From a virus: a DNA stretch of 64,000 nt. The notes below the pieces were generated by a model, which saw only the letters and a program-made list of their open reading frames with translations, did no database searches and was not told the DNA's origin. Shown in pieces: positions 1 through 64,000 of the stretch. The translations under genes were made by a program, and so were the position numbers. Numbering within the stretch: position 1 is the stretch's first letter; each line of letters starts with the position of its first letter. The DNA lies in the IMG/VR virus record IMGVR_UViG_3300020048_000014, positions 64,001 through 128,000 of that record. One strand, written 5' to 3'.

Positions 1-487
1 CTTCCCAATTTTCTTCATCTACCATTTTTTCTCCTAAGACTTCTTTAAATATATCTTTAAGAATTGCTCCGACTTTACCGCTGTAGGTTTTACCATAAGG
101 TATTTTATCAGAGAATGCGATTGCATTTTTATCTATTAAAACAAAAGTCTTAATATTCTCCGAACGAACTACAGGATTGACCGTATCAGAATCATCAATA
201 ACGGCAAATGTATATTCATATTTTTCATTTTTACCTTTTGGTTCTTTTGGCTTGAATGTAATATAAAATTCATCTCTTCCATCCCCTCTTAAAAAATAAT
301 CTTGTTCGATAAAATCATATGGATTGGCTATAGATATTGTTCCTGATGCGAATGGGTCAAATACGTTATCAATTAAGGTCATGCCGCGAATAGCAGACTT
401 TGTGAATGAAACTTCTTGATCATCTGTGTTAGATAACTTGAACTCGCACTCATACTCGATATCATTAATTTTAAACGTCTCTGCCAT
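1..487 (-). CDS. Partial CDS running off the left edge; probable baseplate hub/tail protein (gp27-like by position)
   Basis: Not in the ORF track. ATG at 487 overlaps the TAA of the upstream gene (TAATG); hand translation MAETFKINDIEYECEFKLSNTDD... stays open to base 1. Product inferred from position only. Confidence 0.6.
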   Translation of the reverse strand, partial: MAETFKINDIEYECEFKLSNTDDQEVSFTKSAIRGMTLIDNVFDPFASGTISIANPYDFIEQDYFLRGDGRDEFYITFKPKEPKGKNEKYEYTFAVIDDSDTVNPVVRSENIKTFVLIDKNAIAFSDKIPYGKTYSGKVGAILKDIFKEVLGEKMVDEENWE

Positions 488-885
488 TAATAATGCCTTC
501 CTGCAAAAATAGTAGATTGAGTAATATCCTGATAGATAGCTGTTCTCAGTGAATCAGTAATATACTTGAGTTGTGTCCCCCCATTAACATAAAATGGTGC
601 TCCAACGAACTTGTCCTTATTAAGTAAATATATTATCCACCAAGATTTAATATCTTCATAAATCTGATAGGAAACTATAGTTAATGCCGTTCTTGTTCGA
701 ACTTCGTAAAATTCGATATACTGACTATCAATTTCTGGGAAGTCGATCCTGTTCAAAATATTGTAAATTTGAAAATCCTTGTCTTCCTCAGATTGTTTGA
801 ATAATTTGAATATACGCTCATAATCTCTAATACTTAAAGCAGAGAGTGAGGGTAAATCGTTTTGGTAGTTTCCTAAATCTATCAT
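487..885 (-). CDS. Baseplate wedge protein, T4 gp53-like (LysM-like)
   Basis: TALTIVSYQIYEDIKSWWIIYLLN resembles the gp53/LysM-like pattern; about 130 aa; baseplate cluster context. Confidence 0.65.
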   Translation of the reverse strand: MIDLGNYQNDLPSLSALSIRDYERIFKLFKQSEEDKDFQIYNILNRIDFPEIDSQYIEFYEVRTRTALTIVSYQIYEDIKSWWIIYLLNKDKFVGAPFYVNGGTQLKYITDSLRTAIYQDITQSTIFAGRHY

Positions 886-890
886 AATTA

Positions 891-1700
891 TTAAGCGTTA
901 CTTATAAATCCCGCATGTTCCATGGTAAGTGATTGCATAGACATTGATATTTGATAAGCTTCTGGATGAATAATGCCATTTATCATTCTTCGATATCCCA
1001 ACAATTGCACTGAAAATTGACTACAATACGCCCACTGAATAAATCTCTGACCATATACCCTTACTTTATAAATTCTTGGCGGTTCTACCGAGATACTATT
1101 TAATCTTAAAGGTCTATTTATCTCTGTCAATTTTTGAACTAATTCATGGTTTAATTTGACCGAATCTTCATTGATAGTATTTGACAACACGAATGTTATA
1201 TCTAATGCCGAATCATTTTTATCAAATTGATAAAACATAGGTGTTTCCACATAAGATCCGGGAGCACTTCTACCCTGTGTCAAGGCATCTTTTATATTCG
1301 ATAAGTCCGTGGTGGCGAGTCCGGGAATATTGACACCTAATTGAGCACCTAAACCAATGTATTGATTTATATTATTTTTAAGACTTTCACCTATCCCTCC
1401 TCCATTTCCCAAACCATCTTGAAACGTATCTCCGAAAGTGTTTGAGAATGACCTAACATTATCACCAAAAAACGGTAGCCTAAAATCATCTTCCGGCTCA
1501 GTGGAACCAGAATACATTTTTCGATAAAACTCTTCAGCAGTTTTAGTAACTCCAATTGCTTTATATCCTTCAATCATAGTCATTATTTGATTGGATATTA
1601 TTTTATGAGATTTCAACCAAACCATAGGTGCTTCTTTCCTGACAGAAGATCCTTTTGGGGAGGATGTCCAATCATAATCTTTCACTATGTTATACATCAT
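891..1700 (-). CDS. Baseplate/tail tube cap protein, gp48-like
   Basis: Tube-fold-like C-terminus (ITFVLSNT...PPRIYKVRVYG...YCSQFSVQ...PEAYQISMSMQSL); lies between tape measure and gp53-like genes. Confidence 0.5.
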   Translation of the reverse strand: MMYNIVKDYDWTSSPKGSSVRKEAPMVWLKSHKIISNQIMTMIEGYKAIGVTKTAEEFYRKMYSGSTEPEDDFRLPFFGDNVRSFSNTFGDTFQDGLGNGGGIGESLKNNINQYIGLGAQLGVNIPGLATTDLSNIKDALTQGRSAPGSYVETPMFYQFDKNDSALDITFVLSNTINEDSVKLNHELVQKLTEINRPLRLNSISVEPPRIYKVRVYGQRFIQWAYCSQFSVQLLGYRRMINGIIHPEAYQISMSMQSLTMEHAGFISNA

Positions 1701-1708
1701 ATAATTAT

Positions 1709-3760
1709 TTAAGCTAATGAGTAATGACTAGATGCGTATCCATCTCTATTATTATCAATGTTAATATATGATGTGCCATTAGTCGGGGAGGGGGCAGTTT
1801 TTTGAATTATTATTGGAGAAGCTGCGCTATTAGACTTATCCCCCCTAGCCATAATTGCAGTATTATTTGCAATAGCCATTAAATATGAATTAGTAGTCAA
1901 TCCAATTTCGACTAATCTTAGATATGAATCATTTTTAGGTTTAGATTGTAAAAATTCATTGATAGCTCCACCCGATTTTAGACCCATTAATTCATCTTTA
2001 TTATTAAATTTATGAATTCTACCATCTTTAATAATAAAATCTTGCATTTCCTCTTTAGGTGGTTCAGTATTAGTGAAGAATGCGCCAATTGATTTAGTAT
2101 ACTTTTCAGGTATGATATAATCAGATATTAGACCACCTAAATATTCTCCTGCTAGTGCTCCTCCAAGTGCTCCCACAATAGAACCTATAGCAGTTCCGAC
2201 TAATGGAATAGGAATAAGAGTTCCTAATGCTCCTCCCAATAATGCACCACCAGCAGAACCTACAGCACCTGTAATAGCGGTTATTATTCTTTTGCCTGCA
2301 TCCTTTTGAAGTTCGTCTTTGGTTATTTCACCTTTATTGTATTTGTCCTTCATTCCTTTTATATCATAAGCTGCAAAAGCGGCTGTTATAGCTGGACCAA
2401 TAATTGGTGCTTTAGATAAAGTTCCTCCGAATAGTTTTGGAATTGCTTTAGGTGATGGTAAAATATTTTTAATATTGGTTTTAACTAATGCTTTGGCAGA
2501 ATCGACTGTTTTTGTTTTAACTACATTTACTGCACTACTTGCTGCTTTACTAACACTACCTGCTGCTCCACTCACTGTTTTACTAATACCGCCTGCTGCT
2601 CTACTAATACCACCTGCTGCACTCGATGCTAATCTACCAACAGAACCTGCTGCTCTACTAATACCACCTGCTGCACTCGATGCTAATCTACCAACAGAAC
2701 CTGCTGCTCTACTAATACCACCTGCTGCACTCGATGCTAGATTGCTAGATTTCTTCGCAATAAAGGTCGCCACCTTCGTAGGTGTTATATTTCTCTTGAT
2801 TCTTTTATATGCCGCCATCGAATTTCTCACCACATTAGGTGTTAATCTTTTAATGGTTCGGGTTTTAAAATTTTTCAATGCTTGTAATGGTTTTCCAAAA
2901 ACATTAGATACTACCCCCTTCAAGCTAGTTAATATTTTAGCTCCTAAAATAGCAGCTAATGAAGATAAAAATCCACCACTTGTATTGCCTTTACCATTAC
3001 CATCATCTTTTCCTTTTTTAGAACTACTGGAAAATTCGCCGAAACTATTTATACCTTTCGGTTTAGACGTTAGTGTTTTTAATTTGGTGTCTTTTTTTTG
3101 TCTCCTTTGCTCATCAAAAAATTGCCCAATTACTATTTTAGCCCAACTGAGTGTTCGACTTTTTTCCGCCCCTTCTAATGTAGAAGGTTTGGATTTGATT
3201 GGTATCGCTTTAGGCTTTTTATATACTTCTCTACTGAGACTTAACAATGTTTTAGGTTTTTCAGCTTCGGTTTTTTTAGCTTCGGGTTTTTCAACTTTAG
3301 GCTTTTTATATACTTCTCTACTGAGACTTAACAGTGTTTTAGGTTTTTCAGCTTCGGGTTTTTTATATACTTCCTTTTTCTGTAAAAGAGGTTTAGGTTT
3401 TTCAGCTTCGGTTTTTTTAGCTTCGGGTTTTTCAACTTTAGGCTTTTTATATACTTCTCTACTGAGACTTAACAGTGTTTTAGGTTTTTGTTCAATTTTT
3501 GATGAGGCTATCTTGACATCTTTATCCTTCTGTAATTGTTTTCGAAAAAAAATATTCGAAGATATTTCAGAAGCTTCGGATATTCTAGATTTTTCAGTTG
3601 AAGTTAATCTTGAAGGAGTGTTGTCATCAGTAAATGTGGAACCTTTCGATTTTAAAATATTTTTGGATGTCACGCTATTCTCTGAATTATTTTTCAGAAA
3701 ATCCTGAGTCAATTCGCTCTGTTTTTGTAAAATATCTAAAAGTGATCCTACTATATCCAT
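1709..3760 (-). CDS. Tape measure / baseplate hub protein (gp29-like) with internal repeats
   Basis: 683 aa, Ala/Gly/Lys-rich, hydrophobic GGALLGGALGTLIPIPLVGTAIG segment, tandem repeats, tail cluster context. Confidence 0.6.
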   Translation of the reverse strand: MDIVGSLLDILQKQSELTQDFLKNNSENSVTSKNILKSKGSTFTDDNTPSRLTSTEKSRISEASEISSNIFFRKQLQKDKDVKIASSKIEQKPKTLLSLSREVYKKPKVEKPEAKKTEAEKPKPLLQKKEVYKKPEAEKPKTLLSLSREVYKKPKVEKPEAKKTEAEKPKTLLSLSREVYKKPKAIPIKSKPSTLEGAEKSRTLSWAKIVIGQFFDEQRRQKKDTKLKTLTSKPKGINSFGEFSSSSKKGKDDGNGKGNTSGGFLSSLAAILGAKILTSLKGVVSNVFGKPLQALKNFKTRTIKRLTPNVVRNSMAAYKRIKRNITPTKVATFIAKKSSNLASSAAGGISRAAGSVGRLASSAAGGISRAAGSVGRLASSAAGGISRAAGGISKTVSGAAGSVSKAASSAVNVVKTKTVDSAKALVKTNIKNILPSPKAIPKLFGGTLSKAPIIGPAITAAFAAYDIKGMKDKYNKGEITKDELQKDAGKRIITAITGAVGSAGGALLGGALGTLIPIPLVGTAIGSIVGALGGALAGEYLGGLISDYIIPEKYTKSIGAFFTNTEPPKEEMQDFIIKDGRIHKFNNKDELMGLKSGGAINEFLQSKPKNDSYLRLVEIGLTTNSYLMAIANNTAIMARGDKSNSAASPIIIQKTAPSPTNGTSYINIDNNRDGYASSHYSLA
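2592..2739 (-). repeat. 54-bp tandem repeat (about 2.7 copies) encoding SRAAGSVGRLASSAAGGI
   Basis: Unit cctgctgctctactaataccacctgctgcactcgatgctaatctaccaacagaa starts at 2592, 2646 and 2700. Confidence 0.9.
3205..3490 (-). repeat. Imperfect coding repeats (about 87-bp unit) encoding KPKTLLSLSREVYKKPKVEKPEAKKTEAE
   Basis: Three KPKTLLSLSREVYKKPK copies plus one KPKPLLQKKEVYKKP variant in the translation. Confidence 0.85.
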
Positions 3761-3782
3761 TATATTATTTAATCATTAAATT

Positions 3783-4505
3783 TTATTCGAAAAAAGTATA
3801 ATCTATATCTATAACTATATCATCAACCGTTAATAACTTTTCATCATATTCTCTGACATTTACAATAAACTCTGTTATTTTATTGGTCATTGTGGCTGGT
3901 AATGCGTTGATTATTTTATTTCTTTCATCTGATGGCAAACTATACATATCGATCATTTTGTCACCATAGGAAATACTCTCTATAAATTTGGGTATCTCAT
4001 ATGAGAGAATTATAGACACATTATTCCCGATATCTTCAATATTATTTTTCTTTATTTCCTCGATACATCCAGAAATAAATTTATTTTCTTCCACTAGTGT
4101 CGGTATCTTCAAATTTACTACATAACCGACGCCTTCGATTGATTTATTACACTCGGCATCAAATTTTTTAAAATTTTTAATTGCTTCATTTATTTTAATC
4201 GAAGTGTCTCCAATTTGGATGGGTTTGTCAAATAAATTTTTCCTCAAAGCTAAAATAATTGGAATCCTATCATAGATTTTTAATTGTGATTCACCGCTAT
4301 TCTCTAAAATTATCTCGTTTAAATTTTTAATGAATTGCATTACACCAATCAATCCATTTAGACCAGACGTTATTAACTGTTTTTGTTGTCTAAAATTTAA
4401 TGGCGATATTTCTATTGTTTTTTTAGAAGATGTCTCAACTTTAATTTTTTTAGAATATTCTTTATCTAAAACATCTAAAAATTCTGTTAAATTATCTTTG
4501 CTCAT
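3783..4505 (-). CDS. Baseplate hub assembly protein, gp26-like
   Basis: ISPLNFRQQKQLI...YDRIPIILALR...LKIPTL pattern, size and position fit gp26-like chaperones. Confidence 0.5.
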   Translation of the reverse strand: MSKDNLTEFLDVLDKEYSKKIKVETSSKKTIEISPLNFRQQKQLITSGLNGLIGVMQFIKNLNEIILENSGESQLKIYDRIPIILALRKNLFDKPIQIGDTSIKINEAIKNFKKFDAECNKSIEGVGYVVNLKIPTLVEENKFISGCIEEIKKNNIEDIGNNVSIILSYEIPKFIESISYGDKMIDMYSLPSDERNKIINALPATMTNKITEFIVNVREYDEKLLTVDDIVIDIDYTFFE

Positions 4506-4546
4506 GAAGAATATTTAACATATGCGAGTGAATTGTCAATATATTA

Positions 4547-5311
4547 TCACTTTTTCGATGAATTTTCATCTTCATATAATCGAATTAAATTATCCAATTC
4601 CATCGGCGTTCTACTATTTAAAAAAGTTATATCGTTAAATCTCCTCGATAAAATAAATATCATTTCGATGATGGATTCATATTCATAATATGAATATAAA
4701 GTTTTTAATAAGTAAAATGCTGAGTTATTAAAAAAATTAACATGTATTGGCTCTAAATTAAACTTAGAATCCATTAAAATAGTGTTTTTATTATTTTTAA
4801 GAATGAATGAATTTATACCATCTATTGTACTGCCTTTAAGTTTATTGAGGATATCAAATTTTTGTGATTTGTCAAGATCTGCGAAATCTATAAATTTATC
4901 AGATATAAAAATATTTTTAATACAATCAGTGATTAAATCTTCTCTATCATCAAAATATAATTTAGATGGATAATCCAGTAAAATATCTAATCCATCTATT
5001 GACAATCTTTCTTTTATTGGTAAGATACTTGTCTTCAAAGAATTTTGAAATATATTTAAATTTAATGTAATATTACTTTCGCCATTGTTTAGTATAAGAG
5101 ATTCATTAATAAATTTAGATCTAGCAATTAATAATGAGTTAAATTTATCTATTCCTATGTTTGAATGTGTGATCTTTGACATAAGTAAATCATGTATTAC
5201 AATGTCAGATTTGTTTTCAGATGCGAATGATATATCTCTACAATCTTCCAATGTGAATGATTCTACTTTAGAATAATCACCTCCGATTAAATTATCGACC
5301 ATTATAAACAT
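4547..5311 (-). CDS. Baseplate hub assembly protein (gp26/gp51-like)
   Basis: C-terminal EMIFILSRRF...FLNSRTPMELDNLIRLY resembles gp51-like; context. Confidence 0.4.
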   Translation of the reverse strand: MFIMVDNLIGGDYSKVESFTLEDCRDISFASENKSDIVIHDLLMSKITHSNIGIDKFNSLLIARSKFINESLILNNGESNITLNLNIFQNSLKTSILPIKERLSIDGLDILLDYPSKLYFDDREDLITDCIKNIFISDKFIDFADLDKSQKFDILNKLKGSTIDGINSFILKNNKNTILMDSKFNLEPIHVNFFNNSAFYLLKTLYSYYEYESIIEMIFILSRRFNDITFLNSRTPMELDNLIRLYEDENSSKK

Positions 5312-5351
5312 ATATTATATTCAGTTATTTTTATCAAACTCCGGTGGAATC

Positions 5352-5957
5352 CTAGGAGAATTGTTCATAATTTTGACATGCAAAAGTTACAGATTTAATT
5401 TTAAAATCGGTATTATCATAATTTAAAGTATAACCTTCTATAGCAGTCGGAAAAACTTTAGTGAATTTAAATCCCTTAATAAATTTTCCACTATTACTAT
5501 ATTGTTTTACGAGTATATTAGCCTTTAAGTTTGCTCCTCGCGCAATCAATCCTTTAATTCCTATAGCGATTAACCATGGTCTAAAAAAATTATGTTCTAT
5601 GTCCACTTGGGTTTCAAGAAAATTTATAGTAAGACCTCTATCTAGAAAATTTGACCTAGCAGTTAGCGCATATCCGGGTAAAAATCCACCAGTATTTACC
5701 CCGCTGGGATGTGCATCAAATGTAGAAGATTCTCTTGGTAATGTTATCTCTTGCGCTACTAAGATAGTGTTAGTTTTTATATATGATGCGGGATCTACTC
5801 TCGCATTCCAAGATTCTCCAGCATCTTGTAGAATTTGATTAATAGATGATTTCTCCACTCCGTCTATAGTAACAGTCCATAGAACTGGAAGATTTAAAAA
5901 ATATTTTTCATCATTAGAAAAAGCTGAGAAAAATTCATTAATATTGGGACCAGACAT
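5352..5957 (-). CDS. Tail tube paralogue / baseplate tail tube initiator (gp54-like)
   Basis: Tube fold motifs LTINFLET...FFRPW and FKFTKVFPTAIEGYTLNYD. Confidence 0.6.
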   Translation of the reverse strand: MSGPNINEFFSAFSNDEKYFLNLPVLWTVTIDGVEKSSINQILQDAGESWNARVDPASYIKTNTILVAQEITLPRESSTFDAHPSGVNTGGFLPGYALTARSNFLDRGLTINFLETQVDIEHNFFRPWLIAIGIKGLIARGANLKANILVKQYSNSGKFIKGFKFTKVFPTAIEGYTLNYDNTDFKIKSVTFACQNYEQFS

Positions 5958-5981
5958 TTAAATTATTTAATCATAAAATAA

Positions 5982-6015
5982 AAAATCGCAATGACACTTA
6001 AGCCATTGCGATTTT
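5982..6015 (-). terminator. Rho-independent terminator after tail tube gene
   Basis: AAAATCGCAATG-N10-CATTGCGATTTT inverted repeat followed by a T-run on the minus strand. Confidence 0.8.
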
Positions 6016-6033
6016 AATAAATAGTATTTTAAT

Positions 6034-6618
6034 TTATAATGCCCCGCCGAATGTGAAGTCTTCATACCAGTGATATGACCAAGTGGTGGGTAAAGTTTTA
6101 ACTTCCCCCGTGCCATCAGCAATTTGATATTCTACCGCACCAATAGTTCTAATATTAGCACCGATTAGTTTTATTTCTCTGGCGACCTGTAAACCAGCCC
6201 CACCAGCATTTCCTGTTCCGCATGGAATGCTCAATACTTGTAATTGGACCCAGCTATCGTCACCCGGCATACACATCTGACCAGATGTGGTGTCATTATC
6301 GAATGTTTTTCTGGAAATGGTTTCCAATTTTCCACGAAGATCTAAGCTTTGATCCATATAGAACTCAATCGGATAAGATTCAGAACCGGGATATGAGGAT
6401 TTACCATTTAAGTGAAAGGTTTGCCCAGAATAGTTTACTAATTTATCCTCGATATCTCTTCCGGGTAAAGTGGCAGTTCTAGCGAATACTAGATCATCGT
6501 CGCCCAATAGCTCCATCCCAACTACTTTGATAGAAGTAACTCTCATGAAAAAATCACGAGAAAATTGTTTACTTCCAGCAATGCTATAAAATTTATTAAT
6601 GTCTACAATATCAGCCAT
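6034..6618 (-). CDS. gp19: Tail tube protein
   Basis: RTATLPGRDIEDKLVNYSGQTFHLNG...IEFY.D...LR...ETI...IRTIGAVEY...TWSYHWY; directly follows the sheath gene. Confidence 0.8.
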   Translation of the reverse strand: MADIVDINKFYSIAGSKQFSRDFFMRVTSIKVVGMELLGDDDLVFARTATLPGRDIEDKLVNYSGQTFHLNGKSSYPGSESYPIEFYMDQSLDLRGKLETISRKTFDNDTTSGQMCMPGDDSWVQLQVLSIPCGTGNAGGAGLQVAREIKLIGANIRTIGAVEYQIADGTGEVKTLPTTWSYHWYEDFTFGGAL

Positions 6619-6623
6619 ATTAT

Positions 6624-6629
6624 TATTTA
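6624..6629 (-). promoter_or_regulatory. Late-type promoter TAAATA (tail tube)
   Basis: 5 nt before ATG 6618; representative of the genome-wide motif. Confidence 0.75.
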
Positions 6630-6718
6630 GTTATTTGATATGCAAAAACTAAATTTCCGCAATCTTTAATATTTTCTTTAATTATCTGATCGTCTGCCAT
6701 GAAGTTAATTCATTTGGG

Positions 6719-6760
6719 AAAAAAAGAAAAGCAAGGATTAATCCTTGCTTTTCTTTTTTT
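6719..6760. terminator. Perfect 42-bp palindrome, probable bidirectional terminator after the sheath gene
   Basis: AAAAAAAGAAAAGCAAGGATTAATCCTTGCTTTTCTTTTTTT is its own reverse complement and overlaps the sheath stop codon. Confidence 0.8.
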
Positions 6761-9521
6761 AGATGAGTTCGTTGAAGTTCGTATCTGTGCGAGTAGCTGT
6801 AAATGTAACGATTATAAATTCCGCAGTTCTTACAGGTTTGATATAAATATCAGCTTTCATTTCATTGGAATCAATAACTTCTGGGGGATTATTTCTGTCG
6901 TCGCATACAATCAAGTAATCGTAAAGACCACCATTCTGTTTAGCATATTCGAATATCGGAGTTAGGGTATTAACAAATCTAGTTCTTGTGAACGCATTGT
7001 TTGGTTCAAAGACAAAGAAGATAGAAGCTTTTTTGGTAGGTCTTTCAAGAGCTAAGAAAAGTCTACGAACATTAATTCTATCAAATGCGCTTGGTTTTTT
7101 ACTCATGGTCTTCTGACCAAAGATAGCCATACCTTGTGAAGGACTGAATAGGACAGGGTTTATATTACTCTTATAAAGCTCATCACGTTGCTTTTGATTA
7201 GGTGTGATTGCGATATCGACCACATTACCACTTACAAGACCTCTGGTGTAGCCAGCAGGGGCAGACCAAGGGAATTCAGCGGCATCATTGCGAGCATAGG
7301 TAGCACCCGCCACAGAGGAGAATGGCACCCAAATCTTATCACCAAGGAATTCATCATATACTTGCGCCCAGTTTGCATAGACAGCAGCATAAGAAGTATT
7401 CTCATTTTCTAATTGATGCCTCATCGCCCAATAGATATGTTGTTGGAAATTTTTAGATCTATCAGTAAGAACTTTTGTATTCTTACCAGTAATCATAATT
7501 TGACGGATCGGATCAGCGATGAACATACAGTCACCGCGACCACCAGTATTACTCGGAAGATTACAGAAGTTTTCGAAGGTATTGAAGATTACGCTATAAT
7601 TAGAGCGAATATCTCCACCGACCGAATCCAGAGCATTTGATGTTCTAAGCCTGTCAATAGCCGCACTCATTGCAGATGTATATAAAGTGTCATCATAGTA
7701 AGTAGTGCTTAATGATTCTATACCATCAATTGCTAGAAGATTAGTCATGGTGTGAATAGTCCCAAGACCAGCTTCGACAACCACATCGATGTCATAGATT
7801 TCATCATTCTTAACTGCTTCAAGAGCACGTTCCAGTTTGCTTGGAATTGAACCGAGGAGTTTGGAGGTTACTTGGGGATTAGAATAAGCACCTACAGGGT
7901 AAAGATTGTCGGCGTATCCAAGATTAGCACTGAGAGTTGGATATGCGCCAGCAGCAATACCAGAGATAGTAGAGGATACTCCAGCAAGATTGCGGGTAAG
8001 AACCCGAATTTTTTTCTTGGGATTACCTTCAGCATCAATAGCAGTTCCACCAAACTTATTAGATAACCAAGGATTTACTAGAATTTCAACATTCCGATCA
8101 TCAGTATCCAAAGATTCGAGGAAGAATGATGTTTGTGGTCCACCAGTAGGATTGAGACGCTTTCTATAAGAATCGATAGAACCAGTAATCTTACCATCAA
8201 GAACATAATCGATCTTATATGCTTCAGTGGCATATAAACTCTTACGAAGTTTAAATACGCCAATATTTAGAAGATCGTCATCATCTCTACCATCGATGTT
8301 GTAATCTGTAAGACCTTCGAGAACTTGAGAGATACTGGTTGGTGAACCTGCGGTATTACTTGAAGACAACGCAAAATCCAAAGTTCCGTTTGGAATTGTG
8401 GTGTAATCTACTGTCACGTTATTAACAGGAACCCCAGTAAACTTAGAAGACATGCTAACAGTTTTAGCACCTACGATAGCATTGAATGGAGATGCTGGGT
8501 TGATATTGGAGTTATCAGCCATACCGACATAATAACCTTCAAATTGACTATTGATGCTTGTCTGTGATTTATTAAGAATAATAAGACCAGCTTTACCCAA
8601 GGCTGGTAGCGTGGACAGACCATTGTGATTACAACCACTTGCAGACCATGTGAAGAGAGATCCATCTTGTGCTTGATTATATTCATTCTCAGTTAGGGAA
8701 ACATGAACAGGATCACCGAGAACATACACCCCATCGGTTATGTTTAAGTTTTCACTAACACCAGCACCTACACTAATTGCGCTCGTCGCGGCGGTAATAT
8801 TGAAGATATCCCCCTCGTCGTCAAGACCACTTACTAGAGACGCACTAGTCGATGCTACCATACTATATGGAACGTATCCAGCCAGAAATATAGTAAATGA
8901 TGAGGTATCACCAGTAGTAGTTACTACTTCTGGATTAACAGTAGACAATGATATCGTAGTTCTTGTTTTAGAAATAACTAGTGCATGAGTATCATTACTA
9001 TTAACTGGGACGACAATGTTTCCTGATCTAGCAGGAACTGCTCCATTTATTGAATAGACTACAGTTTTACTCAAGCCACCACTGGTTTGAAACGAGAACG
9101 CCGCACCGGATAATACTGACGCACTTAATGTATTAGAATATGATAGATCAATTTTGAAATAAGTCACACCTGTGAACGAAGAACCTGAATATGTATTAAC
9201 TGGATATGCCAATGCGGAATATTCAGATCCAAAACCTGCACCAGCACCTTCCCCATAAGGAAGTCTAAAAGTATAGATGTTTGCAGGAGAATTTAGTAAT
9301 TCTCTAATACCGTGATAAAAATACCTTTCAGCAGAATTGGTCGGAACACCATAAATTGCTAATAATTCATCATTCGATGATATTTTTAAAACCTCATCTG
9401 TTGGTCCTTGTGAGCTGTATCCAGCAATGAATAAATTTGTGCCAATATTGGTTGGTGCTATTAATGAAAGATCGCGTTCACGAATTTCTACGCCCGCACT
9501 CTGTATAGTTCTAGTTGCCAT
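6759..9521 (-). CDS. gp18: Tail sheath protein
   Basis: N-terminal SAGVEIRERDLS; C-terminal PWSAPAGYTRG, QKQRDELYKSNINPV, FDRINVRRLFL, FVFEPNNAFTR, IYIKPVRTAEFI. Confidence 0.95.
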   Translation of the reverse strand: MATRTIQSAGVEIRERDLSLIAPTNIGTNLFIAGYSSQGPTDEVLKISSNDELLAIYGVPTNSAERYFYHGIRELLNSPANIYTFRLPYGEGAGAGFGSEYSALAYPVNTYSGSSFTGVTYFKIDLSYSNTLSASVLSGAAFSFQTSGGLSKTVVYSINGAVPARSGNIVVPVNSNDTHALVISKTRTTISLSTVNPEVVTTTGDTSSFTIFLAGYVPYSMVASTSASLVSGLDDEGDIFNITAATSAISVGAGVSENLNITDGVYVLGDPVHVSLTENEYNQAQDGSLFTWSASGCNHNGLSTLPALGKAGLIILNKSQTSINSQFEGYYVGMADNSNINPASPFNAIVGAKTVSMSSKFTGVPVNNVTVDYTTIPNGTLDFALSSSNTAGSPTSISQVLEGLTDYNIDGRDDDDLLNIGVFKLRKSLYATEAYKIDYVLDGKITGSIDSYRKRLNPTGGPQTSFFLESLDTDDRNVEILVNPWLSNKFGGTAIDAEGNPKKKIRVLTRNLAGVSSTISGIAAGAYPTLSANLGYADNLYPVGAYSNPQVTSKLLGSIPSKLERALEAVKNDEIYDIDVVVEAGLGTIHTMTNLLAIDGIESLSTTYYDDTLYTSAMSAAIDRLRTSNALDSVGGDIRSNYSVIFNTFENFCNLPSNTGGRGDCMFIADPIRQIMITGKNTKVLTDRSKNFQQHIYWAMRHQLENENTSYAAVYANWAQVYDEFLGDKIWVPFSSVAGATYARNDAAEFPWSAPAGYTRGLVSGNVVDIAITPNQKQRDELYKSNINPVLFSPSQGMAIFGQKTMSKKPSAFDRINVRRLFLALERPTKKASIFFVFEPNNAFTRTRFVNTLTPIFEYAKQNGGLYDYLIVCDDRNNPPEVIDSNEMKADIYIKPVRTAEFIIVTFTATRTDTNFNELI

Positions 9522-9527
9522 ATCACT

Positions 9528-9533
9528 TATTTA
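9528..9533 (-). promoter_or_regulatory. Late-type promoter TAAATA (tail sheath)
   Basis: 6 nt before ATG 9521. Confidence 0.75.
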
Positions 9534-9568
9534 GCAATTTTCATCTACAAATTTTAAACTATTAAATA

Positions 9569-9967
9569 ATGAGCAAAAAAAATTTGATTTACGAAAATTA
9601 TTTGATATTATTTCCTCATATGGAAAACACAGAGACACCGAAAGTATATTTAAAATATTATCTACGAAAAAACCCACTCTTTGAAAAAGATTACACCAAA
9701 GACGAACTTATCGCTTTGGTAGAAACCGAGTATGCCAATGAGAGGGAGCGATATTCTCATGACCCCCAGAAAACCTATTTACACACTAAAGCTGAATTAT
9801 GGGATATGAACAAAACATTTATAGCTGAATTTTCACAATACCCATTTTCACTCGAAAGGACAGCGATCATGGCTTCAGAAGAAGCGAAAATAATGGAAAG
9901 GGTTGAAAAATCTGAAGGATTCGTAAGATGGGTTGATAAAGATGATTTCGATGTGGCGAGTGCTTGA
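9569..9967 (+). CDS. Hypothetical protein
   Basis: 132-aa ORF filling an intergenic gap, opposite orientation to the tail operon. Confidence 0.7.
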   Translation: MSKKNLIYENYLILFPHMENTETPKVYLKYYLRKNPLFEKDYTKDELIALVETEYANERERYSHDPQKTYLHTKAELWDMNKTFIAEFSQYPFSLERTAIMASEEAKIMERVEKSEGFVRWVDKDDFDVASA

Positions 9968-10013
9968 CTCTCAAACTTTATAGAAAAATCAAAGCAATTT
10001 TAAAAAATAAATT

Positions 10014-10190
10014 ATGAATAAAGAATATATTGAATGTAAACCGACAACGATAGTATATGGCACAGAACCATTAGGACCGGAACTTATAGCTAAATTGGAA
10101 GCACTTGAGTCTATTCCGTTCGATGCCTTTTGGGATGAAGGTAAGAAAGCTCTTATGATTAATAAAGATGAATTTATGAATAATCCGTGA
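10014..10190 (+). CDS. Small hypothetical protein (58 aa)
   Basis: Below the ORF-track cutoff; hand translation MNKEYIECKPTTIVYGTEPLGPELIAKLEALESIPFDAFWDEGKKALMINKDEFMNNP fills the gap. Confidence 0.55.
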   Translation: MNKEYIECKPTTIVYGTEPLGPELIAKLEALESIPFDAFWDEGKKALMINKDEFMNNP

Positions 10191-10761
10191 CCAACTCTGT
10201 GTGTAATTGAGAGAATAGGAAATCGAATCCGCTTTTGAGTTCGACACCCTCTGAACCCTGTTGCTGATATGTGATACCTTTTAAAGTTGTTGGGAATGCT
10301 TTAGTATATGTAAACTTAATTTTCTTATTTAAAAATTCGTCCAATCCGTAAATTGTCATATTTGTTTGGTAATCATTAAAATTACCATCAACAGGAATAT
10401 TTCCTTGATTATATACACCAGTTTTCTGATCGTGTAGTAAATTTAGCCAAGAATAAATCACCCAGTAGTTATTATATTCTGAATCGATAACAAAATCTAT
10501 ACTAATTGGAGGATATGAATCTTTACTGAATGATGATTGATATAGTGTAGATCCAGCGAATCTAGTTTCTACTCCTTTTACTGTGATATCAGGAACAATA
10601 CTTCCAAATATAGAAAACTGCACACTATCAGGATTGAGATGTTTATTATCTCTTTGATATGTGGACATTGAAGGTTTGAGTATTGGGGGAATATCAAATA
10701 CTAGAAGGAATTTGTCTTCTCTTGCTTTGTTTAAATAAGAGGATTTTACAATGTCGGACAT
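10174..10761 (-). CDS. Tail completion/terminator protein, gp3-like
   Basis: VQFSIFGSIVPDIT...ISIDFVIDSEYNNYWVIYSW...FTYTKAFPTTL matches gp3/tube-fold pattern. Confidence 0.65.
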   Translation of the reverse strand: MSDIVKSSYLNKAREDKFLLVFDIPPILKPSMSTYQRDNKHLNPDSVQFSIFGSIVPDITVKGVETRFAGSTLYQSSFSKDSYPPISIDFVIDSEYNNYWVIYSWLNLLHDQKTGVYNQGNIPVDGNFNDYQTNMTIYGLDEFLNKKIKFTYTKAFPTTLKGITYQQQGSEGVELKSGFDFLFSQLHTELVTDYS

Positions 10762-10774
10762 ATAATCTATTTAA

Positions 10775-12586
10775 TTAAGTAAACCAGCGATTCATTGCAT
10801 CATAAGATTCTTGTGACATGGATCTACTCGGATCAACATGAGGCATACCACCGTTTAATGATTGCCACCCGTCTGCTAATAATCCAGCCATTTCATCATC
10901 ACCTTCCCCAAACGCACCAAATGCCATTGGAGACAAATTAGAATTTTCAATTCTGTCTACTTGTTCATTGGTATATATAGAGGTAGCATTTTCGAAATAT
11001 TTTATACCGTGATCATACGGAGAAATCTTCAAAGGTTTACCATAGTCGTCTAATTCATCGATTTCAAAATAAATTTCCGTGATCTCATTGAATAGAATCA
11101 TCAATGCCCAAACGAAAGCCATAACTCGGTCATCATGTTCTCCCCCCTTAGCTTTCCATGTTCCATTAGGATAACGAACAAAAGTTTTAAACTCATTTAG
11201 TGTATTGATACTTCTAAATGTCACATTCCTCATCTCATTAATGAAGTATCTTTGATTAAGAATTGCGGAATGCTTGGTATTAGTATGAGATATAACACCA
11301 TATTGAACATTCATTCTATTTGCTTTTTTAGCTCCCCATGATACTACTTTCTCGTAGCCAAAATCAATAGCTAATCGATCACAAACCTGACCACCTTGAT
11401 TATTTCTTTCGATTAATACTAGCGGGCTACCCCAGTTTAATAATATATCATGTAATTTATTAGAAAACTCTGCGGGAGCTATTTGATTATTATGATACTC
11501 CGCTACTTGTTGTATATCTCTTAAATCTGTAATATCTAATATTTGAATAACTGATGCATCTCCACCAACACCTTCAGCAACGTCTACTCCTGCAACATAT
11601 AATCTACTAGCATCAGGGTCTTCCCAGATTTTATAATGTCCTTCATCCAATAAATGTCTAGGTTCTGTGCATCGTTGTTTGAGGTTGTCAAAAAGTTCAA
11701 CATCAATGGCGGCGGTTCCATCATCACTGAAATGACATTCGTATTCTTGCTTGAAAGCTTCATATGATCCAAGTTTAGCAATTTCTTTTTTCTTCCATGC
11801 TTCATCTCTTCCGGGAATCTCTGTCCACATCACCTCCTCGGCATGGAACTCGTTCCAATCGTCCGTTCCCTCTTTAGTTGCGGCATCATAGTATCTAAAG
11901 AATACATTATTCTTGCCTTTGGGAGTCGATGTTATTAAAATTCTGGAAGTCTTGGCTCTTGAAATAGTCGGTATAACCGATTTCATGAAATCTTCGACAA
12001 TACTTTCGGGTTCAATGAAGGCAAGCTCGTCCAATAAAAGTAATTGAATGGTTTGTCCTCTGGCAGCAGATCCAGTAGTGGTCGATATACCTATAACACT
12101 ACCATTAGCAAATTCCGAACTTTCTTGCCCCCAAGTTACAACCGCAGGCTTCAACCATACTGGTAATTCTTGATAAGCAAGCTTAACTCTTTTAAAGATC
12201 ATTTTTGCGGTATCTTCTTTGTTTGCAACAATGACCGTGTTTTTATGGTCGTGGAAACAAGTGAACCATAGTGCTAATATAGTAAGCACTGTAGTTTTTC
12301 CTGATTGACGGCTCGACAATACAATATTGAATCGATTCTCTTTAAACGCTTTGAGTAATCTTAATTGATAAGGTAAAAGCGGAATCAGCATTTTTCCTAA
12401 ATCTGGTTCAATGATGTAGAAGTAATTTTGCGCGAAGTATACAAGATCATTTTTACATTTGTCGATCTCTTCCACCATCGCTGGAGTATATTCAAACCTA
12501 GCTTCTGATGAGGGTAGATTAGGATTACCTAGATACATTTCTCTTTTAGAGAGTTTCGGATCTTTTATTTTAGCGGGTCGTCCCAT
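10775..12586 (-). CDS. gp17: Terminase large subunit
   Basis: YLGNPNL, SRQSGKTT Walker A, LLLDELAF Walker B, ITSTPKG, GVDVAEGVGGD, HDDRVMA. Confidence 0.97.
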   Translation of the reverse strand: MGRPAKIKDPKLSKREMYLGNPNLPSSEARFEYTPAMVEEIDKCKNDLVYFAQNYFYIIEPDLGKMLIPLLPYQLRLLKAFKENRFNIVLSSRQSGKTTVLTILALWFTCFHDHKNTVIVANKEDTAKMIFKRVKLAYQELPVWLKPAVVTWGQESSEFANGSVIGISTTTGSAARGQTIQLLLLDELAFIEPESIVEDFMKSVIPTISRAKTSRILITSTPKGKNNVFFRYYDAATKEGTDDWNEFHAEEVMWTEIPGRDEAWKKKEIAKLGSYEAFKQEYECHFSDDGTAAIDVELFDNLKQRCTEPRHLLDEGHYKIWEDPDASRLYVAGVDVAEGVGGDASVIQILDITDLRDIQQVAEYHNNQIAPAEFSNKLHDILLNWGSPLVLIERNNQGGQVCDRLAIDFGYEKVVSWGAKKANRMNVQYGVISHTNTKHSAILNQRYFINEMRNVTFRSINTLNEFKTFVRYPNGTWKAKGGEHDDRVMAFVWALMILFNEITEIYFEIDELDDYGKPLKISPYDHGIKYFENATSIYTNEQVDRIENSNLSPMAFGAFGEGDDEMAGLLADGWQSLNGGMPHVDPSRSMSQESYDAMNRWFT

Positions 12587-12591
12587 TTTTG

Positions 12592-12597
12592 TATTTA
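12592..12597 (-). promoter_or_regulatory. Late-type promoter TAAATA (terminase)
   Basis: 5 nt before ATG 12586. Confidence 0.7.
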
Positions 12598-12626
12598 CTA
12601 AATTATCTTTATTAAATATAGATATT

Positions 12627-13235
12627 ATGATGATGAGTCAATTCGATATTCTACAAGAGACATTAGGAGTCAAACATTTAAATCCTGATGGTAAAAGAAA
12701 AGAACGGAGAATAAAAAGACTTAATTCTTGGAAGATTAGAGATTCTAAGAATCCTAGAGAAAAGTTCATAGAATTAAAAAATCTTTTGAAGGGATTAGGA
12801 TATAAGATAATAAAGGTTGAAAGACAGTCGGCACATACCATTAGAAATAAGCGAATAGTTGCACTAGAGAAGACACCCGAATTGAGAAGGGGTTCAAACA
12901 CTCCAAGATACCATAATCAATTATATACACTAGCACATGAAACAGGACACGTTCTTCAATGGGATAATGTGACAAACATTAAAAATTTAAGTAATTTTTT
13001 CTTCAATAGAATATATCAGTCTTCAAATGAAGAGGCTGAAAAATTTTTACAAACTATTTTTTATGAACTAGATGCATGGGAAAAAGGAGAGCAATTCATA
13101 CCTAAAGAGTTGTTAGATGGATACTACAACGATGCTAGATGGGCGATTGGGACATATATGAGAAATAAACCAATCGATGTAAATTTAGATGATTATGATT
13201 TCTTGAAACCTTTGCTCGATAAGTTTTTACGATAA
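12627..13235 (+). CDS. Hypothetical protein with HExxH zinc-metallopeptidase-like motif
   Basis: LAHETGH motif plus downstream ELDAW. Start moved from 12459 (overlaps terminase) to the ATG at 12627, 8 nt after TAAATA. Confidence 0.6.
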   Translation: MMMSQFDILQETLGVKHLNPDGKRKERRIKRLNSWKIRDSKNPREKFIELKNLLKGLGYKIIKVERQSAHTIRNKRIVALEKTPELRRGSNTPRYHNQLYTLAHETGHVLQWDNVTNIKNLSNFFFNRIYQSSNEEAEKFLQTIFYELDAWEKGEQFIPKELLDGYYNDARWAIGTYMRNKPIDVNLDDYDFLKPLLDKFLR

Positions 13236-14072
13236 ACAAGCCGGAATAGCTATTTCATTCCCAAATCCTTTCAATTCAGAAATTTCTACCTTAGTTGGAA
13301 TAATGCCTCTATATTTTTCTTTATATTCTCTTAAGGGTCTAGCGGATCTAGCCGAATACCACCATACCAGATTACCTTGAACCATGTCAGAATGTTTAAA
13401 TTCTAAATCTGAAACTCTCCATCCTTCTTCTGATGATTCTCTGATAGCAGCTTCCATAGGATCTTCACCGGGATCGACCTTACCCCCCGGAAGACCCACC
13501 TTAACTCCCTTATCGTCCGATGCTCTATCTTTTGGTCTGGTTGTTGCAGCAATATTTCCGTCAGGAAATTGATATACTACAAAAACTGCAAATGGTGAAG
13601 CATTCACCGATTCTTTATAATATTTATCGGATGCTACATATCTACTTTCAGTTCCCGTATAATTTCCATCGTAATCATATACTGGATATTCTTCGTATTG
13701 TCTTTTTATTTCTGGATAAAATTCCCTAATATATTTAATTGTTTTTTTTTGTGCCGGGGTTTTTGGATTTATATGATCACATAAAAATTCGTTGAATTCT
13801 CCTTTCACTATTCTAACCCACCCTTTTTTCAGTAATATATCAGATGCGTCAACATCTTCTGGTATATCCATGATAATTAATCTATTTGCTACCTCATCAT
13901 GTTGCGCCCAACCTTTAACAATTTCGAGATTTCCACTTCTATCCATCCAGAATCCATATGGGGGATATCTTGGCAATTTTTTTAAATTGTTTATTTCTAA
14001 TGGATGAGTGAAGTTAGATTCATTCACGATTCCAACGTTATACATATAAAAAAAATTAGAAAATCTCATCAT
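13227..14072 (-). CDS. Nudix hydrolase fused to an N-terminal domain of unknown function
   Basis: Nudix box GLPGGKVDPGEDPMEAAIRESSEEG in the C-terminal half. Confidence 0.8.
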   Translation of the reverse strand: MMRFSNFFYMYNVGIVNESNFTHPLEINNLKKLPRYPPYGFWMDRSGNLEIVKGWAQHDEVANRLIIMDIPEDVDASDILLKKGWVRIVKGEFNEFLCDHINPKTPAQKKTIKYIREFYPEIKRQYEEYPVYDYDGNYTGTESRYVASDKYYKESVNASPFAVFVVYQFPDGNIAATTRPKDRASDDKGVKVGLPGGKVDPGEDPMEAAIRESSEEGWRVSDLEFKHSDMVQGNLVWWYSARSARPLREYKEKYRGIIPTKVEISELKGFGNEIAIPACLS

Positions 14073-14106
14073 AACAATTATTTAGTTATTAATATTAAAT
14101 ACATAT

Positions 14107-15090
14107 ATGAGAGAACGAGACATTACTTCTATCGGAGATATTTATGGCAAAATGCTTAATACTGTTAGGACTATTAAGGAATCTAAAGCACCTAAAACCT
14201 TTGACGGGGAATTCCGTTCGAAGAAACGAAAGGATGGTCCTGAATCTGCTGATGGTTATAATAAAGCTGAAAATAAAAAAGCTGGAGAATATAATGAAGA
14301 AGAAGACGAAGAGGATGATGTCTCGAAATATCTTCCTAAATCAAAAATGGAAAAATCTTCTAATAAATTGAAGGAAAAATTAAAAAATCCCAACATCACA
14401 GACAAGGATAAAAAGATTATTACTAAGTCTTTAAAAAATCTTGAGTCTGGTATGGAAAATTCTGAATCAGAAGAAATTCAAGAATCTAAAAAAATTGCAA
14501 CAAAAATACTAAATAAGCATATGAGCAAATCAGCTTTCGACACACTATTCAATAAAGTTCTCAAAGAAAACTTCGGTCAATCCCAAGAAGGCGACGATCT
14601 CGATGCCCTTGGTCTTGATGATTCCACTCCAGATGCCGACATGGGCGATGATTTTGGAGGAGATGAAGATTTCGGAGGTGAAGAAGATTCAGTAACATTT
14701 ACACTTGATCGTGCGACCGCACAAACCCTCATTGACGTTCTCCAAGGTTCTCTTGGCGGGGAAGATGAAGGAGAAGATGAAGGAGAAGGCGAAGATGACC
14801 TAGATTTCGGTGGAGAAGATGATGACTTTGGCGGTGAGGATGATGGTATGGACTTCGAAGAAGACGAAGAAGAAGGAACCAAACCTGCTCCTGATAAGAA
14901 AGCTGCTTTCCAAGCTAAGTCTAATAAAGTTGGTGGTCACGCCAATCCAAAGGGTAAGAAGACCGCTAAAACCGACGTAACTGATGAAACTGGCACTAAG
15001 ACCACTACTCCATCATTTGCTGCCCTACAAGGCAAGTCGAATCAAGTTCCCGGTTCGACTCTAAAGGCTAAAGCACAGTATTTCCAATAA
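14107..15090 (+). CDS. Highly acidic late protein (possible head core/scaffold-like) with nested in-frame start at 14521
   Basis: D/E/G-rich tract, basic C-terminus; TAAATA-N5-ATG at both 14107 and 14521. Confidence 0.6.
   Translation: MRERDITSIGDIYGKMLNTVRTIKESKAPKTFDGEFRSKKRKDGPESADGYNKAENKKAGEYNEEEDEEDDVSKYLPKSKMEKSSNKLKEKLKNPNITDKDKKIITKSLKNLESGMENSESEEIQESKKIATKILNKHMSKSAFDTLFNKVLKENFGQSQEGDDLDALGLDDSTPDADMGDDFGGDEDFGGEEDSVTFTLDRATAQTLIDVLQGSLGGEDEGEDEGEGEDDLDFGGEDDDFGGEDDGMDFEEDEEEGTKPAPDKKAAFQAKSNKVGGHANPKGKKTAKTDVTDETGTKTTTPSFAALQGKSNQVPGSTLKAKAQYFQ
14510..14515 (+). promoter_or_regulatory. Intragenic late-type promoter TAAATA
   Basis: 5 nt before in-frame ATG 14521. Confidence 0.6.
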
Positions 15091-15124
15091 TACTTAAATA
15101 AAATTCAACAATCAAAAAAGCCTG
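15081..15124 (+). repeat. 44-bp direct repeat, copy 1
   Basis: tttccaataatacttaaataaaattcaacaatcaaaaaagcctg, identical to 17412-17455. Confidence 0.95.
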
Positions 15125-15144
15125 CCTAAACAGCGGGCTTTTTT
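15114..15144 (+). terminator. Rho-independent terminator
   Basis: AAAAAAGCCTGC-N7-GCGGGCTTTTTT (one G-U pair). Confidence 0.8.
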
Positions 15145-15166
15145 GTTTTTAGATTAAATAATATCA

Positions 15167-16846
15167 GTGAAACCTTTTAAAGATTTTTTCAATGAAACAA
15201 ATTTGCACATCTTAAATGAGAGAATATATGGAAACACAGGATGGGTATATCATAGAACAAGAACTAATCCCGAAAATAGTGATATCGTAAAATTTGGTAT
15301 AAATACAACTCTTAATACTAGTGCTATGTATGGCACTGGATTCTACACTACATATAACATAGAAGATCAAAATAGAGATAGAATGAAGGCTATATATGGA
15401 AAATATATAGTAAAGGGTAAGATTAATCTATCTAATTTCGTAATATTGGATAGACCAATATTTGATATGTTGAATATGAATACTACATTTGAAAAATATC
15501 TGGAAAATATTTACAGCCTGTTGCCCTCATATGTTTATCAGGTTGAAAATAAACACAAATTTGAAAATGATTCTGACGACCCGGATGATCGACCGTATCG
15601 AAGAACGTCACAAATAGCTCGTGATTTTTGGAAACAATTTAAAAAAAATGGATACCGTGGAATAATATTCACCGGAGCATTGGATGGTCATGTCGCGGTC
15701 ATTTGGGATAGACAGTCATTCATCCCTAGCTCATATTCGACAGATGATGGATCTTCTTGGGTGAAACTGAAATCAGATATCAGATACATATATAGACCCA
15801 TTGACGAATTGACTGAATATGATCCACAAAAACATAACGAAAAAACAAACAATCAGCTAACATCCAAGCTTCCAAAATCTATACGGGGTGTGTTAGGTAA
15901 TGTTAAAGAATCACTCCGCTACATAAAAACTCATTCAGATCTTTCTGGAAAAATTAAAAATATATTATTACATGAAATATCCAAAGATCCAGAATCCGCT
16001 ATAAAGATAGCAGTTGAAGAATTTCAAGGAGTCGATGTCCCGCCCATAATATTACATAATATAGGCAGAAAAATATATACATATATAGAGTTTTTATTAA
16101 GAAACAATCTACCCGTCGCAAACGAAGTTATTTCTGTGATGGGTGGACTGGATGATTCGCTTGTATCGGTATATATTGATAAATTAATAAATTCCGGCGT
16201 CAGCTTCAACCATTCAATTTTATCAAAGATTGATAATGTGCAGAGAGTCATTCGATATATAAACATCTTCATACAGCGAGGGGGAGAAATTCCTCACGTA
16301 TTATATACAAAAATTGGACAATCTAAAGAATATAAATATATTTCTGATTTATTATTGAACGATAAAATTGATCACGATTTATTGTCTCAATATATACCAT
16401 CGAATTCAATGGCATGGGTTTATTATTATCATGCTACTAAATCAGATCCTAACAAAATACCCAAAAATATATTAATCAAGTTATTGGAAAATGGTATAAT
16501 GGCGGAAGAAATACGTGATCCGTTTGATGCTGTACGCTATGTCGAAAAATATTCTGATATTTCGACTATTAGAGGTGTTATATTTAAACTTATATCGACC
16601 GAACCAGATGCGGCGATGATTTGTGTATCATATCTTCTCCACAACAATAAAGATGTTCCAAACATATTATGGAAATCTATAATCGATAATGCTTTATTGG
16701 CTAAAATGTTCGCAACGGAAGATGATATACCATACTCTAAAATACCCGTCGAGTGGAAACAGAAATTAATAGATGGGGGTATGGGGTGGATATTTGAGTC
16801 AAATGGACGAAAATTTGATAAACTCTTTAAAGATTTTTTTTTATGA
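15167..16846 (+). CDS. Putative ADP-ribosyltransferase-fold protein with helical C-terminal region
   Basis: GWVYHRT and YGTGFYTT resemble the His and Tyr strands of H-Y-type ART folds; GTG start 6 nt after TAAATA; leader MKPFKDFFNE. Confidence 0.55.
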   Translation: MKPFKDFFNETNLHILNERIYGNTGWVYHRTRTNPENSDIVKFGINTTLNTSAMYGTGFYTTYNIEDQNRDRMKAIYGKYIVKGKINLSNFVILDRPIFDMLNMNTTFEKYLENIYSLLPSYVYQVENKHKFENDSDDPDDRPYRRTSQIARDFWKQFKKNGYRGIIFTGALDGHVAVIWDRQSFIPSSYSTDDGSSWVKLKSDIRYIYRPIDELTEYDPQKHNEKTNNQLTSKLPKSIRGVLGNVKESLRYIKTHSDLSGKIKNILLHEISKDPESAIKIAVEEFQGVDVPPIILHNIGRKIYTYIEFLLRNNLPVANEVISVMGGLDDSLVSVYIDKLINSGVSFNHSILSKIDNVQRVIRYINIFIQRGGEIPHVLYTKIGQSKEYKYISDLLLNDKIDHDLLSQYIPSNSMAWVYYYHATKSDPNKIPKNILIKLLENGIMAEEIRDPFDAVRYVEKYSDISTIRGVIFKLISTEPDAAMICVSYLLHNNKDVPNILWKSIIDNALLAKMFATEDDIPYSKIPVEWKQKLIDGGMGWIFESNGRKFDKLFKDFFL

Positions 16847-17360
16847 AAATATCCATCTAATAGATAAAAATAAAGATATCCTTGATGATGTTACAGATGA
16901 AAAAATCGGAGAAGAGAAATACAAAGAATTTAACATAGATTTTGATGATGGTGGGAGGGCATATGGTAAAATTCAAAACGGAATTGCTTATATAGCTGGT
17001 ATACAATCACCCAAAATTGATATCTTGACTCCAAGAAGAGGAACTAAAACTTATCAGAGAGTTTTAAAACTTTTATCTAAAAACGGAATTAATACTATTA
17101 AAATTGATATTCAAAGTAAAGACTCTAGAATAGCTATTGATCATTTACTTAAAAAAAATGTTTTAATAAATCCCAGAGAAATGACCGGATTGAGTATTGA
17201 TCAATACCCTAGAAAATTTGATATAAATTATGATAAATTGATGTTAGAATATCGTCATAATCTTGCCGATGGAACCCCCGCGCCTTCTCTCCAAGCACAT
17301 AATGGTAAAAATCCAAATATTTTAGATAAGAAGAATCTACATACTATCGGGCCATATTGA
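16803..17360 (+). CDS. Hypothetical protein; start uncertain, possibly joined to the upstream ORF by a +1 shift at T9
   Basis: ORF-track frame; leader motif split across frames at 16834-16842; C-terminus homologous to part of 17492-18037. Confidence 0.6.
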   Translation: MDENLINSLKIFFYENIHLIDKNKDILDDVTDEKIGEEKYKEFNIDFDDGGRAYGKIQNGIAYIAGIQSPKIDILTPRRGTKTYQRVLKLLSKNGINTIKIDIQSKDSRIAIDHLLKKNVLINPREMTGLSIDQYPRKFDINYDKLMLEYRHNLADGTPAPSLQAHNGKNPNILDKKNLHTIGPY

Positions 17361-17411
17361 AAAAAGGTAGTTACTGACACGTTCATCCAATACATGACAA
17401 CTGAGCAAGGG

Positions 17412-17455
17412 TTTCCAATAATACTTAAATAAAATTCAACAATCAAAAAAGCCTG
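17412..17455 (+). repeat. 44-bp direct repeat, copy 2
   Basis: Identical to 15081-15124. Confidence 0.95.
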
Positions 17456-17477
17456 TCCTAATCGACAGGCTTTTTTT
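17445..17477 (+). terminator. Rho-independent terminator
   Basis: AAAAAAGCCTGTC-N6-GACAGGCTTTTTTT. Confidence 0.85.
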
Positions 17478-17491
17478 ATTAAATATTTATA

Positions 17492-18037
17492 ATGAAATCT
17501 TTTAAAGCATTTTTCTATGAGAATCTAAACAATGAAATAGATCCAAATACACCATACATAGTAATTGATAAAAAAACTAAAGAAATAGTTTGGAGAGGAA
17601 CTTATAGTAAACGTGATATTGCTCGGAGAGTAGTAGATAGACGAGACAATGCTTATGGTGGATATAGATTTATCGCAAGAATTGCTAAACCTGAAGAGAT
17701 ATTGAAGGAATATGCTCACAATAATGCAGATGGAACACCTAAACAAACATTAAAGGCTCATAATGGTAAAGGTGGTGGTGCGAATATAGGATTGGATGCC
17801 AAATATCAACATACTGTCGGACCCTATCAGAAAAAGGTAGAAAAATTGAATGTTGTAAATAGTATTCTTACATTTCCTGAATTAGAGGATGCTGGTATTA
17901 AAGATATTATGAATATTAAACTTCCTATTATTTTTAAAAATGTTAAGAACAGTAAGGCAGATGTTCAGATTTTCAAGAATCAAAAAGGAATGATTGTCGG
18001 TAAAGTTATTAAACCATCCCCCGGTCTGGGTAAATAA
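17492..18037 (+). CDS. Hypothetical late protein with capsid-targeting-like leader
   Basis: Leader MKSFKAFFYE; TAAATA-N6-ATG. Confidence 0.75.
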   Translation: MKSFKAFFYENLNNEIDPNTPYIVIDKKTKEIVWRGTYSKRDIARRVVDRRDNAYGGYRFIARIAKPEEILKEYAHNNADGTPKQTLKAHNGKGGGANIGLDAKYQHTVGPYQKKVEKLNVVNSILTFPELEDAGIKDIMNIKLPIIFKNVKNSKADVQIFKNQKGMIVGKVIKPSPGLGK

Positions 18038-18041
18038 TGTT

Positions 18042-18893
18042 ATGGGATGCCCTATTACACCACTATCTTGCCTAGATCCAGTTAATATATTTGCTGGTGT
18101 ATATAATCCTCGATGTGGTGGATTTGCAGATCCTAGTAATTTTCAAGCCGAAAGAGCTATATTCAAAAGCGGTTTTGAAGAACTTATTCAAAACTTTGGA
18201 GTGGAGGCAAACTATTATGTGAATGATTTTAATTTATCTGCGATGAATGTTCTATATGGAGAACATCCAACCCAAGAGTATTCTGGTCCATTTATTATAA
18301 AGGCGTATCTAGAATTAGAAGAAAGTGTGTCACTATCTAGATGGGGGATGGAATCAGATGATGAATTAACTGCTTATATTAGCATTCAGACATTTACCGA
18401 TACTTTTATTCAATATATGACAACCGAACAAGGATTGATCGTAACTGATGCTTATGGTAATTCTCTGACTGTCGATACAATCGCTCTTAATTTTTTCAGA
18501 GATAATGGGCAAAGAATAGAACCAAAATCAGATGATTTGATGGAGATAACTGCTCTTGGATGCGATAGACCGGGGGATAGAGGATCTAAAATATTTAGGA
18601 TAACTGAAGTTCTTGATCAGAGTGTTAGCTCTGGTATTAATCCAATGATGGGACATTATATATGGAAGATAACCGCAAAACGTTATGAGTCTGATGGTTC
18701 TACGAATGCGCCTAGCGAAGAAGGGAACGATCAAGTATATGATAATACATTTAGTGGGAAGTTATCATCCGTATTATTCCCTAGTTTAACTGCCGAATCT
18801 AAAGTCTATCCTTTTAACGTTGATCAAATCTCGAAAGAGGAAGTATATGATATGTCGAAAAATGATAATAGTATTTATGGGGAATATTATTAA
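18042..18893 (+). CDS. gp14: Neck protein, T4 gp14-like
   Basis: ELIQNFGVEANYY...FIIKAYL...RWGMESDDE...PKSDDL...FRITEV...IWKITAKRY. Start moved to 18042 (TAAATA-N5-ATG). Confidence 0.7.
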   Translation: MGCPITPLSCLDPVNIFAGVYNPRCGGFADPSNFQAERAIFKSGFEELIQNFGVEANYYVNDFNLSAMNVLYGEHPTQEYSGPFIIKAYLELEESVSLSRWGMESDDELTAYISIQTFTDTFIQYMTTEQGLIVTDAYGNSLTVDTIALNFFRDNGQRIEPKSDDLMEITALGCDRPGDRGSKIFRITEVLDQSVSSGINPMMGHYIWKITAKRYESDGSTNAPSEEGNDQVYDNTFSGKLSSVLFPSLTAESKVYPFNVDQISKEEVYDMSKNDNSIYGEYY

Positions 18894-20992
18894 TCTATTA
18901 ACTCCAACATTTGATATAATGTGTCCATGCTCATATGTTTAAATGTATCGTTATTAATATCATCAATTGAAATAGTTGTTTTATTGTTATTAAAATCAAT
19001 AATTCCTCCTATCGGAGTATTATCATATTGTTCAACATATTCAAAAAATAAATAATATTTTTCTATATCAGAGAAATTAACAATATCTGGTAATACTAAT
19101 GGCCATCCCCAATCTTGGCTATAAGATGATAGTGGATATGTTGATGATAGTGGTTGATACGTGTTTAATAAAGTATATACATTTGAAAATTTCTCCAATG
19201 CTACAATCGGAGTATTGGAGTTTACTATATATGTCATACTATCTATCTTATCTCCTATATTAATACCATATTCCTCTTTCGTAGTTCTTCCTCGTATATC
19301 GAAATTTTCTCTAAATTTATTAGTTACACCAGTAAGTTTAAATTTATCTATCGAACCCAAATTGACCAATCTCTTAATCTTTTCTGGATATGTATATCGT
19401 TCTTCTCCCTTATCATTATATCCAATAAATTGTCCTAACGAATCCAAGAAATCCAATTCACACGAATCAATATCTTGAATATTTTGAGTAAAATTAGATA
19501 TTTTTTCATATATTTTAACCCCAAGAGCTTCGTGATCAGATTCAGAATTTCCTAATACATTACCCAGAAAATCTTCAAATAGAACATTTTTATCCAATAA
19601 GGTTTCTTGAAATCTCAAGTCCATTAATGTTGTTTGTGGATCAAAATCTTCATTTATTTTCCATATATCATAATAATTTATATCCGAAATATTAAATTTG
19701 TTGGAAATTGTATTCAATTCGTAAAAAATTGATTGATCATTAATAAATGATCCAGATATTTTAATATAAATATTTGATAGATAATCTTCATCTGAATGTG
19801 GAAATTTAATACATCCCCTAAATGATCCCGTATGAACATAGCTCGATAAAGTATCGTTGATAGACATTATTTCATATTTCGAAGGATCTATAATCACATT
19901 ACTGTCCGTATATACTGAAATATCTAATGATGATAACTGAATTATTGGAAAATTTTTAACCGATGTATTGAGCGAATCCTTTATTTTAACTACAAACGGA
20001 ATTTTACTATCGAAAAATTTAATATCCGATATTAGAAAAGATGATATTGGATAATACTCACCATCTAATCCAGATGATGTTATGGATAATCTTTCCACAT
20101 TATCATTTTCTATTATTTGATATTTTAAATCTATACCCAATGTATTAAAATATTGAGGATTTATATATTGATTTCTATCAAATATAATATTATTCGTTTT
20201 ATCGAATTTAAATTGAATAGTAGAACTATCGACTATAGTATCATCTTTAATATATACTGATTTTGAAGCCGAAAGACCGACAAATATTGCTCCTTCGTCT
20301 TTTTTGTCACAGTATATAATAGAATTATTATATACTTTAGCATATAATTCTATAGGATTAAAATCTAATTTCGATATGGGATTAAATTGATAGCTCTCCA
20401 TATAAAAATTATATACCTTTTCATATAGACTATAACTATTTTGTAAGTGGGAAAATTTATTATTTTTAATATCCCAATAATTTAAACTATTCGAACCATC
20501 GACAGTATAGTATATAGACGAAGCATTTTGATAATTTGGGTAATAAGAATTCACTATCAATTCATTAGAAAACTGACCATTTTTTATAATTAAATTGGGT
20601 TCGTTTACTAAAATATATGATCCATCCTCTGTTAACATGTAGTAACCATCTTCAGTCAATAAGTAAGATATTGAATCTATGGATATATTAAAAGTAAATG
20701 GTATAAAATTATAAACTTCTATCTGTTTATTGAATGTTGATATCATTGCATTAGTATCGCAATCATATACAATTAATGACACATTATATATTCCGGGAAA
20801 TTTATAAGTTTTTAATGCTGAAATATTTCTTGATGTTGTATTATCTCCAAAATCCCATACGACTCTACGAGATAATTGATCGGATATATCAGGAACAAAT
20901 AATAGTGGGGCTATTTCAATACAATATGTGGACAATGCGTCCGTATTTTTGTAATCGATAGATCTAAATGTCGTGAAAGTAGTTTTATTCAT
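18890..20992 (-). CDS. Baseplate wedge/structural protein with PKD-like domain
   Basis: VWDFGD...KTYKFPGIYNVSL PKD signature; coupled to gp6. Confidence 0.6.
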   Translation of the reverse strand: MNKTTFTTFRSIDYKNTDALSTYCIEIAPLLFVPDISDQLSRRVVWDFGDNTTSRNISALKTYKFPGIYNVSLIVYDCDTNAMISTFNKQIEVYNFIPFTFNISIDSISYLLTEDGYYMLTEDGSYILVNEPNLIIKNGQFSNELIVNSYYPNYQNASSIYYTVDGSNSLNYWDIKNNKFSHLQNSYSLYEKVYNFYMESYQFNPISKLDFNPIELYAKVYNNSIIYCDKKDEGAIFVGLSASKSVYIKDDTIVDSSTIQFKFDKTNNIIFDRNQYINPQYFNTLGIDLKYQIIENDNVERLSITSSGLDGEYYPISSFLISDIKFFDSKIPFVVKIKDSLNTSVKNFPIIQLSSLDISVYTDSNVIIDPSKYEIMSINDTLSSYVHTGSFRGCIKFPHSDEDYLSNIYIKISGSFINDQSIFYELNTISNKFNISDINYYDIWKINEDFDPQTTLMDLRFQETLLDKNVLFEDFLGNVLGNSESDHEALGVKIYEKISNFTQNIQDIDSCELDFLDSLGQFIGYNDKGEERYTYPEKIKRLVNLGSIDKFKLTGVTNKFRENFDIRGRTTKEEYGINIGDKIDSMTYIVNSNTPIVALEKFSNVYTLLNTYQPLSSTYPLSSYSQDWGWPLVLPDIVNFSDIEKYYLFFEYVEQYDNTPIGGIIDFNNNKTTISIDDINNDTFKHMSMDTLYQMLELID

Positions 20993-22796
20993 CTATTACT
21001 TGAATTCTACTGGAAATAGTTAAGGGGTTATATATATAAGGAAATTTATAATACGGTAATGTAATAGTTTGATTAATTATGGATTCATCCACATCATCAA
21101 ATAATGGATTCCACATAATAAAAGAAATTCCATCGAAATATATTTTTTCTATTTCATTATATGTTCTGATTTTTTTAACACCAGCTATCTTAGATATTTT
21201 CGATGTTATGTCCGATATATCCAAAATTTGTCCCAATGTTATATTTTTCGGATCAAAGTAATTTAATATTGCATTAACCACATTACTTTTTATGGTTTCT
21301 TTGTTTATATTATCGTTAGTATTTTTAGTAATGATTAATTTACAATTATTATAAATGTTTTTAGTAGGTTTACTTATAGTGGTTCCTATATCTAACGCCA
21401 TATATAGTGGATCTCTTGGGACTATAGTGGCATTCATCATTTTCTTATCTTTGGTTATGTCCTTTATCAATGTTTTAAAATTATTATTCACAAAAGCTGG
21501 ATATTCACCATCCATCGTATTGACAAATCTAGGAACACAAAAAATATTGATATTATTGAAATCACAAGAGTCTGCGAAATTTACTTGATTTAATATAACC
21601 CTATTTACTTTATTTGGGTCTACACAAATCTCATAAAAATAATTAATATATCCAGTTATAAATGATGTATTATCTACAACCTTTACATCATTTAGAACAT
21701 TGGGAATAGTCTTTTTCAAAAACCTTTCATAATCCAATTCGGTCACTAATCGCAATTGATTTGATAGAAATACTGGACTATTTTCTCGGATTTGATCAAC
21801 ACTCTCGCCTTCTTTAATTATAGTAGAATTCGAGGGATTTGAAAATGTTAGATAAGATTTATTACTATCCGTTATTTTATATGAATTAGAACCTTGATTA
21901 ATCTGATCATATATTTCATTAAATTTTAAACTGTTATATGTAAACAGTTTATTGCCATTTATTACATTTTTTGATATTTGCCCTTTGTCTCCGTCACTGA
22001 GAATATAAAATACTTTCACAATATCTTGTGATTCTAATTTTTTCCCGAACACATTATTCCCAAATTTTATTTCATAATGACCGTTCTCGTTTAATCTTAA
22101 ATTATAAACTTTGTCAGTGATTTTAGATAAAAATAAACTATCAACATTATTATATTCGACCCATTTATTATTGATTTTTTCTTTAACATATACACTAATA
22201 GAACCTTGTGATATAAATTTAGTGTTGTTATTTGACACTAAATTATCCACTACAATTGGAAATGTTTCATAGTCATTACCTTCAGCGATATATTCAGGAT
22301 ATTCTCCCACTGTGCCTTGATGCAAAATTGAAGTGTTTGATATACTATCAATACTTTCGGAATCTGAAGTTATTTTCTCAAATATCTGATCGGATATGAA
22401 AGTGTATTGAATACTATCGACTAGGAAATAACTATATTTTTTAATAATATAACTTCCCGGTATTAAATTTTCAGATGCGATACAATCAATAGATATTAAT
22501 GATGTCTGCTTACCAGTTGGATTATAACCAATCAGTTTAACGATTCTATTCATATTTTCATAAATAGATGTTTGTGAAAATGATGATTCTGATGATGTTT
22601 GATTCAAGTAAAACATCAAAACATGGGTATAATATGCTAATATATCTAATAGTGATGATATATTGGACCCTTCATAATTTTGATCGGTAAATTTACCACT
22701 CTCATTCAATCTCTCTATTATAAAAGACTTTAATGATGTCGCATCAAAATTCGTATACGCATTTGAAGGTAAGTTATATTCTGGAGTATTCGCCAT
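20985..22796 (-). CDS. gp6: Baseplate wedge subunit
   Basis: FDATSLKSFIIERL...FTDQNYEGSNISSLLDILAYYTH...ESVDQIR...RLVTELDYE. Confidence 0.9.
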   Translation of the reverse strand: MANTPEYNLPSNAYTNFDATSLKSFIIERLNESGKFTDQNYEGSNISSLLDILAYYTHVLMFYLNQTSSESSFSQTSIYENMNRIVKLIGYNPTGKQTSLISIDCIASENLIPGSYIIKKYSYFLVDSIQYTFISDQIFEKITSDSESIDSISNTSILHQGTVGEYPEYIAEGNDYETFPIVVDNLVSNNNTKFISQGSISVYVKEKINNKWVEYNNVDSLFLSKITDKVYNLRLNENGHYEIKFGNNVFGKKLESQDIVKVFYILSDGDKGQISKNVINGNKLFTYNSLKFNEIYDQINQGSNSYKITDSNKSYLTFSNPSNSTIIKEGESVDQIRENSPVFLSNQLRLVTELDYERFLKKTIPNVLNDVKVVDNTSFITGYINYFYEICVDPNKVNRVILNQVNFADSCDFNNINIFCVPRFVNTMDGEYPAFVNNNFKTLIKDITKDKKMMNATIVPRDPLYMALDIGTTISKPTKNIYNNCKLIITKNTNDNINKETIKSNVVNAILNYFDPKNITLGQILDISDITSKISKIAGVKKIRTYNEIEKIYFDGISFIMWNPLFDDVDESIINQTITLPYYKFPYIYNPLTISSRIQVIDE

Positions 22797-22809
22797 CCAA
22801 ATTATTTAA

Positions 22810-23295
22810 TCATAAGATCGTATATCCAACGCTATTCAGTTTAGATTTTATACTTAGCCCTTGTATATCTAGAGATGGGACATCAATCTGTAGTGATATA
22901 TTGTATTGGTTGTTATCTTCATCCGCCTCTACAATTACATTTTTGACATTTATTCGTGGTTCCATGATGGGTAGTTTAGTTTCAATATCATCTTGGATAA
23001 TATCCGATGTGAAATCATCAATCGCTTCAAATAAAAATCTTCTTAAATCTATTCCATATGTAGGTGACAATATTTTATCACCGGGAGAAGTTAAAAATGC
23101 AGTGGCTACACTATTTTTGACTGCTTCTTCATCGAATAATGCCGCAACATCTTTTAAAAATTCCTTTTTATTGAGTTGATTATTATAAGATACATCTTGA
23201 GATAAGTCAAATGATAAATCTTTATATAGATAATCACTTTTCAGAGATTTTTCTGAAAGTTTACCTACCTTTAATGAATTAATTTTTATAGCCAT
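22810..23295 (-). CDS. gp25: Baseplate wedge subunit gp25
   Basis: YKDLSFDL...EEAVKNSVATAFLTSPGDKILSPTYGIDLRRFLFE...EPRI. Confidence 0.9.
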   Translation of the reverse strand: MAIKINSLKVGKLSEKSLKSDYLYKDLSFDLSQDVSYNNQLNKKEFLKDVAALFDEEAVKNSVATAFLTSPGDKILSPTYGIDLRRFLFEAIDDFTSDIIQDDIETKLPIMEPRINVKNVIVEADEDNNQYNISLQIDVPSLDIQGLSIKSKLNSVGYTIL

Positions 23296-23320
23296 AATAT
23301 ATTATTATTTAATATAATGA

Positions 23321-25108
23321 CTAGCTCCAATTTTTACAGCTTTCCGCCTTCGCGCTTCCGGGTTTAGCATCTGAGCAGGAGTGTCTAGATCTAAATGCCT
23401 TAGCTCTTTTAGAATTCCCACCACCGACTCTTACACCTTTTTGTCCAAAATGAATTTTTTTATACGATCCATCGGGTTGTTTAGCGCATTTCATCCATTT
23501 TTTACCTTTTCTGTCACTCGATGCTTTTTTAGTTGGCCCAGTGCATTTTTCTAGAACTTCTATAAGATCGGTTTTATAATCATCTTCATCGAAAACCATT
23601 TCCAACATCAAATTATCGAAATAGTCATCAAATGATTCATTCTTAGTCGATGTCTCGTTTTCAATATTAAGTTTTAGTAATGCTGATGGTGTTTTACCTC
23701 TATCGACTAACCATGGGCGATCAACTCGCTTCTTCATTTGTTCTTTAGAAAAGTTTGACATAAGTAGTTGGTCAATTAACCCTTTGATATATGTTTTTGT
23801 GTTTGGATTCGTCCACTCTGCTTTACTCTCTTCATTATTTGGTGATATTTTATCTAGTAAAGCCATTAACTCTCCTTGTGTAGCATCACTTTGATCGGTA
23901 TCTAGTTTATCAAGAGCTATAGGGGTCTTATCTGATGATCTGAGTGAACTATATATTCTAGCAAGAACCATAAATGGGAGCTTGTTGAAGTCTCTCATAG
24001 TCGTGATGTTGACATTTTTATCCAATGCTCTTCCAGTATCGAATTCTTTGTCCCTATAATCACGCTCGAACCTAGCAAGATATCCAAGAATAGGATTAAT
24101 ATTCTCATCATCTGATGCCAATGCTTTTAATTTATTCACCGCATCTAACAAAGTTTCTATAGGGTTGTTCCAATCTACTTGATCCGGGGAAGTATTAGCT
24201 ATTTCCCCTACTTTTGTTTCATATTCTTTAGCAAGTCCCCCAGCAGTAAATTTTATAAGGTCTAAAAACCCATTTTTTGCCACACTATCAGCATTTTCAT
24301 TAGTTTCATTGATTTGATTGATACGATCATAGAGTAATTCAAGTTCTTCTGTGGTTTTTTTCAGTTTATCTTCCCACTTAACCATCTTTTCCCCAATATC
24401 GAACACTTTAGCTTTGATTTTTTCAACATCCTCGGGCTTCATCATCGCCTGATCGTAGCGATCTCTTTTTTTAGTTAACATTGTCGCCAATTCGCTAACA
24501 GTCTGTTCGATTTTACCTTTTTGTTTTTGACTCTTCGCTCTTGCTTTTTGAAGAATTAAGGTATTGATATTAGCTTCAATGGTAGATATGTCAATCTCCA
24601 TTTTATTTTTTTCTGATGGTGGTAGCTGCGTGCGATTGATGATTTTATTCTTTTGATCAAGCTCATCCCTCATACCAGTCAAGTCACTTCTATACTTGGT
24701 TTGATTCCGTTCAAGTTTTTCTAGTTGGTTCTCTTCGTCATATTTTTCAATACCACCTTCTCCACCTATACCTCTAATATTTTTATAGGAATCGCGGGAT
24801 TCGTTAAATCGTTTAGTGATCTTCTGAACTTGTTTATCGAAGAATGGGTCATTGAAAAGTAACCTAAATGATGTTAACATACTTTTCCATATTTTAGATT
24901 CATCAGAAAAACCAGATTTACCTTTATTTTGTGATGGATTATATTCCCAGCGATCCAAATTCTTCTGAAGTTCAAAGTTATCAGACTTACCAATAGGACC
25001 AGAAACAATACCCGCTGGTCCTTCTCTATTTTGTACAGAGAAGAATCGTGCTCCGGGTTGTTCATTTTTAGCTTCGGACAGAATTTTAACAAGTTTTTCG
25101 AACTTCAT
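23321..25108 (-). CDS. Coiled-coil late protein with basic Cys-containing C-terminal domain
   Basis: Long K/E-rich helical region; C-terminal KKIHFGQKG...FRSRHSC...SCKNW; TAAATA-N5-ATG. Confidence 0.7.
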   Translation of the reverse strand: MKFEKLVKILSEAKNEQPGARFFSVQNREGPAGIVSGPIGKSDNFELQKNLDRWEYNPSQNKGKSGFSDESKIWKSMLTSFRLLFNDPFFDKQVQKITKRFNESRDSYKNIRGIGGEGGIEKYDEENQLEKLERNQTKYRSDLTGMRDELDQKNKIINRTQLPPSEKNKMEIDISTIEANINTLILQKARAKSQKQKGKIEQTVSELATMLTKKRDRYDQAMMKPEDVEKIKAKVFDIGEKMVKWEDKLKKTTEELELLYDRINQINETNENADSVAKNGFLDLIKFTAGGLAKEYETKVGEIANTSPDQVDWNNPIETLLDAVNKLKALASDDENINPILGYLARFERDYRDKEFDTGRALDKNVNITTMRDFNKLPFMVLARIYSSLRSSDKTPIALDKLDTDQSDATQGELMALLDKISPNNEESKAEWTNPNTKTYIKGLIDQLLMSNFSKEQMKKRVDRPWLVDRGKTPSALLKLNIENETSTKNESFDDYFDNLMLEMVFDEDDYKTDLIEVLEKCTGPTKKASSDRKGKKWMKCAKQPDGSYKKIHFGQKGVRVGGGNSKRAKAFRSRHSCSDAKPGSAKAESCKNWS

Positions 25109-25144
25109 AAGTATATTTAATAGTTCTTACTAAATACTACTATC

Positions 25145-25711
25145 ATGGGATTAAAATTTGATAAAATTTTCGAAAGTGTCGTGTCTCGCTATACCGTGGG
25201 AGGTTTTTTACCCGGAGATCTGGTAAAATTTCGACCAGATTATAAGAGCTGTGATTGTTACAAAGCAATGCACTCAACTATGAAGCAAGAACTTGATGAA
25301 TTAGTCAAATCTGGATTGAATATTAAGGTCGTTCAAGTTGGTGATAAGTTATCTGGTGTTTCTGCTGGCAATCAACACAAGACTGCTGATAATGCTGTCA
25401 TTACTATTGCTGGTGATCAAGGTGGTGGTCGTTATTATTGCACTATTACGGTTAAGCCTGAAATGATCGATGTCGTGGATACAAATAATCCAAACCCTGA
25501 AGTTCCTGAACAATTCTATCGAGATGATAGTAAGTATATGTCTGGAAAAGCAGAAGAGTATGTTGCTGACATGCAAAATATTACTCGCCTTACCGATAAA
25601 GGCAATAAAAAGAATACTCCGACTAATTTAAAGCTGGCTGGTGAATCTACTCTAATTACTAAAGATAATAATACTCTTGGCGACATTATATCAGAAATGT
25701 ATCAGAGCTAA
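25145..25711 (+). CDS. Hypothetical late protein
   Basis: 188-aa ORF, leader MGLKFDKIFE, TAAATA-N8-ATG. Confidence 0.75.
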   Translation: MGLKFDKIFESVVSRYTVGGFLPGDLVKFRPDYKSCDCYKAMHSTMKQELDELVKSGLNIKVVQVGDKLSGVSAGNQHKTADNAVITIAGDQGGGRYYCTITVKPEMIDVVDTNNPNPEVPEQFYRDDSKYMSGKAEEYVADMQNITRLTDKGNKKNTPTNLKLAGESTLITKDNNTLGDIISEMYQS

Positions 25712-25715
25712 TTAC

Positions 25716-26816
25716 ATGAAATCTATCGAGAATAATAACATATTTCAACTATATGTTGAAAGCGTTAATCCTAGTCAACCTTCACCGGAAGATCAAAAGA
25801 AGTTAGCAGACTTTTTTGTAAATTTGATTGTGAAAATTGAAAATGGTGATCAAGAGGCTCAGAGAATATTAAATCTTCCTCAAAACGAATTGATGCAATA
25901 TATCGAATCGTCTAAAGAAAATGTTCAGACTGAAGCATTCGAAAATATTCGAAGCAGGATCGGGGGGGCATTTAGTGGTAGTGGGCCAGCGACTAAGAGA
26001 TATGAGATCTTTTTAAATTCGATTAAAAAGAAGTTGTGGGAACTCGGAGAGGATATCAAATCAACAAATGATCAGAATAATATTCAAACCTATGACGATT
26101 TAATTCAACAAATTCAACAAGTGGAACCGAACATGGTTCCTGAAGGTGGAAAATATCAAAAGAAATTATATGGTGCTGGTAAAGTTGCAAGCAAAGTTGG
26201 AAAAATCGGGGGATCTATTGTCGGTGCTGGTTTAATAGCATCGGCTCTTTCAACTATTGGTCTTCCAGCAGTTGCTATTGGTGCTATTATAGGCGGGGGT
26301 CTGAAAACTCTTAAAAACTTATCTAATACTAATATGACTCCACAAGAAAAGCTTAAAAAGGCTTTGATGGGTGCTGGACTGGGGGCTATTACTGGATATG
26401 CATTGGGAGAATTGAGAGAATTTATGTCAGATACATCAATGGATGCGGCAAGAGCAGAAGCGGATAGAATAGACCCAGATGAGCAAACCCTCAGAAGATC
26501 TCAAGAATTAATAGATCAAGGCGTTGAAGGTGTTCCAGAAACGGGAGTTACTCAAAACACATCCGGTGAAATAGATTCTACTGTAAAAGTGCGTGTGGGT
26601 TCATCGCTCCCTAATTCGGAACGATTAGCATTTACTAAAGGTAAAATGAGAGCACTACAACAATTGGCAGCACATTTAGGGACTGACACAATACGGGGCG
26701 TCACATATGACCATGTTATTGACACAAGTGGTGATATGTATGTGACTGCTACATGGTCCCAAGCATCATCGGATACAGCTAAACAAATAGCTGACACAAT
26801 GAGCAGACCCCAATGA
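25716..26816 (+). CDS. Hypothetical protein with glycine-rich hydrophobic segments
   Basis: Start moved to in-frame ATG 25716; GGSIVGAGLIASALSTIGLPAVAIGAIIGGG and ALMGAGLGAITGYALG. Confidence 0.7.
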   Translation: MKSIENNNIFQLYVESVNPSQPSPEDQKKLADFFVNLIVKIENGDQEAQRILNLPQNELMQYIESSKENVQTEAFENIRSRIGGAFSGSGPATKRYEIFLNSIKKKLWELGEDIKSTNDQNNIQTYDDLIQQIQQVEPNMVPEGGKYQKKLYGAGKVASKVGKIGGSIVGAGLIASALSTIGLPAVAIGAIIGGGLKTLKNLSNTNMTPQEKLKKALMGAGLGAITGYALGELREFMSDTSMDAARAEADRIDPDEQTLRRSQELIDQGVEGVPETGVTQNTSGEIDSTVKVRVGSSLPNSERLAFTKGKMRALQQLAAHLGTDTIRGVTYDHVIDTSGDMYVTATWSQASSDTAKQIADTMSRPQ

Positions 26817-26840
26817 TTTAACGAGGTAGACAATAATATA

Positions 26841-27140
26841 ATGAAAAATGACGACCAATTAAAAATAGCAGAACTTTATGAAGAAGGTTTCTGGGATAGA
26901 TTTAAAGCGGGTGCATCTGGGATTAAAGCTGGTGCTACAAGTCTAGTATCTGGACAAGGATATGCAAAAGCTAATCAGTCTGCTAAATTATCGAGTCTCA
27001 TGTCCGGGAAGTTAGCCTCGATAATGTCGGACATCACAAAATTCGAAACTGACATAGCAAAATACACAAAAGACCCGAATTCACCGCAAATGGCACAGAA
27101 GGTTTCTCAATTAAAACAAATTATTTCATCTTTTAACTAA
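26841..27140 (+). CDS. Small hypothetical protein
   Basis: 99-aa ORF in a same-strand cluster. Confidence 0.7.
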   Translation: MKNDDQLKIAELYEEGFWDRFKAGASGIKAGATSLVSGQGYAKANQSAKLSSLMSGKLASIMSDITKFETDIAKYTKDPNSPQMAQKVSQLKQIISSFN

Positions 27141-27148
27141 ATAATACC

Positions 27149-27802
27149 ATGGCATCATACTCACAACGCGATCAACAAATGTTGACTGAAGCATACACTG
27201 TTCAACTTCTCAAGGAATCTATTCCTGATATGTCTCTTTCACAAGTTCATGCAAATTTAAATTTGATGAATGAATCAGAATTAGAATATGTCAATACTGT
27301 AATGCAAAGATTGAACGAAGCATTTTTTGGAAATATCGGAGCAGGACTCAAAGGAGTCGCTAAGGGTATTGGTCAAACTGCTGGTAATGTCGGCAGAAGT
27401 GTTGCTCAGACCGCGAGCAATGTCGGCAGTAATGTTGCTCAAACCGCTAAAAATGTCGGTAGTAATGTCGCTGGAGTTGCTAGAGGTGTCGGTCAAGCAG
27501 GTGCTCAAGTAGCGCAAAATGCCAGTGATATGTATACCACTGGTCGTGATGCTTCAAAACAAGCAGATATTTTAGCAAAAGCCACCAAATCAATCGAAGA
27601 ACTAGCATCCTATCTCCGTCAAGCAGAAGAATCTAATCTTATTGGTGTTGCTCGCGGACAGACGATGAATATGTCACTCAACAACATTATCGCAAAGTTA
27701 GAAAAAGCTCAACAAAAAGCAGGTTCAAATGCTCAAGCCTCACAATCTGGTGGTCTTGGTGCTGGAATGAGTCAAGCCTATCAACAAGGACGACAAGGTT
27801 AA
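27149..27802 (+). CDS. Hypothetical late protein with 11-aa amphipathic repeats
   Basis: VAQTASNVGSNVAQTAKNVGSNV repeats; TAAATA-N5-ATG. Confidence 0.75.
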   Translation: MASYSQRDQQMLTEAYTVQLLKESIPDMSLSQVHANLNLMNESELEYVNTVMQRLNEAFFGNIGAGLKGVAKGIGQTAGNVGRSVAQTASNVGSNVAQTAKNVGSNVAGVARGVGQAGAQVAQNASDMYTTGRDASKQADILAKATKSIEELASYLRQAEESNLIGVARGQTMNMSLNNIIAKLEKAQQKAGSNAQASQSGGLGAGMSQAYQQGRQG

Positions 27803-28719
27803 AGCTGTTCTAACGTCAATACACAAGCAAAGAAGTTAATCTCTTTGTCATTGACTCTACTACATTTCTCAAGGTGATCGGCAATGGTTAAAATCATTGC
27901 CTTTTTCTTTGAGTCTTCTATGGATATTTTATAGATATGATTTAGTAAATCAACTAGAAGTTGTTCCCAATCAGCATTAAAAACTTCATCGTTCTGGATG
28001 AGATATTTACGAAGACTTAAGGTATTCCCCTCTTCAATGTGTGAGCAAATCTTCACACAGACTTCGTTATTGTTGACCTTTTGAGTAATATTCAACTCGT
28101 CACCAATAACAAACTTCTGCATTTCATTGAGGCACTTTCTCAAATCTGGAAAATAAGATTTGACTAGACTCGCCAACTGTATCTTCTGCTCTTGGGATGT
28201 TTCAATACCTTCAGCTTTGAGAATATACAAACATCTTTTCAGGGCTTGTTGTATGGAAGGTTTAATATCCAATGATTGACACCTAGATTGTAAAGGTGAT
28301 GATATTTTATGCTTTTGATTACCAGTCAAAATGAATCTCGCATTGTCCGCATAAGATTCCATCATGTTTCTTAAAGCCATTTGTGAGCTATGGCTTAATC
28401 CATCTGCTTCATCCAATACAACAACCTTTATACCTCCGTCAAATGACTTCGTTTGAACGAAACCACTTATTTTTGTTCGAATCGTATCTATGCCATTTTC
28501 ATCCGATGCATTGATATACAAATAATCGCATTTCATTATATCCATTACAATTATCTGTGCCAATGTGGTCTTTCCGACACCAGCACTCCCCGTAAGTAAT
28601 AGATTTGGAATATTTTGCCCGAATGACTCGATGATTGCCCTATTCTCATCAGAAATACATAAATCATCTAATTTTTTTGGCCTCCATTTGACCCACCAGA
28701 CCCCTGTTAAATCGCTCAT
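27799..28719 (-). CDS. gp44: Clamp loader large subunit (RFC-like)
   Basis: WWVKWRPKKLDD, LLLTGSAGVGKTT, INASDENGIDTIR, VLDEAD, LQSRC, FPDLRK. Confidence 0.95.
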   Translation of the reverse strand: MSDLTGVWWVKWRPKKLDDLCISDENRAIIESFGQNIPNLLLTGSAGVGKTTLAQIIVMDIMKCDYLYINASDENGIDTIRTKISGFVQTKSFDGGIKVVVLDEADGLSHSSQMALRNMMESYADNARFILTGNQKHKISSPLQSRCQSLDIKPSIQQALKRCLYILKAEGIETSQEQKIQLASLVKSYFPDLRKCLNEMQKFVIGDELNITQKVNNNEVCVKICSHIEEGNTLSLRKYLIQNDEVFNADWEQLLVDLLNHIYKISIEDSKKKAMILTIADHLEKCSRVNDKEINFFACVLTLEQL

Positions 28720-29459
28720 AGTTGTCTTAGGAGAATATCACGGGTGGTCCTCTTTTGCAAGGCTCTAACGTATTCAGAGCATTCTAAAAGATCGTCGTGT
28801 GTGCCACAATCGAACCAGACTCCATCTATTTCTTGAACTGAAACATAGTCTTCATCTTTATATAATTTAATCAAGTCTACTATCTCCAATTCTCCTCTTT
28901 TGGAGGGTTTTATTCTTTTGGCTAATTTAGCAGCAGTAGAGTCAAATACATATAATCCAACCACTGCATTATCGCTTATGAAGGTATCCGGTTTTTCGAT
29001 TATTTCATCTAATTCTCCATACACATCTAAAGTCGCTACCCCATAAGCAGATGGATTCTTTACTTTATATGTGAATATAGTATTCGGTTCAGCGACAATG
29101 GGACTATTCAATAAAAACACATTATCCCCGAGTATTAGGGTCACATTATCGTTTTTGATAAATTTTTCACCTAAAATGAAAGCTTCTGCTAATCCATTTG
29201 GGGATAATTGGATCATATATTCTAGTCTGATCCCAAACTTAGAACCATCGCCAAGATATTGTAAAAATAATGTTTTTTGTAACTCTGAAGCGACAATTAT
29301 CAATATTTTAGTTATCCCCATGTCCATTAAGGTTTTTAATGGATAATAAATCATAGGTTGATTATATACCGGAAGTAATTGTTTACTAATTCCTAAAGTT
29401 AAAGGGGATAACCTACTTCCCGATCCCCCCGCTAAAATAATCGCTACTGTGTCCATCAT
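28716..29459 (-). CDS. rmlA: Glucose-1-phosphate thymidylyltransferase
   Basis: IILAGGSGSRLSPLT...SKQLLPVYNQPMIYYPL, LILGDN, SKRGELEI, WFDCGT. Confidence 0.93.
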   Translation of the reverse strand: MMDTVAIILAGGSGSRLSPLTLGISKQLLPVYNQPMIYYPLKTLMDMGITKILIIVASELQKTLFLQYLGDGSKFGIRLEYMIQLSPNGLAEAFILGEKFIKNDNVTLILGDNVFLLNSPIVAEPNTIFTYKVKNPSAYGVATLDVYGELDEIIEKPDTFISDNAVVGLYVFDSTAAKLAKRIKPSKRGELEIVDLIKLYKDEDYVSVQEIDGVWFDCGTHDDLLECSEYVRALQKRTTRDILLRQL

Positions 29460-30352
29460 GCTGTTTGTATTCCATTAATATTGTTCATAATCATCCACAT
29501 AAAATCTGTTTCATTGTGAAAATTATATAATTTAGAAGCCTTTGTATTGTCTAATACGCAATTACTTCTGGGTGCGACGATATCTAACTCTGACATTGTG
29601 ATCCAGTGAGGATCTAATTCCTGCCATGCCCCTTCATTTCCTTCATTCAACAATGATATTACATCATACGTGGTTAAAGGGGTTGGGTTTACTACATTGT
29701 AAATATCTTGCCCAACCCACGATACCTCACTATCAATCAATGCATTTACAAAACCACCTAAATCAGGTATAAACGTCTTAGAATTCACCATATCAATCAA
29801 ATTCGGATATTTCATTATCTTACTGAGATAATTTCTAGGATTTGTTATGTCATAACAAATGGGCATTCTGATTCTAATAATTTTCAAATCTTTATATTCA
29901 CTCAGAGTTTCAAATGCGTGCTTGCTTTTACTGTAGAAACTACTCTCATCGAACATCCCAAAATTTGGAATGTCTTTTTCGGTGAAATCTTTAATATAAC
30001 CCGAATATATACATCCTGAACTAATATGTATATATTTTACTCCAATTTTATTGCAAGTATCCACTATTTGAAGTGGTGTTACAACATTAAGATCCCAACA
30101 TATATTTTTTTTACTCTCCGCTTCATCGACATTGGGTCTGCCAGTGAATCCAAAACAATTCACTACTAAATTTATACTATTGTTGAGTATAAATTTAGTT
30201 AATTCATTTTGATCGGTATAATTTAGCTCATTTTTATTTCGATAAAAAACATTATTATTTTCCGATAATGTTTTGGATAATTCTGTCCCTATATACCCCT
30301 TACCTAAGATGAGGATATTATTCAGATTCTTCGATAGATTCTTTGATGTCAT
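29456..30352 (-). CDS. NDP-4-keto-6-deoxyglucose epimerase/reductase (RmlD family, NRS/ER-type)
   Basis: GKGYIG Rossmann start, GFTGRPNVD, SSGCIY, SFYSKSK (YxxxK), IRIRMPI. Confidence 0.8.
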   Translation of the reverse strand: MTSKNLSKNLNNILILGKGYIGTELSKTLSENNNVFYRNKNELNYTDQNELTKFILNNSINLVVNCFGFTGRPNVDEAESKKNICWDLNVVTPLQIVDTCNKIGVKYIHISSGCIYSGYIKDFTEKDIPNFGMFDESSFYSKSKHAFETLSEYKDLKIIRIRMPICYDITNPRNYLSKIMKYPNLIDMVNSKTFIPDLGGFVNALIDSEVSWVGQDIYNVVNPTPLTTYDVISLLNEGNEGAWQELDPHWITMSELDIVAPRSNCVLDNTKASKLYNFHNETDFMWMIMNNINGIQTA

Positions 30353-30527
30353 TCAAATTAACTGTATCATTAGAATTGATGAAGTCAAATACTATTTCTG
30401 AGAATGTGTCTCCCATGGAACTTAGGGCAGCATCTTCGGTTGCATCCAACAGTTCTTGTATTTCATATATTGCATCCATTAACTTCTCTTCTTTATCTTT
30501 TAGTTTTTTCAGTAGTTTCTTACTCAT
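30318..30527 (-). CDS. Small acidic hypothetical protein
   Basis: 69-aa ORF at head of the sugar-gene run, TAAATA-N7-ATG. Confidence 0.6.
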   Translation of the reverse strand: MSKKLLKKLKDKEEKLMDAIYEIQELLDATEDAALSSMGDTFSEIVFDFINSNDTVNLNDIKESIEESE

Positions 30528-30602
30528 TTGATCCTATTTAGTTTAAATGTGTGAATGTCAACAAAAAATATGATAATGATCCATATTATACTAAATAATC
30601 AT

Positions 30603-32375
30603 ATGAGCAATAAAAAAATCTCCGAATTGACTTCTGCATCTCAACCTTTATCCGGTAAAGAAACTGTTGTTATGAATCAGAATGGTATTACGGTTACTGC
30701 GGTGTTGAGTGCTATTAAAGTTTATACCACAGATTCTAATACTGCATTTACAAATATTAATAACAATTTTTCAGTAGGCCAAACAATATCGGGAGAGTTG
30801 TCTGCTACCGCTATTAATTTAACTGGAAGTGCTCTAAAACTGCGTAGAACTTCAACCAGTAACTCATCAATAGGATTAACAAATGTATCATTGAGCGGTG
30901 GTAATGTCAATTTATTTCTTGTAGGTAATAATGCTGGTCTTGGTGCTAATGCTAATAATTCTAATTTCTTAGGTCAGGCCGCTGGTCTTGGTGCTACTAA
31001 TGCTGGTAATTCTAATTTCTTAGGAGCGAATGCTGGTAATGGTTCTACTGGTGCTGGTAATTCTAATTTCTTAGGAGCGAATGCTGGTAATGGTGCTACT
31101 AATGCTAATAGTTCTAATTTCTTAGGTAATGCTGCTGGTTTTGGTGCTACTGATGCTAGTTTTTCTAATTTCTTAGGTGTCAATGCTGGTCTTGGTGCTC
31201 TTTCTGCTTGTCATTCTAATTTCTTAGGTGAGAATGCTGGTAATGGTGCTACTGATGCTAATAGTTCTAATTTCTTAGGTAATACTGCTGGTTTTGGTGC
31301 TACTAATGCTCACCATTCTAATTTCTTAGGTTACGGTGCTGGTGGTTATGACGCCGCCGAAGGGGGATTCGCTACTAATGCTTATTATTCTAATTTCTTA
31401 GGTTGTAATGCTGGTAATAGTGCTACTAATGCTAGTTATTCTAATTTCTTAGGTGTTAATGCTGGTAGTGGTGCTCTTAGTGCTAATAATTCTAATTTCT
31501 TAGGTTTTAATGCTGGTAGTGGTGCTACTAATGCTAATAATTCTAATTTCTTAGGTAATGGTGCTGGTATTGGTGCTACTAATGCTTGTTATTCTAATTT
31601 CTTTGGTGTTAATGCTGGTGGTTATAGTAATGCTACTTTTACCGGTGCTACTAATGCTCGTTATTCTAATTTCTTAGGTTATAATGCTGGTGTTGGTGCT
31701 ACTAATGCTTGTAATTCTAATTTCTTAGGTTACAGTGCTGGTCGGACTGCTCTTTCTGCTTGTCATTCTAATTTCTTAGGTTATGGTGCTGGTGTTGGTG
31801 CTACTTATGCTAGTTTTTCTAATTTCTTAGGTCGTGATGCTGGTAATGGTGCTACTTATGCTTGTTTTTCTAATTTCTTAGGTTTTAATGCTGGTGGTTA
31901 TAATTCCAGTGGGGGTGGGGTATTCACTACTGATGCTCATAATTCTAATTTCTTAGGACAGAATGCTGGTAGTGGTGCTTTTTGTGCTCATAATTCTAAT
32001 TTCTTAGGTAATGGTGCTGGTAATGGTGCTACTAATGCTTGTTTTTCTAATTTCTTAGGTAGTGATGCTGGTTCTGGTGCTACTAATGTCAATAGTTCTA
32101 CTTTTATAGGTAAAGAGTCTGGTAGATTTATAAAAACCGGAAGCAATAACATTATGGTGGGATTAAGTGCAGGAACTTCAAGTCCTAATTTATCTGTAAT
32201 ATCTAATTCAATTGCTATTGGAACCGGAGCTACTGTGACAGGTAGCAATCAACTCTCATTAGGATCGACAACAAATCCACTTTCGGTTATTCCCGGAGCT
32301 ACCTTCTCTGGATCTCTATCCGGGTTGAAGATTAGAATAAATAATCAATTCTTTACTATCCCTCTTTTAGCATAA
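30603..32375 (+). CDS. Tail fibre/adhesin-like protein with 21 x 17-aa SNFLG repeats
   Basis: N-terminal KKISELT; repeat SNFLGxxAGxGATNAxx; YadA-head-like SNSIAIGTGATVTGSNQLSLG near the C-terminus. Start moved to 30603 (TAAATA-N5-ATG). Confidence 0.7.
   Translation: MSNKKISELTSASQPLSGKETVVMNQNGITVTAVLSAIKVYTTDSNTAFTNINNNFSVGQTISGELSATAINLTGSALKLRRTSTSNSSIGLTNVSLSGGNVNLFLVGNNAGLGANANNSNFLGQAAGLGATNAGNSNFLGANAGNGSTGAGNSNFLGANAGNGATNANSSNFLGNAAGFGATDASFSNFLGVNAGLGALSACHSNFLGENAGNGATDANSSNFLGNTAGFGATNAHHSNFLGYGAGGYDAAEGGFATNAYYSNFLGCNAGNSATNASYSNFLGVNAGSGALSANNSNFLGFNAGSGATNANNSNFLGNGAGIGATNACYSNFFGVNAGGYSNATFTGATNARYSNFLGYNAGVGATNACNSNFLGYSAGRTALSACHSNFLGYGAGVGATYASFSNFLGRDAGNGATYACFSNFLGFNAGGYNSSGGGVFTTDAHNSNFLGQNAGSGAFCAHNSNFLGNGAGNGATNACFSNFLGSDAGSGATNVNSSTFIGKESGRFIKTGSNNIMVGLSAGTSSPNLSVISNSIAIGTGATVTGSNQLSLGSTTNPLSVIPGATFSGSLSGLKIRINNQFFTIPLLA
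30960..32096 (+). repeat. 51-bp coding tandem repeat array, 21 copies
   Basis: Core TCTAATTTC and GCTGGT present in all 21 copies; repeats 8, 13 and 18 carry short insertions. Confidence 0.95.
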
Positions 32376-32388
32376 TACCGTCTATGTT

Positions 32389-33168
32389 TTAAAAATTGTA
32401 ATGAAATTCAGAAAATTTTGAATGTAGAGAGCCTAATATCTCTCTACTATCATCTGCTTGTGGTTTAATAATCGGCCTGATGGTGTGTAGATCAGAAAAT
32501 CCATGTTCTGTATCCCTTTCGTGGGTATATTGTTGGACATCATTAAAATTATGATCGAAATATGGCTTATCTAAAAATTTATAGACTTCTAGCATAGAAT
32601 TTTTAGGATTCGTGGTCAAAGAATCATAATCTATTAGATGAAATCTATCACTATATCCTCGTAAAAACGCATCTTGGATCGAGTTAAATGCTGATCCGAC
32701 TACACCATTGGACCAAGCATTGACTCTGCCTGATAATATAGACATTTCTGGCACTCTTATCATCGGAGAGTTTATATCTTTCAATTCTTTTCTATATAAT
32801 TTTTCAAAAGATGCTAAAATACATGTTAATTTTCTTGTAGTCGTCAGAATTTTTACGGGTCTATCTAATGATAATTCCAATAACTCTAATAAATGCGCCC
32901 ATCCTCTTGATTTATTAAATACTATCGGTCTATCAGTATCTGAATGGTATGAGTATACCATATCACGAATGATCTGAAGTTGTTTTTCGACTGGTTCTGA
33001 TGCTTTAATAGATGGATGCTTCTGCCAAAGATCATGAATATTTGATACGATATCAGATAAACCACTTGTTGGTGTTACGTGAAAATCAGGATTTTGAGCA
33101 AGAATATTGCAGAGTAACGTAGATCCAGATCTCGGCATTCCATTTATAAATAATATCTCTTTTTCCAT
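32389..33168 (-). CDS. Sulfotransferase
   Basis: 5'-PSB loop INGMPRSGSTLL, FNKSRGW, IDYDSLTTNP. Likely start MEKEIL at 33168. Confidence 0.85.
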   Translation of the reverse strand: MEKEILFINGMPRSGSTLLCNILAQNPDFHVTPTSGLSDIVSNIHDLWQKHPSIKASEPVEKQLQIIRDMVYSYHSDTDRPIVFNKSRGWAHLLELLELSLDRPVKILTTTRKLTCILASFEKLYRKELKDINSPMIRVPEMSILSGRVNAWSNGVVGSAFNSIQDAFLRGYSDRFHLIDYDSLTTNPKNSMLEVYKFLDKPYFDHNFNDVQQYTHERDTEHGFSDLHTIRPIIKPQADDSREILGSLHSKFSEFHYNF

Positions 33169-33217
33169 ATTACAATAATTTAGTTGTATATTTTCAATAG
33201 TCAATTAAATATTTTCC

Positions 33218-34105
33218 ATGACATCAATTTTTCATATAACAGGTGGATTAGGCAAACATATTTTAGCTAGTAATATTATCAATTCATTTAAAGATAACTT
33301 TCCCGAAAAGGAAATTGTCGTGTCTAGCGCATATCCAAGTGTATTCGAGAGAAATCCAAATGTATCAGAGAGTCTAAATATCGCTAAACATCAATATTTC
33401 TACAAGAATTATATTTTTAACAAAGATGTCGAGATTTTTGCACAAGAGCCATATAAACAAACATCACATATAATCAAAAATAAACATTTAGTGAATACAT
33501 GGTGCGATATGATTGGGATAGAGCTTACTCAAACAGCTTCTATACATTTAAATTTTAGAGAGCTTGAGTTTACTCGAAATAAATTAAGCCAATATGGTGA
33601 TAAACCAATTTTAGTTTTTCAACCTTTTGGTGGAATGCCTAATGATAATCAAAAGTATAGTTGGGCTAGAGATATCCACCCAGAATTAGCTCAAAAAATT
33701 GTAGATAAATTGCAAACCGAATATACAATTTTACATATTTGTAATCCAAGTCACCCACAATTACAAAATTGCATCAGAGTTGACGATAGATTGAATCCAA
33801 ATATGTTATTTGCAATTTTGAGTTTATCTACTAAAAGAATTTTAATTGATTCTTGTTTGCAACATGCTGCGTATGCGCTCAACCTGCCTTCTTTGGTTAT
33901 TTGGAATGTTACGTCACCGAATCAATTCGGTTATGGGTTACATGAGAACATTGTATCTCACAATGAACAGTTGAGTGGTGGTATAAATTCATATTTATTC
34001 AATTATGAGATAGGTGGCATTATTGAAGAATGTCCGTATCAGTCATATGATGATATGTTTGATGTGGATACTATCATGAAACATATAGATAATAACTTCT
34101 TATAA
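33218..34105 (+). CDS. Glycosyltransferase, GT-B fold (GT9/heptosyltransferase-like)
   Basis: HITGGLG, VFERNPNV, LVFQPFGG, IDSCLQHAAYAL. Confidence 0.7.
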   Translation: MTSIFHITGGLGKHILASNIINSFKDNFPEKEIVVSSAYPSVFERNPNVSESLNIAKHQYFYKNYIFNKDVEIFAQEPYKQTSHIIKNKHLVNTWCDMIGIELTQTASIHLNFRELEFTRNKLSQYGDKPILVFQPFGGMPNDNQKYSWARDIHPELAQKIVDKLQTEYTILHICNPSHPQLQNCIRVDDRLNPNMLFAILSLSTKRILIDSCLQHAAYALNLPSLVIWNVTSPNQFGYGLHENIVSHNEQLSGGINSYLFNYEIGGIIEECPYQSYDDMFDVDTIMKHIDNNFL

Positions 34106-34130
34106 TAGTCAGATATATTAAATAATTCTA

Positions 34131-36806
34131 ATGGCATTATCATTTCAATTAGGATATCCTCTAGTTCCTAGATCTATAACCAATCCTAATGTGATTAGGA
34201 ATGATGCTATTGATGTCGGTGGTCCAATGTCATATTTGACATTTATAAAACTTATAAATGTTTCGTTCGAACCAGATTCTTTACAAGACTATTATAATAC
34301 TTATTTAAATTCTTGGAATATCAAAAACAATTCTCAAGATAATGATAATTCAGATATAATAACTGAGAGATATAGAGACTTTTTAAGAGAAATATCTATA
34401 AAATACACCACACTAGAAGAAAAGGACTTTTTATCTAAAATAAATTTTGATGATCCATATGATCTAGATGTGGTTATGAGTTTTTATGGTGATAAAATCA
34501 AAGAACTTATATCGTATTATAATTCCAAGAGAGATAACATAAAGTTTAGTATTGTCAGGAATAAATTAATCGGCACCAACTTTGGAACCGAGAAAACTCT
34601 GACTGAATTGACATTATCATACTTGAAAAGTATTGATGACGGTAAAATGTTGTTTAATTACGACAATATTGCTCAAAATTTGACTATAAACATAGACGAA
34701 TTGTATGACAATAATTTAAATTATTATAATCAAACCCCTGACATCTACAAATACGATAATAAAGATTTAGATTATGGATTTGATATTTTTTTAAAAAATG
34801 ATCAGGAATTAATCACTGAAATATTTGGAAATATTTCCAATAATCTCCAAGATATAAAGGAAGTCGATCAATTATTCGACAATAAAAGAAAATTAACTGA
34901 GAAATATATCTCAACAGATTTTTATTATTTATCTACTGGCAACACGTTGTCGGATATGGTATCTGGAAAGTTATTTGATAGTGATAATACTATACTTAAT
35001 TTTTTAAATAGAGACTATCCTACCACTGCATCAACAATTAATTCCGATTATTTAATCGATGAAAGAAAACAGGGGTTTTTCAAGCCATCTAAAACATCAA
35101 TAATCTTATTAGACGGGGATAATAAATCATTCTCATTTAATTTACAAAATATTGAACCAAATTCATTATATTATTTTTCAGATCCATCTATTGGTGGTGG
35201 CAATGATAATATATTATCGTTTATAGTCGATACATCATATTTAAAACGAAATTTTTCGTCAGGAATTGCGACTAATCAACCGAAATCGAAGTCGAATGAT
35301 ACAAAATATTACGGATATGTGTCAAACATCGACCCAAATAAGATCAAATATTTTGATACCGTATTCGATTCTGGTTTTATTGAAGATAGTAAATATGATA
35401 TATTCGGAAATCAATTTGGATTATTTAAAAACGATTCCAGATTTAGAAAAAATATAGAATTTATATCAACAACTGATATAAATTCTATGATTATAGACGG
35501 ATATTTTATATATGACGAAATATTTGGAGAGGGTTATAATTTTAATTATACTACCACTAATTCACAAGATGAATATCCACATAGAACTGGTCTATACACT
35601 AAAACATCACCACTATCTAGTGATGATGTAGACGTAGTTATATCTTTCGGCAAATTATTTCAATATGCTGAGCCATATTACGAGTCCCAATTTATCTCAA
35701 ATGAGATAATTGATGTGATTGAAGGAGGATTCGTATCAACATATGATTTAGTGCCTTATCCAGACTCGTCATCATCCGATTTATCATCATATGAATTTGA
35801 TAACGGTGATTTTTATTATGAAGATTTGATTGAGTGTGGACTTCACACCGCAGATCCTCTACAAAGACCACTTTTATCCCCGGTCCTATCGGCTAACTTG
35901 ACCCAATACATTAGAGGATCGGCTTTAAATGTTTTAGACGGTGGAGTTTTCAACGATTCTAGTGATTTTTCATATAGCGTGATCAAAAATGAGTATGCAT
36001 ATAATGATGAAGTATATAATACTACTGAGTTGATGTCATCCACATTTATAGATAATATTATTTCTGAAAATGGGACAATTTTTGTAAAAAACACTCAAAC
36101 TAAACAATGTTTACCGATCTTATTATCTATACCGCACTTACAATATAAGTATAATAATTCTATCGTAAGCGAATTAAGCAGTAGTATACTAAAATTTGAT
36201 ATAAGTAGTAATATACTTTTCATAGAAACATCTTCTTATTTAATTATCGATAAATTAGAGTATAATGGCGTCTTCTTGGATTCCAATATTTCGCCAATAT
36301 CTATAGAATACAATCAAGATAATTTCGATAAACTATCAAATAGATTTAAAGTCGATAATTTCGTATATTTTTGTAAAATGAATACGCTATCTAGTGAAAT
36401 GTATTCAAATAACTTCACATTGTATCCAGAAATATATAGATTGGATATAATCAATTGCATATTAAATAAAATATTTCCATTGTCTGAAACAGACATAACT
36501 CAATCTTCACAATTCTTCAGTGTTTCTGGAGACAATACCCGCTATATATCATTAGATTCCCCTGTTATTACATATAGCAGTAAAAACGATATTTATAATA
36601 TATCATTTTTACTAAAAGATCAAAATAATATGCCCATTATACACGAATATGATTTTTATTTAAATCCTAATGCAAACTTTTTAAACCATAATATAGTAAA
36701 ATTTAATAATTATCAATTATCCAATATATTCGATAATTTATCCACAGTGTCACTATATCTATCATCATCTATCCCTATGACTATACAAGAAGAACTAATA
36801 TTATGA
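34131..36806 (+). CDS. Large hypothetical, probable virion structural protein
   Basis: 891-aa N/D/I/Y-rich ORF, TAAATA-N6-ATG, fibre cluster context. Confidence 0.65.
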   Translation: MALSFQLGYPLVPRSITNPNVIRNDAIDVGGPMSYLTFIKLINVSFEPDSLQDYYNTYLNSWNIKNNSQDNDNSDIITERYRDFLREISIKYTTLEEKDFLSKINFDDPYDLDVVMSFYGDKIKELISYYNSKRDNIKFSIVRNKLIGTNFGTEKTLTELTLSYLKSIDDGKMLFNYDNIAQNLTINIDELYDNNLNYYNQTPDIYKYDNKDLDYGFDIFLKNDQELITEIFGNISNNLQDIKEVDQLFDNKRKLTEKYISTDFYYLSTGNTLSDMVSGKLFDSDNTILNFLNRDYPTTASTINSDYLIDERKQGFFKPSKTSIILLDGDNKSFSFNLQNIEPNSLYYFSDPSIGGGNDNILSFIVDTSYLKRNFSSGIATNQPKSKSNDTKYYGYVSNIDPNKIKYFDTVFDSGFIEDSKYDIFGNQFGLFKNDSRFRKNIEFISTTDINSMIIDGYFIYDEIFGEGYNFNYTTTNSQDEYPHRTGLYTKTSPLSSDDVDVVISFGKLFQYAEPYYESQFISNEIIDVIEGGFVSTYDLVPYPDSSSSDLSSYEFDNGDFYYEDLIECGLHTADPLQRPLLSPVLSANLTQYIRGSALNVLDGGVFNDSSDFSYSVIKNEYAYNDEVYNTTELMSSTFIDNIISENGTIFVKNTQTKQCLPILLSIPHLQYKYNNSIVSELSSSILKFDISSNILFIETSSYLIIDKLEYNGVFLDSNISPISIEYNQDNFDKLSNRFKVDNFVYFCKMNTLSSEMYSNNFTLYPEIYRLDIINCILNKIFPLSETDITQSSQFFSVSGDNTRYISLDSPVITYSSKNDIYNISFLLKDQNNMPIIHEYDFYLNPNANFLNHNIVKFNNYQLSNIFDNLSTVSLYLSSSIPMTIQEELIL

Positions 36807-37300
36807 CTACTTACAATTTAAATTTATCATCTGATTCCACTAGCAACGTAAAAATGTTGCAATTGATAAATTTTGACGATATTACCGAGTTTTCGATAAG
36901 TTTCAATAATATAGACGAAAGTTTTATTCCAATATCAATTCAAATTGATTGGGGTGATGGTAATATAGATTTTTATGATAATAATGTTAACATACAAGAT
37001 CTGACAATAGTCAATAATTTCAATATTAGTCCAATTTTTCTCAATACGTATACTCACAAATATTACCCATCGATCAATTCATTATATAAAACTCTATCTG
37101 GTCAAATTTTGATAAATTACTCCAATTTTGATCAATCTTGGTTTATTTTTCCCATAAAAATACGAACATATGATTATTTTGAATCAGTATATGATTTAAA
37201 ATTGGTCAATACTAATATATTACCATATAATAATAATCCAAAACAGCATCAATTGATAACAGATATTGGAAAATTTTTAGTAGAAGTTCGTAATGATTAA
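36803..37300 (+). CDS. Hypothetical protein with PKD-like motif
   Basis: IQIDWGDG...YTHKY; ATGA overlap with upstream ORF. Confidence 0.6.
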   Translation: MTTYNLNLSSDSTSNVKMLQLINFDDITEFSISFNNIDESFIPISIQIDWGDGNIDFYDNNVNIQDLTIVNNFNISPIFLNTYTHKYYPSINSLYKTLSGQILINYSNFDQSWFIFPIKIRTYDYFESVYDLKLVNTNILPYNNNPKQHQLITDIGKFLVEVRND

Positions 37301-37308
37301 ATATTTTA

Positions 37309-39609
37309 GTGGTAACTTCTACAACATATTTATCTTCGTTCGTAAATGCAAAAATTCAGACAAACACGGACAATTTCGTATTAAAACAATTTCAGCGCAC
37401 TTATCCGGGAAATTACGCTCTAAATTTTGTAGATGCATTATCTAATATTAATGATGTCAATACTAAAAATTATACAAATTTTTATTTGACTAATAATTAT
37501 AAGATATCTGATATTTTCGAACAACCAAAGACTAACAATAAATTGGTTAATATATTCGGAACTTTAATATCTGGGGACGAATTTTTAAAATTTAGCGATA
37601 TTGATCCTATGCCATACGCTATAGTGAACAGATTGGATGAACACTATAATTATGGTGTTCCGGTATTTTCTAATATTAAAGATGAATCAACAAATTTCAC
37701 TATATCCATTTTTAGTGATAATAGATGTAACATATTTTATACAAAAAACTATAAAAAATATTATTTATGTGCGGATATAAATAATAAACTTGTTTTCGTC
37801 AAACAAAATCTTTTAACATTTGATAAAACTTCTACGAATGCTCAAGATTTTCAATTTATATTTTCTGAAGCTAAAAACGAAATTTTTCTGTATAAAAATA
37901 CACAGAGTGGAAATTATTCAGTAGTAAATTATAATAATTCGTTAATATTGAATAATATAATCAGTAATGATTTCATTTCAAATACTTCCACTTCTTTTAC
38001 TATAAGTAGAAGTATATATGATGGTCATTCGACTGTTCCAAATACCTCCTATATCACATATTCTACTGATAATACTATTGATATAGACAAAAGTATATTT
38101 AATTTATCAAATAATATACTATTACACAAAACGTATAGTGTTGAAGACTCTTCAATAGATTCAATAATTTTAAAAAATCAGTTATTGCAGTCTGATATTT
38201 TTTCTTCTTCTAATAATTTATTATCCAGTAATACTAATAATCTATATGTAAATAATTTACGTGAATATTCGTCTATATTTCAAAATATAGACGAAGAAAC
38301 TTCAGAATCATTGGAATTAAATTATGTATACTATAACAAAAATTATAATATACTACCGGGAACTAATCTTTTCACCAGTCCCTCTAGCATGTATCCATAT
38401 AGCAAATTAAATGTTAATGATACTAAATTTGTCGATAGTGGGGCCTTTTCTTATGTAACACCACAATTTTCAGATAAAATTTATCGTTTATCCGATGACA
38501 TCATTAATAATGAAAATGGTCAATATTTATTATGCACATGGTTATCTGGATCTGTGACATCTATTGATAAAATTTGGGTTGATAGATATTATTATCCAGA
38601 CTTAATCGATAAACAGACTGCTATATCCACAGTCAGTGAGTTATATTCGACATATGATAATTATATTGAACAATTAATATCCAATAATAATAATATTTTA
38701 AGTTCTGTCCAGTATAAAAAAATATTTGATAAGAAAAGTGACCTAATTTTTGAACCAAATCAAAATTATCAATATGTTAGAATATCTGATACAATATTTT
38801 CAGAATTATCATCTCAAATTTCAAAAATTGATCCAGAAATTAATTTGAATTACTTTAAATCTATAAATGAGTCGGGAGAATTAATATTAGCGTTTTATTT
38901 CGATGGTGATGAATCATCTTGGAGCGTTAAGAGTGAGAGAAATAATATAAATTCTGGGTTATCTATAGAGAAGAACGGATATGAGATAACTATCACATAC
39001 GATGTATATGATTCTACCATGTTTAATTATGATTTTACGGAGTTTTCTTGGATAAGAAATAGTAAAACCATAAAAATAGAACCATTGCAATCAAATTTTG
39101 TATCTGTTGGAATTAATACCAAAACTAACCAGTGTTATTTTTTTGTAAATAACACTGTTGAGTATCAATTCAATTTACCTGAATATCAATTATACGTTAA
39201 ACATTTATTATACGGTGATTTTTTTGTATACTATGACTCTGATAAAAAGATAAAATTATCGGAATTCGCATATCCTAAAATATATAATATTATTATATCG
39301 AATTCTTATATTCCAGTAGAATTAATTTCCTTTATATTTTTAATGTCGAATAATAAAATTTCGGACAATATTGCTATAACATTACCGTGTGGAATGAGAA
39401 ATAGTAATGATTCTATTGAATTATTGAATAGTATTTGCGGATCATCGACATTTAAATCCAATTTTATTGATATTGATATTAATAATTTGAATATATCCGA
39501 TAAGAATATTTTAGATGGGTTGAGTCAGGTAATTGAAACCAATATATTGGAGGTGTTGCCAGCAAATACTAACATAAATAGTATAAATTATAAGAATTAT
39601 AAATCATGA
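37309..39609 (+). CDS. Large hypothetical, probable virion structural protein
   Basis: 766 aa beta-rich ORF; GTG start 5 nt after TAAATA. Confidence 0.65.
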   Translation: MVTSTTYLSSFVNAKIQTNTDNFVLKQFQRTYPGNYALNFVDALSNINDVNTKNYTNFYLTNNYKISDIFEQPKTNNKLVNIFGTLISGDEFLKFSDIDPMPYAIVNRLDEHYNYGVPVFSNIKDESTNFTISIFSDNRCNIFYTKNYKKYYLCADINNKLVFVKQNLLTFDKTSTNAQDFQFIFSEAKNEIFLYKNTQSGNYSVVNYNNSLILNNIISNDFISNTSTSFTISRSIYDGHSTVPNTSYITYSTDNTIDIDKSIFNLSNNILLHKTYSVEDSSIDSIILKNQLLQSDIFSSSNNLLSSNTNNLYVNNLREYSSIFQNIDEETSESLELNYVYYNKNYNILPGTNLFTSPSSMYPYSKLNVNDTKFVDSGAFSYVTPQFSDKIYRLSDDIINNENGQYLLCTWLSGSVTSIDKIWVDRYYYPDLIDKQTAISTVSELYSTYDNYIEQLISNNNNILSSVQYKKIFDKKSDLIFEPNQNYQYVRISDTIFSELSSQISKIDPEINLNYFKSINESGELILAFYFDGDESSWSVKSERNNINSGLSIEKNGYEITITYDVYDSTMFNYDFTEFSWIRNSKTIKIEPLQSNFVSVGINTKTNQCYFFVNNTVEYQFNLPEYQLYVKHLLYGDFFVYYDSDKKIKLSEFAYPKIYNIIISNSYIPVELISFIFLMSNNKISDNIAITLPCGMRNSNDSIELLNSICGSSTFKSNFIDIDINNLNISDKNILDGLSQVIETNILEVLPANTNINSINYKNYKS

Positions 39610-41411
39610 ATTATTTCAAATATACAAACGGTGAAGCATTCGTATTAGATGGATTTGATTATATCGGTTATTTTAACATAATTGATCAAATTGCATATAC
39701 TGGTAGAATTTTCGATAAAGATTCTCAAATATTAACACCTAAAGACACATTTATATCGGAAGTATATATCGGAAAATATGAAACCAATACAACATATAAA
39801 AATATTCAACCCATTGAAGAAAAATATTCTAATGCGTTTGATATTTTTAATAATGTTGGATTGGCGAATGCGACAGATAATATTAAAAGTAATAATATTA
39901 TCTGCTATAAGAATTTAATTCTGTCTAATCCCACAGTTTACAATTTTCAAGAAAATAACGGAGTATATTATGCTTTATCAAGCATATCTGAAACAAACTC
40001 TTTGAATATTCCATCCAAGAAAAATTATGTCGGTAATTGTGTATTGTTTGCAGACAACACCAATCTAAAATTTATGGATAATATAATATCGGGGGTATTA
40101 TTGGTCAATTCTTCTGAAAAATTTACTTATTTATTAACTGATGGTGAAAAAACTTACACATATAATGGACAGTTTGGAGAAAATACTCCACTAGAATATG
40201 TTAAATCTGTGGATAATATAAGTTTTGGAGTTGATGATTATGCTTATAAAAATCCTGATTACGTATATTCTATATATCAAGATGAGCCAAATAATAAAAT
40301 AATATATGTAAAATCATCAAATATAGAAATTCACGATTCTTTAAACTATAATGATTGTCCTGATACTATATTAGAAGATCGCATATCATTAAAACCAAGT
40401 GAAATTAAATTCATGAAATGGAATAGTTTGGATGAGAAGTTTTCCAATCCTACTATAAAATTTAAATGGAATGAAAAATTCATAATTTATAATGAAAACA
40501 ATCCATCCAGTATAAAATTTGGTTATAACTATAGAACTCAAATAGATAATGTTACTAATACATTGATTATATCTAATAAATATTCATCCGATACTATATA
40601 TAATATTTCATTAAATGCATTGAATATTTTTAATATTATATCAATAGATATACGATCTATTGATGATCACATACTAATTTTACATAAAAACTCTGACAAA
40701 ATTAATATTTCTCATTTTCCAGTTGCTAATATATCTGATATTAAACAGTGGGATATTGAAAGTGTTTTATTATCTTCTAATAATTACAATGTTAAATTTA
40801 CTGAGTATGATTCAGATGTTTTTACATTATCGAATGATTTAGAATATCAAACTAGATTTTTATCGAATCCAACTTATCCATCTGGTAGATTAGAATTGGC
40901 AGAATTGAATTATCCAATCTTCACAGTATGGAACAATACATTGCTATTATGGAATAACAATAATTATATGTGGAATTCACAAAAAAAATCTTCCAATTTT
41001 TATAAAAATATAATATCTTCGACATGTATTAAAAATAATAAGATGTATATGCTATTACATAATGTTGGTAGAATATACACTATATCTCAACCGATAAATG
41101 AAAGATTCTTAGATATAATTCCACTAGATTTGGTTAGACAATTCGGGAATTCGTCATGTGATGACACCTCACTTGGATTAAAATTAAATATAATTTTCAA
41201 AAGCCTAATCGATGACACATTATCCATCCTCAGAAATTCTTCGAATGGTGTGAGCTTCGAAGAAAGAAAAATAATCTATAAACAATTAGAAGATTTTACC
41301 TTAATTTCGGAGAATTTGTATATGAATACCAATGAAACTTTTAATGTGTTAATGATTAGACGAATTTTATTTGAAATATATAAAATTCAATCGAAAATAA
41401 TACCATCATGA
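39606..41411 (+). CDS. Large hypothetical, probable virion structural protein
   Basis: 601-aa ORF, ATGA overlap with upstream ORF. Confidence 0.65.
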   Translation: MNYFKYTNGEAFVLDGFDYIGYFNIIDQIAYTGRIFDKDSQILTPKDTFISEVYIGKYETNTTYKNIQPIEEKYSNAFDIFNNVGLANATDNIKSNNIICYKNLILSNPTVYNFQENNGVYYALSSISETNSLNIPSKKNYVGNCVLFADNTNLKFMDNIISGVLLVNSSEKFTYLLTDGEKTYTYNGQFGENTPLEYVKSVDNISFGVDDYAYKNPDYVYSIYQDEPNNKIIYVKSSNIEIHDSLNYNDCPDTILEDRISLKPSEIKFMKWNSLDEKFSNPTIKFKWNEKFIIYNENNPSSIKFGYNYRTQIDNVTNTLIISNKYSSDTIYNISLNALNIFNIISIDIRSIDDHILILHKNSDKINISHFPVANISDIKQWDIESVLLSSNNYNVKFTEYDSDVFTLSNDLEYQTRFLSNPTYPSGRLELAELNYPIFTVWNNTLLLWNNNNYMWNSQKKSSNFYKNIISSTCIKNNKMYMLLHNVGRIYTISQPINERFLDIIPLDLVRQFGNSSCDDTSLGLKLNIIFKSLIDDTLSILRNSSNGVSFEERKIIYKQLEDFTLISENLYMNTNETFNVLMIRRILFEIYKIQSKIIPS

Positions 41412-41445
41412 CTTGATAATTGAATCTTCTTGCTAAATAAGTCAA

Positions 41446-42165
41446 ATGAGTTCTTTTTTAGATAAATTTATTGCCGATACCTATAATGGAATACTTCATT
41501 CCGATATTGGATTAGATGAAACATCAATATCACAAATATTCGATGGGGATGGAAATAAGTCCGCATTAAGCCTTGGTAGAGAAAATAATGGTGGTAAAAT
41601 TACCGGACCTCTGGTATCAACTTCATCGACAGTGGAGCAAAATCTATCAGTAGGTGGAGGTATTACTGCTAATAATATATCATCATCATCTATTAATACT
41701 GATAGTATAGTAATTAACAATTCATTGCGAGCATCTAACGTCAATTACCCCGTTTCAGATAATTTGACAAGCCTATTTGCATTAATTTATCCGATTGGGT
41801 CTATATATTTGAACGCTGTAGGTACAAATCCGGGAATTATATTTAGCGGGACGACATGGAGGCAGATATCGCAAGGCAGATTCCTTGTCGGGGTAGGTAC
41901 GGGTAATGATGGTATCAATTCTTCACAGACATTTGCTCCCGGTAATAGTCAGGGTGTATATAAACACCAGATTACAATAGACGAAATGCCAAGGCATAAC
42001 CATACATATCAGACTATTACAGATGCTAATGTAAATCGAGAGTTTGGTGAAACCAAAATCGATGGTTATTTTGATACAAGAGATACATCGTTTGTCGGTG
42101 GCGATCAACCACATACCAATATACCGCCGAGCTTCGGGGTATATATCTGGCAAAGAACAGCTTAA
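41446..42165 (+). CDS. Baseplate/short-fibre protein with gp10-C-terminal-like domain
   Basis: IYPIGSIY...NPG...GTTW...GRFLVGVG...HQITIDEMPRHNH...PPSFGVYIWQRTA. Confidence 0.75.
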   Translation: MSSFLDKFIADTYNGILHSDIGLDETSISQIFDGDGNKSALSLGRENNGGKITGPLVSTSSTVEQNLSVGGGITANNISSSSINTDSIVINNSLRASNVNYPVSDNLTSLFALIYPIGSIYLNAVGTNPGIIFSGTTWRQISQGRFLVGVGTGNDGINSSQTFAPGNSQGVYKHQITIDEMPRHNHTYQTITDANVNREFGETKIDGYFDTRDTSFVGGDQPHTNIPPSFGVYIWQRTA

Positions 42166-42177
42166 TATATTTAAAGT

Positions 42178-43398
42178 ATGCCAAATATAAAAATTTCAAA
42201 AATAAAAACAAGGCGCGGGACCAACGAGCAATTAAAAACGACTGCTTTGGATCAAGGTGAGATAGTATCAACAACTGATACTAAACGTTTATATATAGGC
42301 ACTGGTTCCGGGTATGGTGGTTTTGTAGTAGGTAATAAAATACATTCACCCATAGTGAATTATTCATCATTAACTACTTTAATATCGGAAGTTGGTGATA
42401 TCGTAAATGCTAATAATAAATATTATCAGCTAACGTCTGCTGATTATACTAATATAACATCGTGGGGTGATGTATCTACCAAAATAGATCCTATTCTGTT
42501 TAACTATACAGCCACTAATAGCATTACTTTGAATAGTAATTCAATTTCGGCAGCATATATAAAATCTTCCACTGTTTTATCTGGTATTAAGATATCAAAT
42601 GGTGTTCTACAGACCGATATTAACACTAATAGTTTAGAAATATCTTCTAATAAGATTTCTATGAAAGCTGGTGGAATCGGAATTCGAGAAATCAATTCTA
42701 ATTCGTTTGGGCATGGTATAAGCGGGGGTTCTGGTAATACTATATCATTAAATTATGATTTGAGTGGATTAGAAATAATCGGCGGTAAGTTAGCACTACG
42801 GTCTGATGGTGTCGGTGTCAGAGAAATCAATTCTAATTCGTTTGGAGACGGTATAAGCGGGGGTTCTGGTGGCTTAATTGCATTAAGGGTCGAACCTTCT
42901 CAATTTTATTTCGAGTCGTCAGTATTGACATTATCATCGCTTCCAAGTTCTTGGATAGGTGATGGATTAATCTATAACTCTCCGGTTATATCGACTACTT
43001 TGACAAATGTAGATTCTACAATAAGTAAAACCAATACAGGAATAATTGGTTTATGCGCTATATCAATGGCGAGTAGTCATCAGCTTGCAAAGGTGCAGAT
43101 AGATGCTTATGGTAGAACCATAAGCAATGAATCAGCAATATTTGACGTATTGACTGGAAATTCTTCACTAAGTTCCTTCAATAGTAGTAGCTCATTGTCC
43201 ACTATATTCAATGGTCATCCAAATCAATCACTATCTGGTGCTATTCCCGGTCTACAACTAGCTAATTTCACCGCTATATCGGCAAATGGTGCCACTATAA
43301 CGCTATCATCCGCTGGATTTTTATTATTCGATCAACCATCCACAACTAGATCTGGCGCATCTGTTGGGAGATTCGCTATTCCAATTTTTTCTTATTAA
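42178..43398 (+). CDS. Tail fibre protein with Mtd-N-like N-terminal domain
   Basis: IKTRRGT...LDQGEI..TTDTKRLYIGTG; duplicated REINSNSFG.GISGGSG 45 aa apart. Confidence 0.7.
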   Translation: MPNIKISKIKTRRGTNEQLKTTALDQGEIVSTTDTKRLYIGTGSGYGGFVVGNKIHSPIVNYSSLTTLISEVGDIVNANNKYYQLTSADYTNITSWGDVSTKIDPILFNYTATNSITLNSNSISAAYIKSSTVLSGIKISNGVLQTDINTNSLEISSNKISMKAGGIGIREINSNSFGHGISGGSGNTISLNYDLSGLEIIGGKLALRSDGVGVREINSNSFGDGISGGSGGLIALRVEPSQFYFESSVLTLSSLPSSWIGDGLIYNSPVISTTLTNVDSTISKTNTGIIGLCAISMASSHQLAKVQIDAYGRTISNESAIFDVLTGNSSLSSFNSSSSLSTIFNGHPNQSLSGAIPGLQLANFTAISANGATITLSSAGFLLFDQPSTTRSGASVGRFAIPIFSY

Positions 43399-43405
43399 TT
43401 AATAT

Positions 43406-44434
43406 ATGATTATCAATCAAGATACTATTTTAAAACTAGTTTTTCGTCAAGGATCGGAAAATGATCGACGTAAAGTTATCTTTACTTCAGGTGAGCCCGT
43501 TTATACTACAAATTCTAGAAGATTATTCATTGGAAATGGATCATTGAGTGGGGGAGATGTTGTCGGTAATAAGTTTTTGGGGTATGATACAACTCTAGCG
43601 ACCCTAGCGACCAATAAATCACTTGCAGTGGAAGGTGATTTGGGATTTGTTATAGATAGTAATAAATTATATGTATTATCTGGAAATAATGGAAGTGATG
43701 TGAATAGCTGGAAGAATATTGGTGGCATATATACCACAGGAGATTCATATATTGATATATCATCATCGAATGCTATAAAATTGAATACTCTTTCTGCTAA
43801 TACAGTATCATTAGATTTATTACAATCACCATTGACTTTAAATTCTGGAAGAATTGCTTTATTGCCATTATCGGCAAATTATATTTCTTCTGATTTATTA
43901 CAATCACCATTGACTTTAAATTCTGGAAGAATTGCTTTATTGCCATTATCGGCAAATTATATTTCTTCTGATTTATTAACTGGTCCAATTATTTTAACTT
44001 CTGGAAGAATAGGTCTTTCATCTACTATTCCATATCAATCAGTGTCAACTAAGACAGTATTGGTATCAAGTGGTCTAGTATCTACTGCAAATGGAGTTAA
44101 TACTACTGGTATTGCTGTAAATACTCTATCTTCTGATATTGTAATCAAATCGAATCAATTATATGCCAAATATAATGGATTATTAAGCGCAACATCTCCT
44201 GAGTATGGTCAAAACATAACCACTGCATCCAGATTATCATCTGGGCATTATAGATTTACTTTTGGACCACTCCCAACCGCTAATTTAATTCCAAATGTTC
44301 AAATATTTGGGACTGGAGCATTAGGATATGAGGCTAGGACTATTTCAATATCTAATTCATCATGTGATGTTAAGATTTTAAGCAGTAATGGCACAAGCAC
44401 TGATGCCAATATCACTCTTTTAATATCATACTAA
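43406..44434 (+). CDS. Tail fibre protein with Mtd-N-like N-terminal domain
   Basis: LVFRQGS...GEPVYTTNSRRLFIGNG; 26-aa tandem repeat. Confidence 0.7.
   Translation: MIINQDTILKLVFRQGSENDRRKVIFTSGEPVYTTNSRRLFIGNGSLSGGDVVGNKFLGYDTTLATLATNKSLAVEGDLGFVIDSNKLYVLSGNNGSDVNSWKNIGGIYTTGDSYIDISSSNAIKLNTLSANTVSLDLLQSPLTLNSGRIALLPLSANYISSDLLQSPLTLNSGRIALLPLSANYISSDLLTGPIILTSGRIGLSSTIPYQSVSTKTVLVSSGLVSTANGVNTTGIAVNTLSSDIVIKSNQLYAKYNGLLSATSPEYGQNITTASRLSSGHYRFTFGPLPTANLIPNVQIFGTGALGYEARTISISNSSCDVKILSSNGTSTDANITLLISY
43814..43978 (+). repeat. Exact 78-bp tandem duplication (DLLQSPLTLNSGRIALLPLSANYISS x2)
   Basis: Unit starts at 43814 and 43892, with 9 more matching bases from 43970. Confidence 0.95.
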
Positions 44435-44437
44435 AAC

Positions 44438-45169
44438 ATGCCATTCCCATCTGACATTTCATTATCATCAACCGCTAAATATTTTGGGATTATAGACCCT
44501 AAAAAGGCTTATAATTTGAATTGGGATGTTGTTTGGAGTTTTACCTATGCTCTCACAGGAACTCAACATGGGTTTTCATCATTTTTAACAACCTCACCGA
44601 CAATTACGGGTGGTTTACCGGGGCAATATTTAGGTTCCGATAATCAAAATATGATTTTATCCATAGGATTTGATTCTACTGGATATTTCGCATTATCTTC
44701 GCCTTTAAGACCGGGTATACCTTTATCGTCAACTATTCCTAATAGTATTATTGTTCGAGATTCTAATGGTAGTGTTATTTTTAATAAATCTTTGTCATCT
44801 TTAGATACATCTTTTATACTTTCCTCTAGTGTAAAAACTTATCAAACATTAAGATTCAGATATTCTAATGCTGGCAGGAAACTCAGCATAGATTTTAAAA
44901 AATCCAATAATAAATATTCAACTTTAACAAGTTTGAATATTACAAGTTTAAATATTACAGATAATTTAACAGTTTATCCCGGATTTTCATTTTGTTCTCC
45001 TATATCTGGTTTAAATATTGAACCTTCCAGTATGTTTATTCAAAATTTTCACACTCAGGGAAATATATTATCACCCACTTATGAGACTTTAGAAATGATA
45101 CCTCTCCCTGGAAATATATTGAATACTTTTACTACAATTTCCGGTATTACTGCTACACCTTTTGTATAA
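44438..45169 (+). CDS. Hypothetical beta-sandwich (L-type lectin-like) protein
   Basis: WSFTY...GFSSFL...GQYLG...LSIGFDSTG resembles legume-lectin-like strands; weak. Confidence 0.45.
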   Translation: MPFPSDISLSSTAKYFGIIDPKKAYNLNWDVVWSFTYALTGTQHGFSSFLTTSPTITGGLPGQYLGSDNQNMILSIGFDSTGYFALSSPLRPGIPLSSTIPNSIIVRDSNGSVIFNKSLSSLDTSFILSSSVKTYQTLRFRYSNAGRKLSIDFKKSNNKYSTLTSLNITSLNITDNLTVYPGFSFCSPISGLNIEPSSMFIQNFHTQGNILSPTYETLEMIPLPGNILNTFTTISGITATPFV

Positions 45170-45921
45170 TGAATATATTAGATACTATATTAAGTGAGAC
45201 TATTTGTTCAAATCTAGTGATAGCCGATAACGGAAGTAGATACTGCAAATTTTTAACAAATAATATCGGTAGATTACATCCAACGAGTAAATCTTTTTGT
45301 AATTTAAAATGTAGAAACACTGGTCCCTATAATAATAGGGATATATCTTCAGAAGAAGAAAAAACATTTATAATATCCACTCTGAAAAAATATAATCCAT
45401 TTTTTAACATACAGAAAGAATTTATTGATAGAGTTTTAAAGACGTATAGATTACCTGTTGATATCGTTTCACCAGAAGAGTATTATGATGTTAAAAAATG
45501 TCTAGAGTTTTTAAATCAATATGATGGTTTTAAAAAAATTTTATTAACTGGATCTATTATAACGAAAAACGCAACCACTCCTTTACATGATATTGATATT
45601 GTTTTATGGTTTTCTAATCTAGAAGTTTATATAAATAATAATATTGTATCTAAATTGCCAAAAGAGATAAATGGCATCAAGACTGATTATTTCATCATAA
45701 TAGGCGATAAAGATATATCGTTATCTTCTTTATTTTTTTGTTGCGTATCCCCGGAAGATAAAATATTATATAAATCCAAATGGTTTGAATTAGATTTACG
45801 ATCTATTCCAGACGGGTTTACTATAATTGACGCAGAATGTGAATATTTTGATATAGTCATGAAGGAAATGTTTTTAAACGATAACAAAAAAAATAAAAAA
45901 TGTTGTGGGGGTAAATCATGA
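45169..45921 (+). CDS. Putative Pol-beta-superfamily nucleotidyltransferase with Cys-containing termini
   Basis: ILLTGSI...HDIDIVLW...KTDYF (GS + DxD + D). Confidence 0.55.
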   Translation: MNILDTILSETICSNLVIADNGSRYCKFLTNNIGRLHPTSKSFCNLKCRNTGPYNNRDISSEEEKTFIISTLKKYNPFFNIQKEFIDRVLKTYRLPVDIVSPEEYYDVKKCLEFLNQYDGFKKILLTGSIITKNATTPLHDIDIVLWFSNLEVYINNNIVSKLPKEINGIKTDYFIIIGDKDISLSSLFFCCVSPEDKILYKSKWFELDLRSIPDGFTIIDAECEYFDIVMKEMFLNDNKKNKKCCGGKS

Positions 45922-46610
45922 ACGTTTCTTGTGGAAATAACTTTACAGATTGGAGAAATGGTGTAATAAATGATGAGTGTATATGTACATATTTAGATGA
46001 ATTGAATCCGGGTGAAGATACTGGTTTTCTAGAATCTAGAGCGTTAGAATCTGCCGGAGTCCCATTATTTGGAGAATTTGTATATAATGGAAAAAATTTT
46101 TATGTCAATTCACCACCATTAGAACTTATACCCAGTGGACCGACGGATAACATTGGTAATTTCTATACCATAACTAGGATAGATGATGACACAACTTCTA
46201 CTACTTCTACTACTTCTTCTACTTCTACTACTTCTACTACTTCTACTACACCACCACCTACACCACCACCTACACCACCACCTACTACTACTACTACTAC
46301 TACTACTCCTAATACTACTACTACTCCTTCACCATCGTGTTGTGTGTGTTGCACGACAGCAACACCCATCGTTATAATACCGCCTGTGATTTTTACTCTT
46401 CCGCCAGTAATACCGGGGACTAATATCCCCCTAACTACCACACTACCACCCAATTACACTTCATTAACTTCGGAAGAATTGACAACAACACCGACCACTG
46501 CCACCACAACTGTCAATCCGACGACATTCACATCATCTACGACTACGACCATATTCATTAAACCCACATGCGATTGCAGTGGGAATAATTGCAATTATTT
46601 AGGTTTTTGA
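45918..46610 (+). CDS. Thr/Pro-rich mucin-like protein with Cys clusters
   Basis: TTSTTSTTSSTSTTSTTSTTPPPTPPPTPPPTTTTTTTTP tract; CCVCC and CDCSGNNC. Confidence 0.7.
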   Translation: MNVSCGNNFTDWRNGVINDECICTYLDELNPGEDTGFLESRALESAGVPLFGEFVYNGKNFYVNSPPLELIPSGPTDNIGNFYTITRIDDDTTSTTSTTSSTSTTSTTSTTPPPTPPPTPPPTTTTTTTTPNTTTTPSPSCCVCCTTATPIVIIPPVIFTLPPVIPGTNIPLTTTLPPNYTSLTSEELTTTPTTATTTVNPTTFTSSTTTTIFIKPTCDCSGNNCNYLGF

Positions 46611-46621
46611 TAATTATATCA

Positions 46622-47410
46622 ATGAAGAAATTAACCATAGGTATGGCGACTCATGATGATTATGACGGATTATATTTTACTATACAAAATATAAGAATCA
46701 ATCACCGTGAAATTTTAAATGATATTGAATTTGTTATCGTGGATAATAATCCAAATAGTAAGTATGGTATCGCCAATAGAAAACTATTAGAACATATTAA
46801 AGAACCTGTTCAGTATCTACCATTCACAAAACACCAATCGACTACTGTAAAAAATAAAGTATTTGAATTAGCTGATACCCCATATGTGATGTGTATTGAT
46901 AGTCATGTATTCATAGAACCTAACGCTATTAAAAAATTAATAGACTTTTATGACGATAAAAAAGATTTCGGGAATCTTTTACAAGGTCCGTTACTGTATG
47001 ATGACATGACAACAATATCGACACATTTTGATTTAAAATGGTCTAATTATATGTGGGGACAGTGGGGGACTGATGCGAGAGGAATTGATATTAATTCTGA
47101 ACCATTTGAAATTCCCGCTCAAGGTATGGGATTATTTTCATGTCGTAAAGACTCTTGGCTAGGCTTTAATAAAGAATTTAGAGGATTTGGGGGAGAAGAA
47201 GGATATATACACGAAAAATACCGCAAAAATAATAAAAAAACGTTATGTTTACCATTTTTGCGGTGGATTCATCGTTTTGAAAGACCTAATGGTGCTTCTT
47301 ACCCCAATAATCTTAAAGAAAGATATAGAAATTATCATATCGGATTCACCGAGCTTGGTTTAGATACTACAGAGCTAGATGAACACTTTAAAGATGTGAT
47401 AAACCAATGA
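46622..47410 (+). CDS. Glycosyltransferase, GT-A fold (GT2-like)
   Basis: LTIGMAT, EFVIVDNNP, MCIDSH, GFGGEEG. Start moved to 46622. Confidence 0.8.
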   Translation: MKKLTIGMATHDDYDGLYFTIQNIRINHREILNDIEFVIVDNNPNSKYGIANRKLLEHIKEPVQYLPFTKHQSTTVKNKVFELADTPYVMCIDSHVFIEPNAIKKLIDFYDDKKDFGNLLQGPLLYDDMTTISTHFDLKWSNYMWGQWGTDARGIDINSEPFEIPAQGMGLFSCRKDSWLGFNKEFRGFGGEEGYIHEKYRKNNKKTLCLPFLRWIHRFERPNGASYPNNLKERYRNYHIGFTELGLDTTELDEHFKDVINQ

Positions 47411-47508
47411 TTATTGTCCTTTAGACCACTTCAAAGCGTCATATTCACCTTTATACAGGTTAATTTGTAGACGCCCGCTTTTGTCGGGTATTTAGAATGT
47501 CTTACCAT
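47411..47508 (-). pseudogene. Probable remnant of a GIY-YIG endonuclease gene
   Basis: MVRHSKYPTKAGVYKLTCIK resembles MEEHPKKAGIYKLISK of the intact endonuclease at 55350-56219; stop after 25 codons; preceded by TAAATA-N6. Confidence 0.5.
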
Positions 47509-47537
47509 CCAAAATATTTATCCATGTGACCTCGAAA

Positions 47538-47774
47538 TTAAATTAAACCCATTTTAATCTCACATTGTACGTCATGAAGCATACTTATGCTTCTTTCTTC
47601 CATGTATTTCTCAATTGCTGCTGGTTTTATCAGCAATTCTAAGTTGTTAATTCCTAATTGTTCTGCTTTTTCTTTAATGAAATCAAAAGCTTCAATTAAA
47701 CAAGCCCATCTTGTAAATTCAGTATCACTCATTGTCTCCACTGACCCATCCCCACGTTCTATTGCCACTGTCAT
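47538..47774 (-). CDS. Small hypothetical protein
   Basis: 78-aa ORF with normal composition. Confidence 0.7.
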   Translation of the reverse strand: MTVAIERGDGSVETMSDTEFTRWACLIEAFDFIKEKAEQLGINNLELLIKPAAIEKYMEERSISMLHDVQCEIKMGLI

Positions 47775-47807
47775 ATATTTTCTATATTATCTATTAGTGT
47801 TTAATGA

Positions 47808-48275
47808 TCAAATATTGGAAATAGACTCGTTTATACTGCGTTGATCTAAAGGTTCGCTAATCAATACCGTATCATAGTTGATATTAACTCGATAATTGTT
47901 TTTACACTTCTCACATTGAACCTCATTAGCTGTATTAGGAGTAAACAGCCCTTTGAAGGTGTTTCCGCCGCAAACACACGGCAATTCGACTAACTGAGTA
48001 TCGAAAATATCCTCATACTCTTTAATAACCTTCAAATGCTCTGTGGTCATTGTCTCATATTCATCAATTACTTCCAATAACCTTTGAGTTTCTTCATCTT
48101 CTTCAATATTTGGATCTTTAGTGATCAAATAAGTAAGAATTCCAGCGGGGATAGCGATTAATATGGGGAATAATTCAATAAATTTAAGCCCGAAGGCTCC
48201 AGAACTTGAGAATAAGGCGATTAATACGCCCCAACCACCAAAAATAATCGCACGTTTCTTCCAATTTGTTGTCAT
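47808..48275 (-). CDS. Membrane protein with C-terminal zinc-ribbon
   Basis: Two hydrophobic N-terminal helices; CVCGG...CEKC. Start moved to 48275 because the 48284 ATG overlaps the -10 box. Confidence 0.65.
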   Translation of the reverse strand: MTTNWKKRAIIFGGWGVLIALFSSSGAFGLKFIELFPILIAIPAGILTYLITKDPNIEEDEETQRLLEVIDEYETMTTEHLKVIKEYEDIFDTQLVELPCVCGGNTFKGLFTPNTANEVQCEKCKNNYRVNINYDTVLISEPLDQRSINESISNI

Positions 48276-48282
48276 CTGGGTC

Positions 48283-48310
48283 ATTTTAGCAGGATTTTGG
48301 AAGAAGTCAA
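48283..48310 (-). promoter_or_regulatory. Sigma70-type promoter TTGACT-N16-TAAAAT
   Basis: -35 at 48310-48305, -10 at 48288-48283, ATG 7 nt downstream. Confidence 0.6.
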
Positions 48311-48585
48311 TATCTAAATTCTTGATATTGGTACAGAGGAGCCTTTAAATGCTCTAACATATTTTTAAGATCTTCGTAATTATTCAAATTACTCGGATTT
48401 TTAAAATATTCTTCCTTGTGATGTTTATAATACGAGATAGTTCCCTCTAATTTGTGTTCGATGGCGTGACACACTTCTTGAATTTCTGCTTTCATCTTTT
48501 CAAGTTGGGGATTATATCCTGAATCATAGGATGATTTAAAATCTAGGGCTTCATAAATGTTAACTAAGTCTTCTTGAATTTTCAT
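48307..48585 (-). CDS. Small hypothetical protein
   Basis: Likely start MKIQEDL at 48585, just after the upstream stop. Confidence 0.6.
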   Translation of the reverse strand: MKIQEDLVNIYEALDFKSSYDSGYNPQLEKMKAEIQEVCHAIEHKLEGTISYYKHHKEEYFKNPSNLNNYEDLKNMLEHLKAPLYQYQEFRY

Positions 48586-48586
48586 A

Positions 48587-48982
48587 TTAATATAATTCCT
48601 CTTCCATCTGTTCGTCCTCAATATCGTCCATGACATGCTTGGCACCGATAGTATATTTCTCTAAAACATAATCAACATTTTGCATTAGGTATAAAACAAT
48701 CTTCTCAGTGTTCTTCTTAAGCTTAAGAAGTTCCTTCTTATGTTTAACGTCTTTAGTTTTTAAGATGTCTTCGATAGTTTTAGCTGCTTGCATCCCGGCA
48801 TCTACCATTTGACCATAGTAAGTAGGAAGATTTTGCATTTCATAAGGTAAAGCATTTGGACCATTATGGGTTTCACGCTCTTCTTTCTTATAATTCTTCA
48901 TTTGCGTTGAAGGATCACGATCATGATCGATATCAGGTGATGCAAATTTTGTTGAATAGGGAGATTCTCCTTTAGCTGGCAT
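48587..48982 (-). CDS. Hypothetical late protein
   Basis: 131 aa; TAAATA-N5-ATG. Confidence 0.7.
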   Translation of the reverse strand: MPAKGESPYSTKFASPDIDHDRDPSTQMKNYKKEERETHNGPNALPYEMQNLPTYYGQMVDAGMQAAKTIEDILKTKDVKHKKELLKLKKNTEKIVLYLMQNVDYVLEKYTIGAKHVMDDIEDEQMEEELY

Positions 48983-49016
48983 AGAATTATTTAATACATT
49001 TGACTAAATATACTAT

Positions 49017-49460
49017 ATGAGCAAATTCGCTAGAAATTTCATGACCGTCCTCAGAGAAGCCGATTCATCTGACCTAGAGCGTAAAGCTATGGAAGCATCT
49101 TTAGACGATGGGACCAATCCAGAAGACTTTGATGTTGATGTGACTCCCAACACAAATGCTGTAGTCGATCAACAATCGAAACAAATAGCAGATGCTTTGT
49201 CACAAAAAAATCAGAATATGATTAATGAAATTCAAAGCTGGATTGATACCACTCAAGAATTTTTAGCTTTTCTTAATAGTGAAGACCCAAATTCCATTCA
49301 ATCACGCCTTGCTGCTGCTGAACCTGATACCGTTATGGACAAAATGAAGCAATCCCAACAGACAAAGATCAGTCGGGTTGCTTCAGATTTAGCCTCTCTC
49401 CATCAAAACTTCTTAGGTTTCATGGCCCAGACATCAAACTCAAGATTTAAATATATTTAA
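49017..49460 (+). CDS. Hypothetical late protein
   Basis: 147 aa; TAAATA-N6-ATG; leader MSKFARNFMTVLRE. Confidence 0.75.
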   Translation: MSKFARNFMTVLREADSSDLERKAMEASLDDGTNPEDFDVDVTPNTNAVVDQQSKQIADALSQKNQNMINEIQSWIDTTQEFLAFLNSEDPNSIQSRLAAAEPDTVMDKMKQSQQTKISRVASDLASLHQNFLGFMAQTSNSRFKYI

Positions 49461-49473
49461 TTTTTGTTAATGA

Positions 49474-50559
49474 TCAACGAGTTATAGAAAATAACATTTT
49501 AAACTTCAAAACAGCACCTTTACCACAGGTGCTGTTTTTCTTTAGCCATTCTGGAGATATCTGATCTAATCCCTTATCCCCACATAATTCATTTAAATCT
49601 TTATATTTCTTACCCCACTTCTCAGGCCAAATGAAAACACATTCCCCGGATTGTAATAATGATAAAGTCTTCTCTCTAGATGTCTGATCTATCCATTGCG
49701 AGTCTAAAACCCATATCTTATCGAACAATTTTAGAGATTCCATTTGATCTTTCTGGGTCTTTGTCAAGGTAAATTCTTTAGCTTTATTGATCCCTGCTAC
49801 TCCTAGACCATTCTGAACAAAAAATGAATCTATTGGCCCTTCAAATAGAAATACAGAATCCAAATTCGGATTAATTTTATCAATACCGTATAGAGTCTTA
49901 TCGGCATTCAGCTTCGATAGATACACCGGGCGATCATCAGACTCAAATAGTCTGCGGGTCTGGAAGAACGCTATATCGCCTTCCTCGTCCTTGAAAGGTA
50001 TCACTAGACGGTCATCCTGAAACTTGTCTTTAAGGCTGATATAGAGGGCGTCGGGGCGGTTTATAGCAGTGTCTAGTCGCCTCTCCTTAAGATAATTCAA
50101 GGCATACTGAACTTTCCAGTTATCCTTGTAATAATTGACCTGATTTTGATCAAAAAGATTGATTGAATCAATTGGAAGAGTATCGACAATAAGCTTGGGT
50201 TCTTCTTCTTCGAAGAAAGAATCGATATATCCAAAATCACCTTCTTCTAAATCATTACACAACTCTTTATGTGTAATTCCTGATACTTCTCTTATCCAAT
50301 TATAAGTAGATAGATTAGAACCACAGTTGTAGCATGATATATTACCATCTACCGGACTATACCAACATCTTTTTTTTCTTCCCCAAGATGCGCCCTCCCT
50401 ACATATAGGGCAACATGAGTTATATTTGCCAGAAGCTTTGTTATGGGTGACTTTATACCCTAACTCATAAAACTTAGATGTTACGTAATCAGATGGGAGA
50501 TTAAAATCAAAGCTTTCCTTCTTTTTGGAATTTAGAAGTGGTAATTTTTTTAATCTCAT
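49474..50559 (-). CDS. gp61: DNA primase
   Basis: Zinc finger CPICREG...CYNCG, RLVIPF, TOPRIM FEGPIDSFF, DLNE. Confidence 0.92.
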   Translation of the reverse strand: MRLKKLPLLNSKKKESFDFNLPSDYVTSKFYELGYKVTHNKASGKYNSCCPICREGASWGRKKRCWYSPVDGNISCYNCGSNLSTYNWIREVSGITHKELCNDLEEGDFGYIDSFFEEEEPKLIVDTLPIDSINLFDQNQVNYYKDNWKVQYALNYLKERRLDTAINRPDALYISLKDKFQDDRLVIPFKDEEGDIAFFQTRRLFESDDRPVYLSKLNADKTLYGIDKINPNLDSVFLFEGPIDSFFVQNGLGVAGINKAKEFTLTKTQKDQMESLKLFDKIWVLDSQWIDQTSREKTLSLLQSGECVFIWPEKWGKKYKDLNELCGDKGLDQISPEWLKKNSTCGKGAVLKFKMLFSITR

Positions 50560-50788
50560 CTTTTTCTTGTTTAGTTGGTTGAACGGTTGCTAACTCAAGT
50601 ATAGCTGTTCTCACCCCAAAGTCAAAATCCTTTTTAGGAATCCATCGCGTTTCCATTTTGCCATCAAAAACATCACAAAAAGCGTATAAATTACCATGTT
50701 TTTTAACAAAAATCAAGGTATGACCTTTATAAACACCATCAATGACGCCATATGTTTCGCCAAAGTTTATATCTTTTTTCCAAAACAT
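50507..50788 (-). CDS. Hypothetical protein
   Basis: 93-aa ORF in the replication gene run. Confidence 0.65.
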   Translation of the reverse strand: MFWKKDINFGETYGVIDGVYKGHTLIFVKKHGNLYAFCDVFDGKMETRWIPKKDFDFGVRTAILELATVQPTKQEKDEIKKITTSKFQKEGKL

Positions 50789-50790
50789 AA

Positions 50791-51123
50791 TTATTCCATT
50801 CTACTCGACATAAATTTACTTATTTGCTCTAAAAAAAGATTATCAAGTGCAGATTTCTCTATTTTTTCTTTATAAATAGTCATATTAATAGGATCTCCAT
50901 TCAAATCGTATCCTATAATTTTATAACAAGTCAAAAACTCACCCAATACTGAAATCATTGCTTGATTTATTTGAATTTTATTCGGTTTTTTTCTTTTTTC
51001 TTTAATTTTAATAGTTAAAGCTTCTTTAAGGATATTGGTGACTTCTTCATCGCTGAATTCTTCTGGAATTTCTTCATCTTCATCCTTCATACAAATATTT
51101 AACTTTTTTTCTCGAAAGAACAA
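50791..51123 (-). CDS. Hypothetical protein (true start probably internal MKDEDEE)
   Basis: ORF in the replication gene run. Confidence 0.65.
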   Translation of the reverse strand: MFFREKKLNICMKDEDEEIPEEFSDEEVTNILKEALTIKIKEKRKKPNKIQINQAMISVLGEFLTCYKIIGYDLNGDPINMTIYKEKIEKSALDNLFLEQISKFMSSRME

Positions 51124-51434
51124 CCCTCTTGTTTCTGAGGTATTCCTTTCTCAATCAAAGTAGTCACAATAACTTCCATAGATTTGGTTTTAAGATTGAA
51201 GTTTTTAATAAACTTATTTCCACCATCATTAAATTCGAAAATTACTTCTCCTCTGAAGTCCTTGTTTTCATAACAAGTAATGATTAACGATGCCCCACCC
51301 GGATCGACCATGATAGACCATCTACGAGGATCAATAATGCCGTAATCTTTGAATAGACGTATAGTTACGAATCCTGAATCTCTCAGTCTTTTGATAAAAT
51401 AACTTCCAGTAGTGATTTTATTTTTATGTATCAT
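51099..51434 (-). CDS. Hypothetical protein
   Basis: 111 aa, coupled to the sliding clamp gene. Confidence 0.7.
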   Translation of the reverse strand: MIHKNKITTGSYFIKRLRDSGFVTIRLFKDYGIIDPRRWSIMVDPGGASLIITCYENKDFRGEVIFEFNDGGNKFIKNFNLKTKSMEVIVTTLIEKGIPQKQEGCSFEKKS

Positions 51435-52150
51435 TTGGTCAATGAACTAATAATATAGCAATTCTGTATTGTGTTAGAATCAATTGTAATCTTTCCGATT
51501 CCATTCTTAGATATCTCAAATTTAGCAATATCGGATTCACCAAAATCAATCAGTCGAACATTATCCAAATTCATGATGAATTCATCCATTTCGAAATCAA
51601 CTGGATCGCCAATGATTGTCAGCGTGTCGGTATTCTTCATCGTTCTATCCGCTAATGACCATATCAAGCAATCATCTTCAGTATAGACATATAATTTATT
51701 AGTATCCTTAAAAATACTACTATTTGTCAGTAATGACTTGATGAAGGACTTCTTAATTTCAAATTCATAATCGAATTTTAGTGCTTTAATCTTAGCTAGG
51801 GTAATCTTGGGCTTAGTAAGAATACCATCTTCGTATAGATGGTAAGTAAACTTAGCAATCTTAGATTTATAGTCGAGATTATTATGATTTAGCGTGAATG
51901 AAATATCAGGTGATCCGACCATATCCAAAAGCTTAGATAACTTGGTTAAAGAAGGGAGATTTAATGTAGTCTCTACGTCAAAATCTCCCTTCATTACTGA
52001 CCAAAGAAACATACTCCTATCGTCAGAAGCGGCGATGGAGTATGTTTCGTCAGACTTGATCTCTAAAATTGAAGTATCACTAATCTTTGAAAGACTTTTG
52101 AGGAATTGATTGAATTCCTTTGATTTTAGTTTCAAGTTTGATTGTTTCAT
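51431..52150 (-). CDS. gp45: Sliding clamp
   Basis: 239 aa with the alternating beta/alpha pattern of clamps (FLKSLSKI...LNLPSLTKL..LL...FTYHLYE...FEFEI); replication context. Confidence 0.7.
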   Translation of the reverse strand: MKQSNLKLKSKEFNQFLKSLSKISDTSILEIKSDETYSIAASDDRSMFLWSVMKGDFDVETTLNLPSLTKLSKLLDMVGSPDISFTLNHNNLDYKSKIAKFTYHLYEDGILTKPKITLAKIKALKFDYEFEIKKSFIKSLLTNSSIFKDTNKLYVYTEDDCLIWSLADRTMKNTDTLTIIGDPVDFEMDEFIMNLDNVRLIDFGESDIAKFEISKNGIGKITIDSNTIQNCYIISSLTK

Positions 52151-52589
52151 CTTTGTTCTTGGATTCTAGCAAAGAGATTAGCTTTTGCAAGAGCTTATTA
52201 TTCTTTTCCAACAATTCGTTAGTCTTCTTCTGTTCCGTTAAGCTAAAATCAAATTCTAGCTGTGGATCGAATTGGTTTACCGGATATGCTGGACTCGCTT
52301 CTGGGTAATATTGAGTCGCGGGAAGAGGAATATGGGTCGGTTGAGGCGGGGCAATATATTGCGGCGGGGGTTGAAAAGAAGGAGGGGATTGTGTCCTCAC
52401 TGCCCCTTGGACAATGTTCTCCAATCCCCTCTTCAACTGTTCAGTTCCCGATACAATAGCCCCATTACTGTCTTGGGGTCTGGTTCCCGTCATTCTGTCG
52501 ATCTCTTTCGATTCGGCATATAACGGTCCTGCAATACCCATCAACAATCCAATATCATTTGGATCTAGTGCTTCGTATGGTTCACTCAT
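52080..52589 (-). CDS. Hypothetical Pro/Gln-rich protein
   Basis: 169-aa ORF between gp32 and gp45. Confidence 0.65.
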   Translation of the reverse strand: MSEPYEALDPNDIGLLMGIAGPLYAESKEIDRMTGTRPQDSNGAIVSGTEQLKRGLENIVQGAVRTQSPPSFQPPPQYIAPPQPTHIPLPATQYYPEASPAYPVNQFDPQLEFDFSLTEQKKTNELLEKNNKLLQKLISLLESKNKDETIKLETKIKGIQSIPQKSFKD

Positions 52590-52595
52590 AATTAA

Positions 52596-53528
52596 TTAAT
52601 CTTCAATATCTAGTCCAGCGAGCAGTTCATCTACATCATCCTCTACAGGTGCTACCTTGACCTTTTTCGGCTCTACTTTTTGGACAGGCTTTTCGAATTG
52701 CATCGGAATATCATCGTCATCATCTTCTACTTCTGGCGCAGATGTTTTGCGCTCTGATAATTGCTTCTTAACTTCCTTTTTTTCTTCTGATTGACAGAAG
52801 AAATGATCGTCAAGAAGCTTATTGAGTTCTTCCTTAGTCTTAACTTGATAGATCGACTTCAGATCATGAACTTGTTCATATACCTTTTCGACTTCATCTT
52901 CATCTAGATTGAGCTTAGACTTACTAGTGAAATACGAACTCTTGAAAGTTGTGTATTCGCCCTGTTCTTCTGCTTTAATCTTGAGATCAGCACCTTCATT
53001 GGATAGATCGAAGATTGCTGCACCAAACTCTTCAGCACGATCACCAGTCATTGCATCATCAACCAATGATTTAATCTGGAATCCCATACGAAGGATCTGA
53101 ACTGTTCCATTTAGTTCTGGATTAGATGGATTATCTACCCATAGTGCATTAACAAGCCATTGCTCCTTGTTAGAAACTGGATTATCGAACTTTGCCTTCT
53201 TCCCATCAGGACCAAGAACTGGATTCGAATTTTGTTTCTTCCAATCTTGGAACAATTTCCAATATAGATTAGTGATTGGATCTTCCTCTCCAAATGTTTG
53301 GAGGGAAATAGCGGAGACATACTTGCCGCTAGAGCGACTTTGCCAACTGTTAATGAAGTGATGGAAGAACGTGTCATCAATATTATCGACATTTGGAATT
53401 AGTCGAATAGTATAGGTGTGTCCTGCTGGGAACTTCATGATATTGGCGAATGAACCGCCACCGTCTGTCTTTTTCAAAGAATCCTTGATCCTGTCAAACA
53501 TGGATGCTGAAAATTTAGTTTTTGCCAT
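52596..53528 (-). CDS. gp32: Single-stranded DNA binding protein
   Basis: TIRLIP, EEDPI, WLVNALWVDNPSNPELNG.V.I, IFD...GADLKIK, Y..S.F, acidic tail DELLAGLDIED. Confidence 0.9.
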   Translation of the reverse strand: MAKTKFSASMFDRIKDSLKKTDGGGSFANIMKFPAGHTYTIRLIPNVDNIDDTFFHHFINSWQSRSSGKYVSAISLQTFGEEDPITNLYWKLFQDWKKQNSNPVLGPDGKKAKFDNPVSNKEQWLVNALWVDNPSNPELNGTVQILRMGFQIKSLVDDAMTGDRAEEFGAAIFDLSNEGADLKIKAEEQGEYTTFKSSYFTSKSKLNLDEDEVEKVYEQVHDLKSIYQVKTKEELNKLLDDHFFCQSEEKKEVKKQLSERKTSAPEVEDDDDDIPMQFEKPVQKVEPKKVKVAPVEDDVDELLAGLDIED

Positions 53529-53595
53529 AATTTATTTTTATTCTGTTGTTTATTGTTAATTTACTTTTATTACTCGCTAGGAGATCTTTATTTAG

Positions 53596-54075
53596 TCAGA
53601 AGCGTGGTTTATAAGGACCAACACCTGTTGGACTTGGATTCTTTAATCGACTTTCTTCCAGTTCTTCTTCTGTGATATCATCAATTTTTTCACCTGAAAG
53701 TCTTCGAATATCAAAATCCACGCTTAAGGGAACCGTCCCAGTCTCTTTCAAGATCTGTGTGGATTGAAGAGAGACATGCACACACCCATTAATGTGGAGT
53801 CTTAGTGAAGTAATGTTGCCCTCGTATCCGCTTGCATTATCTTTAGCATACGATCCGAGAATGTCAACTGGGAGATACGGTGGAGTTACTATAACACCGC
53901 CCTCGACTGATGTATCTACAATCCAACGACCTTCGAGCGGTTCTCCATGTTTTGGACTAACTCCTCTGGGTTGAAAGTAATAATAGATGTTTTCGTTTTG
54001 CTCAACTTGCATGAGAGTAAGCATACCCTCCTGATTAGTTGATTTATCTTTAATAAGTGTTCCTAATTTTAGCAT
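53596..54075 (-). CDS. Hypothetical protein with internal duplication
   Basis: LGTLIKDKSTNQEG and LGSYAKDNASGYEG halves. Confidence 0.7.
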   Translation of the reverse strand: MLKLGTLIKDKSTNQEGMLTLMQVEQNENIYYYFQPRGVSPKHGEPLEGRWIVDTSVEGGVIVTPPYLPVDILGSYAKDNASGYEGNITSLRLHINGCVHVSLQSTQILKETGTVPLSVDFDIRRLSGEKIDDITEEELEESRLKNPSPTGVGPYKPRF

Positions 54076-54545
54076 AATATTGTTTCTAATTTTTCTTTAG
54101 CTTTCTTTCCAAAATTTTTCATTCTTTTTGAATTGTAAAACTTTTGCTTTGTCCTCTGATAATTTATGAAGAAGTTTGGTATCACGAATTCCAGTAACTC
54201 GGAGTCTATCACAGATTTGGATAATTGCAAGGCGTGAAGTGTGTGAAAATCAATCGAGTGTTTTTTGAGATGCGCCACCCAGCAGGGCAGGACTTCCTCA
54301 GAATATACCAGATACTCAGCGAATGTCAAATTCTTTTCTTTACAAAATTTAAAAACATACTTTAGTCCAGATTTTAAACGCTCGATTGATTCATCTTTAT
54401 CGGGATCGTCTAAAACTTGACTCTTAACATACTCGACATATAACTTGATAGCTTCCTTTTCTGGGATATCCCATGGGGGTATAGAAGCGAGGAAGTATTT
54501 CCGATTAATGTTGGGATACTTTTGAAATATATGTTTGAGTTGCAT
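54069..54545 (-). CDS. Hypothetical protein (possibly helicase-loader-like)
   Basis: 158-aa helical ORF next to gp32; functional call is context only. Confidence 0.5.
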   Translation of the reverse strand: MQLKHIFQKYPNINRKYFLASIPPWDIPEKEAIKLYVEYVKSQVLDDPDKDESIERLKSGLKYVFKFCKEKNLTFAEYLVYSEEVLPCWVAHLKKHSIDFHTLHALQLSKSVIDSELLEFVIPNFFINYQRTKQKFYNSKRMKNFGKKAKEKLETILC

Positions 54546-55077
54546 CTAATGTTTCAAAGAAATCTGGTGTAATTTTCAGCGGTTTCTCGAATCTCTCAAT
54601 TGTGGATATTATATCCTCGACAATTTTCACCTTGTCTTCTCTAGAGATATGATCCCTACCGTTTTTATAGCAAAACTGATCAACCCCAATGTAAATTTTC
54701 ACGAAAGGCTCTGCATAATCATAATCAAAATTGTTCGGTAATTCTACGATTCTAATAACATAAGAGTCATTATGATTACCATATTTTCCACCAATAGTAT
54801 AAGCCTTATTTTTCGATGTCCAATCCTTAACTGCGTCAATGGATTCGAATCTCTTCGTTGCAAATTCAAAAACACCAACAGTTTTATCTTTATAAATCAA
54901 ACCCACGGGACATTTATCATCCTTGACTCGAAACCCCAAATCTTTGAGTTCTTTAACCGTCAAATCTCTAACGGTTCCATTATCGGGAATTTCTCCGTCT
55001 TTAAACATCCATTCAGTTTTTCCGTTTAAAGGATCTACTATTTCGGTGACTACCATTTGTAATTGATTATTATTCAT
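54505..55077 (-). CDS. Hypothetical protein
   Basis: 190-aa ORF. Confidence 0.65.
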   Translation of the reverse strand: MNNNQLQMVVTEIVDPLNGKTEWMFKDGEIPDNGTVRDLTVKELKDLGFRVKDDKCPVGLIYKDKTVGVFEFATKRFESIDAVKDWTSKNKAYTIGGKYGNHNDSYVIRIVELPNNFDYDYAEPFVKIYIGVDQFCYKNGRDHISREDKVKIVEDIISTIERFEKPLKITPDFFETLDATQTYISKVSQH

Positions 55078-55117
55078 ATTTCGTATTATTTCTTTTTATT
55101 CTGACCATTGATTAGCA

Positions 55118-55366
55118 TCATGCAAACTTCATAGGTTGTTTTGCGATTGCTATAAATGCTGCGTGTATTGTTACCCACCCATCTGAATCTCTTTCTTGAT
55201 AAGTCACGGCCCCAATATGATTCTGTAAACCGGGACGATCTAGCATATTATCGATTTGGTCATAATAATTTTTTCCAAGTTGCCAAGAATCAAATGTGTC
55301 GAGGGACTCGATATACTCTCTGATGTCTTCGACCGAACCCGCAATCAAATCAAATTTTTGAATCAT
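55118..55366 (-). CDS. Small hypothetical protein
   Basis: 82-aa ORF. Confidence 0.6.
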   Translation of the reverse strand: MIQKFDLIAGSVEDIREYIESLDTFDSWQLGKNYYDQIDNMLDRPGLQNHIGAVTYQERDSDGWVTIHAAFIAIAKQPMKFA

Positions 55367-56219
55367 TTTTTCTTATTTTTTTTGCTATGTAATTCAATCT
55401 CGATTGTCTCATTTTTTCTCTAGTTTCAGAACTTATAACTCGATTTTTATTACATTGTATTAATTTGTCTATATGTTCAGGTGATAATTTCCTTCCTTTA
55501 CTAGCATTTCCAATTTTCTCTTTATGCTCGTCTGAAAGTTTTCTTCCTGTATTGGCCAATCTACACTTTTCTACATGTTCTTTAGATTTAGGCTTTCCTT
55601 TATTACCCATACTAATTTTTAGTTTAGCTTCTTCTGACATTTTCCTCCCCTTTTGAGCCAAACTCATTTTATTTCTAGTTTCTTCAGAAAATGGTTTTCT
55701 TGGTTTTCCCAGAGCCTTATTCAAGGCTTTTGTTTTATTAGTTTTTTCTATAGTTTCTCTAGAATGTGGTTTTCTTGGTTTCCCAGTTTTGGATTTTCTC
55801 ATTTTTTCCACATGTTCTTTAGATTTCGGTTTACCTTTACTTGCTAAACTCATTTTTAATTTTGTTTCATCTGAGAGAGGCACCCCGGTTCTGTCATTCG
55901 ACCATTTGCAAATATTGTAACCCCTTTTCATATCGGTAGACTCATATAAATTAATATAATATGATTCTCTGTCTAAAAGAGCGGAATTGTCTGTATTTTT
56001 ATCAAAATTCTCTAAAACTTCTAATATCTCAACATTGAAAGAATCCCATCCATGTTTTATTATGGAATGGTGTATAGGATGTTTTCCATTTAATTGTTTT
56101 TCACTATTTTTATGCTCATTTAGTCTTTTATACAAATTAATAGCTTTACCGATGTAAATTTTATTATTTATTTTAGAAATCAATTTATAAATTCCTGCTT
56201 TTTTTGGATGTTCTTCCAT
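55350..56219 (-). mobile_element. Free-standing GIY-YIG homing endonuclease with NUMOD3 repeats
   Basis: GIYKL...KIYIG, KRLNEH, DRESYYI, GYNI; repeated SDETKLKMSLA / SEETRNKMSLA / SRETREKMRQS. Confidence 0.9.
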
Positions 56220-56493
56220 TAATATATTTAGCAGACCTTGTGAATTTTGTGACGTATTTAGACTTACTAATGGAATTATCGAACGCTAAAAAGACTCGCA
56301 CCAATTCATAATCACTATCCAAGGATAGCATAGTCTTGGCAACATTTTTCAATTTTTTATCCTGTAAAGTTTGAACAAATACATTTTGGACAGAGAGTTT
56401 CTTTCCTTTCAAGTTCATTACGAATGTGCAGAAACAAAGGAAGAGATGTTCTGACTCGTTTTCTATGAGGTTGTGGCTGGGGTCAGTTGTCAT
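56185..56493 (-). CDS. Hypothetical protein
   Basis: 102-aa ORF coupled by ATGA overlap. Confidence 0.7.
   Translation of the reverse strand: MTTDPSHNLIENESEHLFLCFCTFVMNLKGKKLSVQNVFVQTLQDKKLKNVAKTMLSLDSDYELVRVFLAFDNSISKSKYVTKFTRSAKYINGRTSKKSRNL
56225..56230 (-). promoter_or_regulatory. Late-type promoter TAAATA (GIY-YIG gene), inside the upstream ORF
   Basis: 5 nt before ATG 56219. Confidence 0.65.
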
Positions 56494-57047
56494 ACTGTAT
56501 CATATTCTACGGTGTCCATCCAAAAAACTTTAGTATCTCTGGATTTTAAGTAATTGAATAAAGTATATGGATATCTTGCGTATAACCAATTATCAAAAAG
56601 GGCTATTGATGGATTCTTTCCTCTGATTGCATCTGAACTTATCACAAAAAATGGTTCCATCTGAGTCCAAACCTTTTTAGGATATTTTTCTCTGAAATTA
56701 ATCATATTTCTTTTATATATACCCACACAATATTTTCTATGATATTCTGAAAATGTAATATATGATACAGTTTCGTTCTTAAGTGATTTATATGCAGCTA
56801 AGGTAATTAAAAAAGTAGTTGTTCCAGTTTGCCTATTCATCGACATATGTTTATAATCTTTATTATACCAATCATAAAACATCTTTTGGTCTTTGCTTAT
56901 CGGAAAGCCATTAAATTTATGAAAAAATTCGTAAAAATCTTCTTCGTCCGATTTTATGATTTTAACTTCTTCCGCCTTCGCTTTGATGGTTGTCCCAATT
57001 AAAGCAATTGACGATAATAATCCTCCTATAAAATTTCTTCTCTTCAT
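56490..57047 (-). CDS. Hypothetical protein with twin-Arg-like leader and degenerate P-loop
   Basis: Likely start MKRRNFIGG at 57047; MNRQTGTTTFL resembles terminase Walker A. Confidence 0.6.
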   Translation of the reverse strand: MKRRNFIGGLLSSIALIGTTIKAKAEEVKIIKSDEEDFYEFFHKFNGFPISKDQKMFYDWYNKDYKHMSMNRQTGTTTFLITLAAYKSLKNETVSYITFSEYHRKYCVGIYKRNMINFREKYPKKVWTQMEPFFVISSDAIRGKNPSIALFDNWLYARYPYTLFNYLKSRDTKVFWMDTVEYDTV

Positions 57048-57934
57048 AATAAACTCAAATTTGTAGTAAACCCGATGAACTTTTCGGTCATTTGTCCACC
57101 CGATGCCCATTCTCCACCTCCACCATCACATAAATTCTCTGCCATGTACGTGATATCAGCAGTGGAACCTACGGGTTTCCTAAAAGAGACGAACTTTGTG
57201 TCGGGATTGACCACGATAATAACATCAGCTTTGTGATTGTCAATCAACTCCTTGGCGATTTCATTCACAGACAGCTTTGAGAATGCTGCTAGAACCTTCC
57301 AACCCTTGAATTCCCCTGAATAAAGGTCCATTGTCGATACCTCATCATCAATTTCTTTGAAAAATCCTTCTGCGAGGTTAATTTCCTCGTCTGTAAGACC
57401 ATCATACCCATCAAAAAATCTATTTACAAATTTATAGAAGTTTCTATATCCCATTCTACGATAAATCGCATTCAGATACTTGGATTCTTCATGTTTTAGG
57501 AGATATTCGTTGTAATCATCCACATAAACCAGTAATTTCTTAACATTTACCGAAAATTCTTTAATCTTTTTGAACTTTTTGTAGATTAATTTTGAACAAG
57601 ATGTGTATTCTTCAGTGATTAACATAGAATCATAAGCTGTAAGCTTCTCTCCACGATCTGAAATGATCACAAGTCGAGGATCATCAATCTTATTGAGCAA
57701 TCTTTGATCAATAACCATACCAACTACAAAAACTTTATCATAGTTTTCTAAATTGGTCTTAGCCCATTTCCAATATAGTTCCTCAAACTTGCCAAAAAAA
57801 CAAGATTGATATTCAAATTCTTTAAATACCTGTCCTAGTAGGATAACAGAACAAGCCCCGTCTAAATCGGAGTTGGACCAAATAAAAATACGACTATGCA
57901 CGTCGATATTTATAATATTTTTCATAAATGTCAA
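57044..57934 (-). CDS. DHH/DHHA1-family phosphoesterase homologue with degenerate catalytic motifs
   Basis: SDLDG, TSCSKL, VDDYNEY, SFR, GGGGEWASGG; DHH motif absent. Confidence 0.7.
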   Translation of the reverse strand: MTFMKNIINIDVHSRIFIWSNSDLDGACSVILLGQVFKEFEYQSCFFGKFEELYWKWAKTNLENYDKVFVVGMVIDQRLLNKIDDPRLVIISDRGEKLTAYDSMLITEEYTSCSKLIYKKFKKIKEFSVNVKKLLVYVDDYNEYLLKHEESKYLNAIYRRMGYRNFYKFVNRFFDGYDGLTDEEINLAEGFFKEIDDEVSTMDLYSGEFKGWKVLAAFSKLSVNEIAKELIDNHKADVIIVVNPDTKFVSFRKPVGSTADITYMAENLCDGGGGEWASGGQMTEKFIGFTTNLSLL

Positions 57935-59254
57935 TCAATTCTTCGTCAGTCTCTCCAATATGCTCAAATCATCATCCTCCATCAATTCCGCAGATTCTTC
58001 GCTTTGTAATACTGTGAGTGTTTCATATTCTATTCTCATTGGTTGAACCATTCCTCTGGCCCCATATCGATTTTTAATCATTCCTAGTTTGATAATACCC
58101 AATTCCATATCTTCATCCGATTGAAAAATTGACATGATACAGTCAGAAACGTGAGCAATTCCCATGCTTTCTCCGATACCTTCTAAACCGGGATTTTCTT
58201 TACCATATCCCGGTTTAGATAATTGACAAGCTGAAAAAAATGGACATTTAAAAATATAAGATAATGCTCTTATTTGTTCACATATGTATTTCACTCTCTC
58301 ATAAGAGTTTGCTCCCTTCTCAGTCGTCAAAAGACTCAGATAATCTATAACTACCGCATCAATTCTCTCCCCAGAATCGACAATCTTTTTAATAAAGGCT
58401 TCGATTTGTTTCGGGGTTATACTGGATGGGGGAAATTCTTTAATTAGTATTCTACCATCTGGGTTATTCTTTTTCTCATCTATCAACAATGACCTAAGAG
58501 AATGAGTATTGAATTTAAAATCCTTCATCGGAATCTTTGAAATATTAGATGCGATTCTCTTAGCGTAGACCATCTCAGACATCTCCAGCGATATCACAAG
58601 GACGCTCTTACCCTGTTTGGCGATGTTTGCTGCCACATTACCAAGAAAGATACTCTTCCCAATATTAGCCTGTCCTGCGAACATATATAGAGCCTTGCCA
58701 GACTCCAAATATCCACCCCCGAGAGCATCATCTAACCATTCCCACCCAGATGAGATATAGTTTTCAACATTTAGAATATCATCAATAATTGAATCAACAT
58801 CTTTATAAATCTCAATACCTCTATCAATATTCAAACTTATTTTACATATCTCATCAAACGCTTCTAGAACTTTCTGTGGATTCTTTACTTTATCCTCGGC
58901 ATTCTCCGCGATATCTATCATCTGACACCATGTAGCTCTTTCCTTTAAGAACTTCTCGGTGTTTTCATACAATTCATCTTTGTCAAACTCCTTATCTAAG
59001 GTCTTAAATGATTCTAGAAGTTTGCGGAAGTTGTTTTTAAGAATATCATTAGTGAGATATGTTTTAACTTCTGTAAATGTCGGGAGCTTTTTTCTCCTAT
59101 CGTAGAAATCATTTACAATTTTAAAGTATTCGGCTATATTTTGATTCTCAAAGTATTCGGGTTTTACATAATCAGCTATTGTGTTGAGATAAGTGGAATT
59201 AGTAATAGCGTGATAGCATATAATTTTCTCGTATTCGTCTAAATCAATTTGCAT
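57935..59254 (-). CDS. gp41: Replicative DNA helicase (DnaB-like)
   Basis: FAGQANIGKS, ISLEMSE, LIKEFPP, VIDYL, ACQL, ESMGI, KNRYG. Confidence 0.95.
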   Translation of the reverse strand: MQIDLDEYEKIICYHAITNSTYLNTIADYVKPEYFENQNIAEYFKIVNDFYDRRKKLPTFTEVKTYLTNDILKNNFRKLLESFKTLDKEFDKDELYENTEKFLKERATWCQMIDIAENAEDKVKNPQKVLEAFDEICKISLNIDRGIEIYKDVDSIIDDILNVENYISSGWEWLDDALGGGYLESGKALYMFAGQANIGKSIFLGNVAANIAKQGKSVLVISLEMSEMVYAKRIASNISKIPMKDFKFNTHSLRSLLIDEKKNNPDGRILIKEFPPSSITPKQIEAFIKKIVDSGERIDAVVIDYLSLLTTEKGANSYERVKYICEQIRALSYIFKCPFFSACQLSKPGYGKENPGLEGIGESMGIAHVSDCIMSIFQSDEDMELGIIKLGMIKNRYGARGMVQPMRIEYETLTVLQSEESAELMEDDDLSILERLTKN

Positions 59255-59936
59255 ATTTGTTTAAAAAGTAGGTTTCACCGTCAAGCCACTCTTGGCTTAC
59301 TTCTTGAAGTCCGGGTGATTCATGAGTAATCAAAATATCACCAACTCCGACCCTTAATCCAGCCAAGTGACAAGAAAGTGACATTACCAGATCGTAAAAA
59401 TGGAACTTCGATGGACAATTCTCATCAAATCTCACTGTCTCCATAGCTTTCCTGTTTAATGCCATGAAAACACCGTCAATCATTACTGCTCGATGAGGAT
59501 GTGGTCCAAAAAAGGTTTCATTTTTTCTAATATTATAATTATCATCTTGATAAGTGTGTTGAACACATCCATGCAGATTTCCTCCTTGGAATCCTCCACC
59601 CATCAAATGCCACAATGCTGGCGATTTTAATTCTACTTTAGATGCTCCAGCTACCCCAACTAAATCATAATCATCGAATAATTTCTCTAATTTAGGGATT
59701 GGGTCTTCTTCTAGGATTACATCATCGTGGACTAGGATGAGACAATCTAAATCATTTTCCAATGCCCAAGTTATTCTTTCATTATAAACCTTAGACAGCC
59801 CATCTTCATTATTGATGATTGCTATCGCATTTTTCCATAATTTTGGAAAATTATTTACAAGACTTTTGCATAAGGTGGTTTCGGAAAATACGCTCCCTCT
59901 GGTTGCAGTGACTATTCCATACTTTTTAATCTCCAT
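59244..59936 (-). CDS. Glycosyltransferase-like protein (GT-A)
   Basis: LSKVYN, LILVHDDV, VGVAG, IDGVFMA, FHFYDL, HESPG. Confidence 0.75.
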   Translation of the reverse strand: MEIKKYGIVTATRGSVFSETTLCKSLVNNFPKLWKNAIAIINNEDGLSKVYNERITWALENDLDCLILVHDDVILEEDPIPKLEKLFDDYDLVGVAGASKVELKSPALWHLMGGGFQGGNLHGCVQHTYQDDNYNIRKNETFFGPHPHRAVMIDGVFMALNRKAMETVRFDENCPSKFHFYDLVMSLSCHLAGLRVGVGDILITHESPGLQEVSQEWLDGETYFLNKYAN

Positions 59937-59942
59937 GAACTG

Positions 59943-59971
59943 ACTCTAGCACAGTGGACTCCCCGAGTCAA
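59943..59971 (-). promoter_or_regulatory. Sigma70-type promoter TTGACT-N17-TAGAGT heading the helicase operon
   Basis: -35 at 59971-59966, -10 at 59948-59943, ATG 6 nt downstream at 59936. Confidence 0.7.
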
Positions 59972-59975
59972 GGTT

Positions 59976-61166
59976 CTAAATACGCTCAATCACTTGCTGT
60001 GGAACGTAACCAGATTTGTAATTCAGATTCGGATAATATTTCACATAAACCTTGGGAACCAATCCATCTTCCTTCAATTTTCCAAATTCTCCATAATTTT
60101 TTGTATGTTTATGTATAACCAATTTATCTCTGTTAAAATCGGATTTTTTTACAATCTGACCATTATTAAATTGTATTAATTCTTGTCCGTCTAATAATTC
60201 CCCATACATTTTACCATCAAATTTATTTATTTGATGTAGTTGAGTTTCGTAAATATAACCATCTCCAGAGATAACTTTAAAAATCTGTGGATTATTCATA
60301 TTTTCCAATAATTTGATAATTTCCAGTTGTGTCATCTTATGTTCATTTAATTTTTTTATATTTCCTGTCCCATTTAAGTTTGATGTGTAATAAAAAATAG
60401 GAATATTTGTCGGCAAATTTAAAGAATTTATATATGCTTTTAGCCCGCCGATATCAATTCGATTTCTATTTTTGATAATATCATCATAATTCAAATTTTT
60501 CAAATATTGAAATTCATTAGTCAATCTAGACAATTTATCTTCCATCTTATCATAAAGATTTACTAATTTTGGAATATCTGTATCCTTGAATATGTAACCG
60601 TGGGATGACATAATCCTATACAAATCTCCAATAGATTCATATTTTATATTTGTAATATCTAATACGTTTATATATTCCCCATTTCTAGTTTTGGGATATA
60701 AAAATTTATGCATTTTACTATTATATTTTATATCCTCAATATATATAAGAGAATCTATCTTAGATTTTATAGAGTGCATCTTACTATTCAATCTATTTGA
60801 TAAGCTTTTGATATTTTTATCTAAAAAATCCTTTCGTGTTTTTGCCTGTGCTATTTGATCATCATCTAAGTCATCATCATCTTCTCTAAACTCATCTGCC
60901 CCGATCAAAATTGCTTTTGGAGTGTAATTACGATGTTTTAAAACTAATCCATCATTCGAATTATATCCCTTGGATTTAAATTTTATATCAGATTTATCAT
61001 ACATCAAGGTTATACCATCCCCAGTAAAGGACTGATTCGGTAAGCTAGAATCTATAGTAATATTTGAATTTGGTCGAAGACCATTTCTTAATATCGATAC
61101 TAAATCTTCTTCATTTCTTAGAGTGTGTAAAATGCCAGAAATCATATCAATATATTTAACACTCAA
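59976..61166 (-). CDS. Hypothetical protein, possible degenerate ART-like N-terminus
   Basis: LHTL...LVSILRNGLRP motif; start uncertain. Confidence 0.55.
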   Translation of the reverse strand: MSVKYIDMISGILHTLRNEEDLVSILRNGLRPNSNITIDSSLPNQSFTGDGITLMYDKSDIKFKSKGYNSNDGLVLKHRNYTPKAILIGADEFREDDDDLDDDQIAQAKTRKDFLDKNIKSLSNRLNSKMHSIKSKIDSLIYIEDIKYNSKMHKFLYPKTRNGEYINVLDITNIKYESIGDLYRIMSSHGYIFKDTDIPKLVNLYDKMEDKLSRLTNEFQYLKNLNYDDIIKNRNRIDIGGLKAYINSLNLPTNIPIFYYTSNLNGTGNIKKLNEHKMTQLEIIKLLENMNNPQIFKVISGDGYIYETQLHQINKFDGKMYGELLDGQELIQFNNGQIVKKSDFNRDKLVIHKHTKNYGEFGKLKEDGLVPKVYVKYYPNLNYKSGYVPQQVIERI

Positions 61167-61178
61167 CTAAATATACTC

Positions 61179-62819
61179 ATGACTTCTATAAATTTTGACT
61201 ATTTTGTTGAACGTGGGACTATTTTGACAGAAATGGCTAGACTCGCAACATTGTCGGGGGTAAAAAACCCTCCCCCAGCTCTAGTGAAAGCGTATGCAGA
61301 ATTAAGAACTGTTTTAGGAAAGAAATATGGATATGATCGATCATCATCAATTGATTGTATTGTTTTCTCATTCATTTATCAAGAATTATCCAATGATACT
61401 AGTCCTGAACATAATGCTTTGTGGAGAAGTGCTAAAAAAAATTGTCCCCAAAGAAAAAATGCTGCACTATCTATATTAGATGATTTAAATTCCAAAGGAT
61501 ATGATTTCACGGAACTTATTTCAGCAATGCATGATGAAGACAAAGTAAACGGGTTTGTTGAAAGCTGGCAGAATAGTGATGGTTCGAGAAATAAGGGAAT
61601 TGAAAATGTATTGAGCAAAGCTGGCTCTTCTCGAAAAGAATATATGCAATTAGCATCTGAGCTAAAACCCATAATCGCCCAAATGATGAGGGAGATGGGG
61701 TGGAGAAAAACCTCACGAACACGACGAGGAGAAAAATCCAAATATTTCAAAATTCCTTCTTCGACCCCGAAAGAATCAGATAATCAAGAATCATTTGAAT
61801 TAAAATCCGACCCTAATTTTGCAAATACTGAGTTGGTTTTAGATGCCATTGAACTTCTAGAATCCTATAATGATACAGTATCTTCAACTATCAAACAAAT
61901 AAAACAATTATATCAACAGAGATTAGATGATGGTAAACCTATAAGCAGAGAAAAGTTTTTATCACACATGGTGAAAAATATTTCATCTATACCAAATGCT
62001 AATATCAAATCAGAATTAATAGATTTGGTTAAATTATTTAAAGAATTGGAAAGCGATATTGCCGAAATTGAAGACCCCGACACTGAAATGGGTAGTATCG
62101 CCCTAATGATCAATAATATGAATATGTCTGATTCTGTAACATCATCGGACTTACCAGAGAACATATCTATCGACAACGATATTCTTTTAAAATATTTGAA
62201 GGATAGTGATATTTTGAACAAGTTTAAATTATTACTAAATCTGAAAAAGGAATTAGATCAAGACTATGCCTCCAAAAAGCTCGAAAAAATTAAAATGGCG
62301 ACTGAATTTGAACCAGATGTAACAAAATCTTCTTCCGGTAATCAACAAACTATCATATTTGCTAAGGAAAAAGAAATTGAACAAAAGCAAGCATCTGGTG
62401 AAGATGTATCTAAAGATTTGATTGATCTATCCAAGATGAAGAAAAGATTGGAGTATATCGACTCCGCTGCTTCTAGTAATACTCCACAAGTAAAATCAGC
62501 AAATCAACTTGGTGGTCAATTAAAGGCTCTGAATCGACAATTAGAATTATTGCAAAATGATTTAAGTAAAGCTGTGGATGAAGAAGATAAAGCCCCCATT
62601 CAAAGAAAAATTGATGGTCTAGAAAAGCTATATGATAAACTGACAGGTGATTTGATGGACGCTAAGGAACGTGAATCCACAATGTCAGAATCCGTTCTAT
62701 CTTATATGGAAGAACAAGTCTTTAGAGACAACAAATTCGGATCACAAAAAGGTCAATTTGTTGATAGAGGATTCAAGAAATTTAAAAACTATAACCATTG
62801 GTTTAACGCAAATGAGTGA
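61179..62819 (+). CDS. Hypothetical helical late protein
   Basis: 546 aa; TAAATA-N5-ATG; leader MTSINFDYFVE...ILTE. Confidence 0.75.
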   Translation: MTSINFDYFVERGTILTEMARLATLSGVKNPPPALVKAYAELRTVLGKKYGYDRSSSIDCIVFSFIYQELSNDTSPEHNALWRSAKKNCPQRKNAALSILDDLNSKGYDFTELISAMHDEDKVNGFVESWQNSDGSRNKGIENVLSKAGSSRKEYMQLASELKPIIAQMMREMGWRKTSRTRRGEKSKYFKIPSSTPKESDNQESFELKSDPNFANTELVLDAIELLESYNDTVSSTIKQIKQLYQQRLDDGKPISREKFLSHMVKNISSIPNANIKSELIDLVKLFKELESDIAEIEDPDTEMGSIALMINNMNMSDSVTSSDLPENISIDNDILLKYLKDSDILNKFKLLLNLKKELDQDYASKKLEKIKMATEFEPDVTKSSSGNQQTIIFAKEKEIEQKQASGEDVSKDLIDLSKMKKRLEYIDSAASSNTPQVKSANQLGGQLKALNRQLELLQNDLSKAVDEEDKAPIQRKIDGLEKLYDKLTGDLMDAKERESTMSESVLSYMEEQVFRDNKFGSQKGQFVDRGFKKFKNYNHWFNANE

Positions 62820-63246
62820 ATTTGATAAATTATATAAACAGTTGATGTTGGAGATGGCTAGACCAGTCACAATTCTACAACATAATCAAACATTGCAAGG
62901 TGCCTATGCGAAAGCTTTAAAGGTTATGCGGGCTACTGGACAAAAGAATGCTCCAACCTTTGCTATTTGGGATTATATTTGGAGATGTTTACCAGATTCT
63001 ATAAAAACACAGGATTTAGTTGACCAGAAAAGGAAAACCAGTTCCCCGACTCTTAAATTTTTCATCATAGATATATTAAAAAAGCTGCCTCCCGAAATTG
63101 AGAGACAGCTTATTAATGATTTGGGTGATGATGCTAGAGTAAAACAATACGTTCTTCGTCCTCTTAATGATAGAGGGTCTAGAGCAATCGGAAAAGCTAG
63201 GGCAGTTGGAACAGATTATTCTCCGAAGTCTATTCCTCTGAGGTGA
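62812..63246 (+). CDS. Hypothetical protein
   Basis: Start moved to MSEFDKLYKQLMLE at 62812, overlapping the upstream stop. Confidence 0.65.
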   Translation: MSEFDKLYKQLMLEMARPVTILQHNQTLQGAYAKALKVMRATGQKNAPTFAIWDYIWRCLPDSIKTQDLVDQKRKTSSPTLKFFIIDILKKLPPEIERQLINDLGDDARVKQYVLRPLNDRGSRAIGKARAVGTDYSPKSIPLR

Positions 63247-64000
63247 CTTCTAGTTTATCGAGTTTATCAGAAACTTTTTTCTTAAGCTTCCTTAGTTCAT
63301 CTAAGGGATTTGAAGGTTTTTCTTCAACTACTTCTTCGATATCATCCTCCTCTTCTGGAAGCTCCTCATCTTCTTTAAGATTACCATAAGACCATTCTTT
63401 TTTAATACGACTCTCAAGTTCGGGTAGAAGTGTATTATCCCATAGATCTTTGTCACCTTTCCAATTCTTATAAAATCCTAATTTTTCCCCGCTCCAATCA
63501 TAATAAATAGATCCTTTATTTTCGACAACGCCCATCCCCTTCATAATCTCAAGCAGACCGTAATATCTATTAAGTCCAGTTGAAAATGATAGATACATTT
63601 CACACTCAAGATACTGCTTCATGAAGCGATTCTTAGTTGTAAGTGCTCTGACTACAATACCGGAGTATTTCTTCTGAGCGACTGCTAGTTTAGAATCCAA
63701 TGTCTTACCATCATCATCAGCTACTAGTTTTCTGGCTAGCTGAACAGTTACCGATGGTAGATAAATACACGATTTACCACATGCGATATTGTTTTCAATA
63801 GATGGAAACATCTGAGCAGGATTATCAAAAACATGATTACTGAAAATAATCGGAGTTTTTGTAATTGTTGACATGTTAGTACAGGTAGTCAGTAATGATT
63901 TAACTGCTTTGGCTTTACTACCCATATCTGACGACACCGATTCCTTTTCCATACGAGTTAGATCCATTTCCGATTGAAGATTAGCCAAGGAATCAATGGC
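63230..64000 (-). CDS. uvsX: RecA-like recombinase, partial (5' end beyond window)
   Basis: AIDSL Walker B at the edge, IFSNHV, VTVQL, LTTKNRF, GLNRYYGL. Confidence 0.9.
   Translation of the reverse strand, partial: AIDSLANLQSEMDLTRMEKESVSSDMGSKAKAVKSLLTTCTNMSTITKTPIIFSNHVFDNPAQMFPSIENNIACGKSCIYLPSVTVQLARKLVADDDGKTLDSKLAVAQKKYSGIVVRALTTKNRFMKQYLECEMYLSFSTGLNRYYGLLEIMKGMGVVENKGSIYYDWSGEKLGFYKNWKGDKDLWDNTLLPELESRIKKEWSYGNLKEDEELPEEEDDIEEVVEEKPSNPLDELRKLKKKVSDKLDKLEVTSEE

Follow-up and report, generated by a model that had tools for sequence, protein, structure and literature searches.

A 2331-bp cassette, bounded by exact 44-bp direct repeats, is present in one allele of a variable gene slot and precisely absent from another allele, and the filled and the empty alleles, whose immediate flanks are identical, coexist in nature. 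The source phage is an uncultivated T4-like myovirus with a 197-kb genome, seen in metagenomes. The window analysed here is a stretch of 64,000 nt of this genome (positions 64,001 to 128,000 of IMG/VR record IMGVR_UViG_3300020048_000014), and all positions are those of the window unless stated otherwise. The filled allele has probably arisen by the stacking of two slot alleles through unequal illegitimate recombination, in which case the 44-bp repeat is a scar of this event and not an exchange device. The slot itself is probably a hot spot for genes whose products are internal to the capsid.

The repeats and the genes flanking the slot

The features of the filled slot are listed in Table 1. 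In most of the related loci the acidic protein gene is found by tblastn upstream of the slot, and on the other side of the slot orfD has 169 homologues, most of them beginning at the same Met. The orfD protein shows similarity to PHROG 679 'head closure Hc2' (E = 5.8e-7) and the synteny agrees with this assignment. The acidic protein, the ART-fold protein and the products of orfB and orfC matched none of the families in Pfam or PHROGs. Further, among 50,697 records of known phages no match was found to the region 13500-19000 (megablast) or to the neck protein (tblastn), and in IMG/VR both a scan for the exact 44-mer and a locus search with a single protein came back empty, so that an alignment-based search was needed for the detection of relatives.

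The two copies of the repeat are identical in 44 of 44 nt, the exact match extends neither to the left nor to the right, and they are spaced 2331 nt apart. In a 196.7-kb genome of the same composition about 8e-15 such pairs of exact 44-mers are expected by chance, and among the dispersed (non-tandem) exact repeats of the genome only a 50-mer is longer. Rightward of the 44-mer a weaker similarity persists (78% over 82 nt, with a second 50-nt block, 15146-15195 versus 17471-17520, also of 78% at a 6-nt offset), which takes in the terminator tail, the TAAATA sequence and the first ~10 codons. The 82-nt module has only 2 matches in the 196.7-kb genome and the 44-mer is without a further exact copy. 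The repeat takes in the acidic gene's final codons (..F Q stop, 15081-15090), and each copy leads into a hairpin of its own and a TAAATA-N6 start, an arrangement contained in the original prediction that the coordinates and the folding confirm. The loop of T1 is identical to that of the relative L003, and T2 is identical to the sole terminator of the empty-site relatives. Matches to TAAATA-N5-8-[AG]TG occur throughout the genome, and 79 of 100 open ORFs of at least 60 aa. In alignments, the terminator/start module 3' of the acidic gene is conserved across the relatives; owing to variation in the spacing, a pattern in which the terminator tail and AAATA are a fixed distance apart gave no match.

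Table 1. Features of the filled slot and its flanks (positions in the window)
Feature	Position	Strand	Description
Acidic protein gene, 327 aa	14107..15090	+	Conserved left flank of the slot; adjoins TerL in relatives
Repeat copy 1	15081..15124	+	Acidic-gene end and left arm of terminator T1; orthologous position in all relatives
Terminator-like hairpin T1	15113..15145	+	T-run; about -18 kcal/mol, z = -6.0
TAAATA start signal	15155..15160	+	6 nt ahead of GTG 15167
Cargo gene, 559 aa	15167..16846	+	CTS-like leader VKPFKDFFNE, predicted ART-fold domain, helical C-terminal region
orfB, 185 aa	16803..17360	+	Unrelated ~140-aa domain, then truncated core module
T9 run	16834..16842	+	8 T would carry the ART ORF through the internal leader KLFKDFFYE into orfB
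Core homology beyond orfB stop, AAAAAGGTAG	17361..17369	+	Ends at junction J1
Neck-gene ortholog relic, 39 nt, 13 codons, TDTFIQYMTTEQG	17373..17411	+	Junction J2 at its right end; abuts repeat copy 2
Repeat copy 2	17412..17455	+	Duplicated stretch is 42-44 nt because of the 2-nt TT microhomology at J2
Terminator-like hairpin T2	17445..17476	+	-18.2 kcal/mol, z = -8.1; loop differs from T1, stem compensated
TAAATA start signal	17480..17485	+	6 nt ahead of ATG 17492
orfC, 181 aa, resident slot gene	17492..18037	+	Leader MKSFKAFFYE, ~60-aa insert, LKE, complete core module
orfD, 283 aa, neck/head-closure-like	18042..18893	+	Conserved right flank of the slot

Filled and empty alleles in independent assemblies

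The filled structure is present in other assemblies and it is not an assembly chimera. One of these, the MEGAHIT-style k141 contig L090, is 100% identical over 8558 nt, and the contig L091 from another sample differs by 5 SNPs, all of which are in the acidic gene; in both of them the two whole 44-mers are found 2331 nt apart. A Logan contig, L092, starts inside copy 1 and ends inside copy 2. Both junctions (J1 and J2) are present in all three of these contigs.

The empty site is seen in the contigs L093 and L094, which carry TerL, the acidic gene, orfC (181 aa) and the neck gene; their single 44-mer leads into T2. A third contig shows the gene layout of the empty site. It had been predicted that recombination between the copies would leave the acidic gene, a terminator and the gene starting at 17492, and the product of an in-silico deletion indeed has the arrangement of L093, with which it agrees base for base across the junction. 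In the immediate flanks there are 0 differences between the filled allele and L093/L094, both for 114 nt on the left (15011-15124, 100% identical) and for 626 nt on the right (from 17412). The acidic gene is 98.45% identical to those of the empty-site relatives as compared to 99.65-100% identity on the right, a modest asymmetry. However, the presence of the empty allele should not be interpreted as showing the direction of the change, which is unproven, as L093 and L094, instead of being ancestors, could be revertants in which the 44-mers have recombined.

Polymorphism of the slot among relatives

The comparison with related phages that had been proposed earlier shows that the cassette is not fixed. 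About 46 distinct slots are seen between the acidic and neck genes, ranging from 396 to 2951 nt and varied in content. The usual content is one 'core' gene of ~110 aa (107-124 aa), which in its default form consists of a 10-residue CTS-like leader, usually [L/I]-x-E, and a conserved module of ~100 aa. Most of the slot genes of the relatives have a leader of the form M/V-x-x-F-x-x-F-F-x-E/D (commonly M-K-x-F-x-x-F-F-x-E), and the [L/I]-x-E motif is usually located directly ahead of the core module. In some of the phages, extra cargo domains or genes stand after the leader and ahead of the core, or lie next to the core; in L093 and L094 orfC is the only slot gene. Fusions of the type leader-ART-core, in which the middle part is ART-PolyVal (PF18760), are found in the slots of L003, L012, L023 and L046, and a homologue of the window's ART-fold domain occupies the same slot in L089. 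Where slots elsewhere hold several genes, the extra genes are 2-18 nt apart and a second terminator is absent. Boundary repeats were found in none of the ~45 other distinct slots, the expanded ones included. The P0001, P0121 and 9782-nt contigs are represented in this comparison by gene layouts and proteins, not by DNA.

In the ESM Atlas the core protein has only weak, unnamed matches (0.82 or lower). The genome also encodes a gp21-type prohead protease (Peptidase_S77, PF03420; genome positions 179604-180065, E = 4.3e-29, above the cut-off). Proteases of the gp21 type cut behind the Glu of [L/I]-x-E. By analogy with T4, the cargo would be packaged and injected, with cleavage at the leader and at L-x-E. 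The original prediction had described the cassette genes as injected effectors, and the CTS-like leaders of most slot genes are in line with this, but the injection itself, and with it the label of an injected effector for the cargo, would follow only from the T4 analogy.

The cargo gene and its predicted ART fold

An AF2 model of aa 1-221 of the cargo protein (mean pLDDT 78.8) places an ART-fold domain at aa ~22-200. Nearly all of its top 50 structural matches in VIA are ART-fold proteins, with the best Z of 7.5 for NatT and MbcT, followed by ParT, tankyrase, PARPs, diphtheria toxin and others, and Foldseek matched the model to tankyrase and PARP15 with E of 1e-2 to 1e-3. Based on this predicted model and its middling Z scores (up to 7.5), the protein appears to have an ART fold, the NAD-binding core of which is a split beta-sheet. 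No Pfam family was matched by the protein at E <= 0.01, PF18760 included, and its comparison by hhalign with the ART-PolyVal slot proteins gave a probability of 0.6%. The 559-aa protein is thus best viewed as a family separate from ART-PolyVal, for which the ART fold is a prediction. In 35 homologues there is little or no variation at H29/R30, Y55, Y60 and D173. With regard to the catalytic triad of the superfamily (H-Y-E or R-S-E), these residues might form an H-Y-D arrangement, and the protein may have ART activity.

The stop of the cargo ORF is created by the T9 run, which is also present in L090, L091 and L092. In P0121, a close relative, the gene is 99.8% identical to the ART gene as far as aa ~541 and then continues in frame into a leader-core fusion, the whole ART-leader-core protein being 670 aa long. 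As the switch in P0121 occurs at the internal leader, it indicates a mosaic breakpoint at this place.

orfB and the remains of a second neck gene

The truncated core in orfB (about 17247-17357, EYRHNLADGTP..GPY, then stop) is identical in 36 of 37 residues to P0190, a 120-aa core of a relative, but only 56-57% identical to orfC, and the DNA of this part is 89% identical to L008. The start region on the left side (15136-15195) is 95% identical to L005. When the neck-gene relic is compared to the corresponding part of orfD (18396-18434), there are 9 differences, all of which are in third positions and synonymous, and in a simulation 0 of 200,000 sets of 9 substitutions drawn at random were all-synonymous. 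Judged from these sequence relationships, viz. those of the relic, the orfB core, the T1 loop and the start region together with the P0121 mosaic, the cassette appears to be of foreign origin. An intact donor allele with ART, leader, orfB domain, full core and neck gene was not found among the relatives searched; the search yielded only P0121 (ART-core) and, in unrelated surroundings, a homologue of the orfB domain with 50% identity.

Proposed origin of the filled allele and alternative explanations

If two slot alleles have been stacked, as we consider probable, then the left allele would have contributed a start signal, a leader, the ART-fold protein, the internal leader and, after one more domain, a core module, and the right allele the acidic-gene end, the terminator, the start signal and orfC. 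The two would have been joined by an illegitimate crossover between two related phages, with 2-nt microhomology, which would have linked the interior of the donor's neck gene to the recipient's acidic gene, 10 nt short of where the latter ends. Of the core and neck sequence that was now redundant, most would have been lost, either at the crossover itself or through a subsequent deletion, and the truncated core and the 39-nt neck relic would be the leftovers of this loss. The 44-bp repeat would then simply be the span from the illegitimate joint (15081) to the point at which the alleles diverge in the terminator loop (15125). Homologous recombination between the copies would excise the 2331-bp cassette precisely. 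However, for the gain of a cassette, ordinary recombination in the conserved sequences on either side would be a better explanation than the repeats. On the left these sequences run from the acidic gene through the terminator and start signal to the leader, and on the right they are the core module and the neck gene. How these events were ordered, and in which direction they went, is what we infer from the alleles compared here.

A different significance is given to the 44-mer if it forms, together with the terminator/start module, a dedicated and recurrent boundary resembling a PeSL or att, at which circles are excised and re-inserted. The composite of terminator and start signal is indeed present on both sides of the cassette, close relatives have an empty site with one copy, the relatives share a conserved module behind the acidic gene, and the PeSL-flanked ORFs of RB49 and phi1 behave in this manner and form mini-circles (PMC2839356). 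However, with just two copies in the 197-kb genome, with the other slots lacking boundary repeats, and with copy 2 opening at an illegitimate joint with a foreign relic, which is unexpected of a repeatedly used site, this explanation is unlikely. The earlier proposal of a plug-in slot for gene exchange is thus borne out insofar as the slot is polymorphic, the repeats explain loss and no integrase is needed, but for the same reasons the 44-mer does not hold as a designed or recurrent boundary. An integron or site-specific cassette was also considered and rejected, a recurrent site not being apparent.

The series from the acidic-gene end and terminator through the start signal, leader gene and core to a part of the neck gene occurs twice, and this layout could also result from an intragenomic tandem duplication of the slot in one lineage, after which the left copy diverged and decayed. 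Such a duplication is very unlikely, as the exclusively synonymous differences of the relic (9 of 9) imply that divergence took place while both copies were functional, in separate genomes; further, the left core and start region are nearer to P0190, L005 and L008 than to the right copy, and the exact 44-mer lies beside sequence that is just ~70-78% identical. Lastly, since the record is a metagenome assembly and differing alleles occur in the same study series, once in the same sample, two co-occurring strains with different slot alleles could have been joined by the assembler, an objection raised with the original prediction. However, the same structure was obtained with different assemblers and from different samples, once with private SNPs, the overlap at J1 and J2 is at most 2 nt, so that no k-mer path could make them, and the 141-mer assembly spans the entire 44-bp repeat, all of which makes this explanation extremely improbable.

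Apart from the stacking of alleles, a more far-reaching joint reading of the locus can be put forward, which is rather doubtful. According to it, the slot would be an 'expression-packaging-processing' platform, where in-frame cargo between the CTS-like leader and the L-x-E-core enters the prohead, is freed by the gp21-type protease and is injected; RNA polymerase slippage on T9 would yield an ART-orfB polyprotein with an internal leader and cleavage site, and the 44-bp repeats would allow reversible loss and regain of the cargo.

Relationship to known systems

The T4 CTS is MKTYQEFIAE (PMC8442874), in which positions 4 and 7 are used for targeting, and 8 and 10, the latter a Glu, for processing (PMC9026906). 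In comparison with the leaders MKSFKAFFYE and VKPFKDFFNE of the window, positions 1, 2, 4, 7, 8 and 10 are conserved, a likeness that is a resemblance in sequence only. As they are described in papers citing the original reports, viz. Repoila et al. 1994 for the T-even internal-protein (IP) loci (cited in PMC2839356 and PMC12373910) and Mullaney and Black 1996 for the T-even CTS (cited in PMC9026906), the T-even IP loci share with the slot that they are hypervariable, belong to a T4-type phage and are made up of genes that are not essential, that a gp21-type protease is present and that conserved regulatory sequence adjoins the variable genes. T4 likewise packages an ADP-ribosyltransferase (Alt). 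In its CTS-like leaders, gp21-type protease and polymorphism among relatives, the slot agrees with a CTS system. However, it differs from the T-even IP loci in its location, with the terminase on one side and neck genes on the other, in a clade that is distant and uncultivated, and in having a conserved core after the cargo, usually behind [L/I]-x-E. Further, whereas the T-even IPs are separate small basic proteins, the putative cargo here is often fused in frame as leader-cargo-core. The ART-PolyVal (PF18760) domains in the slots of relatives also occur in polyvalent proteins of phages and conjugative elements, and these fusions would fit packaged multi-domain effectors.

The repeats are comparable to the PeSLs (promoter-early stem-loops), whose modular shuffling in T4-type phages is described by Arbiol et al. 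2010 (PMC2839356) and Comeau et al. 2014 (PMC4122927). In both cases, a terminator-plus-promoter motif is present as direct repeats around a dispensable block of ORFs, a close relative has a single motif in place of the block, and homologous excision is expected. However, PeSLs are a multi-copy family spread across hyperplastic regions and contain early promoters, whereas here there are two copies, the start signal is the genome-wide TAAATA-N6, and the second copy would stem from a one-off illegitimate join.

Significance of the slot

The locus described here belongs with the already known T-even internal-protein loci and PeSL-type indels. It provides a clean natural case of the gain or loss of a block of putative capsid-cargo genes in an uncultivated T4-like clade, in which the scars reveal how the filled allele may have arisen, and it corrects the notion of the repeat as a purpose-built exchange site. 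In addition, it extends the T-even internal-protein/CTS picture to a distant lineage, and it points to a leader-cargo-LxE-core layout where domains of the ART type are met repeatedly as cargo. As packaging tags, the leader and core could find further use and, if the proteins are injected, the slot would represent a catalogue of effectors for host takeover or counter-defence.

Structure of the cassette and its presence or absence in close relatives

The 196.7-kb IMG/VR virus record, of which the window covers bases 64001-128000, represents a T4-like myovirus; PHROGs identify its large terminase (TerL), tail sheath and a gp6-like wedge protein, and no near match was found among 50,697 phage records. 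The original prediction described at this locus exact 44-bp repeats, each continuing into its own hairpin and a TAAATA-N6 start, and this description is confirmed. The two copies match at 44/44 nt and the exact identity extends neither to the left nor to the right, with ~78% similarity continuing on the right across the hairpin tail, TAAATA and the first ten codons. The chance expectation for such repeat pairs is ~8e-15 (196.7-kb genome, own composition), and the 44-mer ranks second-longest among dispersed exact repeats genome-wide. The terminator-like hairpins running on from copies 1 and 2 (T1 and T2) are both of ~-18 kcal/mol (z = -6.0 and -8.1, respectively), and the TAAATA-to-start spacing is 6 nt at both GTG 15167 and ATG 17492.

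Features of the slot locus and of related starts (window coordinates unless marked G000, the whole genome)
Feature	Position	Strand	Remarks
TerL	10775-12586	minus	PHROGs; first in gene order around the cassette
NUDIX module	12601-14088		between TerL and acidic gene
202-aa ORF of this module	12627-13235	plus	
NUDIX hydrolase of this module	13227-14072	minus	
Acidic gene	14107-15090		
Repeat copy 1	15081-15124		last codons of acidic gene (stop 15088-15090) and left arm of T1
ART-fold cargo gene	15167-16846		559 aa
orfB	16803-17360		
T9 run	16834-16842		shifts orfB one base out of the ART-ORF frame
Neck-gene relic	17373-17411		13 codons
Repeat copy 2	17412-17455		same left arm, used by the different hairpin T2
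orfC	17492-18037		
orfD	18042-18893		neck / head-closure-like protein
TAAATA-start examples	12586, 22796	minus	
TAAATA-start examples	14107, 18042		
Leader-like start	G000 8444	minus	MPNFSEFFY
Leader-like start	G000 185852	minus	MISFKEFFK
Leader-like start	G000 195246	plus	MISFDKYFQ

The possibility that the duplication is an assembly chimera of two strains was checked, and the structure, being present in three other contigs, is not an artefact. Exact copies of the 559-aa, 185-aa and 181-aa proteins are encoded on several contigs (JGI, ENA and Logan), of which L090 shows 100% identity over 8558 nt, L091, from another sample, has 5 SNPs, all within the acidic gene, and L092 begins within copy 1 and ends within copy 2. 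Both junctions at the cassette right end (J1 and J2) and the T9 run are present in all three, and in L090 and L091 the two 44-mers are 2331 nt apart. The search for empty or alternative cassettes in relatives yielded both. In L093 and L094, close relatives with flanks 97-100% identical, the order is TerL, acidic gene (328 aa), orfC (181 aa) and neck gene, with one 44-mer followed by T2, and the predicted deletion product (14901-15124 joined to 17456-17700) equals L093 exactly across the junction. The window equals both contigs over 15011-15124 and 17412-18037, and falls to 69% identity from 15125. The empty-site gene layout recurs on a 9782-nt contig of JGI sample 3300059473, and the filled L091, the empty L093, L005 and L089 belong to one study series. 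The cassette is thus polymorphic for presence and absence among near-identical phages.

A second insertion (the ~1.5-kb NUDIX module) lies between TerL and the acidic gene, which are adjacent without it in L093, L094 and all other relatives. Its edges overlap by only ~6 nt, and the NUDIX N-terminus, MMRFSNFFY, fits leader positions 4, 7, 8 and 9, without Glu at position 10. In several relatives, inserted ORFs divide TerL itself into two or three parts (L005:3430-6440, L008:707-5177), in one example with a 280-aa ORF between Terminase_6N and Terminase_6C, a pattern suggestive of introns, insertions of homing endonucleases or the like.

TAAATA-N5-8-ATG/GTG serves as a start signal genome-wide (79/100 matches open ORFs of at least 60 aa; control hexamers, 18-40%) and is therefore not peculiar to the slot locus. 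The spacing is too short for a Shine-Dalgarno sequence, which suggests that the mRNAs are leaderless or nearly so, or that the start signal is of a non-SD type. TTGACA is seen ~17 nt upstream of some of these sites. Within the acidic gene, a TAAATA-N5-ATG at 14510-14523, in frame at codon 139 and in a stretch conserved in relatives (L003), could open a candidate 189-aa product (MSKSAFDTLF..).

The slot in related phages and its proteins

The neck protein has 169 metagenomic homologues, and ~90 related loci were retrieved, with flanking genes placed by tblastn. Closer relatives keep the order TerL, acidic gene, slot and neck gene, whereas in more distant ones TerL follows the neck gene. The terminator/start module behind the acidic gene is conserved in relatives. 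Of the ~46 distinct slots that were readable, most are of 396-445 nt with one gene of 107-124 aa, in which a leader, [M/V]-K-x-F-x-x-F-F-x-[E/D], is followed directly by a conserved core module, YRHNLADGTP ... GRVIK. Expanded slots are a minority. ART-PolyVal (PF18760, above cut-off) is fused between leader and core in L003/L004, L012, L023/L024 and L046; L007 combines a core gene with a leader-bearing gene of 381 aa; L023 contains an additional 568-aa gene; an orfC-like core gene with an N-terminal insert is present in L020 and L073, as their sole slot gene (172-173 aa), and in L076, as a longer ORF of 261 aa; and L089 encodes an 830-aa fusion including a homologue of the window's ART-fold domain. 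The largest slot, 2951 nt, is that of the window. Genes in multi-gene slots are spaced by 2-18 nt, and boundary repeats were found in none of the other slots read.

The 559-aa cargo protein has no match in Pfam or PHROG, and its N-terminal ~215 residues make up a module seen in 35 metagenomic proteins of varied length (35-58% identity). Its AF2 model (pLDDT 78.8) matches almost exclusively ART-fold proteins, with NatT and MbcT at the top in VIA-align (Z 7.5), followed by ParT, tankyrases, PARPs, diphtheria-type toxins, an anti-CRISPR structure and a cyanophage pre-ejectosome protein, and with tankyrase and PARP15 in Foldseek (E 1e-2 to 1e-3). The scores are middling, but the match list is nearly uniform in fold. 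The protein has no sequence relationship to ART-PolyVal. The label "ART-like" of the original prediction is supported at the level of the predicted fold only. For the N-terminal domain of orfB, the sole homologue is P0179 (50% identity), on an unrelated phage contig (L095:3516-5240), where it divergently adjoins an ART-PolyVal gene, and this arrangement hints that the domain and ART genes may be functionally linked.

The T4 capsid targeting sequence (CTS) is MKTYQEFIAE (PMC8442874), in which targeting depends on positions 4 and 7 and processing on 8 and 10 (PMC9026906), and the window's leaders, MKSFKAFFYE and VKPFKDFFNE, keep these positions. The core module is usually preceded by [L/I]-x-E (LNE, LSE, LKE or the leader's own F-L-E). 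Together with the gp21-type prohead protease gene (Peptidase_S77) found elsewhere in the genome, these sites suggest, by analogy with T4, that the leader would bring the slot protein into the prohead, where the protease would cut after E10 and before the core. The pattern M-x-x-F-x-x-[FY]-F occurs at 6/131 starts (expected ~0.35), and three further TAAATA-preceded genes outside the window open with it; these are possibly further capsid-targeted proteins.

Origin of the cassette and relation to known systems

The right end of the cassette carries scars. The orfB C-terminus is a truncated core module (EYRHNLADGTP..HTIGPY, then stop), with core homology running 9 nt beyond the stop; this part is 36/37 identical to P0190, a 120-aa core from a relative with a 97%-identical neck gene, and only 56-57% identical to orfC. 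The relic adjoining copy 2, with a microhomology of 2 nt (TT), encodes TDTFIQYMTTEQG and is protein-identical to part of the phage's own neck gene (18396-18434), the 9 nt differences being all third-position and synonymous, an outcome seen in 0/200,000 random 9-substitution sets. Hence, the relic diverged inside a working gene of another genome. Further, 15136-15195 resembles L005 (95% identity), and T1 and L003 have the same hairpin loop. Judged from these sequence relationships, the cassette is a slot allele from another lineage.

A protein of a close relative, P0121 (670 aa; its allele occurs in sample 3300059473), has one difference from the ART-fold protein over the first ~541 residues and then diverges, reading on in frame through the internal leader KHFKDFFNH to a full core module. 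This switch indicates a mosaic breakpoint at the internal leader, and the ancestral state was probably a fusion. The window's internal leader, KLFKDFF(Y)E, is divided between two frames, and 8 T instead of T9 would join the ART ORF and orfB through KLFKDFFYE. T9 is kept in 3/3 independent contigs. The run may be a slippage site or a fixed frameshift, or may reflect the decay of a gene that is redundant.

The simplest history would be an unequal crossover during co-infection by two related phages whose slot alleles differed, in which the donor neck gene was joined to the recipient acidic-gene end at 15081 by an illegitimate join with 2-nt microhomology. The redundant core and neck sequence would have been mostly lost in the same event or by later deletion (J1), and the 44-mer would be the stretch from this joint to the point where the alleles start differing. 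The empty relatives could instead be revertants through recombination between the 44-mers, which is the very reaction that the filled structure predicts. However, the single-gene slot is the norm of the clade, and the empty contigs differ more among themselves than the filled ones, which are nearly clonal; these observations favour an ancestral empty state. For other phages to gain the cassette, ordinary recombination in the conserved flanks would suffice, and hence the repeats matter for loss and not for gain.

PeSLs are composite terminator/promoter motifs flanking dispensable ORFs in T4-type phages, where a sister phage has a single motif at the empty site and mini-circles form (Arbiol et al. 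2010, PMC2839356; Comeau et al. 2014, PMC4122927). Analogous elements at variable T-even internal-protein loci are attributed by both papers to Repoila et al. 1994, and the internal proteins are reviewed as diverse defence proteins with the CTS alone in common (PMC3012670; PMC12373910). The window's locus follows the same logic in a distant clade. However, PeSLs are a multi-copy family, which the 44-mer is not, and its second copy would be an accident of one join. The plug-in slot for exchanging injected-effector genes, as originally proposed, is partly supported: the polymorphic slot and its empty site stand, but not the repeats as a dedicated exchange site. Elsewhere in G000 (~9.6-24.5 kb, outside the window), a 27-37-nt repeat family with ..TAGTGTTT(A/T)ATC.. 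in common occupies many intergenic sites of the presumed early region. This family might represent the true PeSL-like, multi-copy motif of the phage. The genome-wide repeat list also includes, in large structural genes (window 2592-3436 and 30946-32035), long exact in-gene repeats (87-98 nt) and an array with many copies of ..TCTAATTTCTTAGGT...

The underlying principle is already known. The present case is a well documented and instructive one, and the layout of leader, cargo, LxE and core, with its recurrent ART cargo, merits follow-up.
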